From IMG/VR virus record IMGVR_UViG_3300028888_000044, positions 32,001 through 96,000 of that record: a DNA stretch of 64,000 nucleotides; one strand, 5' to 3'. The position numbers and the translations under genes were made by a program. The notes beneath the pieces are model-generated. The model did no database searches, was not told the DNA's origin, and saw only the letters and a program-made list of their open reading frames with translations. The stretch comes from a virus (lineage: Duplodnaviria > Heunggongvirae > Uroviricota > Caudoviricetes). Shown here piece by piece: positions 1-64,000 of the stretch. How positions within the stretch are numbered: the first letter of the stretch is position 1; each line of letters opens with the position of its first letter.

Positions 1-47
1 AGCGTTGGCTAACTTTAAGGACGAATAATATATTTATAATATATAAT

Positions 48-758
48 ATGCAAATTATGTCAAATATAAATATAAAAATAAAGAAGGTTGTCTCCGAAGT
101 ATTGAAAGAGGCGGTAAATGAAACCTCAAGGAGGCAAAAAGCTGATGCAGCAATCAATAGAAAAAATCCAAACATTCAAACTTTGGCAATTTTAACAAGT
201 GAGAATCCTCGATTTGACTCAAATACTGATGGTAAAAATGTTACAAACGCAGACAGACGAGAGAATTTGGAAAAGGACTTGAAGTTGGGACATTATGCTT
301 GGTTCCCAGTTAAGGGTCAATATGGAGGTAAGGAAAAATCATATATCATTTACAATATTTCTTTGGAAGACGCTTTGCATTTAGGACGTAAATTTGGACA
401 AGAATCAATTATCTTCAATGAAGGTGACAAGTGCCAATATTGGGAACAAAGCGGTGACGGTAATTATGAAATGACTCACGAAAGGGATATTAGTCAAAAA
501 ATCGATATGTCCGATGCAGATGATTACTATACGCAAGTGAGCAGAAAAAACAAATTCCAAATCCCATTCTTCGATGGAAGCGATGAAAATATGGAAGCTA
601 TGAATGAAAGTATGAAATATGTCAATAAGGTCATTAATTCAAGGGTTAAGAACTTGAATGAGGCCAAAAGACGTATAGATTCGTCTTTGAATGCAGCATC
701 TCCATATAACAGATATTGCAACAGAGGGCAGCTTTATGGAAATAAGTTTCAATGGTAA
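48..758 (+). CDS. DUF3293-like / SAM-lyase-like protein with N-terminal Glu-motif leader
   Basis: AILTSENP...GQYGGKEKSYII...GRKFGQESII motifs; TATTTATA at 31-38; leader VLKEAVNE. Confidence 0.55.
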   Translation: MQIMSNINIKIKKVVSEVLKEAVNETSRRQKADAAINRKNPNIQTLAILTSENPRFDSNTDGKNVTNADRRENLEKDLKLGHYAWFPVKGQYGGKEKSYIIYNISLEDALHLGRKFGQESIIFNEGDKCQYWEQSGDGNYEMTHERDISQKIDMSDADDYYTQVSRKNKFQIPFFDGSDENMEAMNESMKYVNKVINSRVKNLNEAKRRIDSSLNAASPYNRYCNRGQLYGNKFQW

Positions 759-768
759 TTAATTTGTT

Positions 769-1059
769 ATGGTCAGTTTCTTCAAAATCATTTTATTTGT
801 TGCATTGTTTTTTATAATTGAGATTTTATCTGAAAGCATTGCAAAAAATCATTCATTGATAAAGTTTATGAATGACGCGCCTTTAAAGAGAAGGAAATGG
901 TGTCAATTTATAATTAATACTATAGTATGCACTATTTTTATGTTTATTACAAAATGGTACGCAGCTTCTGCTGTATGGTATTTTTTGATAATTGTTACTA
1001 CTGTGCTATATAAATGGATTGAAAACGACAGATATATTGAAGAGGAATATTACGAATGA
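769..1059 (+). CDS. small membrane protein
   Basis: 96 aa with three hydrophobic segments; followed by a terminator. Confidence 0.65.
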   Translation: MVSFFKIILFVALFFIIEILSESIAKNHSLIKFMNDAPLKRRKWCQFIINTIVCTIFMFITKWYAASAVWYFLIIVTTVLYKWIENDRYIEEEYYE

Positions 1060-1072
1060 AATTTTAATAATG

Positions 1073-1110
1073 AAAAAATACCGATTTATTGTTGAATCGG
1101 TATTTTTTTT
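1073..1110 (+). terminator. intrinsic terminator
   Basis: aaaaaataccgatt...aatcggtatttttt hairpin with T tract. Confidence 0.75.
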
Positions 1111-1187
1111 GTTATTTATATAAAAAATATTTTTTTTCGAAAAAGTATACTATTTATATATAAATTATTACACAACATATTATAATT

Positions 1188-1376
1188 ATGTTAGATAGGT
1201 ATCCTACTTTAGAACAAAATGGATTCATTTCTGACGAAGTGAATCACAAGATTGCTTATATAAGCAAGAACGTTAGAGGTAAAGAGAGATTTTCACCTCT
1301 AGAATCTTTTTTTGAAGAAGACAACAAGAGTCAAGTGACAATTGATGTCGCATGCTGTAGATTACACAGACATTAA
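1188..1376 (+). CDS. hypothetical protein
   Basis: 62-aa ORF downstream of TATTTATA (1151). Confidence 0.5.
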   Translation: MLDRYPTLEQNGFISDEVNHKIAYISKNVRGKERFSPLESFFEEDNKSQVTIDVACCRLHRH

Positions 1377-1413
1377 TATTTTAAAAGATAAGATAAAAAA
1401 ATCCATACAAACA

Positions 1414-3150
1414 ATGAATAAAAATTTAGATGAACTCAAGAGAATTAAAGAGTTGATGAACTATGGGTTAACTGAAAACAAGAAGCAGTACAGCAGTGTT
1501 GAGCATAGCAAGGAAGCAGCAGACGGTAAGGTCTACGGAATTGTTAGAGAAGGTACTAAATACTACATCAAGGTCTCAAAGGATAAGAAGAACCTTATCA
1601 AGGAGAACTTTGATTACATTGGCGGCTTCATGAATCGTAAGAGATATGAATACAACAGTTTCGCTAACGCTTTGAAGCAGTTTGACCTAAAGATGATGTC
1701 TATAAGGGAAGCAAAAGCAAACGGCAAGGACATAATCATCGAGTCTTGGAATCCAGAAAAGAAAGAATTTCTTGCTTTGGAATCAACAAACAAGATGCGC
1801 CAAGAAATTATGCGTCAACGTCAGATAATGGAAAATGCAAAGCTTATCAGCGAAGGTAAGTGCTGCACCAACCAACCATTCTGTGATGATGTAAAAGATG
1901 TTGAGGATTGCGAAGGTGTTAAACAGCAAGGCAAGGACAACATTAGCGGAAAAGTTAAACCAAAGAAGGGAAAGTCTATTAAGGAAACAGCCGACAGATT
2001 GGCTTGGCATCATACTGGTCAGAATGCACAAGGTACTATTGCTGACACCTATATGGATAAGAGCCACGGCACAGAAATTGGAGATGGTAAACCATTCAAT
2101 AAAGCCAAGAATTCTGAAGAAGAAATGGAAAATGGCGTTGTAGAGGAACACAACACTTCTATGACCTATGCATCAGACAATCAAAATAACCCAGAACCAG
2201 GAACTGGTCCTATTGGAAAGGATGACCCATTCAACAAGAAGGGTGCAACACAAATCAAGGAGGATATTGATGATTTGGATGATTCTTCTGTAATTGATGA
2301 TGAAGATTACGGTGGAGGCTTTAACGATGACGGTAATTATGGTGATGATGGTTCAACATATGACGCTGAATATGATGACCAATCTATGGAAGGTGATGAG
2401 TTGGGTGATGACAGTATGATGGAAGTCGATGATGACGAACCATACGAAGATGATTCAACAGAATATGAACTTGAAACCGATGGAGGCGCTGATGATTTGG
2501 ATACATATGATGATTTGAATTCAGATGCTGATTTAGGTGGAGAAGGTGGTGACGTTGAGTCAAGATTGTCTTCGATTGAATCAACACTTAACACTATATT
2601 GGATAAGTTGGATAACATTGACAGTTCTGAATTCGAAGATGATGACTTGTATCCAGAAGATGGAGAAGGTGATGACTTTGGAGACGATGATTTCGGTGAT
2701 GATTCTGATGAAGGTGATGACCTTGGAGGTGATGATTTCAGTAATGGAGAAGGTGATGACCTTGGAGGCGATGATTTAAGTAATGGAGAAGGTGATGACC
2801 TTGGAGGTGATGATTTCAGTAATGGAGAAGGTGATGATTTCGGTGATGATTCTGATGAAGATGATGATAGTGTAGTTTACGAATCAAGGTCATACAGAAA
2901 GATGAGACTCGCTGAAGAAAACAGACTTGATGATTTCGGAAAGCATCCAGCTTATAGAAAAGAACCAATGAAACGTCCAGAAACTGGTGTTGATAAGAAC
3001 TCTCACGGTAGGGATTGGAATCACAGCAGTGTTCACAGTGAAGAACCTTATGGTCAAAAAATTGGTGATGGTTCTCCATTCAGCGTAAACCCAGAAGAAA
3101 TCGAAAATGCTATTGTTGAAAGTGTTATGAAGCTATTAAAAAAAAAGTAA
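1414..3150 (+). CDS. acidic internal head/prohead core-like protein
   Basis: Start reassigned to MNKNLDELKRIKELM; D/E/G-rich middle; repeated IGDGxPF motif; many [LIV]xE sites. Confidence 0.7.
   Translation: MNKNLDELKRIKELMNYGLTENKKQYSSVEHSKEAADGKVYGIVREGTKYYIKVSKDKKNLIKENFDYIGGFMNRKRYEYNSFANALKQFDLKMMSIREAKANGKDIIIESWNPEKKEFLALESTNKMRQEIMRQRQIMENAKLISEGKCCTNQPFCDDVKDVEDCEGVKQQGKDNISGKVKPKKGKSIKETADRLAWHHTGQNAQGTIADTYMDKSHGTEIGDGKPFNKAKNSEEEMENGVVEEHNTSMTYASDNQNNPEPGTGPIGKDDPFNKKGATQIKEDIDDLDDSSVIDDEDYGGGFNDDGNYGDDGSTYDAEYDDQSMEGDELGDDSMMEVDDDEPYEDDSTEYELETDGGADDLDTYDDLNSDADLGGEGGDVESRLSSIESTLNTILDKLDNIDSSEFEDDDLYPEDGEGDDFGDDDFGDDSDEGDDLGGDDFSNGEGDDLGGDDLSNGEGDDLGGDDFSNGEGDDFGDDSDEDDDSVVYESRSYRKMRLAEENRLDDFGKHPAYRKEPMKRPETGVDKNSHGRDWNHSSVHSEEPYGQKIGDGSPFSVNPEEIENAIVESVMKLLKKK
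2710..2826 (+). repeat. 3 x 39-bp coding tandem repeat (EGDDLGGDD[F/L]SNG)
   Basis: gaaggtgatgaccttggaggtgatgatttcagtaatgga at 2710, 2749 and 2788 (near-identical). Confidence 0.9.
3138..3150 (+). other. candidate -1 programmed frameshift site (A AAA AAG)
   Basis: tta aaa aaa aag taa; the -1 frame is open through to 3725. Confidence 0.6.
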
Positions 3151-3200
3151 TATCTGAAAAGCACGTTTTAAAAGTACCTAATAAGGGTGGTGATGACGAT

Positions 3201-3725
3201 ATGTCTTTGGATGATAATATGCCAGAACCACAAAATGATGAACCAATGGGCGGTGACGATTTTGGTAACGAACCTCCAATGGGTGGCGAAGAGCCAATGG
3301 GTAGTGAACCAGATATGAATGATGATTTCGGAGATGGTGATGATTTTGGAGGTGGCGAAGAAGGTGATGAATCTACAGAACATTTAATTAGTATGTATAA
3401 GTCTTTAACACCACAAGACAAAGTTGCTGCCGAACGTTACATACAATCATTGACTGCCGATGACGGTGGTGATGAAAAATCTGAAGAACCATTTGATGAT
3501 GAGCCAATGGGTGGGGAAGAACCACCAATGATGGACGATGATGGCGGCTTTGGCGATGAAGGTAGTAACGAACCTCCAATGGGAGGAAACCCAATGAGGG
3601 AATCATTTGTTAGGGAAATTGTAAACAATCCAACAATGACAAAGAGGCAAGGACGAAGAGATTACAGAAAGGTTGGTGATGATGTACCAAAAAAAGGAAA
3701 CCCTTTTGTATCCAATCGTAGATAA
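3201..3725 (+). CDS. acidic Pro/Met/Gly-rich protein, probably the frameshift extension of the 1414 ORF
   Basis: EPPMGG repeats; frame is open upstream back through the slippery site. Confidence 0.7.
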   Translation: MSLDDNMPEPQNDEPMGGDDFGNEPPMGGEEPMGSEPDMNDDFGDGDDFGGGEEGDESTEHLISMYKSLTPQDKVAAERYIQSLTADDGGDEKSEEPFDDEPMGGEEPPMMDDDGGFGDEGSNEPPMGGNPMRESFVREIVNNPTMTKRQGRRDYRKVGDDVPKKGNPFVSNRR

Positions 3726-3805
3726 TACAATAAAATACAGAAAGCGATTGTTTTCTGTATTTTTTTTGCCTTAAAACTATTTATTAATAAAATGTAATTC
3801 GACAC

Positions 3806-4213
3806 ATGAAGGTTTATGGAAAAAAGTCATTGTCGTTAAAGGAAATGACATACAAGAAGAAGAATGTAATCCTTAAGGAGGATGATACTGTATATACCAA
3901 TGATGTAAGTGGAATGGCTAAATCTTTGAATAGGGATGGCGATGTCACTATCACTAATCAAACACCTAGAAAGACGATTGATGTTAATATATTAACAAAA
4001 AACAATAATGTAACCCCACAAGACATTCAATCTTCAGACGAGCTTCAATCTGCACTAACTGTAGCCAAGAATCAACCAGTAGATGTGGAAGTGAATGCTC
4101 AAAAAGTTAACGGAACTGTCACACCAATCGGTAATAAGACACAAAGTACAGCACTTGCTGAAGGTTTTAAGTTTACAAAACGAGAAATGAGTAGTTATTT
4201 AAACAAGTTATAA
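3806..4213 (+). CDS. hypothetical late protein
   Basis: TATTTAT at 3778; LKE/LAE motifs. Confidence 0.7.
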   Translation: MKVYGKKSLSLKEMTYKKKNVILKEDDTVYTNDVSGMAKSLNRDGDVTITNQTPRKTIDVNILTKNNNVTPQDIQSSDELQSALTVAKNQPVDVEVNAQKVNGTVTPIGNKTQSTALAEGFKFTKREMSSYLNKL

Positions 4214-4217
4214 AAAT

Positions 4218-5423
4218 ATGAAAATTATTGTCACAGAAGACTCTTTGGTACGTAACGCATATGAAATGAAGAACAATGAATACGTGTTGCCAAATGTGCT
4301 GTACAACAACTTGAAACAGCACAAGACAAGTTTAGGTGACAATCCTTGTTTTCCAGAAGAAGCTAAATATCCTTTTGATTATATAATCATCAAGGATAGG
4401 TACACAGAGGTTATTGACAAGTTTAAAACGTTGGGTGAAGAAGTTAATGGTAAGTCTTTGGATGAGATAAAAACGTTATGTAACAGACTGATACACGAGT
4501 GTATGGAAATTGAAAGAAAACACAGAGATTTCCTAAACAAGTTATGCGTAAGTGTTGTAAATGAGATATTGTGTGTACCAGAAAACACAGTAATAATCAA
4601 ATGTAATTTGGTAGATTCAGTCAAACCAACCAAACAGCCAAGAGTTATACCAGAAGATGATGTAAAAAACGTGTACTCTTTTGATGATGTAGATGATATA
4701 AAGAATTCAAATTACGAGATTCTTAAGAGAAGGGTTATTAATTCTATAATACAAGGTGCATCATATAAGTTGTCTTTAAAATACCAAATGTTCGTTGATG
4801 AAATAAACAACATAGAACCAGAGCTTATAGAGCTATATAAAAAGATAACAATTTTGGGCGATTATATATTGTTCAATGAGGAAGCTAAAATAGACGAACG
4901 AAATTTAAGCCTTGGGGCTTACGTTTCTGTGTCTTTGGGAACGTTTGGCAAGAAAACAATCATAGATTCACAAGCACTTATATTTCCTTATCTGCTTAAG
5001 GAAACTATTCGAGGATTTTTTGAACTGTTTGCTTCTCACAGCCTACCAGAAGACAACGAAAAAGCAATGTATATCATACGACATGCGGATTTTATGGTTG
5101 CAGAATCTTGGGATTTGAGGTTTGGAGTTAAACTGTGGGATATATTAAGCCAAAAACTTCAAGATGAATTGATTATACCTTATTTCTTTATGACTTTGTG
5201 CAATTTACCAAAAATGGAGTTTATGAGGAAGATGAAGGAAATATTATCAAATACAAAATTAGGCGCATCAATCATTGATGACCTTATTATAGCTAGCAAG
5301 AAGCAAATAACATATAACAAGCTGCCTAGTAATACTACACCAAAAAACAGTTTTAAGGCTATCATATCAGATGAAGTTGAAGAAGATGACTTTACTATAG
5401 AAGAATTGAAGAATTTGAATTAA
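4218..5423 (+). CDS. hypothetical phage protein
   Basis: 401-aa ORF, coupled to the upstream gene, followed by a hairpin. Confidence 0.75.
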   Translation: MKIIVTEDSLVRNAYEMKNNEYVLPNVLYNNLKQHKTSLGDNPCFPEEAKYPFDYIIIKDRYTEVIDKFKTLGEEVNGKSLDEIKTLCNRLIHECMEIERKHRDFLNKLCVSVVNEILCVPENTVIIKCNLVDSVKPTKQPRVIPEDDVKNVYSFDDVDDIKNSNYEILKRRVINSIIQGASYKLSLKYQMFVDEINNIEPELIELYKKITILGDYILFNEEAKIDERNLSLGAYVSVSLGTFGKKTIIDSQALIFPYLLKETIRGFFELFASHSLPEDNEKAMYIIRHADFMVAESWDLRFGVKLWDILSQKLQDELIIPYFFMTLCNLPKMEFMRKMKEILSNTKLGASIIDDLIIASKKQITYNKLPSNTTPKNSFKAIISDEVEEDDFTIEELKNLN

Positions 5424-5542
5424 ACTAAGGGGGTTAGATTTTTGTCTATCTCCCTTTTTTATTATATTTTAAATATTTATAATAAAATAATTTCTTCTGG
5501 TTTTTATTTTTTTTATATATAATAATTAAAAATTATAATAAT

Positions 5543-7429
5543 ATGCTTGATGTAAAACATTTAACTACAGAATATGCGAAATGTTATTCAGACCCATCTC
5601 GAATATACTTTATAGAACATTATCTTTCTACACTATTCGGTGACAAGGGATTGCAACCATTGCTGTTGTTTCCAAGACAAAAGGTATTTTTGCATTCACT
5701 TGCTGAAAATAAGGAAACAATAGCTATTAAACACCGTCAAGCTGGTATTACAACAATTACAGCTGGTTGGGCTTGCGGACAAATCACATTTGCCTCAAAA
5801 CAAGCGCCAGAAACTATATTGTGTATCGGCAATAAACTTGATTTGGCGAATCAAATGGTTGAAAAGATAAGAATGTTCTTGGAGCAAGTTCCAAGATGGA
5901 TGTGGGGCAACGATTTTTATTCACCAGACCCAAAATCGGAAAAGAACAAAAGGGATATTTTCGTGAAATGCTCTAAGTCAGAACTTGAATTGTTCAATGG
6001 CTGTAAGGTTTATGCAAGGTCTTCTGGTCCAAATGCTGCGCGTGGTATTTCGTCTGTTTCTTTATTGGTATTTGACGAAGCTGCGTTCATTGAAAACGGA
6101 ATTTCAGTTTATGGTGCTGCCGTAGCCGCAACATCTGCAAGACCAGATAGAAAAATTGTGATGATTTCCACACCAAACGGTAAGGACTCTTTGTACTTTA
6201 ACACGTATAAGCAAGCTCAATTGAAGGAAAACAATTATAATGCTGTTGAATTCAAATGGTTCCAAGACCCAAGATATAACAAGTTCTTGAAATGGTACAG
6301 AAAGAACGAAAAAACTGGTGATTATGATTGGATTGAGGAAGATACAATCGACAATAGCGGTTCAATCATATATAATGAGGAAAGATGGGAAGAGCTTGTC
6401 AGAAAAGGATATACTCCAACATCTCCTTGGTACATATCAATGTGCAAGGCTTTCAATAACGACACGATGATGATAGCCCAAGAGCTTGATGGCTCGTTTA
6501 TGGGTTCTGCAAACAACGTTGTTTCGCCAGAATATATTGATATGCAAAGCAATTTGAATGTAAGGGAACCTCTTAAGGATTTTAAAGACCCTCTCGTAGA
6601 AGATTCTTGGTTTTGGAAGAAACCAATTGAAGGGCATAGATATATTATGGGAATTGACCCGTCAAGAGGTACTAGCGAGGATAGAACAGCAATTGAAATC
6701 ATAGATATTGATGCTAGAGATGAGAACGGTATGCCTATTATTGAACAAGTTATGGAATACTTGGGTAAAAAGCTAGGAGACGATATTGGTGGTATTGCTT
6801 ATCAGTATGCTGTAATGTATAATAACGCATATATTGTAGTGGACTGTACTGGTGGACAAGGTGATAGTTGCATCTTAACGCTGATGCAGCTTGGGTACAA
6901 GAATTTCTACTTCGAGGATGCATCACAAAAGACATATATGGTACAGAATTCCTCCAAGATTTATATGAAAACAAATCAAGACCAACTACCAGGCTTCCAT
7001 TTCCAAGGAAATAGATACCCAGTACTTGCAAATTTCGCCACAATGGTTAGAAGTAATGAGATAAAAATTAGGTCACAAAGGGTTATTGCAGAACTTGAAA
7101 CGTGGATTTTCAAGGGTGAGACACAAAGAATTGACCATATGGACGGTATGCACGATGATACACTGACTTGCTTGGCAATGTCGCTGTTCGTGCTGACGTT
7201 CTCGTTCAACAAACTTGAATCTGCAAAGAGCAAGGATGCTGCAATATTGAATGCATATATGATGAACAACGCAAATATATATACAACCAATCAAGCGAAT
7301 GTGGCAAGCTTGTCTATGACACCATCCAATGGCTTGAGGATGCCTTTTTATTCATCAAATAATTTAAGCAAAAACAATAATTCTGCTTGTTATGGCTCTT
7401 GTTTGTGGGTTTTTGGCATAATGCATTAA
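5543..7429 (+). CDS. terminase large subunit (T4 gp17-like)
   Basis: KHRQAGIT Walker A, LLVFDEAAF Walker B, ISTPNG coupling motif, GIDPSRG and HDD nuclease motifs. Confidence 0.93.
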   Translation: MLDVKHLTTEYAKCYSDPSRIYFIEHYLSTLFGDKGLQPLLLFPRQKVFLHSLAENKETIAIKHRQAGITTITAGWACGQITFASKQAPETILCIGNKLDLANQMVEKIRMFLEQVPRWMWGNDFYSPDPKSEKNKRDIFVKCSKSELELFNGCKVYARSSGPNAARGISSVSLLVFDEAAFIENGISVYGAAVAATSARPDRKIVMISTPNGKDSLYFNTYKQAQLKENNYNAVEFKWFQDPRYNKFLKWYRKNEKTGDYDWIEEDTIDNSGSIIYNEERWEELVRKGYTPTSPWYISMCKAFNNDTMMIAQELDGSFMGSANNVVSPEYIDMQSNLNVREPLKDFKDPLVEDSWFWKKPIEGHRYIMGIDPSRGTSEDRTAIEIIDIDARDENGMPIIEQVMEYLGKKLGDDIGGIAYQYAVMYNNAYIVVDCTGGQGDSCILTLMQLGYKNFYFEDASQKTYMVQNSSKIYMKTNQDQLPGFHFQGNRYPVLANFATMVRSNEIKIRSQRVIAELETWIFKGETQRIDHMDGMHDDTLTCLAMSLFVLTFSFNKLESAKSKDAAILNAYMMNNANIYTTNQANVASLSMTPSNGLRMPFYSSNNLSKNNNSACYGSCLWVFGIMH

Positions 7430-7490
7430 AAAATACCGAAAAAATTTGGTTTATTCATTTTTTTCTTTTATTTTTTAAATAAAAGAAGAT

Positions 7491-7928
7491 ATGAATAGAT
7501 TGACAAAAGAGTATAAATTAAATGAAATTGATAATTTTGACTTAAAAATTGGCACAGTAAACAGATTTAAGCCAACAGCTTTCTACATAATAGGGAAAAC
7601 GTGGATTAAACCTACGGAAGAAATGAAATATTGTGAGATTTTCAATTGTTGCTGGTACAACTTTAAGAAAAAAGTTTCCAAAATGCTTGCAAAGCACAAT
7701 TTTTCACAGAAGCATCTAATAAACTATGATGTAAATTTTCAGTCTATGTCCCCAAATTCACCTAATTATCTTTGTTTTGATATAACAATGAAGCAAATAA
7801 ATGATATTATACCTATTAAGGGAATATATGATATAATGTTTGACGATATTGTTGAGATAATTGGTGAATTTCAAAAGGATTTGGTTCAAAATAATTTTAA
7901 TGTAAACAAAAAACAGACAGTACGTTAA
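7491..7928 (+). CDS. hypothetical protein
   Basis: 145-aa ORF. Confidence 0.7.
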   Translation: MNRLTKEYKLNEIDNFDLKIGTVNRFKPTAFYIIGKTWIKPTEEMKYCEIFNCCWYNFKKKVSKMLAKHNFSQKHLINYDVNFQSMSPNSPNYLCFDITMKQINDIIPIKGIYDIMFDDIVEIIGEFQKDLVQNNFNVNKKQTVR

Positions 7929-7946
7929 ATACTGTCTGTTTTTTTA
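7909..7946. terminator. bidirectional terminator
   Basis: aaaaaacagacagta...tactgtctgtttttt between convergent genes. Confidence 0.8.
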
Positions 7947-8867
7947 TTACTTTTCAAGTAAAACCTCTCTCAAACTCATAAACTTTGCGCAATCTTCAAT
8001 GAAAGTACCTTCGTTAAATGTCTTTGTTTTTATATTCTCATTAATATGAGTCAAATCCAAATCTTCTTGTTCATTTTTGTTTTCACGAATCAAACATTCA
8101 ACACCTTTCAAGCATTCTGATTTCATTTCATTGAAAATCTGCTCCTTTCTTGCCTTTGAAGTCTTTTCGCTCACTATTTCGGAGAACAAATTTCTTTCCT
8201 CGTTGTTCAGCAAGCCATAATACTTGTTATCAAAGTCTCTCATTACAGCATCAGCATTGAATTTTGTCTCATTTACACTATTCTTATGCTGTTTAACATA
8301 TTCATTGAGAGTATTCAAGCTTTTTGTATACTCATTTAGGTTAGTAATCTTCTTTTTGTGTGACATCAAGTAGTCACAGCTTTCAAACATACGAGTTTTT
8401 TCATCTGAAAATTTACTTTCTGGTAAAATACCGTATTTTCTAACCAATTTTATAAGTTTATTGTTTGATTCCTTGATTGTTTTCAAGTCGATGTTTGGTG
8501 ACACAAGCTGTATAGCCTCGTTGATGTAGCTAATAGTATCATCAGAACTGCATTTGTTGATACTATTGTAGAATGACAACTGCGCCTTCAAGTTATTATC
8601 CTCCATAATGGTCTGCATAATCTCTCTAACTGCTTTTGTATTCTCCTTAACTAGTCTTGGAAGCGAATCTTGGATTGCTTCATTGCAAGAAGAGAAGCCA
8701 TTGCACGAATACATCTTGTCTGCTTCAGTTTTGTATTGGTTGTAAGCCTCATCAGAAAGAGCTTTGAGTTGTTCGACACGTCCAACATCTCCACTATTCA
8801 TTGCTTCTACCATTTGCTGTGTGTATTGCTGCCACTCTTGTATGTGTGGATTTACATAATCTTCCAT
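7947..8867 (-). CDS. hypothetical helical protein downstream of portal
   Basis: 306-aa ORF in the portal operon. Confidence 0.75.
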   Translation of the reverse strand: MEDYVNPHIQEWQQYTQQMVEAMNSGDVGRVEQLKALSDEAYNQYKTEADKMYSCNGFSSCNEAIQDSLPRLVKENTKAVREIMQTIMEDNNLKAQLSFYNSINKCSSDDTISYINEAIQLVSPNIDLKTIKESNNKLIKLVRKYGILPESKFSDEKTRMFESCDYLMSHKKKITNLNEYTKSLNTLNEYVKQHKNSVNETKFNADAVMRDFDNKYYGLLNNEERNLFSEIVSEKTSKARKEQIFNEMKSECLKGVECLIRENKNEQEDLDLTHINENIKTKTFNEGTFIEDCAKFMSLREVLLEK

Positions 8868-8893
8868 TATTGTTCTAAAAATATTTTTTTAAA

Positions 8894-10927
8894 TTATTTT
8901 TTCTCATTATCCAAATATTCGTCAAGAGATGAAATCATATTGTTGAATTCCTCGTTAATCAACAATGTTTTGTCAAGAATATCTGGTCTTGAAACAATTG
9001 TTCTGTTTCTTGGTGAATCATTTCTTCTCTTTCTCTCTATTTTTTCAATCAACAGAGGTTTGTTCTTGCTTACTGCTTCCATTGGGGGTGGGTTTCCTTC
9101 TGGTGGTGTACTACCTTCATCTCCACCTAACATATTGGAAGCATCGGCAGCTGGCATTTCACCGCTTTCTCCACCGATTTCACCCATTCCATCATCATTT
9201 GGTGAACCTAACTCGTCAAGACCACTGCCGAAGTCACCTCCACCGCCTCCCATAGGTGGCATACCTCCACCACCCATGCCTTGCATATCACCTTCACCGC
9301 CTTGGTTCTGATTCTCTTGATATTGAGCACCAGGCTCTCCATAGATTCTATCAACATTATCAAATATACCAGTACGCTTGATGATTTGGTTGGTCATTTG
9401 GAGTTCGTTAGCAATCGCCTTCTCCAATCTTATCTCTTCAAAGTTGTCTTGAATCTCCTTGTCACTCCATTTCATAACTTGCTTCAAAGCTCTTTGCAAT
9501 GACATAATTGGAATACCATTTCCAGGGTCTGCAACTGCTGTTTGAACAGCTCCAATTTTCTTTGAAACATTCTCAATTTCAAGTTGTTCTGCTTGAGTTG
9601 AAGGATTGTTCATTGAAAGTGAGAAATTTGTCAAATCATCATCGAATCCCAACAAATACAAGTGGATACTTGCAACTTTTGTCAATTCCATAAGGAATGC
9701 TTGCTGTATTCTATTGATAGTTCTTGTAAATCTCACGTCTTCCAAAGCAAGATTTTGACCATTTCCTTGAGATTCATCGAAATTAAGGAAAGTCCTTGGT
9801 ATTCTTAAAGCTGTAAGAACCTTGTTTTGAACAAACTTGATGTCATCCAACGCTGTCAAGTTCTGTGCTGCTGCAAGTGTCTCGATTGGTGTAGGTGCGG
9901 ATGGGTCTCTAACTGGGATAAAGATGTCTTGGTCAACACTCATAATGTTTTTCCTTAAGTCTATCTGACCAGTCATAGGGTCGATAATAGGTGTTCTCTT
10001 GAAGTTGTTTGCAATTTGCTGAACATAAGCTTGAACATCAGCATCATCAATTGCTCCAACGTAAATCTTGTAGATTCTTCGTTCTATTGAACGTTCAAGA
10101 CGATAAATGAGCATCATATCCTCCATAAGTGACAGCATTCTCCAATGCCTTCTTGCTGCATTCAAGTAACTTACTCCATATGGTAGATAAAGCGAATTGG
10201 TTATCAGTCTGAAGTGCGCTATCTGCCAATTTCTGAAAGGTATCTGTTCACTTGTTTCATCTGTCCATATGAATTTTGTTGTTAGGTCTGTTTTTTTGTC
10301 AATGTCTTGTACAAGTCTATATCCTTGTGCGCCATATGGGTTTTCGATACCATTTTCAAGTCTTTCTACATTAAATACTGGAAGCTGTCTCCATCCAAGA
10401 ACACCGTTCTTGTGGTCGAGATTGAGCATCATAAACATATTGCCGTATTTGCACATTCCTCTAACAATCATTTGTGCAGTTACTTGAATGTCAAGTCTGT
10501 TCACGAACAAATCTTCCAATATGGCTCTAATTCTATCAGATTTTGAAGTTACATTGATAACTTGACCCTTGTCATTGTTGATACAACTTTCTTCAGAAAC
10601 TATATCCAATGCAGCACCGATTTCTGGAAATGAATCCATAAGGTCTGCATCCCTATACATTAATTTGACGTTATTAAGACCAGCAAAAGCTTGAACTGAC
10701 AAGTCCACATTAGCCTTAACCCATCTGTCATTCAACCACGAATTCTGTTGCAATTCCAACTTCTGTCTTTCGTAGTCTTGCTTGTCTGTTGTTTTGTATA
10801 AAATCTTTTCACCTTCGGCTGTTGATATGTCATAACTGTTGACGTGCCTTTGGTTTACATCGTCACCCCAATCACCAGTTATAGCTTTATCCAAGCCTTG
10901 AAAAACTGTATTTAAAATTTTAGCCAT
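8894..10927 (-). CDS. portal protein (T4 gp20-like)
   Basis: YRDADLMDSFPEIGAALDIVSEE, LMEDMMLIYRLERSIERRIYKI, DIFIPVR, LDDIKFVQNKVLTALRIP. Confidence 0.93.
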   Translation of the reverse strand: MAKILNTVFQGLDKAITGDWGDDVNQRHVNSYDISTAEGEKILYKTTDKQDYERQKLELQQNSWLNDRWVKANVDLSVQAFAGLNNVKLMYRDADLMDSFPEIGAALDIVSEESCINNDKGQVINVTSKSDRIRAILEDLFVNRLDIQVTAQMIVRGMCKYGNMFMMLNLDHKNGVLGWRQLPVFNVERLENGIENPYGAQGYRLVQDIDKKTDLTTKFIWTDETSEQIPFRNWQIAHFRLITNSLYLPYGVSYLNAARRHWRMLSLMEDMMLIYRLERSIERRIYKIYVGAIDDADVQAYVQQIANNFKRTPIIDPMTGQIDLRKNIMSVDQDIFIPVRDPSAPTPIETLAAAQNLTALDDIKFVQNKVLTALRIPRTFLNFDESQGNGQNLALEDVRFTRTINRIQQAFLMELTKVASIHLYLLGFDDDLTNFSLSMNNPSTQAEQLEIENVSKKIGAVQTAVADPGNGIPIMSLQRALKQVMKWSDKEIQDNFEEIRLEKAIANELQMTNQIIKRTGIFDNVDRIYGEPGAQYQENQNQGGEGDMQGMGGGGMPPMGGGGGDFGSGLDELGSPNDDGMGEIGGESGEMPAADASNMLGGDEGSTPPEGNPPPMEAVSKNKPLLIEKIERKRRNDSPRNRTIVSRPDILDKTLLINEEFNNMISSLDEYLDNEKK

Positions 10928-10965
10928 TTTGACTCATTTTATATAAAAATTAGTTAGTTAATACC

Positions 10966-10977
10966 TATTTATAAATA
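10966..10977. promoter_or_regulatory. palindromic bidirectional late promoter TATTTATAAATA
   Basis: TATTTAT on both strands between the divergent portal and glycosyltransferase genes. Confidence 0.6.
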
Positions 10978-11010
10978 TTAAGTAATAATAGGTTTTTTAA
11001 AAGTAATGTT

Positions 11011-12582
11011 ATGATAACCAAAAGAAATAGTGTATTATCTCAAAAAATTAAAAGAAGAACACGAGGAAATTTTGCCTCTACAAGTGAAATTATGGGAGAA
11101 ATGGTTGAAGATACTACAAGTTCAAGTGTTTCGTTGAAAACTGCTGCAAATAGACCAAAAGTTGTACTACCAACAGTTACAATAAAATCAGATAAGGTTG
11201 AAAAGGCTAAAAAGGTAATTTTTACTTGTATAACTGGTAATTATGATGCGTTGGCAGAACCGATTAGAAAATATGGCAAGTATGACTATATATGCTTTAC
11301 AGATAATCCGAATCTCACATCAACAGTGTGGGAAATACGTAAAATGCCGCAAGATGTTATGCATCTTGACCAAACGAGGCAGCAAAGAATGGTAAAAATA
11401 TGCCCACATAAATATTTACCAGAGTATGATTTGTCAATTTGGGTTGATGGTAACACATCATTAGATTTTGATTTTGACAAATATATAAATACATTTGTTG
11501 ATGACGATAACTGTGTATTTGTAAAGAAACACCCAGTAAGAACATGTGCCTATCAAGAGCGTATGACTTGTGAAAGAATGAAGAAGGATGACCCACAAGT
11601 TATGAAAAAGCAAATGGATAGGTATAAAAAGGAAGGTTTTCCAGAAAAATATGGATTACCAGAAACAAATTTTATGGTTAGGTTCCATAACGATGAAAGG
11701 TGTAAAAAACTTATGGATACTTGGGCTAACGAAGTTGTCAATGGAAGTAAGAGAGACCAACTGTCATTCTCTTACAGCGTTTGGAAGACAAATGTAAAGG
11801 TAAAATATTTCAAGGCAAATGGTATGCTAACACCAAAAAGTCATAGGAAAAAACCATTGGCAAGTAAGGAGATGGTCAAACGTAAAGATAATAACCCAAT
11901 AAAGTTATGTGTCGTAAATTATAATACTAATAACTTGATAGAGCACTTGATAAAGAGTATAAACAAGTTTGTCCCTAAATATCATCTATATATATTTGAT
12001 AACAGCGACACTGAAAAGTTTGAATCAAAAGACGAAAGAATTACTGTGTTTGACAATACCAAAGGCCAAATTATTAACTTCGATAAATTCTTGGAAAAAT
12101 ACCCAAATAGACATATATCATGTGGTAAGAGAAATAAATGGGGTAGTGCCAAACATGCTATCAGTGTCGAAAAATGTATGGATTTGATTAACGATAATTT
12201 CATTCTGTTGGATTCAGACGTATTGTTGAAAAGAGATATAAGCAATATATATAATGACGCATATTTATATGTTGCTGACACTATTACACAACCAGCTTCA
12301 CAAATAAAAAGAATTCTACCATTTATATGCTTTATAAATGTAAAGAAGTGCAAGGAAAATGGAATACATTATTTCAATGACAATTATATGCATGGCTTGA
12401 GAAAAACAGTTCAAGGTGATAGATATGATACTGGAGCTTATTTCTACTTATCAGCAAATAAGTATAGCCACTTTGACATAAATTTCAACGATTATGTGGA
12501 ACATATGAAAGGAGGAAGTTGGCAACAGCAAGATATGACACAAGAGCAGTGGCTTAATAAATACAAACAGTATTGGCAATAA
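11011..12582 (+). CDS. two-domain glycosyltransferase (DUF616-like + GT-A)
   Basis: FTCITGNYDAL, ICFTD, SIWVDGN, RDQLSF; second domain VVNYNT...LLDSDV. Confidence 0.8.
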   Translation: MITKRNSVLSQKIKRRTRGNFASTSEIMGEMVEDTTSSSVSLKTAANRPKVVLPTVTIKSDKVEKAKKVIFTCITGNYDALAEPIRKYGKYDYICFTDNPNLTSTVWEIRKMPQDVMHLDQTRQQRMVKICPHKYLPEYDLSIWVDGNTSLDFDFDKYINTFVDDDNCVFVKKHPVRTCAYQERMTCERMKKDDPQVMKKQMDRYKKEGFPEKYGLPETNFMVRFHNDERCKKLMDTWANEVVNGSKRDQLSFSYSVWKTNVKVKYFKANGMLTPKSHRKKPLASKEMVKRKDNNPIKLCVVNYNTNNLIEHLIKSINKFVPKYHLYIFDNSDTEKFESKDERITVFDNTKGQIINFDKFLEKYPNRHISCGKRNKWGSAKHAISVEKCMDLINDNFILLDSDVLLKRDISNIYNDAYLYVADTITQPASQIKRILPFICFINVKKCKENGIHYFNDNYMHGLRKTVQGDRYDTGAYFYLSANKYSHFDINFNDYVEHMKGGSWQQQDMTQEQWLNKYKQYWQ

Positions 12583-12607
12583 TGAATTTAATAAAGTAAT
12601 AAATAAT

Positions 12608-13789
12608 ATGAGTAAACAAGACGAAATTGTGTCTCTTTTAAATGAGGCATTTGATGAAGGTGTGGCTAGCACCGAAAGCGCAATACAGCAAGCATCTGAA
12701 GAAGGATATAATCGAGGTTATAAAGAAGGGTATTCAGATGCCATTAGCACACTTCCAATAGTACCAACATCAGATGAAGATGAGGATGATGAAATCCCAG
12801 TTCATAATATTGACAACTTTGCAGTTAAGGAATTTTTCGATTCTTTACCAGAAAGTGGTTATAGCAAAAGCGACTACAGTAAGGTTTGGAAATACTTGTT
12901 TATGACGCAAGACCATTCTTCCGCATCTTGGACTGAATGCTGCAATCCATATGTTATTTACGGAAAGGGTGATAAGATTGTTGTTGAATCAGAAGGTGAA
13001 ACTTCTTGGGAAGTATTCCCATACAAGGAAGTGTTTAGAATTTTCTCTTTGATTCCAAACAAGCAATATCATTGGACTATGTATAACGGCACAAAAGTAT
13101 TGCAAAGCGGAGACTTCAAGACGGTTGGTAGAGTAAGATGGATGGGTACTTTCTCTTCTAAGGAACCACGTAATTTCAGAGACTTGGGTGGATATGGCAT
13201 CAAGTATGGTAGGCTTTATCGCTCTGAAAACCCAGATTCTGTTGAGGTTGAATCTGCTGACCACAAGTACTTGAGAGACCAACTTAAGATTACTGTACAA
13301 GTAAACTTACGTTCGTCTTCAGAACCAGCAAGAACTGATTTGTTTGAAAAGACATATCAATATAATATTCCAGCTTATTCAGAAGTTTTCACTTGTTCAT
13401 CAACAAGTAAAGCAAATTTCAAAAACGCATTCAATGCAATTGTAAATGAACTTTCTAATGGCAAAAACGTTCTTTTCAACTGTTGGCAAGGATGCGATAG
13501 AACTGGTACAATGGCTTGGATGATACAAGGACTTTGCGGTATGCCACTTGGATACTGTGAAGGACATTGGGAGTTGTCGGGTCTCGACCGTTGCGGAAAC
13601 TCAAAGATTTGGAATTGGGAGGAAAGCTCTAATGGAGAACTTAGAACATTCATAACCAAACTTCAAGCCAAGATAAAAGATACATCAAAACGTAACGATT
13701 CGTATACTTTGGCTTATTATTTGGCTAAGACTATCCTTGGAATTACTGATGACAAAATAAATAAATTGAGAGAGTTATTATTGGAATAG
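12608..13789 (+). CDS. tyrosine-protein phosphatase family protein
   Basis: NFRDLGGY, GRLYRS, VNLRS and CX5R loop CWQGCDRTG. Confidence 0.8.
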   Translation: MSKQDEIVSLLNEAFDEGVASTESAIQQASEEGYNRGYKEGYSDAISTLPIVPTSDEDEDDEIPVHNIDNFAVKEFFDSLPESGYSKSDYSKVWKYLFMTQDHSSASWTECCNPYVIYGKGDKIVVESEGETSWEVFPYKEVFRIFSLIPNKQYHWTMYNGTKVLQSGDFKTVGRVRWMGTFSSKEPRNFRDLGGYGIKYGRLYRSENPDSVEVESADHKYLRDQLKITVQVNLRSSSEPARTDLFEKTYQYNIPAYSEVFTCSSTSKANFKNAFNAIVNELSNGKNVLFNCWQGCDRTGTMAWMIQGLCGMPLGYCEGHWELSGLDRCGNSKIWNWEESSNGELRTFITKLQAKIKDTSKRNDSYTLAYYLAKTILGITDDKINKLRELLLE

Positions 13790-13799
13790 AAAAAGGCTG

Positions 13800-13855
13800 T
13801 GATATACAATTTGGCACCAGTTAGGTAAAAAAATCTGACTGATGCCATTTTTTTT
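13800..13855 (+). repeat. hairpin element copy 1 (terminator-like)
   Basis: tgatatacaatttggcaccagtt...actgatgcca; related to the copy at 22912. Confidence 0.65.
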
Positions 13856-13892
13856 GGAGATTCTAAAATATTTATAGATAAATAATGTGAAT

Positions 13893-13923
13893 AGTCTGAG
13901 TAAAATCTGATTTTACTCAGACT
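13893..13923 (+). terminator. 15-bp perfect inverted repeat plus T tract in the LRR gene leader
   Basis: agtctgagtaaaatc-t-gattttactcagact followed by a T run. Confidence 0.7.
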
Positions 13924-13951
13924 TTTTTTTTGTAAAAAAAAAACTATAAAT

Positions 13952-14545
13952 ATGTTATATCTAAAATTATTTCAAACGGAACAAGAAAAACAAGCGTGTA
14001 CAGAGACACAAGAATATGTGTCATATACGGTAGAAAATGATGAGATAAATATTATGAATCTTCCCTTTTTCTGCAAATTAACATTGTACAATGGTGAAGT
14101 GGTTGAAATCGAAGGAAGTGGAGAATTGACATCAGCAATGACAAACCAATATTCAGCAACAACAGTTAGTGCTGAAATTGGTGAATTATGTACAAGTATT
14201 GGTCTGAATGCTTTCTCTCATTGTAATGGATTAACAAGTGTAACAATAGGAAATAGTGTTACAAGTATTAGTAATAGTGCTTTCTATTATTGTAGTGGTT
14301 TAACAAGTGTAACAATAGGTAGTGGTGTTACAAGTATTGGTCTGAATGTTTTCCATCATTGTAGTAAATTAACAAGTATTACATCATTAGCAACTACAGC
14401 ACCAACAATATATTTCAATACATTCCAAAATGTAAAGTCTAATGGTACATTAACAGTTCCAAGTGGTAGTAGCGGATATGACGTATGGATGGGAACTGGA
14501 GATTATTATTTAGGAAAATATAATTGGGCAAAAGTAGAACAATAG
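13952..14545 (+). CDS. BspA/LRR_5 leucine-rich-repeat adhesin
   Basis: TSIGxxAFxxCxxLTSVTIGxxV repeats. Confidence 0.85.
   Translation: MLYLKLFQTEQEKQACTETQEYVSYTVENDEINIMNLPFFCKLTLYNGEVVEIEGSGELTSAMTNQYSATTVSAEIGELCTSIGLNAFSHCNGLTSVTIGNSVTSISNSAFYYCSGLTSVTIGSGVTSIGLNVFHHCSKLTSITSLATTAPTIYFNTFQNVKSNGTLTVPSGSSGYDVWMGTGDYYLGKYNWAKVEQ
14192..14385 (+). repeat. about 3 x 69-bp LRR tandem repeat
   Basis: acaagtatt... units at 14192, 14261 and 14330. Confidence 0.85.
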
Positions 14546-14548
14546 CAT

Positions 14549-14608
14549 AAACACAATAAAAGCCAAATACAAGCAATATACTGCAAGTATTTGGCTTTTA
14601 TTGTTTTT
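14549..14608. terminator. bidirectional terminator
   Basis: caataaaagccaaatac...gtatttggcttttattg between convergent genes. Confidence 0.8.
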
Positions 14609-14644
14609 AATTTACTTAACTATTGCCAAATTGCATATCATTAA

Positions 14645-15199
14645 TTAAAGTGGAGTATCGGGGTCTTCTGGGTCTATATCATTTGCTGAATAAAAAAATC
14701 TCTTTCCAATAATATTACTTGCTTGCATTGTTCCTCTAAATTCTGACGGGTTAACCCTAAAACCAGTCAATTGTGGTGGCACAATATGATATTCATCTTT
14801 ATATTTAAAACTAAATGTTTGAGGTGGAAATGCATTACTACCATTAAGATATAAATATTGAACTTGTATTGTGTATGTATTTCTACTATAAACCACATCT
14901 ATTACCAAATCATTAGGTGGCATTGTACCAGTTACACTCTCTATGGATGGTGTGTGTCCCTCTATTGCTGGAGGGGTTACAGTATATGTACTTCCATTCT
15001 TATATTTTCTCACAAATGATGGTGGTGGTGTTATTCCAATGTCTTCTTCCATAGAAAAATTAATAGTTAATGTAAATTCACTTTTGATACAGACCTTTTC
15101 TTCTGTTTTACAATAACTAATATTTGGTAAAATAACATCATTTCCCCCAATATAATTGTCATATTCGTTACGATTATTAAATAATTTTAAATGTTTCAT
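14645..15199 (-). CDS. adhesin with two MucBP-like domains
   Basis: TINF...GSTYTVTPPAIEGHTP...GTMP...VVY and a second similar unit; MKHLKLF N-terminus. Confidence 0.65.
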   Translation of the reverse strand: MKHLKLFNNRNEYDNYIGGNDVILPNISYCKTEEKVCIKSEFTLTINFSMEEDIGITPPPSFVRKYKNGSTYTVTPPAIEGHTPSIESVTGTMPPNDLVIDVVYSRNTYTIQVQYLYLNGSNAFPPQTFSFKYKDEYHIVPPQLTGFRVNPSEFRGTMQASNIIGKRFFYSANDIDPEDPDTPL

Positions 15200-15255
15200 A
15201 ATAATAAAATTATAAATATGTTATATTAAATTAAATTTGTATCTGTTTTTTTGTC

Positions 15256-16164
15256 TTATTTTCTCTGAACAATCCAATTGATTGGTACACCATTGTCACC
15301 TTGTATTTCCCACGTTGCATTTTTGCTTTTCACGAACACACCGTTTGGATAAACATTTTTAACCCAACCACCTAATCCGCTTGTAACACCTTGTGTTGCA
15401 AGCATTGTAATATGCTTGAGATTGGTGCAGTTCTTAAACATGTCCACATAGCACATACTATCCAATTTATCAGCATGTAGTATTGGTGTTCTTTCAAGTG
15501 ATGTGCAACCAGCGAACATACTTAAATAGCACATACCTTCCATTGTTGTTGCTGGTAGTTGTGGTGCTTTTTTCAACAATGTTGCCTCTTGAAACATTGA
15601 CATATACATACAAAAGCATGTCTTTGAAGGTAAAATCAGATTTTCTGCACTAACCAAATTTGAACCTTTGAAAATCTCATAATAAGTGTACATTGAACTG
15701 TTCAAAATTGGAATTAATTTTTCTGAATTATTGAAATCATCCTCAAGGAACAATGACATTATATTTCCATTGATTTCAAACAAGGCAGTACCTCCGATAA
15801 ATTTACCTATTCCCAATTGTTTCATAACTGCAACATTGTCGGTATAATCTGTTTGCATTTGTCCTTTCAATCTAATTGAATCATTAGCATTTACATTCAG
15901 ATTTAGATTGTTTGTCGGTTCTTGCCACTCACCGTCATTTATTGAATATGATACTGCGTTTGATATGCCTTCATCCAATTCTTCGTTAGCTTCAAATACA
16001 AATGTTCCATCGGTTAAAGCAACTACTGTGAAATAATCTTTCGAATAGTCATGCTTGTTTTTCTTCAAATACGTTTGTTCATTTTCAATTACAAATGAAA
16101 TGTGGTTATATTCAAATTCAGTAGGTTGCTCTGAATTTGTAGAAAAAAGTCGTAAATGCCTCAT
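15256..16164 (-). CDS. LRR-like fibre/adhesin protein
   Basis: Start at MRHLRLF; CYxxMFxxCTxL repeats; C-terminal GVPxxW. Confidence 0.7.
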   Translation of the reverse strand: MRHLRLFSTNSEQPTEFEYNHISFVIENEQTYLKKNKHDYSKDYFTVVALTDGTFVFEANEELDEGISNAVSYSINDGEWQEPTNNLNLNVNANDSIRLKGQMQTDYTDNVAVMKQLGIGKFIGGTALFEINGNIMSLFLEDDFNNSEKLIPILNSSMYTYYEIFKGSNLVSAENLILPSKTCFCMYMSMFQEATLLKKAPQLPATTMEGMCYLSMFAGCTSLERTPILHADKLDSMCYVDMFKNCTNLKHITMLATQGVTSGLGGWVKNVYPNGVFVKSKNATWEIQGDNGVPINWIVQRK

Positions 16165-16186
16165 ATTAAATATATTTTTTATTATG

Positions 16187-16717
16187 TTATATATCCACAA
16201 CAACTTTTTCTGGATAACCTCTAGTAAAATCATAGTTTTCAACTTCTTCTATTGTTTGCAATTGTCTTACATTCATTATATGTCTGTTGGTAACATTAAA
16301 AGCACCGATAGCATATAATTCAAGTGCATTCAAAAACTCTTTGATTGTCTGAATTGGTAAAGTCATTGGGATTCCTTCAAACCAAACAGTATATTCAGTT
16401 CCACCGTTTTTTTCTGTCACATCAATTGCATGTAACAAAGCAACTCTTGTGTTTCTATCTATCCAACCACTTACACCGTTGATTGTAAATGAATTTACAT
16501 TTTCAGATATGTCATATTCATTGATTTCGGAAATCTTGGTTTCTATCACATCTTGCAATGTTGGAACATATGGTTGTGGTGTAGGCTGAATATATTCTTG
16601 ATAGCCAGCCGCAAGTAATTGTTCTTCTGTTGGATTAAAAATGCGCATATCATCCAAGATGATGCTGTTTTCGGCAAATACCATTTTGCCATCTACAATT
16701 TTATAATATGTTTTCAT
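16187..16717 (-). CDS. DUF4376-like tail fibre accessory protein
   Basis: KISEINEYDISENVNSF...LELYA...YDFTRGYP. Confidence 0.6.
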   Translation of the reverse strand: MKTYYKIVDGKMVFAENSIILDDMRIFNPTEEQLLAAGYQEYIQPTPQPYVPTLQDVIETKISEINEYDISENVNSFTINGVSGWIDRNTRVALLHAIDVTEKNGGTEYTVWFEGIPMTLPIQTIKEFLNALELYAIGAFNVTNRHIMNVRQLQTIEEVENYDFTRGYPEKVVVDI

Positions 16718-16746
16718 TTGATAAATTAAATTTACTTATTTAGACA

Positions 16747-18669
16747 TTAAGTTGGAATTACTAGTGCGTGACCATTCGGATAATCTGCCCATTCATCCGA
16801 ACTACCAAAGTCTTCTTGCCATTCCGTTCCACCAATGGCATATGTTATTGATGCAGCCGCAGTGTATTGTGTTACAAAATCTGCCAATATGTTTTGATAA
16901 ACATATAAACGCCTTATATATGTTGCTGTAAATGTTGAAAATGTAGGAACTGCTGTACTTCTCATGATTACCGTAACAGTTTTTGCTGTTGTGTTTCCTC
17001 TGCCTGGATAGAAATAAGAACCAGTAACATTACCTAAGTCAATTAATTCCAAGGGTTTACTGACTCCAGAAAAACTGCTATTTACTATTGTTTGACAATT
17101 TGGCAAATATATTTTTCTTCTACCTATTCCCCCAAAAGGTGCTCCTTGATTTGATTGTGTAGTTCCACTTGCTAATGTAGTAATGCTAGGGAATATCAAT
17201 TCATTAGGTAAATTTGTACAACCACTGAAACAACTTCTACCTAATTTTGTAATATATGTGGTATCAAGCCAATTGAAATCAAGTTTTCCACAACCATTAA
17301 ACTCATCTGGTCTAAAACCAGTAACTGCTGTTGCTGATGGTGGATTTGTTATTGACTCCAAGTTTCTACAATTTTCAAATGTACTACCAAGAAAATAATC
17401 ATTGGTTGACGTTGGAAATTTCAAATTACTACTCCACCTCACCGTTTTCAGATTAGTACAACCTTGACAAAATGATGAACCAACAAGAGTTACACTATCA
17501 GGTATTGTTAATGATGTAAGTGATGTACAGCCACAGAAGCACCCCTTGCCATAAGTATATCCGCTTGTCATGGCAGTTACCGTGGATGGGATTGTTATAG
17601 CAGTTAGTGCTGAGTTGTTATAAAAACCATATCCAGTCCCATTCCCAATATAAGTCAGTCTTGTGAACTTTGTGAAATCTGAAAAATCAACAATATTTTG
17701 GTTGTTTGCAAATTCATTTGTGATATAAATGATGCTTTCAATCTGTCTTTTAAGAATCTTGCCATCAACACCACCAATTCTAACAGAATTTCTTCTTTTT
17801 CCAATGCCAGAAGTTCCACCGTTTCTGTTACCAAATTTGGTGATGCATATTTGAGTTACCGCAGTGTCAATGAAATTAGCCTCTTCTGCTGTGTCTTCTG
17901 TGCCATCAAACAATGTCCATCCTTCTCTAATCCCACTTGTTGAAACACGCCACCAAGTTGCATTTGGATTTCTCCAAAATTCACCACCGTTGGTTTGTAC
18001 ATTACTAACCCAATTAATTAAACAGTTTGAAGCAGAAATATCTGTTGCCAAAAGTTTTATGTATGACAAATTTGTACAACCAGAAAACATGTTAGCACAA
18101 GAATAGTTAGGTAATACTTCTGTGGGTATTGTTGGACTTGCTGTTAGTTTTGTGCAACCCATAAACATTCTATAATAACAATAACTTGTCATATTTGGTG
18201 GTAATATCAACTCTTTTGCTGATGTCAGATTTGTGCTTCCACTGAATAATGAGCCAAAAGTATATGTTGTTCCAGTATATAGTTGTGTTGTTTCATCTGC
18301 TGTTACACCACTTAACATTGTCATAATGCAACCTCTTGTGTTGAATTTACCACTACCCTTGATATTTGTTGAATCATTAATGCTAGTAGAACCGTGGTTA
18401 GTACGAATTCCTTTACCTCTTAACAATACGGTTTGTCCGTGATTAATCGATGGGGTTGTTATTGTTACTCTTGTAGAACTACTGTTGTTTATTTTTGTCC
18501 AAGTCTTTCCTTGGTCAGTTGAATATTCAAGGTACTTGAAATCTGATGTTGTAACCGCACTACCAATTGTTATTGTAAACGTAACATTATCATCTTCTGC
18601 CATCAAGCAAAAATACTTGGTATGTTTGATTGTACCATTTGGTGTGAATCTTCTTATATATAAACTCAT
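16747..18669 (-). CDS. LRR (BspA-like) fibre/adhesin protein
   Basis: Start at MSLYIRRF; paralogous to 18687-19472, plus extra LRR_5 repeats. Confidence 0.75.
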   Translation of the reverse strand: MSLYIRRFTPNGTIKHTKYFCLMAEDDNVTFTITIGSAVTTSDFKYLEYSTDQGKTWTKINNSSSTRVTITTPSINHGQTVLLRGKGIRTNHGSTSINDSTNIKGSGKFNTRGCIMTMLSGVTADETTQLYTGTTYTFGSLFSGSTNLTSAKELILPPNMTSYCYYRMFMGCTKLTASPTIPTEVLPNYSCANMFSGCTNLSYIKLLATDISASNCLINWVSNVQTNGGEFWRNPNATWWRVSTSGIREGWTLFDGTEDTAEEANFIDTAVTQICITKFGNRNGGTSGIGKRRNSVRIGGVDGKILKRQIESIIYITNEFANNQNIVDFSDFTKFTRLTYIGNGTGYGFYNNSALTAITIPSTVTAMTSGYTYGKGCFCGCTSLTSLTIPDSVTLVGSSFCQGCTNLKTVRWSSNLKFPTSTNDYFLGSTFENCRNLESITNPPSATAVTGFRPDEFNGCGKLDFNWLDTTYITKLGRSCFSGCTNLPNELIFPSITTLASGTTQSNQGAPFGGIGRRKIYLPNCQTIVNSSFSGVSKPLELIDLGNVTGSYFYPGRGNTTAKTVTVIMRSTAVPTFSTFTATYIRRLYVYQNILADFVTQYTAAASITYAIGGTEWQEDFGSSDEWADYPNGHALVIPT

Positions 18670-18686
18670 ATTTTTGCTTTTATTAT

Positions 18687-19472
18687 TTATTCCGTTATTA
18701 TTGTCCACCCATTCGGGACACCACTTGTACCTCTTGTTGTCCAAGTGGCATCCTTGTTTTTGACGAATGTTCCGTTGGTTGAAACTCCAGTTACCCAATA
18801 TGCCAATGCTCTTTCGCCTGGTGATGAAATTGTCTGTTCGGTAATTTCCGTAGCCAACATCTTTATGTAGTTTAGTTTTGTACAACCATTGAACATGTTC
18901 TTGTAACTTCCTTGATACAATACAAGGGCTTGCAGCAATGGTGCTGATACAAGTTCCTTGCAACCTTTGAACATAGAATTGAAACAGTCCTTTGTTGCGT
19001 TTGGCGGCATAATCAACTTGTCTGCATGTGTTATTTTTGTTCCTTCGAATAGCGTTCTAAATGAATAGTCTGTGGATTCGTCAAGTCTTGTGTCCTTGTC
19101 GGAAAACTCACCTTTCAATAGAGCCATCAATACACCACTGACACTGAATTTCTTGTCATTGTTCTTTATTTGGGAATAGTAGGCGTTACTTGTGTAGTAG
19201 TTACCCATTTGCCTTCCTACCCCTTTCATAATAACACTTTGACCAGTATTGATTGGTGGCATAGAAAATGTAACTTTTTGGTTATTGACATTGTAAACTC
19301 TTGTCCAATTTTCACCTTCATCCACAGAATATTCAACATACAAGTAATCACTAGTTGTTACAGAACTACCAATTGTTAAAGTAAATACACAGTTATCTTC
19401 TTCTGCGGTTAAACGGAAGTAGTTTGTATGAATTACTTTAACATTTGGTAGAAATCTTCTTAATCTGTCCAT
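18687..19472 (-). CDS. LRR-like fibre/adhesin protein
   Basis: MDRLRRF...YFRLTAEEDN; MFxGCxxL repeats; GVPNGWT end. Confidence 0.75.
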   Translation of the reverse strand: MDRLRRFLPNVKVIHTNYFRLTAEEDNCVFTLTIGSSVTTSDYLYVEYSVDEGENWTRVYNVNNQKVTFSMPPINTGQSVIMKGVGRQMGNYYTSNAYYSQIKNNDKKFSVSGVLMALLKGEFSDKDTRLDESTDYSFRTLFEGTKITHADKLIMPPNATKDCFNSMFKGCKELVSAPLLQALVLYQGSYKNMFNGCTKLNYIKMLATEITEQTISSPGERALAYWVTGVSTNGTFVKNKDATWTTRGTSGVPNGWTIITE

Positions 19473-19490
19473 TTCAGATTATATAATTTT

Positions 19491-22400
19491 TTAAGAATTT
19501 AATTGTGATAATCTAGCCTCAATGTAATCATATACACATTTTGCTGATGGGTATTGTACATCGCTACTGTTTTGGTCAATAGTGGTTACTTTGTTGGAAA
19601 TATCTTCCTTCTGTGCTAATACAGATTCATCAGCACCGATGATTGACATATCTTCTGTTAAATAAGTTGCAAGATTGTCAACAATTGAAATTGTATAAGT
19701 CTTTTCTGGTTCAACAACAAGTTCAAATACCCACTTAACACTTGCTGGTAAACTCAATGTTGTTGCACTCAATGGTGATGTGAATGAAAACAAGTATTCG
19801 TTTACAATGGTATTGTCTGTTGGTGTTGCCAAATTCAATGTCAATGTAGATACGCTACCCCATACATGCATTTCGTTAGGTGGTAATGTGAATGTTGTTC
19901 CAGTTGTCCCATGATTTATAACCTTAACCTTGTCAGCCTTGTTATCCATTGCTGTGGTAACGGCTGATATTGTTGTTTCAACTGAATTAAATGCTTGTGC
20001 AACACTTTGGCTACCACTTACATTTGACGCTCCAGTCAATGATGCTGGATATGTTACTGATGTGTAAGAACCTACATTGATGCTGCTGCCACTTGCAGTC
20101 AATGCTGCAACTTTATTTGTAATTGTTGCGGCTGTACCATTGAGTGTGATGCTTGAAATAGAACCCGAATTGTTTTGAAGTGCAGTATCAAGCAATACAG
20201 TTGCATCATAAACTGATGTTGCGGCACTTATGTATTTTGCTGATGATGGTGCAACATATTTGATGTTATCATTTGAATCAATTGTACCAGCAGCATTACC
20301 CAATGCTTTGATAGCCTTTTCTGTAACCAATTCATCATTCAACACCTCTTGTGTTAATGCTGAAATTGTTGTTTCAACAGCACTAAATGCTTGATTAATA
20401 GTTTGATTTCCGCTAATTGGTGTTGCGCCACTCAAAACACTTGGATATTCAATTGAAGTATATGTACCAACATTTATGTTATTGCCACTAATTCCAACAT
20501 TAGCAACTTTATTTGTAATAGTTGCATCAACGCCATTAACATTAACTCCGCTAATGCTGTTTTGTGAAGAACTTGCTATATTAGATATTGCAGAATCCAA
20601 TAAACTATCGGCATCATATAAAGATGTAGCACCACTTATGTAATTTGCTGTTGTATCTGTAACATAAGCAATTTCATTATTTTCATCAATCAAACCAGCA
20701 TTAGTTGCAATATCAATTATTGATTTTGTTGTAACCAATTCGTTGTCAATTACTTCATTTGTTAATGCAGAAATTGTTGTTTCAACATTATGGAATGCTT
20801 CTGTGACTGTTTGACCGCTTTCAACATTTACAGAACCGCTAAATGATTGTGGATAAGCAACTTCTTGATAACCATTTTCAATTGTAACAGCACTACTAAG
20901 ATGTGTATGGTCAATGTCTGCTTTTCCACTGATGTCTGTTTCTGTTTGATTTGTCCATAACCTTATTTCACCATCCTTGAAATAATAACAAGGTTTGTCT
21001 TGGAATAATACAATCCTATATGTATCATAAGCCTTTCCAATTAATTTATATATATAACCATCCTCTGTAGTTGGAAGGGTTTGTGATATTGGATGACCAC
21101 CTTCTTTTAATTTTACACTACCATCTGCTTGAGGAACACACACAAGATACACATCTGTATATGCACTTAATGTTGTGCCTTCATTGAAAGCATATCTAAA
21201 GTCTATTGGTGAATAATATTGAGTCAAAAGAGTTGCATTTGCTGGAGTTGCTTCTGCGGACACGGTTGTTATTGTACTATAATAATATACTTGACCAAAT
21301 GGGTCGAAACTTTCTGTTGTTAATGTTTTTTCTGTTCCCGTGTTATTAGGAACGGCATTGACTGGTGACAAATGTGTTTCGTCCTTGGTTAAAAGTATCA
21401 TATACCGATATAACTTAGTTGAAACTTTTATACAAGGATAATAATATGATATATTATACCCATTTGTATTACTATCATAACCATAAAACATGTCCCAACA
21501 ACCACCTTCAATTCTTGTTTCATTATATATAAACAACATAGTATATGCTGAACCGAATACGGTGGTAGTTCTAGTTGCTACTCCCATTGTGCTATAAACG
21601 GGTTTTGCTCCAAGGCCATTAATATTCAAAGTATATCCATTTGTACTTGACACAACACCATTTGTCAACAAACAGCAAACGCCATCGCGCAATTCTGTAA
21701 TACCATCAATTTGTGCAGTAAACGCAGTAGATGTTGATGTTGAATCCACTTTACCCATTGGTATTGATACAGCCATTTTTGCTGGACCGCCTGGAGTTGT
21801 TTGTGATTCAGCATAATTGATAGTTGATATTTTTGAATCAAGAATATCATCAGCATTCGCCAATGATGTTGCAGCACTGATATAGTGAGCATTTTCATTA
21901 ACATTATATTTTATTTCATTATTGGAATCGATTGTTCCAGCGGCTTCGGCAATTGCTTTTGAAATCTTTTCTGTTGCGAATTCGTCATCAAAAACTATTT
22001 GAGTTAAAGCAGAAACAGTATTTTCAACAGAATTAAAAGCATCTGCAATGGTTTGACTACCACTTACATTGGTTGCTGCACTGAATTCACTTGGATATTC
22101 AACAGATGTGTAAGTGCCGACATTTGTATCACTACCACTGATAGTAACACTAGCAACTTTGTCGGTTACTGTACCATTAATTCCATTAACATTAACTCCG
22201 CTAATACTGTTCTGTGCTGATGCTGATATGTTATATATTGCTGAATCAAGAATATTATCTGCATCATATAAAGAAGTTGCACCGCTAATATAATTGGCAT
22301 TGGCATTTGCAACATATGAAATTTCATCATTGTCATCAAGACCAGCAGCTTCTGCTAATTGTGTTATAGCTTCTGAAATAGTCTTTTCATCTTTAATTAT

Positions 22401-22790
22401 AGAATCAGTCAATGCAGAAATAGTTGTCTCAACTGAATTAAATGCTTCTGCAATTGTCTGACTACCGCTAACATTAACAGCACTGATGAATTCTTCTGGA
22501 TATTCAACTTGTGTATATGTACCTACGTTCTCATCACTACCACTGATTGTAACAGAGGCAATGTTGTTTTCAACGGTTGCACTAACACTATTTACATTAA
22601 TTCCTTTGATTGATTTACCAATATTAAATGTAACTATTTCATCTTCACTGTTTTTAAGTGAAATAGTTTCATTTCCTTTGGCATAATTAATTGCCAACTC
22701 ACCGTATTTAAGGTTTGATGGCTGTGGCAATTTTGGCTCGTTATTGACCAATTGGTTACTTCTAACGTGCAATAAATGTCTGTTTCCCAT
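19491..22790 (-). CDS. long tail fibre/whisker protein with internal repeats
   Basis: LKYGELAINY N-terminus; repeated ISGVNVNG..VSGSQTIAEAFNSVETTISALT..YISGATSLYDAD modules. Confidence 0.75.
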   Translation of the reverse strand: MGNRHLLHVRSNQLVNNEPKLPQPSNLKYGELAINYAKGNETISLKNSEDEIVTFNIGKSIKGINVNSVSATVENNIASVTISGSDENVGTYTQVEYPEEFISAVNVSGSQTIAEAFNSVETTISALTDSIIKDEKTISEAITQLAEAAGLDDNDEISYVANANANYISGATSLYDADNILDSAIYNISASAQNSISGVNVNGINGTVTDKVASVTISGSDTNVGTYTSVEYPSEFSAATNVSGSQTIADAFNSVENTVSALTQIVFDDEFATEKISKAIAEAAGTIDSNNEIKYNVNENAHYISAATSLANADDILDSKISTINYAESQTTPGGPAKMAVSIPMGKVDSTSTSTAFTAQIDGITELRDGVCCLLTNGVVSSTNGYTLNINGLGAKPVYSTMGVATRTTTVFGSAYTMLFIYNETRIEGGCWDMFYGYDSNTNGYNISYYYPCIKVSTKLYRYMILLTKDETHLSPVNAVPNNTGTEKTLTTESFDPFGQVYYYSTITTVSAEATPANATLLTQYYSPIDFRYAFNEGTTLSAYTDVYLVCVPQADGSVKLKEGGHPISQTLPTTEDGYIYKLIGKAYDTYRIVLFQDKPCYYFKDGEIRLWTNQTETDISGKADIDHTHLSSAVTIENGYQEVAYPQSFSGSVNVESGQTVTEAFHNVETTISALTNEVIDNELVTTKSIIDIATNAGLIDENNEIAYVTDTTANYISGATSLYDADSLLDSAISNIASSSQNSISGVNVNGVDATITNKVANVGISGNNINVGTYTSIEYPSVLSGATPISGNQTINQAFSAVETTISALTQEVLNDELVTEKAIKALGNAAGTIDSNDNIKYVAPSSAKYISAATSVYDATVLLDTALQNNSGSISSITLNGTAATITNKVAALTASGSSINVGSYTSVTYPASLTGASNVSGSQSVAQAFNSVETTISAVTTAMDNKADKVKVINHGTTGTTFTLPPNEMHVWGSVSTLTLNLATPTDNTIVNEYLFSFTSPLSATTLSLPASVKWVFELVVEPEKTYTISIVDNLATYLTEDMSIIGADESVLAQKEDISNKVTTIDQNSSDVQYPSAKCVYDYIEARLSQLNS

Positions 22791-22911
22791 TTTTTAACTA
22801 AAAAGTTTTTTTTAATTTTTTTTATTTCTATAACAATAGTTTTTATACTAATATTATTACTATTAGCACATTTTTAAATAAATATCTTGGTAAAAATAAA
22901 AAAGAAAACAA

Positions 22912-22975
22912 TGATATACAATTTTGGTATCAGTTGAGTAATTTAATTTACTTACTGATACCAAAAATTTTTTTA
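22912..22975 (+). repeat. hairpin element copy 2
   Basis: tgatatacaattttggtatcagtt...actgatacca. Confidence 0.65.
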
Positions 22976-23018
22976 TAAATAGCTCAATGGGTTATAAAAA
23001 AAAGAATTGGGTGACTTT

Positions 23019-23780
23019 TTATTCATCCAATTCCTTTAATCTATTAATTGCAAATTCACATTGGTTTTTTGATATTTCACTTCCAATAAAGTCAAGATTT
23101 CTCTTCTTGCACGAAACGGCAGTAGTTCCGCTTCCTATGAATGGGTCGTACACAACCCAACCATCCCTTGTGTATATATCAAGAAGCTTATCACAAAGTT
23201 CACTGCTGTATGTAGCTTGGTTATAAGGGCATTTGCCATCATTGTTAGCTGCTTCTACGAAATTATATGAAACCTCATAGTATTGTTGATTTGTTTTCTG
23301 ATTTATGGACTTTACTCGTCTGTTGTTCACATAAGTGTTCATCTCGTTCTTTCTTGCAAAGACAAACACGAATTCCCAATTTCTACTTAATCTTTTTCCA
23401 TTGGCTGGAAAAGGAAGCCCACATTTCTTCTTCCAAATTATAGTATCTATTACATCAAAATTGGTGTTCCTCACTATTTCAGTCACCAATTTATAGGGTA
23501 ATGATGGGTTTTCTATCGAATACGAGAAATTGTATATAACAACCCTATTCTCATTCAATATTTGGTCGAACTTGTTGAACAAGTTTATTGACCAATCTAT
23601 ATATTCCTCTTCTGTTTTCCAATCAACGTAGACATCATATCTTCCAGTGTCCGCATATCCACCCTTTCTGTGTGTCATATTATATGGTGGAGAAGTCAAT
23701 ATTGTATCAACCTTTATGTTTTCTGAAATCATTCTGTCCATCGTGGCAAAACAGTCCTCATTGCATATGCTTCCGTTCAT
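23019..23780 (-). CDS. DNA amino-methyltransferase (N4-C/N6-A, beta class)
   Basis: TSPPYN catalytic motif N-terminal, DPFIGSGTT SAM-binding motif C-terminal. Confidence 0.9.
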   Translation of the reverse strand: MNGSICNEDCFATMDRMISENIKVDTILTSPPYNMTHRKGGYADTGRYDVYVDWKTEEEYIDWSINLFNKFDQILNENRVVIYNFSYSIENPSLPYKLVTEIVRNTNFDVIDTIIWKKKCGLPFPANGKRLSRNWEFVFVFARKNEMNTYVNNRRVKSINQKTNQQYYEVSYNFVEAANNDGKCPYNQATYSSELCDKLLDIYTRDGWVVYDPFIGSGTTAVSCKKRNLDFIGSEISKNQCEFAINRLKELDE

Positions 23781-23926
23781 TTTTCTTCATTTTCATTTAA
23801 AAATTCAAGTTCATCAGAATTGTATTCAGCTATTATTTTACCATTACAATCCAATCTTGAATATATAATAGGATAAAGAAGCTTAACTTCTATTATTTGT
23901 CCAGTTTCAATTACTTTTGCTTTCAT
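23777..23926 (-). CDS. small hypothetical protein (49 aa, below the ORF track cutoff)
   Basis: MKAKVIETGQIIEV...DELEFLNENEEK; ATGA overlaps with both neighbours. Confidence 0.7.
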   Translation of the reverse strand: MKAKVIETGQIIEVKLLYPIIYSRLDCNGKIIAEYNSDELEFLNENEEK

Positions 23927-24180
23927 TTGCATATAATATTTTTGATATTCCAATCTTCAACATCTGCTGACAGAATATCTAATTTTGATTCAAGTCTTTC
24001 AACTCGTTCGATTAAATTATCGATTGTTTTAACCAAATCATCATATTTGTCATTCAATTTCCTTTGTTCTTCCTTTTTGTTTGCTTGCTTGAAAGCACGG
24101 CTTTCCAAAATATTAATATATTCATTAAGCTTTGTCTTTGTTGAACATTCTGATGGTTTTTGATTTTTTTCCATATACAT
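23923..24180 (-). CDS. small coiled-coil protein
   Basis: ORF coupled to the downstream gene. Confidence 0.6.
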   Translation of the reverse strand: MYMEKNQKPSECSTKTKLNEYINILESRAFKQANKKEEQRKLNDKYDDLVKTIDNLIERVERLESKLDILSADVEDWNIKNIICK

Positions 24181-24349
24181 AACATTAATCAAATATTAAA
24201 ATATAAAAAAAAAATAACAAAACAAAAAATATTTTAACATTTTTTTATATTTTCAAATGAAAAATAAATGTTTTATTATACTTTTTTAAAATCTAATATA
24301 TTTATTATTAAAAAAATAATCAAATAGTTAATCTATTTTTAGAACATTT

Positions 24350-26038
24350 ATGAAAAATATAAGAAGTAAGTATGTAAAGGATTCCTTACTCGATTACGCA
24401 TCTTTGACAAAATCACTCAAGGAAAATACAACAGATGCCGTGAGAGATTTGCTTGGTGAAGCTGTAAGGGATACTTATAATAAAATCTTGTCAGAGTCAG
24501 AGGATGACTATGACGAAGAAGAGATGGAAGATACTGATTCTGAAAATGATTTCAATGACACTGAAAGTGATGATTCTTCAACAGAGGAAACACAAACGGA
24601 AGTCACACCAGACGGTGCAGTTCAGAAGACTACACAAGGTTCTGACGGTGAGGGTAATGAATGGAGTGAATTTGAAAAGTACAAGGTTTCAGACGACCAG
24701 TATGATTTCTCTAATGCGGAAGACGAGGAAATCGTGAGAGCATACAAGCTTATGAAGGATGAAGACCAACTTATTGTAACAAAGGATGGAGACAAGATTC
24801 ACCTTCAAGACAATGAAACTGGCGCAGACTACATAATCGACCTTCAATCAGTACCAGCAGAACAAGAAGGTGATGACGATACTCTTGTAGATGATACAGA
24901 GGAAAAGGTTACAACCGATACTGATGATTTTGGTGATGATGACATCGATATGACTGATGAAGCTTCATCTAACACAGTGGAAGATACTGAAGATGACGGA
25001 GATTCTGAAAGCTACAACGGACTTGATTTCAAGGATTATCCAGATGATTTTGATTCAGATGATGATACTGATGATGATTCTTGGGATGATGAAGATGGTG
25101 GTTTCGGTGATGATGATTCTGATGAAGACGATTATGATGATGAAAATGAAGATGATAAAAATATGAATGAACAAAGAATTTTTGAAATAGCGTTGAACGA
25201 ATATGATTCAAACGTGGGATACACTGACAACTATCAGAAGAAAGATGTCATGACAAATCCAGGAATGTCGGAGCCAGCAAAGAGTAGTTCTACAAATGAT
25301 TGGGATAAGGGTATCCCTCACGGAACAGAAAAGCCTTGGAGTGGAAAGAAGGGCGATAAGAAGGAAAATCAGCCATTCCACGGAGAAAAGGGTACTACAA
25401 TCGAGGAAGAATTCGATGAATGTGGTGACATGTTCGAGGAAGAAGATGGAGATTACGGAACAGTTGATGAAACTTCATTTGGTGGTGAATTGAACGAATT
25501 GAAGACCAATGCAGAACACGCTAACAATGGCAGCACAAGTCGTACTGATGGTCCAAACAACCCAAGACGTAGAAAGGCAAGAAGTTTCCATACAGCACAG
25601 AACGGTCAAGAAACTGGTACAGCAACAAATGCGTATGCCCCAACAAACGAATCAATCAGAAGGAAGGCAAATCAAATCTTCAAGGAAAACCAACAGTTGA
25701 AGAAGATTTTGAACGACTTCAGAACTACTTTGAATGAAGCTGCCGTAACAAATGTTAATCTTGGAAAGATTATCAAGCTCATTTCCGAAAACACAACAAC
25801 TTCGGATGAGAAGAGAGAGATTATTTCAAGGTTCGGCAAGGAAGCAAAGACTATTGGTGCTTCAAATGCACTTTATGAATCAATTTCTAATGAGTTGAAG
25901 AAGAAGGGCAAGATGAACATCAACGAAGACAAGCAGTTTACTGCAAACTCTTCAAAAATGATTAATGAGACTGAAATCTACAAGTCAAAGGACTTGATGG
26001 AGTCTCTCGGTTTGATGCATAAGATATGCAAATTGTAA
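24350..26038 (+). CDS. prohead core/scaffold protein (gp22-like)
   Basis: Very acidic, C-terminal coiled coil, many [LI]xE sites, immediately upstream of the capsid gene. Confidence 0.7.
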   Translation: MKNIRSKYVKDSLLDYASLTKSLKENTTDAVRDLLGEAVRDTYNKILSESEDDYDEEEMEDTDSENDFNDTESDDSSTEETQTEVTPDGAVQKTTQGSDGEGNEWSEFEKYKVSDDQYDFSNAEDEEIVRAYKLMKDEDQLIVTKDGDKIHLQDNETGADYIIDLQSVPAEQEGDDDTLVDDTEEKVTTDTDDFGDDDIDMTDEASSNTVEDTEDDGDSESYNGLDFKDYPDDFDSDDDTDDDSWDDEDGGFGDDDSDEDDYDDENEDDKNMNEQRIFEIALNEYDSNVGYTDNYQKKDVMTNPGMSEPAKSSSTNDWDKGIPHGTEKPWSGKKGDKKENQPFHGEKGTTIEEEFDECGDMFEEEDGDYGTVDETSFGGELNELKTNAEHANNGSTSRTDGPNNPRRRKARSFHTAQNGQETGTATNAYAPTNESIRRKANQIFKENQQLKKILNDFRTTLNEAAVTNVNLGKIIKLISENTTTSDEKREIISRFGKEAKTIGASNALYESISNELKKKGKMNINEDKQFTANSSKMINETEIYKSKDLMESLGLMHKICKL

Positions 26039-26085
26039 ACCAAAACAAAGACAATAATTTAAAATAATACAAATAAGAAATTAAT

Positions 26086-28077
26086 ATGAGAGAATTTTTA
26101 ACTAGCGGACAAGTCGGTACTATCGAATTGAACGAACAGAAGAGAATTCGTGAAAGCATCCAAAAGCGTTGGGATTCGCTCGGATTCACAGAGGGTCTTG
26201 AGGGAACAATCAAGGAAAACCTTGCAACACTTTTCGAAAATGAGGCAAAGCACTTGCTTTCAGAAGCAACTGCATCTGACAACAGTGGTTCTTTCGAAAC
26301 CGTAGTATTCCCTATAATTCGTAGAGTATTTAGCAGATTACTTGCAAATGACATTGTATCTGTACAAGCAATGAACCTTCCAGTAGGTAAGTTGTTCTTC
26401 ATCTTGCCAGTAACCTCCACAAGAGAGTGGTTTGATGCAAGTGGTAACACTCTTGCTCCAGGCGCTGACCTTGAGGATGGTGTACAAGGTGCACACAAGG
26501 GTCTTATGGGATATGACCGTGTTAACCGCAACAAGCAAGGTGTAATTGAACCAAGATATTACTTGCCAGATGAGGTTGTAAACACTGTAGAAAATGTATG
26601 GACAGTACTCGGAAGTGAGGAAGAATACGCAACATACAAGGAAGCTTTGAGCGCAGCAACTGAACAAGGTTTGCCATCGTCAGCAGTACGTAAGGCTGGA
26701 CCAGAAGTTGTTCACTACTTCGAAAAGAGCCTTTATGACCTTTTCTATGATGACTTCCTTTATGACAATTCAAAGGGTAAGGTTACTATCCGTGTCGGCA
26801 ATGCTAACCCAGCATTCTTGACACCAATGGGTATGACTGAAATCACAAGAGATGGCTCAAAGGCACAATTCTTTGGTGACTTCCCTATCAAGAACGGAGC
26901 TGACGGAACTGTAAGAAACGTTGTTCTTGCTGTTGATGGCTTCTCTTCTTTCAACGCATCGAAGTTGACTGGTCCTGACGGAAACGAAATGGACACTGAA
27001 GCTTTCTTGGCTTCTTTGAAGGTTATCACTACAAAGGCCATTCCTTCTTCAAGTGGTGACAGTGGTGTTGAAACTACATCATTTATGAAGCACGAATCTG
27101 TACCTTTCCGTGTTGCTACACAGAAGTATGGTAAGGGTATCGTAGAATACAGCAACCCTTGCGATGCACAAGGTAAGATTTATCTTGAACTTGACTTGGC
27201 TAAACCTTGCAAGACACAAGCTGGTACTATCGATGGTTACATCGGTGTAGACTTTGAAACATTCTCTGGTGAGACTGTTGACTTGTTCCAAGTAGCTTGG
27301 GCACAATACGACTCACTTGAACTTGAAACTGAAATCGGTGAAGTTTCTTTCAAGCTTGACTCTGTAACAGTTTCAGTTGAAGAAAGAAAGTTGCGTGCAA
27401 CTTGGTCACCAGAACTCGCACAAGACGTTAGTGCTTTCCACAACATTGACGCAGAAAGCGAATTGACATCTATCTTGTCTGAACAAATCGCAGCAGAAAT
27501 CGACCGTGAAATCCTCCGTGATTTGCGTAAGGTTGCTCCTTGGCAAGCTCGTTGGGATGTGAATGGTTGGAGAAGAATGGCAGCATTCTCTACTAACTAT
27601 ACACAGAAGGACTGGAACCAAGAGTTGTTCACAAAGATTAACCAAATCTCTGCTCAAATCCACAAGGCTACACTTCGTGGTGGTGCAAACTTCATCGTTG
27701 TATCTTCTGAAATTTCAGCATTGTTCGATAACCTCGAATTCTTCCACGTAAGTGACGCTTCTGCTGAACAAGACGAATACAACATGGGTATCGAAAAGAT
27801 TGGTTCACTTTCTAACAGATACCAAGTATATCGTGACCCATATTCACCATATTGGTCAATCATTATCGGTCACAAGGGTAAATCATTGCTCGACACTGGT
27901 TACATCTATGCACCATACGTGCCAATGCAATTGACTCCAACAATGTTTAACCCATTCAACTTTGCACCAATCAAGGGTATTATGACAAGGTATGCGAAGA
28001 AGGTTGTTAATAACCGTTACTATGGACACGTTCGCGTAGATGGTCTCGTACATTGGAGCACAGCAGAGTTCAGATAA
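26086..28077 (+). CDS. major capsid protein (T4 gp23-like)
   Basis: IVSVQAMNLPVG, RKLRATWSPELAQDV, ILSEQIAAEIDREI, GYIYAPYVP, GIMTRYA. Confidence 0.95.
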   Translation: MREFLTSGQVGTIELNEQKRIRESIQKRWDSLGFTEGLEGTIKENLATLFENEAKHLLSEATASDNSGSFETVVFPIIRRVFSRLLANDIVSVQAMNLPVGKLFFILPVTSTREWFDASGNTLAPGADLEDGVQGAHKGLMGYDRVNRNKQGVIEPRYYLPDEVVNTVENVWTVLGSEEEYATYKEALSAATEQGLPSSAVRKAGPEVVHYFEKSLYDLFYDDFLYDNSKGKVTIRVGNANPAFLTPMGMTEITRDGSKAQFFGDFPIKNGADGTVRNVVLAVDGFSSFNASKLTGPDGNEMDTEAFLASLKVITTKAIPSSSGDSGVETTSFMKHESVPFRVATQKYGKGIVEYSNPCDAQGKIYLELDLAKPCKTQAGTIDGYIGVDFETFSGETVDLFQVAWAQYDSLELETEIGEVSFKLDSVTVSVEERKLRATWSPELAQDVSAFHNIDAESELTSILSEQIAAEIDREILRDLRKVAPWQARWDVNGWRRMAAFSTNYTQKDWNQELFTKINQISAQIHKATLRGGANFIVVSSEISALFDNLEFFHVSDASAEQDEYNMGIEKIGSLSNRYQVYRDPYSPYWSIIIGHKGKSLLDTGYIYAPYVPMQLTPTMFNPFNFAPIKGIMTRYAKKVVNNRYYGHVRVDGLVHWSTAEFR

Positions 28078-28099
28078 TTCTGAAAATCAACAATTTAAA

Positions 28100-28137
28100 T
28101 AAAAAATATCAAGTCCAAAAGACTTGATATTTTTTTG
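28100..28137 (+). terminator. intrinsic terminator after the capsid gene
   Basis: aaaaaatatcaagtc-caaaa-gacttgatatttttt. Confidence 0.8.
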
Positions 28138-28238
28138 ATAATTTCACAATCCTTTTGAGTTTGTATTTTTAATAGGTTTTAATTTTTTAATATAAAATAA
28201 AAAAGGACAGCCATTTTAATGGTTGCCCTTTTTTTGTT

Positions 28239-28646
28239 TTATTGTTTTTCGCGCTTGAATATATATTGTTCGCTATGCTCATCTATTGTTGACATAGTGA
28301 CTAATTCCCAACCATATTCACTTTCTTGTTTCAAAAACTTACTTGGTGAACCAGTTTTTATCCCAAGTGCACTATCCGAATAGACCCATTCGTGTGTATT
28401 ATAAGTGCGAGGAACAAGGTAAGCATAAACTACAATTGTTTTGTATTCAAATTCTTTTGGTTTAATTGGATAATTGTTTTGAGGTATATATTCTTTCGTA
28501 TATTTACCTGTAGTCCAATTAACCCCAATTTGAATTTCCTTAATAACTTGTCCTTTGTAGCGTATTTCTATAATTCTGCAAGGGCAATCATCATGCAACT
28601 CATAAGTTGTTGCAGTTAAATCATTAATGTCTTCTGTTGTAATCAT
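28239..28646 (-). CDS. hypothetical protein with C-terminal DUF4177-like domain
   Basis: FEYKTI...GWELV...YIFKRE. Confidence 0.6.
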   Translation of the reverse strand: MITTEDINDLTATTYELHDDCPCRIIEIRYKGQVIKEIQIGVNWTTGKYTKEYIPQNNYPIKPKEFEYKTIVVYAYLVPRTYNTHEWVYSDSALGIKTGSPSKFLKQESEYGWELVTMSTIDEHSEQYIFKREKQ

Positions 28647-28789
28647 AATTCTATCTTAAAATAATATTTGTTATCACGTTCAATAATAAATTCCCAACCT
28701 TCTTGACCCATTTTATTCAAAAAGGCTTCTTATTCGTCATATCCCATATATTTGGTATGAACAACCTTGTATTCAAATTGCTTTGTCAT
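28643..28789 (-). pseudogene. DUF4177-like small gene with in-frame TAA
   Basis: MTKQFEYKVVHTKYMGYDE*EAFLNKMGQEGWEFIIERDNKYYFKIEL; stop at 28730-28732. Confidence 0.7.
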
Positions 28790-28812
28790 AATTTTTTTAT
28801 TTTATATTATAC

Positions 28813-28965
28813 CTATAGAATTATTATATTTCCTCTCATAGTAAGCCCCATACTTTCTCTAAGGTCTTCAATAGAAGGTTTTGCTGAATCGCAACATTCG
28901 TAATACGGACAATAAACGCAATGTTTGTATTCTAACCCTTTTGGATATTTACATCCTTTACTCAT
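28813..28965 (-). CDS. small Cys-rich protein (50 aa)
   Basis: MSKGCKYP...HCVYCPYYECCDS; A-rich start context. Confidence 0.5.
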   Translation of the reverse strand: MSKGCKYPKGLEYKHCVYCPYYECCDSAKPSIEDLRESMGLTMRGNIIIL

Positions 28966-28975
28966 TTTTTTTATG

Positions 28976-29398
28976 TTACAGATTCAACAATTTTTTACTA
29001 AGTATTTTTTTACAATTAGCGATTTGACTTTTCAATTCAGACTTTCTATCATTTGCCCACTTGTCAAGTGCATTTTGTAAAGCATTTTCTTCGAGCCATT
29101 CAATTGGCATTTTCACTTGCCCAATACAATATTGGCTTTCATTGTAATAATTGAACCAAATAAAAGTATCGTGAATTGATATGAAATCAAGAGTTCCACG
29201 TCTGCTATAATCATAGTTCTTTATGCTACTGTAAAAAAATTCTGTATCACATAATTCTCCTACAAATATGTCATAAAAAGAGTCAATGATATATTTGCAT
29301 GTATCATTGATTTCTTTTTTCTGTTTACTAACTTTAATCATCAAATTAGTAACAGACCTTGTTTCATCAATAATTGCTTGACGTTTATCGTTTACCAT
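28976..29398 (-). CDS. hypothetical protein, paralogue of 30035-30496
   Basis: Shared C..I/VDSFY..FV.EL.D, IG...P..W.E and Q.ANCKK. Confidence 0.75.
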   Translation of the reverse strand: MVNDKRQAIIDETRSVTNLMIKVSKQKKEINDTCKYIIDSFYDIFVGELCDTEFFYSSIKNYDYSRRGTLDFISIHDTFIWFNYYNESQYCIGQVKMPIEWLEENALQNALDKWANDRKSELKSQIANCKKILSKKLLNL

Positions 29399-29417
29399 AA
29401 TCAAATGCTATTCTAAA

Positions 29418-29975
29418 TTAAACATATCTTTTTTCCCATTTGAAACCGTAAGATGATTTGCGAAGGTTTTTGCAGCAGTTATCAATATGCTTTCTGTTGT
29501 AACCAGTTTTGGATTCAATATCCTTGATTGATGACCAAGCACGAACAAAATTGCCCTTCAAATCGTATTGGAAAATCTTCAGCTTCTTGTCCAAATTAGC
29601 CCTAGGGTTTCTTGGAGTAACAGATGGTTTCGGTAGTTCTGCCTTCTTGATTTTAAGCCAAGCAAGTCTGTCACATTTCTTGACATTTGGGTATTCGCTC
29701 CATTCAAGATTGATAGCCCTATTGTCTGACAAATCGTTATTAAGATGAATAACGTATGGAAGGTTGTTTGGGTTTGGGATAAAATGCTGTGCCACCAACT
29801 TGTGGATTGGCTGCATGGACACATCTTCACCATTTGCCAATCTGACAAGATAATAACCAATTGTGGTTGGTATCAAATGCTTCTTTTCTTTCGTCTTGAT
29901 GTTTCTCACTGTTCCGTAATTGGATACTTGGTACAGCCCTTCATATCCTTCAATGTCTTTCCAAATCAATGCCAT
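29418..29975 (-). CDS. NUMOD4-HNH-NUMOD1 homing endonuclease
   Basis: WKDIEGYEGLYQVSNYG, IHKLVAQHF...HLNNDLSDNRAINLEW, QYDLKGNFV..W. Confidence 0.9.
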   Translation of the reverse strand: MALIWKDIEGYEGLYQVSNYGTVRNIKTKEKKHLIPTTIGYYLVRLANGEDVSMQPIHKLVAQHFIPNPNNLPYVIHLNNDLSDNRAINLEWSEYPNVKKCDRLAWLKIKKAELPKPSVTPRNPRANLDKKLKIFQYDLKGNFVRAWSSIKDIESKTGYNRKHIDNCCKNLRKSSYGFKWEKRYV

Positions 29976-30034
29976 ATTTAGTTGTGTTTAATATGTTCTT
30001 ATTATATATAAAAAATGTGATAAATCAAAGAAAA

Positions 30035-30496
30035 TCAGCACTTATAAACATATTCTTCCTTAATCAATTTTTTACAGTTTGCCAATTGTTCACTTAATCG
30101 TTTTCTGTCTTCCTCGATTTCATTTTTTTTAGATTTAGCCCATTCGTCCACTTCTGTCTTGATAGCATTCGGTTCAAACCATTTCAATGGGATATGTAGA
30201 GTACCAATACATTTATTGTAACTGTAACTATCACAAAGTTCAAACAATATTGTTTGAGGGCCAATTTTCTTACAATGTCCTAAAACTTTGCGTTTAGGGT
30301 TATATTCGCTTGTTAGAATTTTGCTGTTGAAATATTGACTATCCCCCAATTCTGTAACAAAAACATTATAAAATGAATCAAGCACTTGTTCACAATTAAG
30401 TTTGAGAGATTGTTCATAACCGTTCAACTCACTTCGTAACGATGTAATATTGGAATATAATGCCAATATATCATCTTTTTTTGGTAAAACTGTCAT
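30035..30496 (-). CDS. hypothetical protein, paralogue of 28976-29398
   Basis: Same shared motifs as its paralogue. Confidence 0.75.
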   Translation of the reverse strand: MTVLPKKDDILALYSNITSLRSELNGYEQSLKLNCEQVLDSFYNVFVTELGDSQYFNSKILTSEYNPKRKVLGHCKKIGPQTILFELCDSYSYNKCIGTLHIPLKWFEPNAIKTEVDEWAKSKKNEIEEDRKRLSEQLANCKKLIKEEYVYKC

Positions 30497-30533
30497 AATA
30501 TTTAATTTTTAACGTGATAAATTGCATATTCTT

Positions 30534-30953
30534 TCATAAACTCTCTACCCATTTATAAAATTCTTCCTCAAAAATGTCAAATTCTTGAATGAACTCGTCA
30601 ACGGCAAAATCAAGTTCTGCTAGCTTCTTAAAATCATTTAGAATAACAACATTACGGTTGACACAAATATTTGGAAGATATGTCCTTGACAAATATAAAC
30701 CATCAACTTGCATATCAGCGTCACGATAAGTAAATCCCATGTAGCTTGTTTTTGGTAGTGATACCGCTTTGTCGTAAAGTATGTTTGATTCTTGAAGTTC
30801 TTTCGCAATGCTAACAACAGCTTGAATCCTTTCTTTGTATTTATCCATCTTTGCAAGGATTTCGTTTTTATGCTTGTCGTACTCTGCTTTCAATTTTTGA
30901 ATTTTATTCAAAGCATTGTTCTTCTTTTGTTCTGTGGTTAGTGTTGTTACCAT
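30534..30953 (-). CDS. hypothetical early protein (paralogue family)
   Basis: LPKT..GF and F..EF..FE...Y..V..L shared with the two upstream genes. Confidence 0.75.
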   Translation of the reverse strand: MVTTLTTEQKKNNALNKIQKLKAEYDKHKNEILAKMDKYKERIQAVVSIAKELQESNILYDKAVSLPKTSYMGFTYRDADMQVDGLYLSRTYLPNICVNRNVVILNDFKKLAELDFAVDEFIQEFDIFEEEFYKWVESL

Positions 30954-30967
30954 AATGTTACTCCTTT

Positions 30968-31366
30968 TTATAAATCATTAACGTGGCTATAAACGATGTT
31001 CTCAAACGTATAAAATGCATCCAAAAACTCTTTTACAAACTTTTCAAGTTTTGATGGTTCATTTTCTGGAAAAGAAGATTCGTTTGCAATAGTACCGTCT
31101 GATTGAACAAGGTGGAAGTTGTTATACATTAAACCTTCAATACATTCTTTATTACTATATGTTGTCTTCTTAAATCTCATCCTATCGCTTGTCGGCAATG
31201 GAAATTGATGTGACAACAATGCGTTACCAATGTTAATTAATGCCTTAATATTATCTGCTAAAGAGGCTATTTTATTCAAAGCATCTTTACGTCTTTGATT
31301 ACGTTTGATAGCAGCGTTATCTATTTGGCTTAAAGCTATCTTCATCTTTTCTTCAATGTTGTCCAT
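30968..31366 (-). CDS. hypothetical early protein (tandem paralogue)
   Basis: Start at MDNIEEKMKIAL. Confidence 0.75.
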   Translation of the reverse strand: MDNIEEKMKIALSQIDNAAIKRNQRRKDALNKIASLADNIKALINIGNALLSHQFPLPTSDRMRFKKTTYSNKECIEGLMYNNFHLVQSDGTIANESSFPENEPSKLEKFVKEFLDAFYTFENIVYSHVNDL

Positions 31367-31379
31367 AATTTTATTTTTT

Positions 31380-31766
31380 TTATAATTTATCAATATAATC
31401 GTAAACACTCTTTTCAAACTTGTCAAGTTCAAGCAAGAAATTATCAACGAAATTATTAAGTGTCTTGAAGTCGTTATTAGAAATACTATGTGCTGTGGCT
31501 ACATAACCATCCTTGGTGATAATGTGAAAATTGTTATATATTAAAGAATCAATACAGCCTTTATCAGCATTAAATCCAATTTTATCTGTTTTAGGTAACT
31601 TATAATCGTTTTTAAGCAATGATTGCCCAACAATAATTAAAGCAGAGATATTGTCACTCTTTGCTTTAATCTTATTGAGGATTGCTATACGGTTTTGACT
31701 ACGGTTTGCTACAGCTTTGTCAATTTTTGCCAACGCCTTATACATCTTCTCTTCAATCTCGTTCAT
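31380..31766 (-). CDS. hypothetical early protein (tandem paralogue)
   Basis: MNEIEEKMYKAL; colinear with 30968-31366. Confidence 0.8.
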   Translation of the reverse strand: MNEIEEKMYKALAKIDKAVANRSQNRIAILNKIKAKSDNISALIIVGQSLLKNDYKLPKTDKIGFNADKGCIDSLIYNNFHIITKDGYVATAHSISNNDFKTLNNFVDNFLLELDKFEKSVYDYIDKL

Positions 31767-31795
31767 AATTTTTATAGTATTTGTTTATTATAGTG

Positions 31796-31827
31796 CAAAT
31801 ATATTCATAATTCAGAGACAAACCAAA
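31796..31827 (-). promoter_or_regulatory. Bacteroidota primary-sigma promoter
   Basis: Minus strand TTTG-N20-TATATTTG. Confidence 0.8.
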
Positions 31828-31911
31828 TTTTTGAATGATTTTAACTATAATTTAACATTTTTTACGTGTCAAACACTATTTATTACTGTATAATGTATAA
31901 TAATAGTCACG

Positions 31912-32298
31912 ATGTTCAAGTATCCGAAGTATTTAAGGTCACTTTTCGATTATATGGAAAAGAATGGCTATACAAGTAAACCGTATCCAAAAGTTCACAT
32001 AAACAATACCAAACAAAAAGAGGATTTGTTTATAACTACTGGGTATTATGATAATGAAAAGGACGAAATTGTATTGTTCGTTAACGGCAGACACCCAAAA
32101 GATGTATTAAGGACGTTTGCCCACGAACTCATACATTGGAATCAGAGAAGAAAGGGTATCTTGAATGACGATGACGGTAAAACTACAAGTCTTGATGACA
32201 AGAGGCTTGAAAAACTTGAGGCTGAAGCATATGAAAAGGGTAATATAGGCTTCAGAAAGTGGACAGAATATTATCAACGCAAAATGGGTAAAGAATAA
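31912..32298 (+). CDS. zincin-like metallopeptidase
   Basis: FAHELIH (HExxH) with downstream EAEA. Confidence 0.7.
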   Translation: MFKYPKYLRSLFDYMEKNGYTSKPYPKVHINNTKQKEDLFITTGYYDNEKDEIVLFVNGRHPKDVLRTFAHELIHWNQRRKGILNDDDGKTTSLDDKRLEKLEAEAYEKGNIGFRKWTEYYQRKMGKE

Positions 32299-32301
32299 AT
32301 T

Positions 32302-32829
32302 ATGGCAAATAATAATAATACACCGATTAAGATGCTACAATTCCTAAGGATTAGTAACATTTATGATAGTAAAGAAACTGCTATAGAAGCATTAAACAAC
32401 ATCACAAACAGCTCTATGGGTAAGCGTCTTGAAGATGGTACACCTATCTTAGCTCGATTTGGCTCGATAGACAAACCATCGACATTAATGGGTATATTTT
32501 TTAAAGGAGAAGGCAATGCTTTTGTAACAATTATTGAAGGTCGAGATGATATATACAATATACTTAATGATTTGTATGGTATCACTGACGATTTAGGGGA
32601 CCAAATAAGCAACGTAAGGGGTGAATTGGTAACAATTAATAGTGAAATTGATGGACTTAAGGAAGTTGATAGATTATTACAAGATGAAATAGACATCCTT
32701 ATTGCAAAAAAAATGGTTATAGAATCAAACCCAGATAATGATTATATAACAATTTCAAGTTCTACAGTTGGTAACATTACTACATATATCATTAATGAAA
32801 CCCATGAATTCGATATGGGTACGTGGTAA
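32302..32829 (+). CDS. short fibre-like protein
   Basis: LQF..E.AI...P.L..G N-domain resembling the 61533 ORF; coiled coil. Confidence 0.55.
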   Translation: MANNNNTPIKMLQFLRISNIYDSKETAIEALNNITNSSMGKRLEDGTPILARFGSIDKPSTLMGIFFKGEGNAFVTIIEGRDDIYNILNDLYGITDDLGDQISNVRGELVTINSEIDGLKEVDRLLQDEIDILIAKKMVIESNPDNDYITISSSTVGNITTYIINETHEFDMGTW

Positions 32830-32856
32830 AATAATATATTAAAAATTTGAAATTTT

Positions 32857-33237
32857 ATGAAAAAAAATATAAGATTAACAGAAAATGACATTCGTAAAAT
32901 AGTTAAGAATTCTCTACAAAGAATATTAAATGAGGATGTTGATGAAAGTATTGGTGACAGATTCAAAGGAATGTATCAAGGCTTTAAGCAAGGCGCTAAT
33001 TCAATGAATTCAGCTAATAGAAAAGCTACTGACTATGACCAACTGCACTATGGAAAGCAAGGAGAAGTTGAAAGATATGGGCAAAATAGAAGAGACTATG
33101 ATAACGTAAATTTGGCAAAGAGAAATATTTGGAACGCTATGAGTTGCTTGCATCAAGTCAAGAAAGAATGGGTGCGCAATTATTTTATGCAATTAAGCAA
33201 AATATATGATGACCTCAAAAGAATTAATAGATACTAA
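32857..33237 (+). CDS. RLTEND-leader protein (putative internal head protein)
   Basis: MKKNIRLTENDIRKIVKNSLQRILNE. Confidence 0.7.
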   Translation: MKKNIRLTENDIRKIVKNSLQRILNEDVDESIGDRFKGMYQGFKQGANSMNSANRKATDYDQLHYGKQGEVERYGQNRRDYDNVNLAKRNIWNAMSCLHQVKKEWVRNYFMQLSKIYDDLKRINRY

Positions 33238-33272
33238 AAAAAAAGGCACTATGTAATATAGTGTCTTTTTTT

Positions 33273-33947
33273 TCATAATACTCCTTTCATTAAGTTATAC
33301 TCCCTATTGCGTCTCCCCACATGAGTCTGACAAGTGATATTGGCTGTCTTGACAGCACTCAAAGTATAGTTATAATCAGATTGGTTGATATTGTTGTCAT
33401 TGAATCGGCATCTGTTAAGACGAGCATAGAACTCTGACTTTCTGACACCACCCTCGCCACAATTGTAAATCAATGAACCAAGCCCATCAACAAAATCTTG
33501 TGAAAACGTGTATGGAAATGATGATAGAAGAGAATTGATTGACGTGTTAACCCACGCAATATCCTTCGCAAACAATGCCTCTGCCTCTTCTACAGTAATT
33601 GTCTGTCCTTTCTTCACATCAGTTCCGTGATGCCCATATCCGATTGAATATCCATTAGTGTCCCAATAAGCTGTAAGATTGCAAGATTCCTCTTTCCTTA
33701 TGAAATTCATACCATTTGTTGAAACCTTGTACTTCGTAGATACAAGCTTCTTTGCTTCAGTCTTCTTTGGTTTAGCCTTCGTCTTTGTCACAGTAGGCTC
33801 TTCAACAATAGGCTTTTCGACATACATTGTATCGGTGGCATACTGAACCAAGGACAATGAATACTTCAAGCCATTTGTAAGACCAACATAATAGCTCACT
33901 ACAATCGCCAAAACAATAAAAATTGTAAGATAAATTTTGTTACTCAT
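33273..33947 (-). CDS. GH24 phage lysozyme with N-terminal membrane anchor
   Basis: FIRKEESCNLTAYWDTNGYSIGYGH, LIYNCG, RRNRE. Confidence 0.85.
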   Translation of the reverse strand: MSNKIYLTIFIVLAIVVSYYVGLTNGLKYSLSLVQYATDTMYVEKPIVEEPTVTKTKAKPKKTEAKKLVSTKYKVSTNGMNFIRKEESCNLTAYWDTNGYSIGYGHHGTDVKKGQTITVEEAEALFAKDIAWVNTSINSLLSSFPYTFSQDFVDGLGSLIYNCGEGGVRKSEFYARLNRCRFNDNNINQSDYNYTLSAVKTANITCQTHVGRRNREYNLMKGVL

Positions 33948-33972
33948 TCGATTTTTGTTTTAAATTGTTGTG

Positions 33973-34004
33973 CAAAGATAAAACAAAAAAATGAGAATTA
34001 CAAA
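33973..34004 (-). promoter_or_regulatory. Bacteroidota primary-sigma promoter
   Basis: Minus strand TTTG-N20-TATCTTTG upstream of the lysozyme. Confidence 0.8.
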
Positions 34005-34035
34005 TTTAAATTGTTAAAAAATATAAAGACAAAAA

Positions 34036-34878
34036 TTATATATCAAAAAAATGAGGCTTTTCTATTTGAACCCAATCATTATCATACCAAATTCCTTTTC
34101 TCTTGTCAAGTATGCACCATATTGGGGTGTCTTTATATGTGGTTACAACAATTGATTTACCATCATTCCAATATTGTCCGCAATAACCATATTTTTTCAT
34201 AGCGATAGGAAGACTTAATCTTTCAGCATTGGTTTCAAAATCATAAAAATCTGATTGTGGAATCAAGCAATAATATTTATAAGTACCACTATTGCTTGGG
34301 TCGCTTCCACTGTCCTTGCTACCCCAAAAATATTTACCAATATCACTGTTGTTTGAATACGTATTGGTTACACCCTTTTTGATATAACCGTCAGTTATTT
34401 TATATGATGAATCGTGATGCAACAATAGGAGATTATCATCAATTATAACCATATTAGACATAAATTCATTATGTTTGCTTTCAACTTCTTCTTTTGACTT
34501 TCTCTTACCAAGAAACATTTCACCGAATTCATCATCTTCATGTTCTGGATATATTTTTATACGCTCCTTATAAATTGATGGTATCGAATCTGTCTGATTA
34601 CCACTTCCATCAGGATTTTCAGTATATCTTACATCATTGATTTCTCTACCATATAGCATTTCCTTTTTTGGATTAACCATTACATAAACCTTATTTTTAC
34701 TATCATCATCAAACCAAGGATAATAAGGAATTTCACCAACGCAAATGTATCCACTTGTATCAACGTCACCAAACATTTCATTAATCAAATGCCTATTATA
34801 TGTTTCTTTTATCTCTCTAACGCAATATTTTACAATCCTATGTAAATCATTTTCTGTCAATCTAATTATTCTTTTCAT
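34036..34878 (-). CDS. RLTEND-leader protein with possible ART-like C-domain
   Basis: MKRIIRLTENDLHRIVK; LLHHDS...GKYFW...YD...GYCG. Confidence 0.65.
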   Translation of the reverse strand: MKRIIRLTENDLHRIVKYCVREIKETYNRHLINEMFGDVDTSGYICVGEIPYYPWFDDDSKNKVYVMVNPKKEMLYGREINDVRYTENPDGSGNQTDSIPSIYKERIKIYPEHEDDEFGEMFLGKRKSKEEVESKHNEFMSNMVIIDDNLLLLHHDSSYKITDGYIKKGVTNTYSNNSDIGKYFWGSKDSGSDPSNSGTYKYYCLIPQSDFYDFETNAERLSLPIAMKKYGYCGQYWNDGKSIVVTTYKDTPIWCILDKRKGIWYDNDWVQIEKPHFFDI

Positions 34879-34934
34879 ATATTTAAAAAGTACCTTTTAT
34901 ACTAAATATCACAAAAATGGCAATAGATAATATT

Positions 34935-36140
34935 CTATTGCCAAATTGCATCGTGTACAAAGTATTTTAAGCCATCAACAAGGTCGAAACGTTCCCAAGG
35001 GTACATAAGTTTATTATGCTCGTCTTCCATTTCCTCTTCAGTCATTCCATAGTATCCGTTAATTGCCGAATTTGCATAACGGCATACCGTTGGGTCAAAA
35101 CGCTTGATTATATTATGTGGTTCAAGACCTACATTTTTCTTAACCCATTCAACAAGTGGTTTTTCCAAATGCTTGTTTCTATTAAGTGTAATGTTTACTG
35201 AAGTTGGTTCAACAACGCCTATTGAATATGAGATGTCAACCCCACAAGTGTCTGCAATATCAGCAGCAACAATATTCTTGGCTATGTAACGACACATCAT
35301 ATTTCCACTGTAATCAAGTTTTGAAATATCCTTTCCATTGAGTCCACCTCCAGAAATTCTATATGCACTTGATGTCTGATTGCAAGCCAATTTCCTATTG
35401 CACATTCCACAATCAGATATGCTTCCGCCAATCCTCCAAGTTCCAGCTGGATTTACATCAATAATAACCTCTTCAGTTATAAATTTTTCAAAAATATCAG
35501 TATTAAGGTTGATTCTATTAGTTAGAATTGCTTCTGTAATGTAATTTCTTACAGTAGCAAGATTGCACTGATGCATAGCTGAAACTAAAATTGAAATAAC
35601 CCTTTTGGGTTCTATTCCATCATATTCAATAACAACTTGCGATTTAGCATCTGGTCCTATTTCCAATTCAGTTTGCGTATTAATGAAATTACATATATGC
35701 TTTGTTATGTAGCAACCAAGAGGCATAAATGTTTCGGTTTCTTTTGTTGCATAACCACACATAAACCCTTGGTCTGAACCAGCAATTACATCATCTGAAA
35801 TATCGACAGCATTGTGAATTTCCATTGACTGTTTACCAATGAGATTAATAATCTTTATTTCATTTGGTGATAGGTGGTGATTTTCTGGATATTTGATTTT
35901 TTCAAATACAGAACGTACAACTCTGTCATAATCAACAACTGTATTTGAATATACTTCACCACCAATGACAACAATGTTGTCCTTCATCATTACCTCAATA
36001 CCGCAACGCGATTTACTATCACCCTTCACAAACGCATCTACAAGCGAATTAGCTATTATATCACAAACTGCGTCTGGATGTCCATTTGAAACTTGTTCTA
36101 CAGCAATAACATAATTATCAAAATTTATTTGTTTAACCAT
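34935..36140 (-). CDS. metK: S-adenosylmethionine synthetase (divergent)
   Basis: GHPD, GSDQGFMCGYA, DAKSQV, DCG..RK, GGGLNGKD.SK.D, RYIAKNIVAA. Confidence 0.9.
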   Translation of the reverse strand: MVKQINFDNYVIAVEQVSNGHPDAVCDIIANSLVDAFVKGDSKSRCGIEVMMKDNIVVIGGEVYSNTVVDYDRVVRSVFEKIKYPENHHLSPNEIKIINLIGKQSMEIHNAVDISDDVIAGSDQGFMCGYATKETETFMPLGCYITKHICNFINTQTELEIGPDAKSQVVIEYDGIEPKRVISILVSAMHQCNLATVRNYITEAILTNRINLNTDIFEKFITEEVIIDVNPAGTWRIGGSISDCGMCNRKLACNQTSSAYRISGGGLNGKDISKLDYSGNMMCRYIAKNIVAADIADTCGVDISYSIGVVEPTSVNITLNRNKHLEKPLVEWVKKNVGLEPHNIIKRFDPTVCRYANSAINGYYGMTEEEMEDEHNKLMYPWERFDLVDGLKYFVHDAIWQ

Positions 36141-36141
36141 T

Positions 36142-37281
36142 TTAATTCCTATTTATACAATTATATGCGTTATTTGTCACTAAAATAATCCGTGATTTTT
36201 CATACATATCCTTTACATCAAAGCAGTCAATATAACTCATTGTAGACCGCAAAGCGTGTATCATCTTTTCTGACCATTCCTTGACAGTACCATCAACTGT
36301 ATACCATTTCTCCATTCCTTCTTCAACTTTGGTATCAACACCCATATCGTTTTGACCTCTATTTGATGCCATACCGTAGAATGACTTCATAAATGAAACT
36401 TGCTTGTCTCCAATAAAGAATCGTCCATTACCCTTATATTGAAAGTCATCTCTATTCATTAACTGAAGTCCGTCAATAACCTCATTACGGTCTTCTAACC
36501 CAAGAGCTAATGCACTAGAAAAGAAACTCGTACAAGGAGAAGCACTTTCAAGTTTTCTACCAAGAACACTTCCAATCATTACAAAATCAGCACCAAGGCA
36601 CAATGCCTTCGACACATCACCAAAGTCCCTTATACCGCCATCAGCCACTATATATGGGCATTTTGCGTGTGGATTACCAAACAATAGCTTCTCCTTTTCA
36701 ATTATTGTATCAGCGATAAGACTTGCGATTGGATAATTTACTCCAGTAATTGGGGTTGTAGTACAGCCATCGCCACCACCTATATTAAGCCGAACATAGT
36801 CAACACCAGCTTTTGCTGCATAATAATATGTGGATGGATTTGCAATGTTTCCTACCATCAGTACAAGCTTGTCACCATAGTGCTTTTTGGCAAGTTCGAC
36901 TTTCTTGTATAACTCTTCCATATGTCCATTTGCCATGTCAACCAAAACGAATGCTTTGTTCTCAATATATGTATGATTTGCACAGAAGAATGTGTCAAAT
37001 TCTTCAAGTGAAAAAGCTGCCCATTTCCCTTGCTTTGCAAATTCCAATCTCATTTCAACCTTATACTTTTTGTCACGAGGAAGTATTGGAATTATCTTGT
37101 TTGATTCGAACATTTCAAAATTCTCCAAACTGACAACACTAGTCATAGGCGCAGCAAATATTGGAAGCATTCCATTCTTGAATGGATTAATGTCACCTCT
37201 GTGTCTAACCTTGCTTATTGCTGCTGGGACAATTGAAATGTCGTTATAAGCATATTTAAATTCTTTTTCTATTTTTCCCAT
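36142..37281 (-). CDS. GMP reductase / IMP dehydrogenase family protein
   Basis: DMANGH, IGGGDGCTT, IVADGGI, GADFVMIG, FYGMAS; start at MGKIEKE. Confidence 0.85.
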   Translation of the reverse strand: MGKIEKEFKYAYNDISIVPAAISKVRHRGDINPFKNGMLPIFAAPMTSVVSLENFEMFESNKIIPILPRDKKYKVEMRLEFAKQGKWAAFSLEEFDTFFCANHTYIENKAFVLVDMANGHMEELYKKVELAKKHYGDKLVLMVGNIANPSTYYYAAKAGVDYVRLNIGGGDGCTTTPITGVNYPIASLIADTIIEKEKLLFGNPHAKCPYIVADGGIRDFGDVSKALCLGADFVMIGSVLGRKLESASPCTSFFSSALALGLEDRNEVIDGLQLMNRDDFQYKGNGRFFIGDKQVSFMKSFYGMASNRGQNDMGVDTKVEEGMEKWYTVDGTVKEWSEKMIHALRSTMSYIDCFDVKDMYEKSRIILVTNNAYNCINRN

Positions 37282-37285
37282 AATG

Positions 37286-37966
37286 TCACTTGTCTTTTTT
37301 GTCAGTACTACCAAATCCGTTTGTTCCTCTCTCCGAATCAGAAAGTTCGTCAACTACCTCAATCTTTATTGTCGGACAATTGAACAGAACCATCTGTCCT
37401 ACTCTATCACCAACTTTGTATGGTGCATATTCAAGATTTTCTGCCTTATGTAGTATTTCATTCGCTGTTTGGCTATATGCATCCATTGCCGTATCATAAG
37501 CCCAAGAAATTGTTCTTTGCCATTCTTTTGGGGTTCCATCCCAAAGATGTAAACAATTGATAAAAGCAGAGTTATAAACACGTTGACCCATAATCTCCAT
37601 ATAAGTCTTTAAGCTTGTCCTGTTCTTGTATCTGAACTGTATTTCACCTCTATATATTGCACAGTCAGCAATACCTACACTATTAGTTAAATAGGCTTCC
37701 TTCTTAGAATTTCCACTTCTGGGAAACAAGAATTGCCCAATGTTGAAATTAGATTCGAATGCCAAACCAGTGTGATAAATATACGTGTCTGTTTTATCGT
37801 CATACTCCACACTGATTGCTGTCATATCCATACCTATGTCACCTTTATGTGCATAGGATGGTATGACAGCTTTTTCGTCCAATTTCTTCAACTTAATCCA
37901 AATAGTTGGCTCCTTTTTCTTGATACCAAATAATTTCTTAAAATCGAAAAAAATCCTTAAATCCAT
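37286..37966 (-). CDS. dut: trimeric dUTPase with internal insertion
   Basis: GDIGMD, PRSG, NSVGIAD..YRGEI, GDRVGQ, RGTNGFGST. Confidence 0.88.
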   Translation of the reverse strand: MDLRIFFDFKKLFGIKKKEPTIWIKLKKLDEKAVIPSYAHKGDIGMDMTAISVEYDDKTDTYIYHTGLAFESNFNIGQFLFPRSGNSKKEAYLTNSVGIADCAIYRGEIQFRYKNRTSLKTYMEIMGQRVYNSAFINCLHLWDGTPKEWQRTISWAYDTAMDAYSQTANEILHKAENLEYAPYKVGDRVGQMVLFNCPTIKIEVVDELSDSERGTNGFGSTDKKDK

Positions 37967-37972
37967 ATTAAA

Positions 37973-38542
37973 TTACTCTTTGAAAATGCTTGTAGTTGTT
38001 ACAAGCTCATTAGCTTGCCTAATGACAACAGACAACGGATTCGCAAAAATCCTCGCTTGCTCATCATCTACCTTGTCAATGATGGTCATTGCTTCAACTT
38101 CAACTTCAGTCAAAGGTACGTTCATTTGTATTGCAATAGCAAGAGACCTTGCACCTAATTTCAATGCAAGTTTCTTGTTGCTATACTTATATTTTCTACC
38201 CAACTTGTTGATTTCCCACTCGTTATCATTTGGAATAAACATATCTGCCTTTGCAAGATGCTGAAGCAGACACACCTTTACTATTGATGCCTTTTCACAT
38301 CTTAAATTTTCTGGTAACAAATCATTGATTTTCAAGGCAAAAGGAGTTAATACCCTTAAAACCGTATTAAGAAGTGAACCGTCATATGCAAGTCCGCTTA
38401 TTGTATCTATTGCATATGGCGCGTTGATTAATTTGTCATATAAAATACTTTCTATCTTATCTGAATCAATCCCCAAATCACCAAGTTTCTTCTTAAACAA
38501 CTCGTAATTTTTAAACCTTGCTTCTTCGCTTAATTCACACAT
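37973..38542 (-). CDS. HD-fold-like protein with degenerate HD motif
   Basis: VKVCLLQHLAK in place of LLHDxGK; VIRQANE. Confidence 0.5.
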   Translation of the reverse strand: MCELSEEARFKNYELFKKKLGDLGIDSDKIESILYDKLINAPYAIDTISGLAYDGSLLNTVLRVLTPFALKINDLLPENLRCEKASIVKVCLLQHLAKADMFIPNDNEWEINKLGRKYKYSNKKLALKLGARSLAIAIQMNVPLTEVEVEAMTIIDKVDDEQARIFANPLSVVIRQANELVTTTSIFKE

Positions 38543-38562
38543 ATTATTATTCGTTTAAATTG

Positions 38563-38787
38563 TTATTCATATTTACGTTTGGGAAATTTGTTATGCCATT
38601 TGCCATAACCAGTAGGGCTACCATCTTTGAATCTTGATGGGGCGCATTCTGAACATAATTTTTTACCCTTGAATTCCTCTCCAACATCACACCAATCAGC
38701 TTTATCAGCATTTTCTTCTGCAAGCCAATACCATCCAAGTGCTGTATTCTCGCAACATCCGCACTTTTCACATTTGAATAATCCCAT
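38563..38787 (-). CDS. small zinc-binding phage protein
   Basis: CEKCGCCENTA...LCSEC. Confidence 0.7.
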   Translation of the reverse strand: MGLFKCEKCGCCENTALGWYWLAEENADKADWCDVGEEFKGKKLCSECAPSRFKDGSPTGYGKWHNKFPKRKYE

Positions 38788-38918
38788 ATTGTTTCAGTCG
38801 TTTTGCATAGTGAGTATATAAAAAATGTTAAAAAAACAAAAAAAATTCCGTGAATATTATCAAATACTCACGGAACTTTTTAAATCAAATATATATTTGT
38901 GGAACTGAATATCATTGT

Positions 38919-40163
38919 TTATTCAATCTTCAAATCTGTTCTTCCAACAAGCTCTATGTATTTCCTTGCTCTTTGTTTGCAGACGGTTTCAATGTCATAT
39001 ACACCATCAACTGTCTTGAACAAATTATCTTGCAACAACTTGAGCTTATCCTTGTTCTGTACAAGCCAAGTAATCATCTTAGCCCATCTCTTTGCGCCCT
39101 TGCCATTTTCAATCAAAAGAGAATTTCCATCTTCATGAAATTCATATCCTTTTGTTATCATTGGCTTTAAGTCAATTGTATAAGGACCGAAATCAGAAGC
39201 GATTATTGCCTTATGGAAAAAGCCAGCCTCTACAACCTTCAATTGTGATTTAACCTTGTTGAAGTCGTTTTCTGCAAGAGGCACAAGCAATACATCAATA
39301 TTGTTATAATGAGTTGCATATTGGCTAATGTCCTTTGTCCAACAGCGCCTATATGCTTCATCGTGATTTGGATAATCTGATTGAGGTATAAACTTCATTA
39401 AGAAATCCTTATGTTCTTTGGATACTATGCTGTAATTGTTAGTAATAATCTTTTCATACTCATACCAAACACTTTCTTCTGGCTTGATTGGAACTGTTTC
39501 AACCTTTCCAGTATCTTTATATCTGATGGTTCTAGTACCTCTTGTATCAAAACCACACAACACAAACTGAATTTGGTCGATAATTTCTTTGTCAAGCTTT
39601 GCAACCATACCGTCAAGCAACTTGAAGTCATGTAGGTGTGAAGAACCACAAATCATTCCAATTCTTAATCTGTCTGTATCTCTCGTATCTTTTGGAATAA
39701 ATTGTTCTTCTGTTGTATCAATGGCATTTGGAAACACTTCCACCTTCTTGTTAATCTTTCTAATCTGATTTGCGAAGATTTCTGTTGTGGTTGAGCACAT
39801 ATCAGCCAATTTAAGTGAGTCAGTGATTGGTATATCCCATCTTTCTGCGTTTGCACTTGCTGACATTGGATGCCAAGTTCCCAAGTTCCAATTATCATCA
39901 ACATCTACAATAACCTTAACATCAAGGAATTGAGCCATTTTAATTATATTGCATTGCTTATCAAGATGTTTGTGAATATGGATTATATCATACTTTCTCA
40001 AAAACGTTTCCAAATTCACATCATTTGGAATACCATACATAATGTCTATGTCAAAAATATCTGACATATGTTCTGCAATCCACTTGTGTGGCGAAACGGA
40101 ACGGAAATATCCACAACCAGAACGGTCTGATGGAAGTACTAGCATTTTTATTTTCTTATCCAT
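38919..40163 (-). CDS. GT-B glycosyltransferase
   Basis: GCGYFR, VDVDD, DVLLVPL..NDFNKVKSQLKVVEAG. Confidence 0.85.
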   Translation of the reverse strand: MDKKIKMLVLPSDRSGCGYFRSVSPHKWIAEHMSDIFDIDIMYGIPNDVNLETFLRKYDIIHIHKHLDKQCNIIKMAQFLDVKVIVDVDDNWNLGTWHPMSASANAERWDIPITDSLKLADMCSTTTEIFANQIRKINKKVEVFPNAIDTTEEQFIPKDTRDTDRLRIGMICGSSHLHDFKLLDGMVAKLDKEIIDQIQFVLCGFDTRGTRTIRYKDTGKVETVPIKPEESVWYEYEKIITNNYSIVSKEHKDFLMKFIPQSDYPNHDEAYRRCWTKDISQYATHYNNIDVLLVPLAENDFNKVKSQLKVVEAGFFHKAIIASDFGPYTIDLKPMITKGYEFHEDGNSLLIENGKGAKRWAKMITWLVQNKDKLKLLQDNLFKTVDGVYDIETVCKQRARKYIELVGRTDLKIE

Positions 40164-40350
40164 GTAAAATTCATTTATATATAAAATATTTAAAAAAGAA
40201 TAAAAATCAATAATAAATAAAAAAAATATTTTTTTTCATTTTTTTTAAATATTTATTTATTTTTAATATTATAATAATATATCTTATATATAAAATAATA
40301 TTTAATTAAATTTTAATTAAAGAAAGAAAATATATAAAGAAAGAAAAGAA

Positions 40351-41049
40351 ATGAAGAAACTTGTAATTGTCGTAGCTTCTAAAAGCACAAATGAAGAGAA
40401 AGCTGATTTCATTCAGCACATTAGTGACACTTGTGGATACCCAAATGATATAGTGTTCAATATAAATCCAAATGGTATTTCTTTGACGAAGATTTATAAT
40501 GATTCAATGAAGGAAAGGGATGGCGATTACTTCATTTTCTTACATGATGACATTGAGTTTGTAAGAAGTGGATGGGGTGCAGAGATTGTCAGACTGTTTG
40601 AAGAGAACAAGGACTATGGAATCATTGGTGTCGCTGGCAGTGGAGAATTTGAAAAGGAGGCTGCTTGGTGGAGATATAAGGATATTTATGGTCAAGTTAT
40701 GCACAGAAAGGATGGCAAGTCGTGGCTTACGACATTTTCGCCATTGTTGCCTTGCGATTTGATGAATGTATGTGTGGTCGATGGAGTTTTTATTGCAGTT
40801 GCAAAAGATAGAATCACAAGCTATTTCAAGGAGGAATATGAAGGGTTCAATTTCTATGAGATTTCATTCTGTCTACAGAACTACATTGATGGCAAGACAA
40901 AGATTGGTGTAACTACAAACGTGAGATTAGCTCATAATTCAGTTGGTGAATTAAAACCGAATTGGTATGAGAACAGAGAAAAACTAAACAAGGAATTTGG
41001 AAAATATTTTCCTATAAAAACTAAACACAATGTCAAAATCACTAGGTAA
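40351..41049 (+). CDS. GT-A glycosyltransferase
   Basis: IYN, FIFLHDD, GIIGVAG, VVDGVFIA. Confidence 0.8.
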   Translation: MKKLVIVVASKSTNEEKADFIQHISDTCGYPNDIVFNINPNGISLTKIYNDSMKERDGDYFIFLHDDIEFVRSGWGAEIVRLFEENKDYGIIGVAGSGEFEKEAAWWRYKDIYGQVMHRKDGKSWLTTFSPLLPCDLMNVCVVDGVFIAVAKDRITSYFKEEYEGFNFYEISFCLQNYIDGKTKIGVTTNVRLAHNSVGELKPNWYENREKLNKEFGKYFPIKTKHNVKITR

Positions 41050-41275
41050 TTTAACGCTTGCACAATTGCTTGAATTGAAGAATTGTGCAGATATGGTTTC
41101 AGCATACTATGCTGAATGTTTAACAGACTATGCAACGATAGCATCTGATGCAACTTTGAAGAATATGACTCCAGATGTTGCAGAAAAATATTTAAGAAGA
41201 AGAAAATCTCAAAAGTTATCAATGCAGATACTTAACGAGATTGAGCAAATAATCAGCGAATACTATGATGATTGA
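41030..41275 (+). CDS. hypothetical protein
   Basis: Overlaps its neighbours within the operon. Confidence 0.6.
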   Translation: MSKSLGNLTLAQLLELKNCADMVSAYYAECLTDYATIASDATLKNMTPDVAEKYLRRRKSQKLSMQILNEIEQIISEYYDD

Positions 41276-42236
41276 TGCAATTAAAAGAGGTTTAAGAAAG
41301 ATTGCGTATGCCTTTGCTTTTGCAATAAAGGGAGGTGATGATGCAATTGGTACTCAAGACCAGAACGAAACTGTAGTTGGTGTTGTACAGCAACAGCAAG
41401 CACAATCTCTTGGGGAAGCCTTGCTCAAGGGCGAAGTTACAAAACAAGTTGAGGAATTGAGATATATGGACTACAAGGTAAGTAAGGAATCTAAAAGATT
41501 CCATCATATTGGAAACGGTGTGACCATTGAGACGAGAAAACCTCAAAAGAACTTGAAGAGATTCAAGTTCAAGCAAGGAAATCCTATGGTTTGTGAGGAT
41601 GTATACCACGAATTGCAGAGAATTGACGATTATGCTGCGCCTTCAAGGTACTTGTTTGAACTTACATATATTGATGTGCCTACAGTCAAGCTTGAACCAT
41701 ATATTTCGTATGGAGAATTTGATATTGATGACAATCATATAAAGGTTTCGTTTGTTTTTGACAAGAATATAAGGAGCAATGAAGACCCAATAACGAAGAT
41801 TCTGCTTAGAAGACTTGGTGAAATATCAAGATATAATTCTGGTTATCAGATTGAGCACGATGATATATGCAGCAATGTAGCAATGCTGACATTTACGACA
41901 TCAAATGCAACCAATGAGGATGATTATGTGAGATATGACATATTAGGTATGTCGTTTGATTCGTGCAAGGAGGTTCAAGATGGCTTTATTTTGACTTATT
42001 CTTCAAGCAATTTCAAGCGATTTGACTTGACAGAGCAATTCTACAGCAAGGAACTTGAGGAAAAATACAGAAAAAAGGCTCCAAAGGGGCAGAATGTCGA
42101 ATTATACACCACTGAAAGGAAGTTTTATTGTGACGATTGCGGAAAAGAGATGAACGAATACGATGCAAGCATTACAAAATACACTTTTGGCAGACAATTG
42201 TGTCAAGATTGCATAAAAACCAACATGTTGTATTGA
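41265..42236 (+). CDS. hypothetical protein with C-terminal zinc ribbon
   Basis: CDDC...CQDC. Confidence 0.7.
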   Translation: MMIDAIKRGLRKIAYAFAFAIKGGDDAIGTQDQNETVVGVVQQQQAQSLGEALLKGEVTKQVEELRYMDYKVSKESKRFHHIGNGVTIETRKPQKNLKRFKFKQGNPMVCEDVYHELQRIDDYAAPSRYLFELTYIDVPTVKLEPYISYGEFDIDDNHIKVSFVFDKNIRSNEDPITKILLRRLGEISRYNSGYQIEHDDICSNVAMLTFTTSNATNEDDYVRYDILGMSFDSCKEVQDGFILTYSSSNFKRFDLTEQFYSKELEEKYRKKAPKGQNVELYTTERKFYCDDCGKEMNEYDASITKYTFGRQLCQDCIKTNMLY

Positions 42237-42279
42237 TTTTTACTGTTCTTAATCTATTTTTTAAACAAAATAAGATGTA

Positions 42280-42948
42280 ATGAAGATTGGAATAGAACTA
42301 AATGGAGTAGTTAGGGACATTAATCGACAATGTTTGAAATATTATGCAAAGGATATTGACCCTAATATCGATGAAAGTGATGTTGATATGGATTCAATGT
42401 CAATAATGCCCAAATTGGACTTCAAATCAAACTATGAAAGGAAAAAGTTCGTATATGAGGACTATCCATATGAACTTTTTGCTTGTGCAAATACAATGTC
42501 AAGGAATTTGCACGTATTTTTGAACGGTTGGGCATATGACTTGTATTGGAACAGAGATAAAAGTGAAGTTAGCCTATTCTCATTGGATGAGGAAGAACTT
42601 TCAATACAGTCAACATATTTTTTCCTTAGTAAGGGAAGCCGAATAAGAAGGATGTTTTTTCCTATGAATAGTAAGGAGGTGTGGAAGCTGTTTGATGTAG
42701 TTATTACTCAAGACAAGGATGTTGTAATTAACAAGCCAGAAGGTAAAATAGCGGTTTTGATTAGAAAATCTGATAATGCAGAGGCAAGCGACAAAGCTGA
42801 CTTCAAGTATGACAACTTGGAAGATGTTATCAAGGACAGCGAGTTTTTGGGAAATGTGGAAAAGATGCTTGAAGAATGCAACAACAAGTCGTTGTTAGGC
42901 AAGATTAGGAGTAAAATAAGCAGGTGTTTTAAATTATTGGGGAAATGA
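42280..42948 (+). CDS. HAD/5'-nucleotidase-like protein, degenerate motif I
   Basis: KIGIELNGVVRD where DxDGV is canonical. Confidence 0.55.
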   Translation: MKIGIELNGVVRDINRQCLKYYAKDIDPNIDESDVDMDSMSIMPKLDFKSNYERKKFVYEDYPYELFACANTMSRNLHVFLNGWAYDLYWNRDKSEVSLFSLDEEELSIQSTYFFLSKGSRIRRMFFPMNSKEVWKLFDVVITQDKDVVINKPEGKIAVLIRKSDNAEASDKADFKYDNLEDVIKDSEFLGNVEKMLEECNNKSLLGKIRSKISRCFKLLGK

Positions 42949-43295
42949 ATGTAAATGACGGTACATATTATTACGATATTGATGAAATCTTGAATTATGT
43001 TCTTGATGGTTCCGATGGAGCTACTGTAAATACAGATATTACTGATATGTATGGGGTTAATGAGAAGACTCAAGCACTTGAACTTGTAAATAGGCAAATA
43101 AACGAGACAAAGGCCAACAAGAACGATTCAAATACCGCAATCAAATATGATTTGGTAAAGAATTTTATTGCAAGTCTGTCTGATATGGAGGTTTGCCCAT
43201 ATAATATGGGTGTTGTACCATTTTCACAAGAAATGATATTCAACACATTGATACATAAGGGTTTTATCAAATTTAAAGAAACAAATGGAGACTGA
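42945..43295 (+). CDS. hypothetical protein
   Basis: ATGA coupling to the upstream gene. Confidence 0.7.
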   Translation: MNVNDGTYYYDIDEILNYVLDGSDGATVNTDITDMYGVNEKTQALELVNRQINETKANKNDSNTAIKYDLVKNFIASLSDMEVCPYNMGVVPFSQEMIFNTLIHKGFIKFKETNGD

Positions 43296-44391
43296 AAAGG
43301 TTATTGAAAGAGTAAAACAAGAATTGGCAAAGATAACCGACAAGGGAAACAAGATTATGTTTTTTGTGATTGACACAAAGGGTAATCCAAGTGGAAGCTT
43401 GTCATATATCTATAAGCTTGCCAAGTATGCAAAAGATGACGGTTACGATGTTGCAATGCTTTATCAGAAATCTAAAGATGAGGATTTCGTTGGTGTTGGT
43501 GAGTGGCTTGGTCAAGAATATGCTGATTTGGAGCATATCTGTATTTCTGATGGAGAATTGAGTGTTTCACCTAGCGACATTCTGTTTATTCCAGAAATTT
43601 TCGCAAATGTAATGGTTCAGACAAAGAACCTTCCTTGCAAGAGGATTGCAATCTTGCAGAACTATGATTATATGGTTGAACAGATGCCTTTCTCTGTACA
43701 GTGGGGGGATTTGGGTATTATGGAATGTATTACAAATACTGAATACAACAAGGAGAAGATTAATGGTGTATTCCCATATGTAAGGACAACAGTTATTCAA
43801 CCAAATGTTGACAATATGTTTGATGCAAAGAGCGTTGGTGACACACCAAGGAATTTTGTTGTTAATGTAATTGCAAAGAGTCAATCAGACATCAACAAGA
43901 TTGTAAAGCCATTCTATTGGAAGTTCCCTATGTACAGATGGGTTTCTTTCAAGGATTTGAGAGGAATGCCTAAGGAAACATATGCAAAGGAGCTGTTGAA
44001 CGGTGAGATAACTGTTTGGGTTGATACTGATTCGAGCTTTGGATATGGAGGTATTGAGGCAATTAAGGCTGGAAATATTGTTCTTGCTAAGAGAACTGAT
44101 AATCAAATGCCTTGGTATTCTGTAAATGGAGAGCCAAATGATGCTTGCATATGGTTTGAGGATTATGACGATTTGCACAAGATGCTTGCTAGTGTTATTA
44201 GAGCTGTGATAACAGATGATGTACCAGAAAAGGTATTTGAGGATAGGAAAGCATATGAAGATTTGTACAATGAGCAAACAACAAGAAAGGAATTTGTTGA
44301 ATATTTAAATAACACAATCGAAAGACGCAGAAAGGAAATCGAGGGTCTTTTGGCTGAAATTAACAATGGAGGTGGCAGCAATGAGAAATGA
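43285..44391 (+). CDS. GT-B glycosyltransferase-like protein
   Basis: LFIPE, AILQN, VWVDTDSSFGYGGIEAIKAG. Confidence 0.7.
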   Translation: METEKVIERVKQELAKITDKGNKIMFFVIDTKGNPSGSLSYIYKLAKYAKDDGYDVAMLYQKSKDEDFVGVGEWLGQEYADLEHICISDGELSVSPSDILFIPEIFANVMVQTKNLPCKRIAILQNYDYMVEQMPFSVQWGDLGIMECITNTEYNKEKINGVFPYVRTTVIQPNVDNMFDAKSVGDTPRNFVVNVIAKSQSDINKIVKPFYWKFPMYRWVSFKDLRGMPKETYAKELLNGEITVWVDTDSSFGYGGIEAIKAGNIVLAKRTDNQMPWYSVNGEPNDACIWFEDYDDLHKMLASVIRAVITDDVPEKVFEDRKAYEDLYNEQTTRKEFVEYLNNTIERRRKEIEGLLAEINNGGGSNEK

Positions 44392-44863
44392 AATTAAAAC
44401 AACAGAAAGTAGAATTGAATATGTGATGACACATAATTTTGATGACATCAAGGTCAGTAGATATATGAACGATATTAGAAAATATTGGGGTAATTGCTTC
44501 TTCTTTAATGTTGATGACGAGAGAAAAGACAATGCATGCATTGCTTGTGACCAGATAGCTTCATTCTTTATCTGTGGCTATGAAGTGTATGGCAATGTTG
44601 TCAAGGACGAGCTTCACAAGCTGATTGACACCAAGTTCAAAGGTTTGTTTACTTTTGAGGAAATTATATTGTTAATGGTTGTGTTTATATATGAGAGGCT
44701 TCCTTTGTCAGATTATGATTTTCGTGAAATCTTGAGTAATTATGCGAAGATTGACTTTAATTATGAAGAGGTTAAGCAAGTATATAATTCTGATAGTCCA
44801 CTTATAGAGTTCTGTATTATTGCTTCTTATAAACTAATTAATAAAATAACAAGAGGAATATGA
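44381..44863 (+). CDS. hypothetical protein
   Basis: Start at MRNEIK, overlapping the upstream gene end. Confidence 0.6.
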   Translation: MRNEIKTTESRIEYVMTHNFDDIKVSRYMNDIRKYWGNCFFFNVDDERKDNACIACDQIASFFICGYEVYGNVVKDELHKLIDTKFKGLFTFEEIILLMVVFIYERLPLSDYDFREILSNYAKIDFNYEEVKQVYNSDSPLIEFCIIASYKLINKITRGI

Positions 44864-45627
44864 TTGATTTGACAATAATTATACCAGTTCACGAATATAA
44901 TGAAGATGTTAAGCAATTGCTTTCAAAGGCTTTGAACAGTGTGAAAGAAGATTATAAAGTTATAATTTCAACAAGTGAAGCCGCCAATGAAGGAATCTTG
45001 CAAGACTTCAACAGAAAAGAATATACCATTCTCAAGTCTGAAGAGACATCTTTTTGCGGTTTGGTAAATGAAGCTGTTAAAAATGTTGATACAAAATGGT
45101 TCAGTATTTTGGAGTTTGATGATATATATTATAGACCTTGGTTCGATAATGTTGAAAAGTATATCAAATTCAACCCAGAAGTTAGCATCTTTATGTGCTT
45201 GACTGATTTGTATGATTACAAGGACAACAAATTTATCGGCTACGGAAATGAGGCTGTTTGGGCATCAAGTTTCTCTAACGAGTTGGGTTATGTAGATTAC
45301 GATTGTTTGCAGAACTTTTTTGACTTTTATATGACTGGTTCTGTATTCAACAAGGAAGATTGGGATTCTGTTGGTGGACTTAAGAAGTCTATTGAGCTTA
45401 CATTTTGGTACGAGTTCCTATTGAGGGTTACACACAACAACAAGAAGGTGTTTGTAATTCCAAGAGTTGGATATGCGCATTATATGAATAGAGACAATTC
45501 ACTTATCAAGAAATATGCCGATACAATGGACGATAAGGAAACGAAGGGATGGTTGAACATTGCAAAGCAAGAGCATTTCTTCAAGAACGACAGAAACAAG
45601 GTATACGATAAAAATGAAGGGGATTGA
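44860..45627 (+). CDS. GT2-family glycosyltransferase
   Basis: LTIIIPVH, ALNSV, ILEFDD, WDSVGG. Confidence 0.8.
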   Translation: MIDLTIIIPVHEYNEDVKQLLSKALNSVKEDYKVIISTSEAANEGILQDFNRKEYTILKSEETSFCGLVNEAVKNVDTKWFSILEFDDIYYRPWFDNVEKYIKFNPEVSIFMCLTDLYDYKDNKFIGYGNEAVWASSFSNELGYVDYDCLQNFFDFYMTGSVFNKEDWDSVGGLKKSIELTFWYEFLLRVTHNNKKVFVIPRVGYAHYMNRDNSLIKKYADTMDDKETKGWLNIAKQEHFFKNDRNKVYDKNEGD

Positions 45628-45647
45628 TAATTCAATCCTCTTCTTGT

Positions 45648-45760
45648 TCATAATACACGTGAGATTTTCCGTTAGTGAAAATGGTGAAGGAAAGTACATT
45701 GTAACTATGTAGCATTATTATGACTTGAAAATAACAGTTATAAAAATTATCATAATAATG
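45648..45760 (+). promoter_or_regulatory. riboswitch-like structured leader of the late sigma factor
   Basis: Three-stem junction with complementary loops; alternative 11-bp helix over the AUG. Confidence 0.55.
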
Positions 45761-46480
45761 GGAAAAAGAGGTAGAAAACCTTCAAAAGATAAAAAGGGAT
45801 ATTTCTTGGATGAGCAAGAAGAAGCCGTAGTCAGATATATTAATTCAACTGACCAAAACGAGAGAAACGAGATATATAAGACGATATTGCATCCAGCATT
45901 TTGCAAAATGGTTGAATCTATAATGAACAGATATAAGCTATATGTACCAGATGAAGAATTTTTGGATACTTTTGACGATACAATATCGTTCTTGATGACA
46001 AAAATAGAATTATTTAATCCAAACAGTGGATACAAAGCATATTCTTATTGTGGAACAATATGCAAAAACTACTTGATACTTAAGATAAAGAATTATGCAA
46101 AGGGTATCAAGAGATATGAACCTTATGAAAATTATCAATCAAAGATTGAGGATAATATAACATTGTCTTATAAGGACAACGATTCATCAACATCTTTCTT
46201 CAACGAACTTATTACAAACACTTCGAGTGGCATAACGGAAGTTATGAGCAAAAACAAGAAACTTAACGAGAACGAGATAAAGGTAGGTAATGCACTTTTG
46301 TCATTATTGGCGAATTGGGAGGATTTGGCTGACAGTATGTGCAGCAATAAGTTCAATAAAAGCTCTATACTTCTTTTTCTTAAAGAAAATACACAGTTGA
46401 CTACAAAGGATATAAGAGTTGCCATGAAAAAATACAAGGCAGTTTATTTTTCAGTCAAAAAAAAGTTGTTGGGTGATTAA
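45758..46480 (+). CDS. late-transcription sigma factor (T4 gp55-like)
   Basis: Start at MGKRGRKP; YF..EQEEAV..Y, FNPNSGYKAYSYCGTICKNYLI region-2-like motif. Confidence 0.65.
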   Translation: MGKRGRKPSKDKKGYFLDEQEEAVVRYINSTDQNERNEIYKTILHPAFCKMVESIMNRYKLYVPDEEFLDTFDDTISFLMTKIELFNPNSGYKAYSYCGTICKNYLILKIKNYAKGIKRYEPYENYQSKIEDNITLSYKDNDSSTSFFNELITNTSSGITEVMSKNKKLNENEIKVGNALLSLLANWEDLADSMCSNKFNKSSILLFLKENTQLTTKDIRVAMKKYKAVYFSVKKKLLGD

Positions 46481-46649
46481 CTGTTAACACATATTCTAAT
46501 AAAAAATAGGTAGCCGTACTACCGAATTGACGCTTGTGGAGAAACCAACTGCGGATGACCGAACATTATGCTCCTAAAAAGCAGTGTTTCGTTGAAGCAA
46601 GAAATAAAATGTAGTAGAATCATAGATTTTATTATAATTTTATATACGG
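46481..46649 (+). mobile_element. non-autonomous TnpB-element right-end / omega-RNA-like remnant
   Basis: Translates to TnpB-type C-tail IGSRTTELTLVEKPTADDR...LKSSVSLKQE; no nuclease or transposase; ends tatacgg. Confidence 0.65.
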
Positions 46650-46680
46650 TGAGTATTTATAAACAAATATATTCTTTAAT

Positions 46681-47064
46681 ATGGCAAGGAAATTGAAAAT
46701 TGAAATCAATTCGATAGAAAACCTAAGGGAACTTTTGCAAGAAACATATAATCTTGCAGATGAGCAACTTATATTGGCTCAAAATGAAATAAACAAGCTT
46801 GCAAACTCTACCAAACTTCAAGAAGAGGTTATGGAATACAAGGCTAAGTATGCCAAGGCTATCAATGACTATATGGGCATCAAGGACAAGGCGATTTCAA
46901 AGAAGATAGAGATTGCCAAGTTACTTGCAGAACTTTGCAAGAATTTGAGTGATGTAAAGGAAATGGATACCTCATTCGCATCTTTTGACTTGGACAACAT
47001 TAGGGAGCTGTTAGACAAGGAGACAAAGGAAAATAACACTGAATATATAAAGCTTAACAAGTAA
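46681..47064 (+). CDS. hypothetical coiled-coil protein
   Basis: TATTTATA at 46654. Confidence 0.75.
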   Translation: MARKLKIEINSIENLRELLQETYNLADEQLILAQNEINKLANSTKLQEEVMEYKAKYAKAINDYMGIKDKAISKKIEIAKLLAELCKNLSDVKEMDTSFASFDLDNIRELLDKETKENNTEYIKLNK

Positions 47065-49478
47065 TGAGATTGGCAGATGCAAACAAGAGGAAACAACTGA
47101 CCACAGTCAGAAGACAACAGAACGAACTGCTATCTACTTTGGACGGTTATCTTACGGCACTTGAGAATCAGTCGGCTGAACAGACGCAAACATTTGCGTT
47201 TGGAGATAATCCTTTTGTGTATTTGATTCAATTGTTGGAGCATCTTGGTTGTACAAGGGAGGAAATGATTGAGAAGATTGCCAAGATAATCATTTATGGT
47301 CTTCCAGCAATAGAAATCGGTGTAAAGGGTATATTGCTGTCAAATATGAAGAATCTTGTTGCTTGTGCCGTAGACCCAAGAATCCCTAATTATGCTAGGG
47401 AAAAGGGCATGACCTACAATATAAAGGAAATAGACCCATTGGGAATATTGTCAACATCTCCATTGGACAAGTACAATCAGCTTTACTTCGGAACTGACAA
47501 TATGAAAACACCATATGACTTTGTTAGACCAGTTGATATGAACACATTCTTGTGGTTTGTTGTACATAAAGGCAAGTATCCTAATTCGTCAGTTATAGCC
47601 GTAGACGAGGATTATAGCGACTTCTTCAAAAGAAAATATGGAGCAAGAACAGTTAGCGGTTCAAATATCAACACAGTGTCATATTTGACTTTTGACCCTA
47701 ACGGCAAGAATCAAGGTATGGCATTGGGTAGCACTTTCATACAGAGGTTTACAAACGAGGAAGGTACAAACGGACACTTGATAAGTCTATGCACAAATGT
47801 CAAGTTCATTATAAAGGAGAAACAAGGACTTAACGATTATTATGTTGCAGAAAGCACTATAATGCCTATAGGAAATGCTTGGGACAGAACTAATTACTAT
47901 GTAAATAGAGGTATGTATCTTTCAAACCTTGGAAAGGTGTTTGATAAAAAAAATGAAAATAATAGAGATTACAACAAGGACATTGGATTGTGCAGTTTCC
48001 AATTCTTGGATTCCTTGAAGAACTATGATGCTTATAATGTCAGCGACTTCAACGAACCATATAACTGCTTGAATGTAAGGGTACTTCCAAAGCCATTGGT
48101 ACATGTTCCACATATTGGACAGACATTCTTCTATCCTCTTATTATCAGATACAACAGCGAAGGTAAGGTTGATAAGGATGGAAGATTTTCTGTGATGCCA
48201 GTGAGGGAAATGCCTACAGATACAATGTGTCATACAAATGTAAAAACAATTATCATCGAGAAATTGTTTGAAAAACTTGGAAGACAACCAACGCAAGAGG
48301 AACAAGATGAGGTTTATTTTACATTGAATGACAAGAACAATGATTCAAAGTCGGATTTCTTTTCAATGGACGGAGCCATTTGGTGGTACAAGCTTGCTTT
48401 CTTTGAGACACAACGCACAGCCACTAATTACAAGTTGGTTATTGACCATAAGGGCAACTACAAGATAACAAGTGATGACTTAAATGTATTTACAAGATAT
48501 AATTTTGATGAAATCACAGAAGTTAACTATAGTACAACACTTTCATTGATAAGGGAATGTTATTTCGGTCTAACCCTTTATGAGTTCAATTATGACTATA
48601 TAATGAGCCAAAGGCTGTTTGATTCAAAGGTTGTTGCTACACAATTGATAAATGTTTTGGCTGATTTTATGATTGGTGGCTCAATAACGTTCTCACAGAC
48701 AGAGATTGAGGGAATGGATAGGATATACCATATTGTTGAGAAGATAGTCAATTCAGACGGTTATGAGGCTAGTGACTGTTTCTATACATTCTCCAATGAT
48801 GAGGTTGAAAGGATGTCAAGGGATGCCGAGCTTAAAAGGGCGAGACTTACACCATTCGGTGACTGTGAAAGAAGGGTTGATACCAATACAGATGAGGTTA
48901 TTGAGGCTTTGAATGACTTTGGCAGCGCAACAGAATTCCAAGAACAGAGGGATGCTTTTTCTCGTGTCGTAAGAAACGTTAGTGCTGTCATTGATAGGGA
49001 AGCAAAAGACCCAGATGTTATTGATAGTGTATCGTTTGACTTCATAACAAATATGTTTCAAAGTCTTTCAGTAGTTATTGTTACTGCATTGCTTTCTCCA
49101 AAAGTACTTCTTATGATATTGATGAATCAAGAGCTGTGTGGAAATTATTCACATGAAAGTTGGAAGAAGATGACATTGGAAAACATATTATATGCAATGC
49201 ATTCAATGATTGCGGCAATAATACTTGAGATTAGAGACCTACTGCTTAAGGAACTGCTTGAAGAGGTCAGAAACAGAATCAAGGCATTACTTTTTGACTT
49301 GCAAGTTGGTCTTATAAGGGAACAGATTGAAGTATATAGAAGAGCAATCAAGCTTATGATTAAGGCATGTTCGTTCAAGGGTGGAAGCAACTTGGATTTG
49401 GATACGGTACTTGACAAGGTTGATTATGCAGACATTGACGAATTGCAGCATCAAACTAATGAAACAAGCAAATGCTAA
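47064..49478 (+). CDS. large hypothetical (probably structural) protein
   Basis: 804 aa, in the late operon leading to the spike gene. Confidence 0.75.
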   Translation: MRLADANKRKQLTTVRRQQNELLSTLDGYLTALENQSAEQTQTFAFGDNPFVYLIQLLEHLGCTREEMIEKIAKIIIYGLPAIEIGVKGILLSNMKNLVACAVDPRIPNYAREKGMTYNIKEIDPLGILSTSPLDKYNQLYFGTDNMKTPYDFVRPVDMNTFLWFVVHKGKYPNSSVIAVDEDYSDFFKRKYGARTVSGSNINTVSYLTFDPNGKNQGMALGSTFIQRFTNEEGTNGHLISLCTNVKFIIKEKQGLNDYYVAESTIMPIGNAWDRTNYYVNRGMYLSNLGKVFDKKNENNRDYNKDIGLCSFQFLDSLKNYDAYNVSDFNEPYNCLNVRVLPKPLVHVPHIGQTFFYPLIIRYNSEGKVDKDGRFSVMPVREMPTDTMCHTNVKTIIIEKLFEKLGRQPTQEEQDEVYFTLNDKNNDSKSDFFSMDGAIWWYKLAFFETQRTATNYKLVIDHKGNYKITSDDLNVFTRYNFDEITEVNYSTTLSLIRECYFGLTLYEFNYDYIMSQRLFDSKVVATQLINVLADFMIGGSITFSQTEIEGMDRIYHIVEKIVNSDGYEASDCFYTFSNDEVERMSRDAELKRARLTPFGDCERRVDTNTDEVIEALNDFGSATEFQEQRDAFSRVVRNVSAVIDREAKDPDVIDSVSFDFITNMFQSLSVVIVTALLSPKVLLMILMNQELCGNYSHESWKKMTLENILYAMHSMIAAIILEIRDLLLKELLEEVRNRIKALLFDLQVGLIREQIEVYRRAIKLMIKACSFKGGSNLDLDTVLDKVDYADIDELQHQTNETSKC

Positions 49479-49479
49479 T

Positions 49480-49875
49480 ATGGGAATCAAGGAAATTTGT
49501 AACACACTACAGACATTATTGGACAATTATAGTAGGAAACCATTTCAAGCAATATCTGGTCTTATAATGATATGTTCTCTCTCAAAAAGACCTGGACTTT
49601 CTCCTATATTGTCAACAGCAAATATAATAAAGAATGTTGCCGCTAGGGGTATAAATACTGCCCCTATGGAGGATGGTAGCCCAAATCAGTTGAATATTGT
49701 TATCAACGAAATAACAAAGGAAGTATTCAGAGCTATGAGGGAAGATGCAAACATACAGACAGCTTTTGGACCTGGTTCTATAACAACACTTGGAAATGGT
49801 GCAAACGCTGGTGGACCAGTAGTTGTGACTTCAAAAATAATGAATTACGCAAAAGGCGTGGCAGCAATATTTTAA
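49480..49875 (+). CDS. hypothetical baseplate-region protein
   Basis: Start at MGIKEIC; GANAGGPV motif. Confidence 0.7.
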   Translation: MGIKEICNTLQTLLDNYSRKPFQAISGLIMICSLSKRPGLSPILSTANIIKNVAARGINTAPMEDGSPNQLNIVINEITKEVFRAMREDANIQTAFGPGSITTLGNGANAGGPVVVTSKIMNYAKGVAAIF

Positions 49876-49879
49876 TTCA

Positions 49880-50059
49880 ATGAATAACGAGAAGTTCAGT
49901 GAAATGTCAAATTCCGAAATCAAGATAAAGATGGAGGAATACAAGAATGAATATGATACAATAAAATCGAAGATTGCAGCGTTGATAGATAGGATGAACG
50001 AGCTTGATACTGTATATCTAAACGCTACAAATGAGCTTAAAAAGAGAAGAGCTATATGA
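49880..50059 (+). CDS. small coiled-coil protein (59 aa)
   Basis: MNNEKFSEMSNSEI...; ATGA overlap with the next gene. Confidence 0.7.
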   Translation: MNNEKFSEMSNSEIKIKMEEYKNEYDTIKSKIAALIDRMNELDTVYLNATNELKKRRAI

Positions 50060-50976
50060 GCAGCAACAATTACGTTATAAAGGAAGGACAAGTAGAATAT
50101 ATTGAAAATGGTAGTGGTATATTCGGAGAAGAAGCTGGTGCTTGTAGAATCAAGGTAAGGCTTTCTCAAGACGGTGAAAAGGCTATCAAGGACTTGCCTT
50201 GGTGTCATCCGTTGCTACCTAAAACATTTCAGTCCATCCCAAAGGTTGGCGAAGGTGTGCTTGTCATTACGTCTGAAATAGGAAACAATGAAAGCAACAG
50301 ATTCTATATTGGACCGATAATTTCACAGCCTCAATTTTTCACATACGACCCATATTCATATGGAAGAGGTTCTGCAATATCATTGCTGAAAGGCGGCAAT
50401 GACGAGCATGTACTTGAAAATATAAGCAAGTTCGGTGATGAAACAGAAGGCGCATTTCCAAAAACGTCAGACGTGGCTGTTATTGGTAGAAACAGTGAGG
50501 ACATTTCACTTAAGGAAGGTGAGGTGATGATTCGAAGCGGAGCTAGAGTTTGTGGAAATAATGAAAATGAAAATCTTGTTGGAAATGTAATTTTCAATAC
50601 TAATAGTCCAGCTTATCTTCAATTGAAATATAAGCAAGGATTACTTAACACACCAGAATATCAAGCTAATTCAGTAATAAATCTTGTTGCTGACAAGATT
50701 AATCTTATATCACACCAAGATGAAAATGTGAGAGAAAAATTGGTCAACAAGCAGTCAATGATTGATGATAGCGAATTTGCAAACATAATGGCACAATTGC
50801 ATCAGTTGCCGTATGGTGATTTATTGGTTAGAGGATTGAATATTATGAAGCTTGCAGTTATGTATCACGGTCATAATTTAAGTCCAGGCTCACCACCAGT
50901 AGAAGGACCGTTTATTACTGAATTGAAGGATGTTAACTTTGATGAAATATTATCACCTAATGTTCGAATAAATTAA
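50056..50976 (+). CDS. baseplate spike protein (gp5/gpV OB-fold)
   Basis: RIKVRL, LPWCHPL, IPKVGEGVLV, FYIG; C-terminal HxH. Confidence 0.7.
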   Translation: MSSNNYVIKEGQVEYIENGSGIFGEEAGACRIKVRLSQDGEKAIKDLPWCHPLLPKTFQSIPKVGEGVLVITSEIGNNESNRFYIGPIISQPQFFTYDPYSYGRGSAISLLKGGNDEHVLENISKFGDETEGAFPKTSDVAVIGRNSEDISLKEGEVMIRSGARVCGNNENENLVGNVIFNTNSPAYLQLKYKQGLLNTPEYQANSVINLVADKINLISHQDENVREKLVNKQSMIDDSEFANIMAQLHQLPYGDLLVRGLNIMKLAVMYHGHNLSPGSPPVEGPFITELKDVNFDEILSPNVRIN

Positions 50977-51009
50977 TTTTTTATTATATTTATAATAAAA
51001 ATATCTATT

Positions 51010-51402
51010 ATGAAACAAATTATTAGATTAACAGAAAATGATTTACACCGAATTGTCAAGAAAAGTGTAGAAAGGATATTGAGAGAGTCTAGCAAAGATG
51101 CACAAGATTCATTCCGCAAGGGTGCTGAAGCTGCAAGACAAGCTGCTACTGCTGCTCAAGGCGCTGCCAAAGCTGCCGCTTCACCAACATGGATACAAGC
51201 GTCAGCAGCAAAAGATAGACAACAAAAAGGTTCAAGCAAACAGACAAAAGAAAAACCAATGAGTCCAGAAGAGCGTAGAAAAGCTATTGAAGCTTCTACT
51301 AAATCTGCAAAAGATGCTGCCGTTGATTCAGCAAGAAAAGCTGCTGCTGCCGCACCATATGCAGCAAAGGCTGCATCTTCTAACAAGGGGAAAAATAAAT
51401 AA
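51010..51402 (+). CDS. RLTEND-leader Ala/Lys-rich protein
   Basis: MKQIIRLTENDLHRIVKKSVERILRES followed by basic low-complexity sequence. Confidence 0.75.
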   Translation: MKQIIRLTENDLHRIVKKSVERILRESSKDAQDSFRKGAEAARQAATAAQGAAKAAASPTWIQASAAKDRQQKGSSKQTKEKPMSPEERRKAIEASTKSAKDAAVDSARKAAAAAPYAAKAASSNKGKNK

Positions 51403-51420
51403 AAGAATCAAATTTGTATA

Positions 51421-51457
51421 AAAAAAAATCTCACTAAAAATTAGTGAGATTTTTTTT
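51421..51457. terminator. bidirectional terminator
   Basis: aaaaaaaatctcactaa..ttagtgagatttttttt. Confidence 0.8.
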
Positions 51458-51555
51458 ATTTTGTCAACCAAGTCAAGAATGAATTTTCGCCATTGGTTTT
51501 CTCATATGTTTTTTCTATGAAGTCTTTTGTCTTGATGTTTTGCTTGCAGTTGCAT

Positions 51556-52143
51556 TTACGCTTTTTTTCTTTCATTTACATTACCCTTTTTAATAAGTTT
51601 AGCTTCGAAAATGTCACCATTTGACGCAACTAGCTTGAAGCTTTCACCAATTCTCATCAATGACAATTGGTTTGTGCCGCTTGTGTTTTCTGTCAGCATT
51701 GATTTCTTGAGAGTTGACATAGATTTTCTCAAGCAATCTTCAACTATTGTCTTGATTAGGGAGTAATCGACACCGCTTGCTGTAGATTGTACAACTTGCT
51801 TTGTTTCCCTAATAGGTTGCTTTTTTTGAACTGGTGGCTCAATACCCATATCATCAAGGATGGAACCACTGTATTCTGGAATATCTATTGGATTGTTCGA
51901 GAATGATTCCACTATTTCTCTTGGCAGTTTTGAACTTGCTGCCCTTTGTGGTGTCATTTGTGGATATTGACCTTGGCTTGTCTGTGTCATTCTTTCTGGT
52001 GTTTCAAAAGCAATATCACCCTCATCCAATCTGTTTGCTTTCATTCCTTTTACATATTGGTCGAGTTCACCTCTTCTATCTCTATCAATTATTTCCTTCG
52101 CCCTTTTTTGGATTTCTTGGAACTGTTGTTTGTTTATTGCCAT
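51556..52143 (-). CDS. hypothetical phage protein
   Basis: SKLPREIVESF..NPI motif; in a late operon. Confidence 0.75.
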   Translation of the reverse strand: MAINKQQFQEIQKRAKEIIDRDRRGELDQYVKGMKANRLDEGDIAFETPERMTQTSQGQYPQMTPQRAASSKLPREIVESFSNNPIDIPEYSGSILDDMGIEPPVQKKQPIRETKQVVQSTASGVDYSLIKTIVEDCLRKSMSTLKKSMLTENTSGTNQLSLMRIGESFKLVASNGDIFEAKLIKKGNVNERKKA

Positions 52144-52166
52144 ATCATTAACTTATTCTTTTGTTA

Positions 52167-52892
52167 TTATATATCATTGTTAGGGAAAAGAGGTCCATTG
52201 TCGAATGCGTTCATCATTTCATCCTCTTCGTCTCCGAGTTGTTTTCTTCTCCACAATTCTGCTCTTTCCTTTTCTCTCTTAGCCCTTCTGTATTCCAAGT
52301 CGTGTTTCTTTCTCCAAGCATCTTGTCTTGCCTTCTTCATAGCTTGTGTCATAACTGGACCGTTTTGATTCTGCATTTGAGACATATTTGGAGGATTACC
52401 AACTGGACCTTGCTTTGGTTGATTGGGCTTGTTTATGTATCTACCGAAGTAATCCACATTGTTTGATTGGTTGTCCATCACATCATTGTTAAGGTTTCTT
52501 TGCAGCATCAAGTCATCGTTATCGAATTTTACTTGAGCTATGACAGTGTATTGTTTGTCTCCGTTAGGATTGTATCTGTCATCTGGTGCTTTATGGAATG
52601 TTGATGTTGTTGGTTTCCAAGTCAATATTCTGTCAAGTCTGAAAAGTTTCCAATCAGGAACACCTCGTCTTGTTGCACCGTTGTATGCATATGCCCTTAT
52701 ACCATATTTTCCGTGTCCCATATCAACCAACGAACAAGGCTCAATCCATCTTGTTCCAAGCGGTGGATTGGGCTGCTCATCGTTGTATGTTATGGCTACA
52801 ACTCTTTTATCGTCCAATGCTGATATTACTTCATCCCTACTAACGCTTTCTGTTAGTATTGATTCCATTATATTGTATAGATTCAAACTCAT
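52167..52892 (-). CDS. WYL-domain protein with short ILTE leader
   Basis: ITY...RWIEPCSL...IRAY...WKLFRLDRI. Confidence 0.75.
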   Translation of the reverse strand: MSLNLYNIMESILTESVSRDEVISALDDKRVVAITYNDEQPNPPLGTRWIEPCSLVDMGHGKYGIRAYAYNGATRRGVPDWKLFRLDRILTWKPTTSTFHKAPDDRYNPNGDKQYTVIAQVKFDNDDLMLQRNLNNDVMDNQSNNVDYFGRYINKPNQPKQGPVGNPPNMSQMQNQNGPVMTQAMKKARQDAWRKKHDLEYRRAKREKERAELWRRKQLGDEEDEMMNAFDNGPLFPNNDI

Positions 52893-53006
52893 TTCTATGA
52901 AACTTTAATTCTTAACAATAAATATTTTGAATCATATAAAAAATAATGGATTTCTTAAAAAAGTAAAGAAATCCATTGTTGAAAAACTTAGAATAAAATA
53001 GATAAC

Positions 53007-53417
53007 TTATCCACAATTGACAATTTTTTGTGTATATCCAACTTGATATTGTCCTTGAGCCACGTTTTGGTCTGTTTCAACCAATGCGGCACTGTATGGG
53101 GTTTGGTCGTTGTACATTGATACTGACATAGCATACTCACGACCACCGATGCCGTTACGACCCTTGATGTCATAGCATCCACCGATGTTCGAACTTGGAC
53201 TTGTATCAAAGTTGCTGTAATCTATTGTACCCGTTGGTTTGTTACAATCTGGAAGATAGTGAGTATGCCCACCGTGTCCGCTACCCTTACCTTGAACGTC
53301 ACCATCACTAAGTGCGTCCTTGTGTGTGGCAGAATATTGGTCATTGATATTATAGTCACTTCTTACGATTTCGGTATTTCTCTCTTCAATACCTCTCTTT
53401 TCAAGACAACTTTGCAT
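53007..53417 (-). CDS. hypothetical late protein
   Basis: YSATHKDALSDGDVQGKG; late motif at 53458. Confidence 0.75.
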   Translation of the reverse strand: MQSCLEKRGIEERNTEIVRSDYNINDQYSATHKDALSDGDVQGKGSGHGGHTHYLPDCNKPTGTIDYSNFDTSPSSNIGGCYDIKGRNGIGGREYAMSVSMYNDQTPYSAALVETDQNVAQGQYQVGYTQKIVNCG

Positions 53418-53480
53418 AATAGTTGGTGTTATTTTTTATATAAGTTATTTTTTAATAATAAATATTATTATTTTGATTTT

Positions 53481-54806
53481 TTATACTGGTAATAGTATAG
53501 AATTTTTCAATGGTAGTTTTTTCTTTTGTAGTTCGGCATTATCAGATAAACCACAAATGATTTCGTCTATCTGAACAGTAGTACCTTTTTTCAACCTCAA
53601 TTCCATTTCTTTGTTCAATTCACTTGCATTTACTTCAACTGATGTTTCCCAATCAACATCTTCTGGTCTAACCCATCCGTGAAGCACGACACAATCTTGA
53701 CAGAAGATGTTGTCCATTCCAAAACTAACACCTCCGTTTTTCGCCCAACTCCAACATACACCTATTTGTGGGAAGTTTTTGTTGTATTCATTGTAAACGT
53801 CTTCTTTACTTGTCAAACGAGGTACAGCAAGTGCTCTTTCCACATATATGAGATTGTTTTCATTGATGGTTAATGATTTAGGGAAACCATAGCAAGCCAA
53901 CAATGATTTGATTATTTGGTTTTTACCTTCCATTGTCAAATATTCACTTGATAGGTCGCTATCGTCAATATTGTTGATTTTGTCACCACATGTGAAATAT
54001 CTTTCATTATCACCGAGAGTCCTAATCCAATCCATCATATTTCTAATTGAATCAATACACAATACATGTTCTAAATCAACTGTTTCAATGATTTGTGAAA
54101 CATTGTTTATAATATCGTTCAATGAAATGCTTGATGGTTGCAACTTGCCGTATTTACCTATATTTTCCAAGTAGTCTATAAAGTGCTCGTATGTCAGCTT
54201 GTATCCGTTTTCTTCAGAACCGAATTCCTTGAAAGGTATGTTCAGTTCTGCTCTTCTTTCCTTTATAAGCTTCAATTGGCTTGTTGTAAGACAAATTTCC
54301 TTGATATGTATTTGACCGTTTTTTGTATTGATTGGTTTGATTCCATCATTTGTGATTGGTTTTGGTGCTTTAGGTTTCTTTGGTAATGTAGGCTTTGGTG
54401 CTTGGTGTCCCAATCTGTTTTGCGCATTTTTATGCTGCAACCTCAATTCACCGTTTCTGCCATAAACCCAATCAGTGAAATAATGCTCCAATTTGCTGGT
54501 TGAAACCTTGTTCCTATGTATACCACCTTCAACAGTCTTGTTAGAAACTCCATCGTTGCTGTCTATTTCCTTGTCTTTTTCAGTGTGAACGTTAGCATCA
54601 TCAACTACTTTACCGTCATCCTTCTTCTTGGCTTGGTTATAGTCTTCATCTTGCAAGTGCTTTAGCATCTTGTAGCCATCCTTGTCCTCCAACCCCATTG
54701 CTTCCATCTGGCTTATTGCGGCTTGAAGCTTCTGTTTGCCTTTTTGTGAAAGATGATATGTCTGTTTGTTAAGTTCTTTACTGTCTTCTTGTAGATATAT
54801 TGGCAT
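53481..54806 (-). CDS. protein with C-terminal ADP-ribosyltransferase-like (R-S-E) domain
   Basis: YVERAL...GVCWSW...EMELRL. Confidence 0.5.
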   Translation of the reverse strand: MPIYLQEDSKELNKQTYHLSQKGKQKLQAAISQMEAMGLEDKDGYKMLKHLQDEDYNQAKKKDDGKVVDDANVHTEKDKEIDSNDGVSNKTVEGGIHRNKVSTSKLEHYFTDWVYGRNGELRLQHKNAQNRLGHQAPKPTLPKKPKAPKPITNDGIKPINTKNGQIHIKEICLTTSQLKLIKERRAELNIPFKEFGSEENGYKLTYEHFIDYLENIGKYGKLQPSSISLNDIINNVSQIIETVDLEHVLCIDSIRNMMDWIRTLGDNERYFTCGDKINNIDDSDLSSEYLTMEGKNQIIKSLLACYGFPKSLTINENNLIYVERALAVPRLTSKEDVYNEYNKNFPQIGVCWSWAKNGGVSFGMDNIFCQDCVVLHGWVRPEDVDWETSVEVNASELNKEMELRLKKGTTVQIDEIICGLSDNAELQKKKLPLKNSILLPV

Positions 54807-54821
54807 AGCTTATTTAATTTT

Positions 54822-55052
54822 TTACCATTTATGATAACCGTCCATAAAGGATTGATTGGACAAGTCTCTTTGAACCTTATCTGCTGTCTTTGGCTTGCCG
54901 AATGTTGTATTACCATCAGTATCCTTGACATTGGCTGTTGCCGAAACTGTTGATTCTGGGTATTCCTTTATATTGTTTGGCGAATTGTCCCCTATGGTAG
55001 TCAATTCAAACAAACGTGTTGCTTGAGATTCAAGTAATTTTATAGTTTTCAT
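54822..55052 (-). CDS. small leader-bearing late protein
   Basis: MKTIKLLESQATRLFE. Confidence 0.65.
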   Translation of the reverse strand: MKTIKLLESQATRLFELTTIGDNSPNNIKEYPESTVSATANVKDTDGNTTFGKPKTADKVQRDLSNQSFMDGYHKW

Positions 55053-55080
55053 TGTTTTATTTGGTTATTTATAATATATT

Positions 55081-55093
55081 ATAAATATTTATA
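55081..55093. promoter_or_regulatory. palindromic bidirectional late promoter ATAAATATTTAT
   Basis: Lies between divergent genes at 55052 and 55122. Confidence 0.55.
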
Positions 55094-55121
55094 ACTAGGA
55101 TAAAATATAAAAAAAATTACA

Positions 55122-57071
55122 ATGGGAAACATCAAAAACAATAATAGACACAATATAAAGCTTAACATAAACTATGATGAGTATTGGGATTTCTTCTTGA
55201 ACAAGGACAGATTCGGTGCTTATTGTTTTGACGGTTCAAGGCTTTATGATAAATGTCTAATCTCCTACATAGACACAAGCGACAGCGCTTGTACAGTTGA
55301 AGACGATTGGCTTATCAGCAACGAGTCATACAGATGGGAAAGCGGTGTATCTATAGGATATACTCTTCATAATGTAGGGTATACTGGTGTTGACAACGGA
55401 CTTTTCAGATTCAGAAAGGATAGAATTTCAAATGAAGAGTTTGTAAAGATTTATTCAGAGTCTGACTTTTCTTTTGAAGAGGATGATATGAGGCTTAAAC
55501 TGCATGCCATAAGCGGCAACACATTGCAGTACGAATATCCGATGAGGATTGAAAACGGACTTGCGAGATGCAACGGTGGTTTCTTCCAAGGGGTATTCAA
55601 GACAGAATGTGACAAGTATCAGATATTACCAAGCTCATTGTTCGAGGATGTTTGGGACTTTGAATTCGTTCTCAAGAAGGAGGACTTTGAAAAGGAAAGC
55701 GACAAGACATTGAACGATAAACATCCAGAAAATAAGGGCATATTCTTCTATATGGGTGTAAGAGCCGAAAACAAATGGGATATTCTTTATGACAAGTCGT
55801 TGACAAGCGGAGACACGCTTGATACGGATGATGTGGTTGATTATCTTGGAATGGACTGTGATTGTTCAACGTTGCATAGATTCACAGATGTCGATTGGTA
55901 CGGTGAATTGGTGTGGTGGAGGGTAAACCCAATAGAGAACTACGTTGATTACATATATTACCCAGACTCAATGTACAAGAATGATGACGAATATTTTTCA
56001 GATTATATCTTTGACGAGGACAAACCTATAATTATAGATGATAGGACACTTGCAAAGGAGCTGAAGGACTGCTGTACTTGCGAAAAGGAGGTGAAGAGCA
56101 TTGTGAAGCAAGAGCTTGTATGTTGCGGATGTGGAAAGTGCAAAGCAATAGGAATTCCAAAATACAAGGTTGAAAAGGTTGACTGTCATTCTTGCTTGTT
56201 CGGTGCTGATTATTTGGATGGGTTAGACGAGCTTGACTATGATACTGATTATGTTGCACCAGAAACTGATTTGTCATTGTATGACTTCCAAACGGCAGAA
56301 CACGGTTTGAGTCTTTTCAAGTTCAAGAGATATACAAAGATATACAGTGACAACAAGTTCTTGCTATTCCATAGGGCAAAGGGAGGTTTTTGCGTTAGGA
56401 ATTGGGTTGAGGACACTGTAGTCGAATATATGTATGAGAGGAACAGATTCAACGAGAACTTGTTCTTGATAATGAATAGAACTTGCACTGGTTATACTGT
56501 TTGGAACATTGATGACCTCAAGGAGCAATATGCTGAAAAGTACAATATCTATGAGGATTTGTACAACAATGCATTGTGCTTCAGAATCACTGACGAAGGC
56601 GAGGTTGGATATAGGTATTTGAGTGTTGACTGTGAAGTTAGCGGTGACAACAAGATAAAGATATACGAGGGATATTCCAACAAGGGTGTTATAAAGGACA
56701 AACAATGGCACTTAATACACGTCAAGGTGATTGGCGGTGTCAAGACCATGTATTTCAAGTTCTATGTGGATGGAAGACTGAAGTATATTACACAAGAGGT
56801 TCCATTGTTGAACTTGAGGAAGCTTCAAGAGGAAGACGAGAAGCAAGAGTTGGTTGCATATAACATTTCATTGGGTGGTGGCACACAAGGTCTATGTGAT
56901 GTTATAATGCCAGATTATATGAGGGTTTACAATGTGCTTATGCCGTTGGAGGAAAATTTCGGTGGCACGTTTATAGGATATATCAAGATATTCAGATGGT
57001 ATAACTGCACAATGGAGGTAATGAATATAAGGAATAACTACAATTATGAAATCAGACGTATTAAATTATAA
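55122..57071 (+). CDS. structural protein with LamG/concanavalin-like domain
   Basis: WHLIHV...FYVDGRL...FIGYIKIFRWY; Cys-rich insert. Confidence 0.6.
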   Translation: MGNIKNNNRHNIKLNINYDEYWDFFLNKDRFGAYCFDGSRLYDKCLISYIDTSDSACTVEDDWLISNESYRWESGVSIGYTLHNVGYTGVDNGLFRFRKDRISNEEFVKIYSESDFSFEEDDMRLKLHAISGNTLQYEYPMRIENGLARCNGGFFQGVFKTECDKYQILPSSLFEDVWDFEFVLKKEDFEKESDKTLNDKHPENKGIFFYMGVRAENKWDILYDKSLTSGDTLDTDDVVDYLGMDCDCSTLHRFTDVDWYGELVWWRVNPIENYVDYIYYPDSMYKNDDEYFSDYIFDEDKPIIIDDRTLAKELKDCCTCEKEVKSIVKQELVCCGCGKCKAIGIPKYKVEKVDCHSCLFGADYLDGLDELDYDTDYVAPETDLSLYDFQTAEHGLSLFKFKRYTKIYSDNKFLLFHRAKGGFCVRNWVEDTVVEYMYERNRFNENLFLIMNRTCTGYTVWNIDDLKEQYAEKYNIYEDLYNNALCFRITDEGEVGYRYLSVDCEVSGDNKIKIYEGYSNKGVIKDKQWHLIHVKVIGGVKTMYFKFYVDGRLKYITQEVPLLNLRKLQEEDEKQELVAYNISLGGGTQGLCDVIMPDYMRVYNVLMPLEENFGGTFIGYIKIFRWYNCTMEVMNIRNNYNYEIRRIKL

Positions 57072-57183
57072 ACTAATAAATAATGTCTTGAACAAGTATT
57101 TGCCAAAGAATTTATTGAAAATTAGCGATTAGAAAAATATTTATATAAAAAAAAATAATAACTATAACAAAAAACTATAAACT

Positions 57184-57933
57184 ATGCTTGAATTAATCAA
57201 AAAATCAGATTTAAAGAATCCTTACTACTATGTAAATGACAATGTTCTTTATGCAATCAGCGACACTCAAATGGATGAGAATTTAGCTGAAATTGAAGAT
57301 AAGAGAATAGGAGAACACTTAGTCGTATATGTAACAGAAGAACAAGAACTTGCTAAAGGAACAAAATATAGAGATTTGCACAACGATGAGCAAACAGCCC
57401 TTGTTGACGGATTATATCAAGTTTCAACAAACAAGATTAATGTAGAGGAATGTAAAGCCATATTCCCTTACTGCACAGTATCCTATGAGGATGATGACAG
57501 CAACACATATGAGGAAATTTATTGGCTGCAAGATTACATCAAGGTTGGTGACAAGTTTGTTAACGGCCATTTTGAAAGTTATCATTCCGATTATCAGAAA
57601 GACTATGAAAACAAGGCAATTGTTGAAATAGGCAAGTTGATTGACAAGGGAACCAATTTAAACCAAATCATCAGCAAATTCCCATATTACATTTTTGACT
57701 CAGCAATGATTGAGGATAAAGTTAAAATTAATACCGAAGACGGACAGAAGATGGTTACATATAATGGCGTTGAAGGTGTTACAACAAAGTCAACTAAAGA
57801 TATGAAGGATATTATTGCCAAATCAGTTCAAGACAAGACAGTAGCCTTTGCAAATCAAAAGTTGGATGCGTACAACTTGAAAGTAACAGATGATGCAATT
57901 GACATCAATTCATCTACAGTTGTTGATAAGTAA
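57184..57933 (+). CDS. hypothetical late protein
   Basis: TATTTATA at 57138. Confidence 0.7.
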   Translation: MLELIKKSDLKNPYYYVNDNVLYAISDTQMDENLAEIEDKRIGEHLVVYVTEEQELAKGTKYRDLHNDEQTALVDGLYQVSTNKINVEECKAIFPYCTVSYEDDDSNTYEEIYWLQDYIKVGDKFVNGHFESYHSDYQKDYENKAIVEIGKLIDKGTNLNQIISKFPYYIFDSAMIEDKVKINTEDGQKMVTYNGVEGVTTKSTKDMKDIIAKSVQDKTVAFANQKLDAYNLKVTDDAIDINSSTVVDK

Positions 57934-57954
57934 TGATTCCAAAAAAATAGTTTT

Positions 57955-58416
57955 ATGGACAAACCAATATTAGGTAAAAACGTATCTTTAATAGATAGCC
58001 CAAATTTCGGGTCTGAACCTTATCTCATAAAGATTGGTGACAACACTACCATAAGTTTCGGATGCAGCTTTGTCACTCACGATGGTGCTACAAGGGTTGT
58101 TAGGAACATAAAGGGCCAAAACCCACAAACAGTAATCTACGGACCAATTGTAATTGGCAAGAACTGTTTTGTAGGATGCAATTCTACCATTCTGCAAAAC
58201 GTGCACATAGGTGACAACACAATAATTGGTGCTTGCAGCCTTGTTGACAAGGACATCCCAAGCAATGTTGTTGCGGCTGGTGTACCTTGCAAGGTTATAT
58301 GCACGTTGGACGAGTATATCAATAAGCACAAGGACGAGTTCGAATATATGGTGAAGATGCCATATGAGGAAAAGAAGAAATATCTGCTTAAGAAATTTCA
58401 GAACGACTTGAAATGA
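57955..58416 (+). CDS. hexapeptide-repeat sugar O-acyltransferase
   Basis: IKIGDN, VTHD, IGKNCFVG, IGACSLV, AAGVPCKVI. Confidence 0.88.
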   Translation: MDKPILGKNVSLIDSPNFGSEPYLIKIGDNTTISFGCSFVTHDGATRVVRNIKGQNPQTVIYGPIVIGKNCFVGCNSTILQNVHIGDNTIIGACSLVDKDIPSNVVAAGVPCKVICTLDEYINKHKDEFEYMVKMPYEEKKKYLLKKFQNDLK

Positions 58417-58499
58417 TAAAAAAAAAAGAAGTGAAATTAAATCACTTCTTTTTTTTATTTGCCATCAATTTTTAGTATGAATCATTCACATAGTTTCTT

Positions 58500-58790
58500 T
58501 TATAGACCCATATGTTGTTTCTTTCTGTCATTGAGTCTACGCTCCACTTCTCTAACATATTGACACCATTCGTCATATCCCATTAAATTCCCAAATTCTG
58601 TAAGAATAGCCATTGGGCTATATGCTTGTAGTAATTGAGACATAATTCTCATGCATTCGTTATGTTCACCATTGTCAACTGATTCACTACCCATATTTCC
58701 ATCGAAATAAGATTCTTTCATTATTCTTTTTACACTATTCTTTACTATTCTGTGTAAATCATTTTCTGTTAGTCTTACAATTTTCTTCAT
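58500..58790 (-). CDS. RLTEND-leader protein
   Basis: MKKIVRLTENDLHRIVKNSVKRIMKES; late motif at 58810. Confidence 0.75.
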   Translation of the reverse strand: MKKIVRLTENDLHRIVKNSVKRIMKESYFDGNMGSESVDNGEHNECMRIMSQLLQAYSPMAILTEFGNLMGYDEWCQYVREVERRLNDRKKQHMGL

Positions 58791-58825
58791 ATTATTTAGT
58801 ATTTTAAATATAAATATTTTTTTTT

Positions 58826-59317
58826 TCAAAAATCAATATAGTCATTGAAAAAGAAATCATCGATTACGCCCAATTTTAGTGCATATCTGTATGCCGTATT
58901 GTTTCCTTTGGAGAATTCTGTCTTTGTATTGTATTTCAATGCCTCTTGCTCAATGTTCTTGTATATGTTCCAATATCCCTTCTTGTGCTGTTTCCTTATC
59001 ACAAGCCAATCCATATCATCAATGTAGCCGTACTTGTATGCAGCAAAGAACGCGCTCAAGTTTCCTTTCTTGAACTCTTCCTTTGTTGAATACTTCCTTG
59101 CCTCTTCCATTATGTTTTCCTTGTTCTTCCAATATCCGTGAGGATGATTCGTGTTTTCTTGTGTGTCAAGCCAAGTCATTTCATCAATCCACTTGTTTCT
59201 TTTGGCAGAGTCATATGCCCTACGTGACATTCTGTTGAATTCAGTCCTTGACGAATATTTCTTCGATTCATTAATCACGTTTTCCTTATTTTTCCAATGA
59301 TTCTTTTCGTGCCTCAT
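58826..59317 (-). CDS. homing-endonuclease-type repeat protein without nuclease domain
   Basis: 3 x W..KEN...E..KY....EF......A...A.....ID. Confidence 0.55.
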   Translation of the reverse strand: MRHEKNHWKNKENVINESKKYSSRTEFNRMSRRAYDSAKRNKWIDEMTWLDTQENTNHPHGYWKNKENIMEEARKYSTKEEFKKGNLSAFFAAYKYGYIDDMDWLVIRKQHKKGYWNIYKNIEQEALKYNTKTEFSKGNNTAYRYALKLGVIDDFFFNDYIDF

Positions 59318-59423
59318 AAAATTGGTGTCTTTATAACAATAAGTACAATTCAAAAAGGAAATAAACGATAATTTTCTGATATTTATTTGTAAAAAATAAT
59401 TAATAAAGAAAAATAAATCAAAT

Positions 59424-61499
59424 ATGCGTGGGTTGTTTTTTTATAAATTAGTAAGCCCTTATCGAGAGGACATAACAAAGGATTGTAAATTGACAATAAA
59501 TGAGATAGACAGCAACTTTATCACATTGAAGGATGCTGACATCAAGTCATTTACATTTGACGAGAATACGAACAAGCTCATACTTACAAGGAACAGTAAG
59601 GATGAGCAACCCCTTGTTGCCGATTTATCTCCTTTGGCCGAAGGTGTCGTGCACAATCTATATGTTGCATATGATAAGGAAAAGGGTGAGATAAAGATAA
59701 CTTGGGATGACAATGTGGCTATCATTGACGGTCTTATCACAAAGAAGAACGTTGGTACATATATGCTCACTCACGTCAATTCAGATTCTACGCTTGTTGG
59801 TTTGGGAACGGAGCATTGTCCACTTGGAATCAACGTTGTTGATAGAACTGGAGTTTATAGACCTTGCATCAAGTATTTGAACATTGCTGGTGGAGAATTT
59901 CTTCCAAAGCCTTGTGATGTTGAGAAGGGTGACAGATATGTCACTAGGGAATGTGTTAGCGAATATGGCTATCTTTATGACTACAAGGCAGTACAAGCAA
60001 TCAATGAGGACTTGAAGTTCGGTTGGAGGGTTCCAACAAAGGAGGATTGGGACGGTATGTTGAATGCTGTTGAACCTTGTGAATGTGATAGAAACCATGC
60101 TAGCACTGTATGCAACAAGGAATTTGGTAGATGTGCTGGTAAGGTTCTTAAGTCAATGTCCGATTGGGATGAATGCGAAAGTGGTGACTGCGGATGTATA
60201 TCATCTGAAGACCGTTGCAGATGCAAGAAGGAGGATTTATTTGAACCAGTTGATGATAATTGCTACCACTACAACAAGAGGGATGGCAACTGCTTCGAAT
60301 TCCATCCAAAGAGGAAGCCATGTGACTCAAAGGGACTTGACAAATTCGGTTTGAAATTACTTCCAGCAGGTTATGGTGATGGTTGTGAATTGAAGAATTA
60401 TTTGGGCAAGAGAGGTTCTTTTTGGACAAGTACGGCAATCAATAACACTGATGTGTACGCAAAGAGATTCGACTATGACAAGAGCGGAGTTGTTCAAGTT
60501 GCAGCAGCACCACATGCCATTATGAGCATAAGGCTCGTAAAGGATTATGACGGTTCAAACTTCCACGAGGTTGAATATATCAACGGTAGTGTTTTCCGTT
60601 GCATATTGATGCCATCTCTTACAGCAAAGAGCGGTTACTTGATTTGGACAATAAATAACGTTGCATTCGATGACCCAAGATATTGCCCACAAGAGATTGA
60701 TATTGTTGATTATGCATTCAATATCCAATTGTTTACAACAGAATGGAACGGTTTCTTCTGGGTTAAGAAACGTCTTGAAGAGGGTGAATGTGTTGTATTG
60801 TTTGACGGTTTGGAAGATGATGAATATTCTTTATATATGGTAAAGAATGGTGAGCTTGTATCAGTAGCTAGTCAAATTTACGAAGATATATATGAGAAGT
60901 TTGAGCAATTCATACAAGAAATCAACGGCAGACTTGATGAAGAGATTGAGACAAGACAAGCATCTGATGAAGTGTTCAGTGGGGCAATAGAAGACCTTAG
61001 AAGCATTATCGAAAGCGGTACAAGCGAGATAACTTCGGCAATTACAGAGTTGAGCGGTACTGTTGATGAAATTATTGACCAAATATCTGGTATTACAGAT
61101 GAAATTGACACATTGAGCGGAGATGTCGCAACTTTGCAAGAAGAGCTTTCTGGTGAAACAGAAGCGCGTCAAGCAGCAGATGAGGCATTGAGCGGCGCAA
61201 TTGAAGACCTTTCGAGCGATGTTCAAGAAATAGCTTCTGAAGTAGAAGCACTTGGTGGTGCGCTTGAAACTGAAATAAGCGACCGTCAAGCAGCAGATGA
61301 GGCATTGAGCGGAGCTATTGAGGACGTATCAAGCGAATTGGCAGAAGAGATTGAACGTGCAAAGGAGAGGGAAGATGATATTGAAAGTAGACTTATTAGT
61401 CGCGGAGAATATAATTCTGAAAGTGGAGTTCTTACTTTATTTAAGGAATCAGAAGAAACCATTGAGGTTCAATTCAATGGAAATTATGGAACTTTTTAA
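59424..61499 (+). CDS. fibre protein with FISUMP (Fib_succ_major)-like domain and coiled coil
   Basis: YGYLYDY, GWRVPTKEDW, GKVLKS, LLPAGY, FWTST, SIRLVKD; E..ARQAADEALSGAI repeats. Confidence 0.75.
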   Translation: MRGLFFYKLVSPYREDITKDCKLTINEIDSNFITLKDADIKSFTFDENTNKLILTRNSKDEQPLVADLSPLAEGVVHNLYVAYDKEKGEIKITWDDNVAIIDGLITKKNVGTYMLTHVNSDSTLVGLGTEHCPLGINVVDRTGVYRPCIKYLNIAGGEFLPKPCDVEKGDRYVTRECVSEYGYLYDYKAVQAINEDLKFGWRVPTKEDWDGMLNAVEPCECDRNHASTVCNKEFGRCAGKVLKSMSDWDECESGDCGCISSEDRCRCKKEDLFEPVDDNCYHYNKRDGNCFEFHPKRKPCDSKGLDKFGLKLLPAGYGDGCELKNYLGKRGSFWTSTAINNTDVYAKRFDYDKSGVVQVAAAPHAIMSIRLVKDYDGSNFHEVEYINGSVFRCILMPSLTAKSGYLIWTINNVAFDDPRYCPQEIDIVDYAFNIQLFTTEWNGFFWVKKRLEEGECVVLFDGLEDDEYSLYMVKNGELVSVASQIYEDIYEKFEQFIQEINGRLDEEIETRQASDEVFSGAIEDLRSIIESGTSEITSAITELSGTVDEIIDQISGITDEIDTLSGDVATLQEELSGETEARQAADEALSGAIEDLSSDVQEIASEVEALGGALETEISDRQAADEALSGAIEDVSSELAEEIERAKEREDDIESRLISRGEYNSESGVLTLFKESEETIEVQFNGNYGTF

Positions 61500-61532
61500 A
61501 TTAATTTGATAAAATAAAAAAATAGTAATATA

Positions 61533-64000
61533 ATGGAACAAGCAAGTAAGAATAGGTTACAATTTGTACACCATGACGAATGTTTCCAAACAAGGGAAGA
61601 GGCAATAGCATATATCGAGAACGGTCAGACACTTGACCGTCCAACACTTTATGCAGAGCCAATGGTGCTCAAATACGGTGATTCAGCTAATCCAAACATC
61701 ATATTGGCAATCGGTTCAGTAGGAAACGGTGTGGCAAGTACTGCAAACAGGACTTTCTATATCGATTCGGCAGACATCGAAGGCTCAATACAAGAACTTG
61801 CTGAAAGGGTAGATGCTGACGAGCAAGCAATCGATGCTATAAGCGGTATGGTGTCCAACGTAATGGCAAGTTGCGGTTTGAAGGAAGATGGTACACTTTC
61901 ACCATTCGAAAATGTAATCATTGACGATAGCGGCTCATTGGCAGAAGCTGTAGAGACATTGGCAGATTATGTCAAGGGAATGGAAGAAAGACTGACCATC
62001 ACAGTAGAAGATACAAATACGGTTGACTTGGCACTTGAAAACGGCAAACTCACAGCCGATTCGGTGTTTCCAACCAAGTTCTCTTTCGATGGTAGGGTTT
62101 TCCTTACAAATCAGCTAAACAAGGAGGATGTCGAGGGTAACAAGAGCGGACATTTCATCAATGTTGACCTTGCATATGAAGGAAACGGAGAGCCATTGCA
62201 GCTTGTAGTCAATGGTGATATTGTAAAGGAAATACCAATACCAGAGGAAATACACGTTATATCTGGTACTTATGACCAATTCAAGGAGGCTCTTGTGATT
62301 TCATTGTCTGATAACAGTAAGATTGAAATCAGCCTTGAGAGATTGGCAGCAGAATTGAGGGTTATCACACCAAGAACATCACCAGTTGAACTTAAGATTG
62401 AAAGGGTCGGTCCAACAACAGTGGATGGACAAGACGAGTACAAGAGCATCTTGTCAACCAAGGTGTATGTATCAAGTGATGCAGACAACATCATTGAAAT
62501 ACAAGACGATGGTGAATCAGATGCAAGATTGTACGTTAAGGGTACAGCAGACAATATAAAGTACAAGAACGGTACTGTGGATGATGCGTTGAATTCGCTT
62601 GAATCAGCAGTAAGCAACGAGACAGACCGTGCGATTGAAGCAGAAGAAGCACTTGAAGCAAAGATTGCAAGCTTGAGTGGTTCAACAGAAGGTTTGCAAG
62701 AACAGCTTGACAATGAATCTGTTGAAAGACAAGAGTCTGATTCTGAATTGAACCAGAAGATTGATGCTGTGAGCGGATATGCAAATGCAATAAGCGGACA
62801 AGTTCATTCAAAGGAATATGAAATCAAGGAGTTGATTAGAGAGACAAGCGGTGATTTGCAGTCTAATATAGACGCAGTAGACAAGCATCGTACATTGAAG
62901 ATTGAACAGATTGGCTCTGAAAACCTCAAGCTTTTGGTCGATGATTCAACTCCAAATGCGACATATCTAAACGGTTATGTTAAGGTTCTTGATTCGAACG
63001 ACAACATCATCGAGGGTGGCAATAGCATTGTCGGTGGAGCATTGTACGCAACAGCAAAGATGAGCTATTCACCAAAGCTAAATGCAATCACTTTTGAGAC
63101 AAGCGGACCAAGACAAGGCAACATCTCTACATTCTACCTTAACAATGCCGACCTTAGCTATGATACAGCAACAAATGAATTGACATATACATATACTATT
63201 GCTGGTTCATTAAGCGGTTCCACAATGGCATCAAAGACTTGGAAACTTAATTCGTTCGGTGTTGTTGACCATATCGACTACAACCAAGAATTGGAGCAGC
63301 TTGAGATTTACTACAAGGATGCTGGTGGTGATATGCAGAAGATTGAAGTACCAGTTGGAGACTTGTTCAACGAGCTTACAGTTGAAGATACCAATACAGT
63401 CAACTTGACCAAAGAGAGAAGGGTTGATGGTAGTGATTTATTGTCAGCAGATGTAAACATAAGTCATAATGAAGGTAATATGCTTTCTGCAAGAAATGAC
63501 GGTTTGTACGTACCATCAAGTGGTATCACTGCAAATGCAGCAGCAATTGCTGAATTGAGCGGTAAGACCACTGAAAACACAAGCAACATTTCTGAACTTT
63601 CTGCGACAGTTGCTACACACGAAAGCAGAATAGAGACTCTTGAAGCCAATTCTTCAGCAGCCGAAAGCGAAATAGAGGATTTGTCAGAAAGAGTTGCTTC
63701 GGCAGAATCAAGGCTTGACACATTGCAAGGCAATGCAATGGTCGAAGGCTCTGTTGCAAAGTCTGTAGCAGATGCCTTGGCAGAAGCAAAGGGCTATACT
63801 GACGAGAAGGTTGATGCAGTGACACTCGAAGGTTCAAGTGCAATCACAGTTGATTATTCAACCAAGACAGTAAGCCTTAAAATCAATGCCGACTTGAACA
63901 GCGAAGGCTATTTGAAGTCAAGTGATAATGGTATATATGTTAGCGGTATCAATGATGCAGTTTCGGCTGCAATAAGCGGCAAGGCTGATGTTGACAGCGT
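61533..64000 (+). CDS. large tail fibre-like protein (runs off the window end)
   Basis: MEQASKNRLQFVHH...; no stop seen before the end; VEDTNTV repeats and coiled coils. Confidence 0.75.
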   Translation, partial: MEQASKNRLQFVHHDECFQTREEAIAYIENGQTLDRPTLYAEPMVLKYGDSANPNIILAIGSVGNGVASTANRTFYIDSADIEGSIQELAERVDADEQAIDAISGMVSNVMASCGLKEDGTLSPFENVIIDDSGSLAEAVETLADYVKGMEERLTITVEDTNTVDLALENGKLTADSVFPTKFSFDGRVFLTNQLNKEDVEGNKSGHFINVDLAYEGNGEPLQLVVNGDIVKEIPIPEEIHVISGTYDQFKEALVISLSDNSKIEISLERLAAELRVITPRTSPVELKIERVGPTTVDGQDEYKSILSTKVYVSSDADNIIEIQDDGESDARLYVKGTADNIKYKNGTVDDALNSLESAVSNETDRAIEAEEALEAKIASLSGSTEGLQEQLDNESVERQESDSELNQKIDAVSGYANAISGQVHSKEYEIKELIRETSGDLQSNIDAVDKHRTLKIEQIGSENLKLLVDDSTPNATYLNGYVKVLDSNDNIIEGGNSIVGGALYATAKMSYSPKLNAITFETSGPRQGNISTFYLNNADLSYDTATNELTYTYTIAGSLSGSTMASKTWKLNSFGVVDHIDYNQELEQLEIYYKDAGGDMQKIEVPVGDLFNELTVEDTNTVNLTKERRVDGSDLLSADVNISHNEGNMLSARNDGLYVPSSGITANAAAIAELSGKTTENTSNISELSATVATHESRIETLEANSSAAESEIEDLSERVASAESRLDTLQGNAMVEGSVAKSVADALAEAKGYTDEKVDAVTLEGSSAITVDYSTKTVSLKINADLNSEGYLKSSDNGIYVSGINDAVSAAISGKADVDS

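Follow-up and report, generated by a model that had tools for sequence, protein, structure and literature searches.

The window, a 64,000-nucleotide stretch of giant-phage DNA, carries at 45641-45729 one copy of a three-stem RNA conserved in a giant-phage clade, and we hold with moderate confidence that this RNA is a cis-acting translational switch. The element has three stems and a purine-rich junction, occurs in a single copy per genome at a fixed position, and folds from the + strand. It is a new leader RNA that lies outside every Rfam family, and it is possibly a metabolite riboswitch.

An RNA element upstream of a sigma-factor-like gene

The element is Y-shaped, comprises about 85 bases and is located directly before a gene for a sigma-factor-like protein. 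A first-pass annotation, made from the sequence alone, had described a purine-rich junction (aaggaaag, 45687-94) upstream of this gene, and the junction is part of the conserved three-way-junction RNA. The bases that it listed for P1, P2, the P2 extension, P3, the loops and the junction were all confirmed at their positions, as was the 12-bp hairpin (P0) that precedes the element. The features are as follows.

44860..45627, + strand: upstream open reading frame (ORF) of 255 aa with weak glycosyltransferase-2 similarity (PF00535, E 1.8e-4, below the cut-off)
45616..45643, + strand: P0 hairpin, 12 bp with a 4-nt loop, overlapping the upstream stop codon and followed by cttgttc
45641..45729, + strand: whole three-way-junction RNA, match to covariance model R1
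45648..45655, + strand: 5' strand of P1, tcataata, pairing with tattatga at 45716-23
45656..45658, + strand: 5' strand of P2a, CAC, pairing with GUG at 45684-86 and extending P2
45664..45669, + strand: 5' strand of P2, attttc, with the 3' strand gaaaat at 45677-82 and the loop cgttagt
45687..45694, + strand: J2/3, the purine-only junction sequence AAGGAAAG
45695..45711, + strand: P3 hairpin, tacat/tgtaact/atgta, with strands at 45695-99 and 45707-11
45713..45723, + strand: J3/1 and the 3' strand of P1, cattattatga, 5' arm of an alternative helix
45750..45760, + strand: tcataataATG, including the start codon, 3' arm of the alternative helix
45758..46480, + strand: sigma-factor-like gene, 240 aa, with weak, concordant profile and fold matches

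The junction strands are CACG-RAGA, GUG-AARGAAAG-U and GAUUU, and P2 is extended by an invariant CACG/GUG segment that has a 3-nt bulge. In the nearest-neighbour model, the minimum free energy (MFE) fold of the window sequence differs from the three-way junction (-23.9 kcal/mol versus -13.3 kcal/mol for the junction), and the pair probability of P1 is close to 0. A competing hairpin in the window between the 5' strand of P2 and J2/3 was rejected as a conserved feature, since J2/3 stays constant while P2 changes.

The gene downstream of the element starts at the ATG at 45758, as previously proposed; the protein begins with MGKRGRK, to which MAKRGRK and similar N-termini of relatives align. The profile TIGR02937 was matched by 21 of 22 family members at E <=1, with a best E-value of 1.7e-7, and the protein in the window scored 16.9 bits against a cut-off of 42.9. 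The best PDB profile match was T4 gp55 (7d7c_F, E 0.05, residues 20-133). AlphaFold2 predicted an all-helical fold of two domains (pLDDT 78), for which the Foldseek hits ranked 1-14 were all sigma factors (best E 0.037). No Pfam or PHROG match was obtained for the protein. The evidence that it is sigma-like is weak and concordant, all matches being below curated or significance thresholds.

Conservation and covariation of the three stems

A covariance model, R1, built from 17 relatives with the window left out, finds the window copy at 45641-45729 with 38.9 bits (E 6.7e-6 to 3.2e-6). Together with the covariation of the stems in relatives, this confirms that the proposed three-way junction of P1, P2 and P3 is real. 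In an alignment of 59 distinct homologous leaders, 94.1% of the pair cells were paired, as compared to 38-60% after sliding the partners, and compensatory changes were seen at 19 of 24 pairs. None of 500 shuffles reached any of five measures. Among the same 59 sequences, P1 showed changes on both sides in all nine modelled pairs, P2 showed compensatory changes at all six pairs, and P3 at four of five pairs, with 98% of its cells paired. U-G wobbles are frequent in P3, on the + strand only. Wobbles of the U-G/G-U type occur at pairs 82/110 (30/59) and 27/63 (40/59); these would be C-A mismatches on the opposite strand, which identifies the + strand as the folding strand. The three P2a pairs are kept as C-G in 58, A-U in 56 (plus two G-U) and C-G in 58 of the 59 sequences, and because P2a is nearly invariant, covariation is no test of its pairing.

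The best conserved single-stranded part of the element is J2/3, where most of the 59 distinct sequences have either AAAGAAAG or AAGGAAAG. Variants such as TTAGGAAG occur in divergent members, as do other junction-base changes (ATATGCAAG, TAGGAAAG). An aptamer-like domain that combines covarying stems with conserved unpaired bases, one of the general features of riboswitches, is present.

The stems were also recovered by RNAalifold, which predicted P1, P2 and P3 from a plain MAFFT alignment of the 17 relatives. A fresh run on the 59-sequence alignment gave the inner part of P1, P2a, P2 and P3, with compensatory changes at 14 of 18 pairs. At least half of the consensus pairs were present in the single-sequence MFE fold of 19 out of 26 relatives. 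Alignments were guided by the model, since MAFFT performed poorly across divergent groups.

The suggested kissing-loop contact did not hold up equally well. The complementarity of GUUA (45671-74) and UAAC (45702-05) is present in the window, but it is not conserved and is no better than in the non-cognate control: at least four complementary loop bases were found in 20 of 59 distinct sequences versus 13.7 for non-cognate loop pairs, and the observed mean loop complementarity was reached by 8.4% of permutations. Many P2 loops in the alignment are only 1-2 nt long.

Distribution in giant phages

The phage genome (387,538 bp) contains one significant copy of the element, which is that in the window; the next best match has an E-value of 3.1. 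Overall, of the loci that encode the sigma-like protein, 35 of 65 viral and 54 of 80 metagenome loci have the element. Its carriers are giant phages related to one another, dozens in number, that were sampled from the guts of ruminants and from other gut material, and the element was found in phage and metagenome contigs only. A scan of IMG/VR for the core pattern returned 20 stretches, 16 of them in the known carrier contigs and four that fail the model, and none of 90 pattern matches in 185,579 prokaryote species genomes fitted the model. The IMG/VR scan used a tight pattern, adopted after a looser one had matched approximately 18,000 stretches and proved uninformative.

Infernal searches matched no Rfam family: none of the 4227 families in Rfam 15 was found at E <=10 in a cmscan of 44000-47500, and none reached the gathering score across the whole window. 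Nor did a tRNA/tmRNA scan of the window yield a match. Rfam 15 and the search listings and abstracts that were consulted hold no published description of the element.

The position of the element is constant, between a terminator-like hairpin and the sigma-factor-like gene. All loci are syntenic, so that a location before the sigma gene and a location after the upstream gene are not independent observations. The L033/L037/L040 and L048 leaders appear by eye to be three-way junctions with other junction sequences, which neither model detects and which were left uncounted. The L022/L026-type, L263 and L265 leaders are borderline (E 0.03-0.13).

The one near relative found for the window is a 99% identical twin. 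A DNA search of the phage collection gave a single match, of 100 nt and outside the element, to Prevotella phage Lak-C1, which does not make the window's phage a Lak phage. The cultured Flavobacterium phage immuto encodes a sigma-like homologue with 29% identity; its gene overlaps the upstream gene and thus has no leader, which means that there is no cultured model.

Potential pairing of the junction strands with the start region

The first-pass annotation had also suggested that an 11-bp helix sequesters the start codon. The segments 45713-23 and 45750-60 are indeed complementary in the window, but a helix of this form is limited to the window and its twin. Its significance is borderline: 5% of the control windows taken from the same gene also reach a run of 11 bp, and p is 0.04 against shuffles. 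The alternative helix is part of the MFE fold of the window, with pair probabilities of 0.50-0.69.

The largest subclade has a different, 12-bp helix (UUACGCAGAUUU / AAAUUUGCGUAA), in which the 3' strand of P3 (P3') and J3/1 pair with coding positions +7 to +18. In 15 main-group leaders this helix was 92.8% paired, as compared to 23-58% when slid, with compensatory changes at three pairs. Leaders L020 and L030 differ at four positions of the aligned leader, two of which form a compensatory pair in this helix. At least nine contiguous P3'/coding-start pairs were found in 19 of 51 distinct leader/start combinations, the maximum in control windows being 7-10.

More generally, in 26 of 59 combinations the longest complementary run between junction and start region exceeds that of at least 95% of the control windows. 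Among them are independent lineages whose sequences differ (the window, L035, L217, L266, L003, L279 and L222), and many of the 26 are close relatives and hence not independent. In the other 33 combinations (the L016 group, L017, L042, L275 and others) the pairing was not significant. The strand that pairs with the start region differs by lineage, being the 3' strand of P1 (P1'), P3', J2/3 or the 5' strand of P2. Duplex energies calculated with RNAduplex for 23 leaders were mostly unremarkable against shuffles (p 0.00-0.76). The weak per-sequence p-values result from the large loops that the program allows, and the test was replaced by the counts of contiguous runs against control windows. The claim of a translational switch stands in part: junction/start pairing can form in several independent lineages and covaries in the largest subclade, but about half of the leaders lack significant pairing.

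Flanking genes, promoter-like boxes and RNA contigs

The upstream ORF is syntenic in all relatives, and all 65 viral loci have an ORF of similar size whose end lies 40-260 nt upstream of the sigma-like gene. Searches of six neighbouring proteins against Pfam and PHROGs gave two sub-threshold Pfam matches only. The P0 hairpin at the end of the upstream ORF resembles a terminator, with 12 pairs, of which five are G-C, and the tail TTGTTCATAA; by sequence it is a predicted intrinsic terminator. The P0 hairpins of relatives carry ...GCCATTTTTTT. A strong hairpin is located directly before the junction in all 57 distinct leaders, 4-10 nt from P1, so that a transcript can include the junction only by reading through this hairpin or by starting at an unseen promoter. 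The sole difference between the window and its twin, and between the window and an RNA contig, is in the P0 loop at 45629.

A promoter-like box of these phages, TATTTA[TG], follows the junction and precedes the ATG in 41 of 57 leaders, the window not being among them; messages that start at this box would lack the junction. The window has a sigma-70-type consensus match, TTGAAA-17-TATCAT, at 45725-53 (10/12), and no terminator-like site was found in the window downstream of the junction.

Contigs from RNA libraries, which may derive from DNA and for which neither strand nor ends are given, cover the region. In library X1, a 337-nt contig spans 45539-45875 of the window, and a 1796-nt contig matches relative L220 exactly, running from the upstream gene through the hairpin and junction into 160 nt of coding sequence. 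Both X1 contigs join the element to coding sequence, in favour of a common RNA. In library X2, contigs end at 45582 and start at 45730 with none across the element; at a depth of 4-5, such a gap is no evidence for a transcript start at 45730. Nothing was found for L220 in libraries X2 and X5.

Proposed switch mechanism and alternative interpretations

As a translational switch, the element would have two states. In the ON state, the folded junction would leave the start region free and ribosomes could initiate. In the OFF state, the junction would be unfolded and initiation would be blocked by pairing of the start region with a 3' strand of the junction; in the window this strand would be J3/1 with P1', covering the AUG, and in the largest subclade P3' with J3/1, covering +7 to +18. 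Our guess is that a trans-acting factor stabilises the junction by binding to the conserved strands CACG-RAGA and GUG-AARGAAAG-U, with a small molecule somewhat less likely in this role than a protein of the phage or host. Messages that contain the junction may arise by read-through of P0 from the upstream operon.

That a metabolite or signal is sensed, with a small molecule binding the junction, stabilising P1-P3 and freeing the start codon so as to time the sigma factor, seems rather unlikely to us. The element is aptamer-like, in that stems which vary and covary surround single-stranded junction bases that hardly change, it has competing start-region helices, and the junction is not the MFE fold of the window and hence would need extra stabilisation. 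However, none of the 4227 Rfam families is similar even at E <=10, the element is confined to a single phage clade, where it accompanies one regulatory gene and no metabolic gene that would hint at a ligand, and a conserved tertiary loop-loop contact is absent. Ligand-contacting bases are usually invariant; here, junction bases vary in divergent members, as listed above. A new riboswitch class of giant gut and rumen phages, in which the purine-rich junction senses a host metabolite or signalling nucleotide and releases translation of the sigma factor, is slightly less probable still.

A structured RNA without a role in switching translation, such as the 3' end of the upstream operon, a processing or stability element, or an intergenic small RNA, is about as improbable as ligand sensing in general. 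It would agree with the terminator-like hairpin directly before the element, with the promoter-like box between element and ATG in 41 of 57 leaders and with the half of the leaders in which start-region pairing is not significant. However, P3' is tied to the downstream coding start by compensatory changes, the gap of 4-10 nt between P0 and P1 leaves no room for a promoter, the window has no terminator-like site after the junction, and the RNA-library contigs continue into the coding sequence.

A DNA-level element mimicking RNA structure (inverted repeats of an operator or upstream of a promoter, an origin or a packaging signal) would fit the single copy, the promoter-like boxes that follow the element in the main group and the sigma-70-type match in the window, but it is very improbable, as sequence drift in the three separate stems is accompanied by covariation, only the + strand tolerates wobble pairs, the loops are variable, and protein-bound inverted repeats would keep their sequence rather than their pairing.

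Giant phages that infect Bacteroidota-type gut hosts have not been cultured, and essentially nothing is known of their gene regulation; a conserved RNA in front of a sigma-like factor offers a concrete way into the timing of their transcription. Binding of a small molecule would make the element a new riboswitch class whose target, a viral transcription factor, is unusual, and binding of a protein would make it a new phage translational operator. A riboswitch that senses the host would mean that the phage times its transcriptional programme by reading the host state through RNA. Direct biochemical tests that need no phage culture can draw on the covariance model and on 59 distinct sequences.

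Comparison with known systems

Hammerhead ribozymes have a core of CUGANGA, GAAA and a cleavage-site triplet. We rejected a hammerhead or other three-way-junction ribozyme based on the lack of a match to any Rfam ribozyme and on the junction strands, CACG-RAGA, GUG-AARGAAAG-U and GAUUU.

The adenine riboswitch of the add type (RF00167) is a translational ON purine riboswitch with a three-way junction closed by P1. The first-pass annotation had compared the element to this architecture, of which the bare three stems remain, but not the L2-L3 contact or a match to RF00167; it had observed that the purine core consensus is absent, and RF00167 was found neither at E <=10 in 44000-47500 nor at the gathering score in the whole window. 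As in the purine riboswitch, the 3' strand of P1 in the window can pair with the start region instead, the two folds being mutually exclusive. The element differs in its unrelated junction (purine-only AARGAAAG, and CACG-RAGA), in the invariant CACG/GUG extension of P2 with its 3-nt bulge, in an alternative pairing that uses different strands in different lineages, and in lacking a conserved L2-L3 loop contact.

The downstream protein resembles T4 gp55 and ECF-type sigma factors in its best PDB profile match and in its TIGR02937 and Foldseek matches, but differs in that these matches are all below curated or significance thresholds.

The T4 gene 32 leader, the gene 43 operator and the RegA sites are protein-bound phage translational operators that form hairpins or pseudoknots. 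The element differs from these in being a three-way junction and in that the gene it would control is sigma-like. Like the T4 operators, it is a structure in a phage mRNA leader by the start codon and would set the level of a regulatory or replication protein, and its restriction to one clade fits a co-evolving protein partner, as for T4-type operators.

Genomic context and the downstream protein

The virus record (387,538 bp, with the window at its positions 32001-96000) is rated complete by CheckV. The phage genome has 34% G+C and reads well in the standard code, with 393 simple ORFs giving 88% coverage. A 255-aa ORF with weak similarity to glycosyltransferase-2, below the family cut-off, is separated by 130 nt from a 240-aa ORF. 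The features of this region are listed below; all bases given in the first-pass annotation were found where it had placed them.

Features of the leader region (P1-P3, stems; bases checked for the stems, extension, junction, loop complement, anti-AUG helix and upstream hairpin)
44860-45627, + strand: upstream ORF, 255 aa, last of a co-directional ORF run
45616-43, + strand: upstream hairpin, 12 bp, terminator-like by consensus scan
45648-55 / 45716-23, + strand: P1
45656-58 / 45684-86, + strand: P2 extension, CAC/GUG
45664-69 / 45677-82, + strand: P2, loop cgttagt
45687-94, + strand: junction AAGGAAAG
45695-99 / 45707-11, + strand: P3, loop tgtaact
P2 and P3 loops, + strand: loop complement GUUA/UAAC
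45713-23 / 45750-60, + strand: anti-AUG helix, 11 bp including the ATG
From ATG 45758, + strand: downstream sigma-like ORF, 240 aa

Pfam and PHROG searches with the 240-aa protein gave no match. TIGR02937 (sigma-70/ECF superfamily) was matched by 21 of 22 aligned members at E <=1 (best E 1.7e-7), the window protein itself reaching 16.9 bits where the cut-off is 42.9. The top PDB profile match was the T4 late sigma factor gp55 (E 0.05, residues 20-133). The AlphaFold2 model (pLDDT 78.4, pTM 0.45) is all-helical and forms two blocks, and a Foldseek search with it placed sigma factors at ranks 1-14, every E being >=0.037. Because these three weak lines of evidence agree, the label sigma-factor-like is reasonable. 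The proposed start codon at 45758 is confirmed by the alignment of MGKRGRK with MAKRGRK, MGRRGRK and alike in relatives.

The ~170 nt at 46478-46647, located 3' of the sigma-like gene, have a higher G+C content and are missing from the 99% twin locus (L211), where the gene end runs straight into 46648-46680. This stretch shows 78% identity over 100 nt with Prevotella phage Lak-C1, and has neither an Rfam nor a tRNA hit. Its depth in the RNA library X1 is 57-128, as compared to 2-5 on the adjoining genes. It is a candidate for a small inserted, expressed RNA element.

A conserved three-way junction

A protein-guided scan identified 65 IMG/VR loci (39-59% identical, in many cases from contigs of 200-412 kb) and 80 metagenome loci (the 99% twin, the others <=63%), all with the same upstream ORF. 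The leaders of relatives share the order P1 (CAUCAAA..GGCAA), CACG-RAGA, P2 hairpin, GUG-AAAGAAAG-U, P3 hairpin, GAUUU and the 3' strand of P1, P1' (UUGCC UUUGAUG). The covariance model R1, built from the leaders of 17 relatives with the window left out, matched window positions 45641-45729 with 38.9 bits (E about 3e-6 to 7e-6), the only significant match in the whole phage genome (next best E 3.1). At E <0.01, R1 matched 35 of the 65 viral and 54 of the 80 metagenome loci, and a second model added one further locus and a few borderline ones. The borderline L265 is a G+C-rich variant with P2 GCCGG/CCGGC. In L263 (149-217; model match E 0.026), P1, the joining strand J2/3 and P3 are apparently kept and the P2 hairpin is apparently absent.

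A tight core pattern found 20 stretches in IMG/VR, 16 of them in contigs already known via the protein; the remaining four fail the model. None of the 90 pattern matches among 185,579 prokaryote species (one genome each) fits it. The element is absent in more distant homologues, where the spacer is short or there is an overlap, including the cultured Flavobacterium phage vB_FspM_immuto_3-5A (L381). There, 78130-78828 codes for a 29%-identical sigma-like homologue, annotated as hypothetical; its gene lacks a leader and overlaps the gene before it.

When the 17 leaders, without the window, were simply aligned with MAFFT, RNAalifold predicted the three stems and a CACG/UGUG extension of P2. Among 26 distinct sequences, 92.9% of the cells were paired, with compensatory changes in 16 of 24 pairs. 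With 59 distinct sequences the values were 94.1%, against 38-60% with the 3' partners slid, and 19 of 24 pairs, and no measure was reached by any of 500 shuffles. Both alignments were fitted to the model and thus biased toward structure. Three results free of this bias agree: the MAFFT/RNAalifold prediction, a fresh RNAalifold run, in which 14 of the 18 pairs predicted were compensatory, and single-sequence folds, where the MFE of 19 of 26 sequences contained half or more of the consensus pairs. Covariation offers no test of the CACG/GUG extension, which hardly varies. U-G and G-U pairs are frequent and would be C-A mismatches on the opposite strand, which indicates that the + strand folds, as RNA. 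Thus, the proposed three-way junction is borne out by the R1 match and by covariation.

For the window's own sequence, a fold other than the junction is predicted, with an MFE of -23.9 kcal/mol against -13.3 kcal/mol for the forced junction. This MFE fold consists of a long hairpin (P2 5' strand with J2/3) and the anti-AUG helix, with pair probabilities of 0.50-0.69 in the latter. The competing hairpin is not a conserved feature, since J2/3 is unaltered where P2 varies. The window leader differs from the 99% twin and from an RNA-library contig only by A to G at 45629, within the upstream hairpin's loop.

Possible pairing with the start region

A fold sequestering the AUG had been suggested from the 11-bp complement between P1' and the start codon. 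The complement is present, but its exact form is limited to the window and its twin, so that covariation cannot be applied, and 5% of control windows attain an 11-bp run. In the largest subclade, which has MSEICVTEE as an N-terminal extension of the protein, a 12-bp complement links P3' plus J3/1 (UUACGCAGAUUU) with coding positions +7 to +18 (AAAUUUGCGUAA). This helix was 92.8% paired in 15 leaders, as compared to 23-58% when slid, with compensatory change at three pairs; the pairing percentage was reached by 0 of 500 shuffles and the compensatory-pair count by 45. Over 190 nt, about four positions distinguish L020 from L030 (alignment read by eye); two of them form a matched pair of changes in the helix, A to G and U to C, that costs Val-to-Ala in the protein. 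Leaders of the L008 type keep 10-11 of the 12 pairs despite a quite different peptide.

At least nine contiguous pairs of the P3'/coding-start helix were found in 19 of 51 distinct combinations. When any part of the junction was paired with -20 to +25, 26 of 59 combinations exceeded 95% or more of the control windows. These positives cannot be counted as independent; among them are lineages whose partner sequences are unrelated (L035, L217, L266, L003, L279, L222). In L035, ACGCAGAUUUU pairs with the bases immediately before the AUG, and in L217 13 bp reach into it. The other 33, including the L016 group and L017, fell below the threshold. Sequence comparison thus lends moderate support to competing folds that would occlude the start region, on a platform differing between lineages.

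Transcription context

All 57 distinct leaders have a strong hairpin 4-10 nt before P1. Its main-group form, ...GCCAUUUUUUU, shows covariation of its own. Across the whole genome, the box TATTTAT(A), whose reverse complement is TATAAATA, is enriched sevenfold in the 80 nt before ORFs: 77 of these upstream regions contain it, where 11 would be expected. One example is at window 46654-46660. About half of its occurrences (51 of 106) are followed by an ATG at 20-39 nt, and many come right after a hairpin and T run. It is a probable phage promoter element. In main-group phages, this box stands 12-24 nt ahead of the following gene; the window's own sigma leader has none.

In the 41 main-group leaders, GAUAUUUAG follows P1' and an inverted copy, UAAAUAUC, precedes the AUG. 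The invariant pair reads GATATTTAG ... TAAATATC (L007 2404-2461 and the equivalent place in 41 of 57 leaders), each arm being a promoter-like box on its own strand; a small G+C-rich hairpin between the arms covaries (GGGAT/TCCC, GGGGC/CCCC, GGAGA/TCTCT). The pair may form an RNA helix, serve as a promoter, or do both. The junction can therefore be part of the sigma message only via read-through of the upstream hairpin or from an unseen promoter. The library X1 contains a 337-nt contig across window 45539-45875 and a 1796-nt contig running from the L220 upstream gene to 160 nt of coding sequence with 0 mismatches. These contigs, which give neither ends nor strand, fit read-through, with DNA carry-over also possible.

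Proposed function and relation to known RNAs

The best explanation, which we hold with moderate confidence, is a cis-acting leader that would likely gate translation of the sigma-like gene by mutually exclusive folds. A metabolite riboswitch is a less likely alternative; nothing in the present analysis points to a ligand.

Kissing loops had also been proposed. Complementarity of at least four loop bases was found in 20 of 59 sequences, mostly as self-complementary AAUU, against 13.7 for non-cognate pairs, and the loop-loop mean of 2.53 was attained by 8.4% of permutations. The complementarity exceeds that of shuffled loops (reached by 0 of 500), an excess that reflects loop sequence common to relatives. 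For many sequences the P2 loops are only 1-2 nt in the alignment. With loops no better than the non-cognate control and no match to the element in Rfam 15, we reject both kissing loops as a family feature and a kinship to purine riboswitches. No description of such an element was found in literature listings and abstracts. The element is a real, conserved structured RNA that matches no Rfam family and was found only in phage and metagenome contigs.
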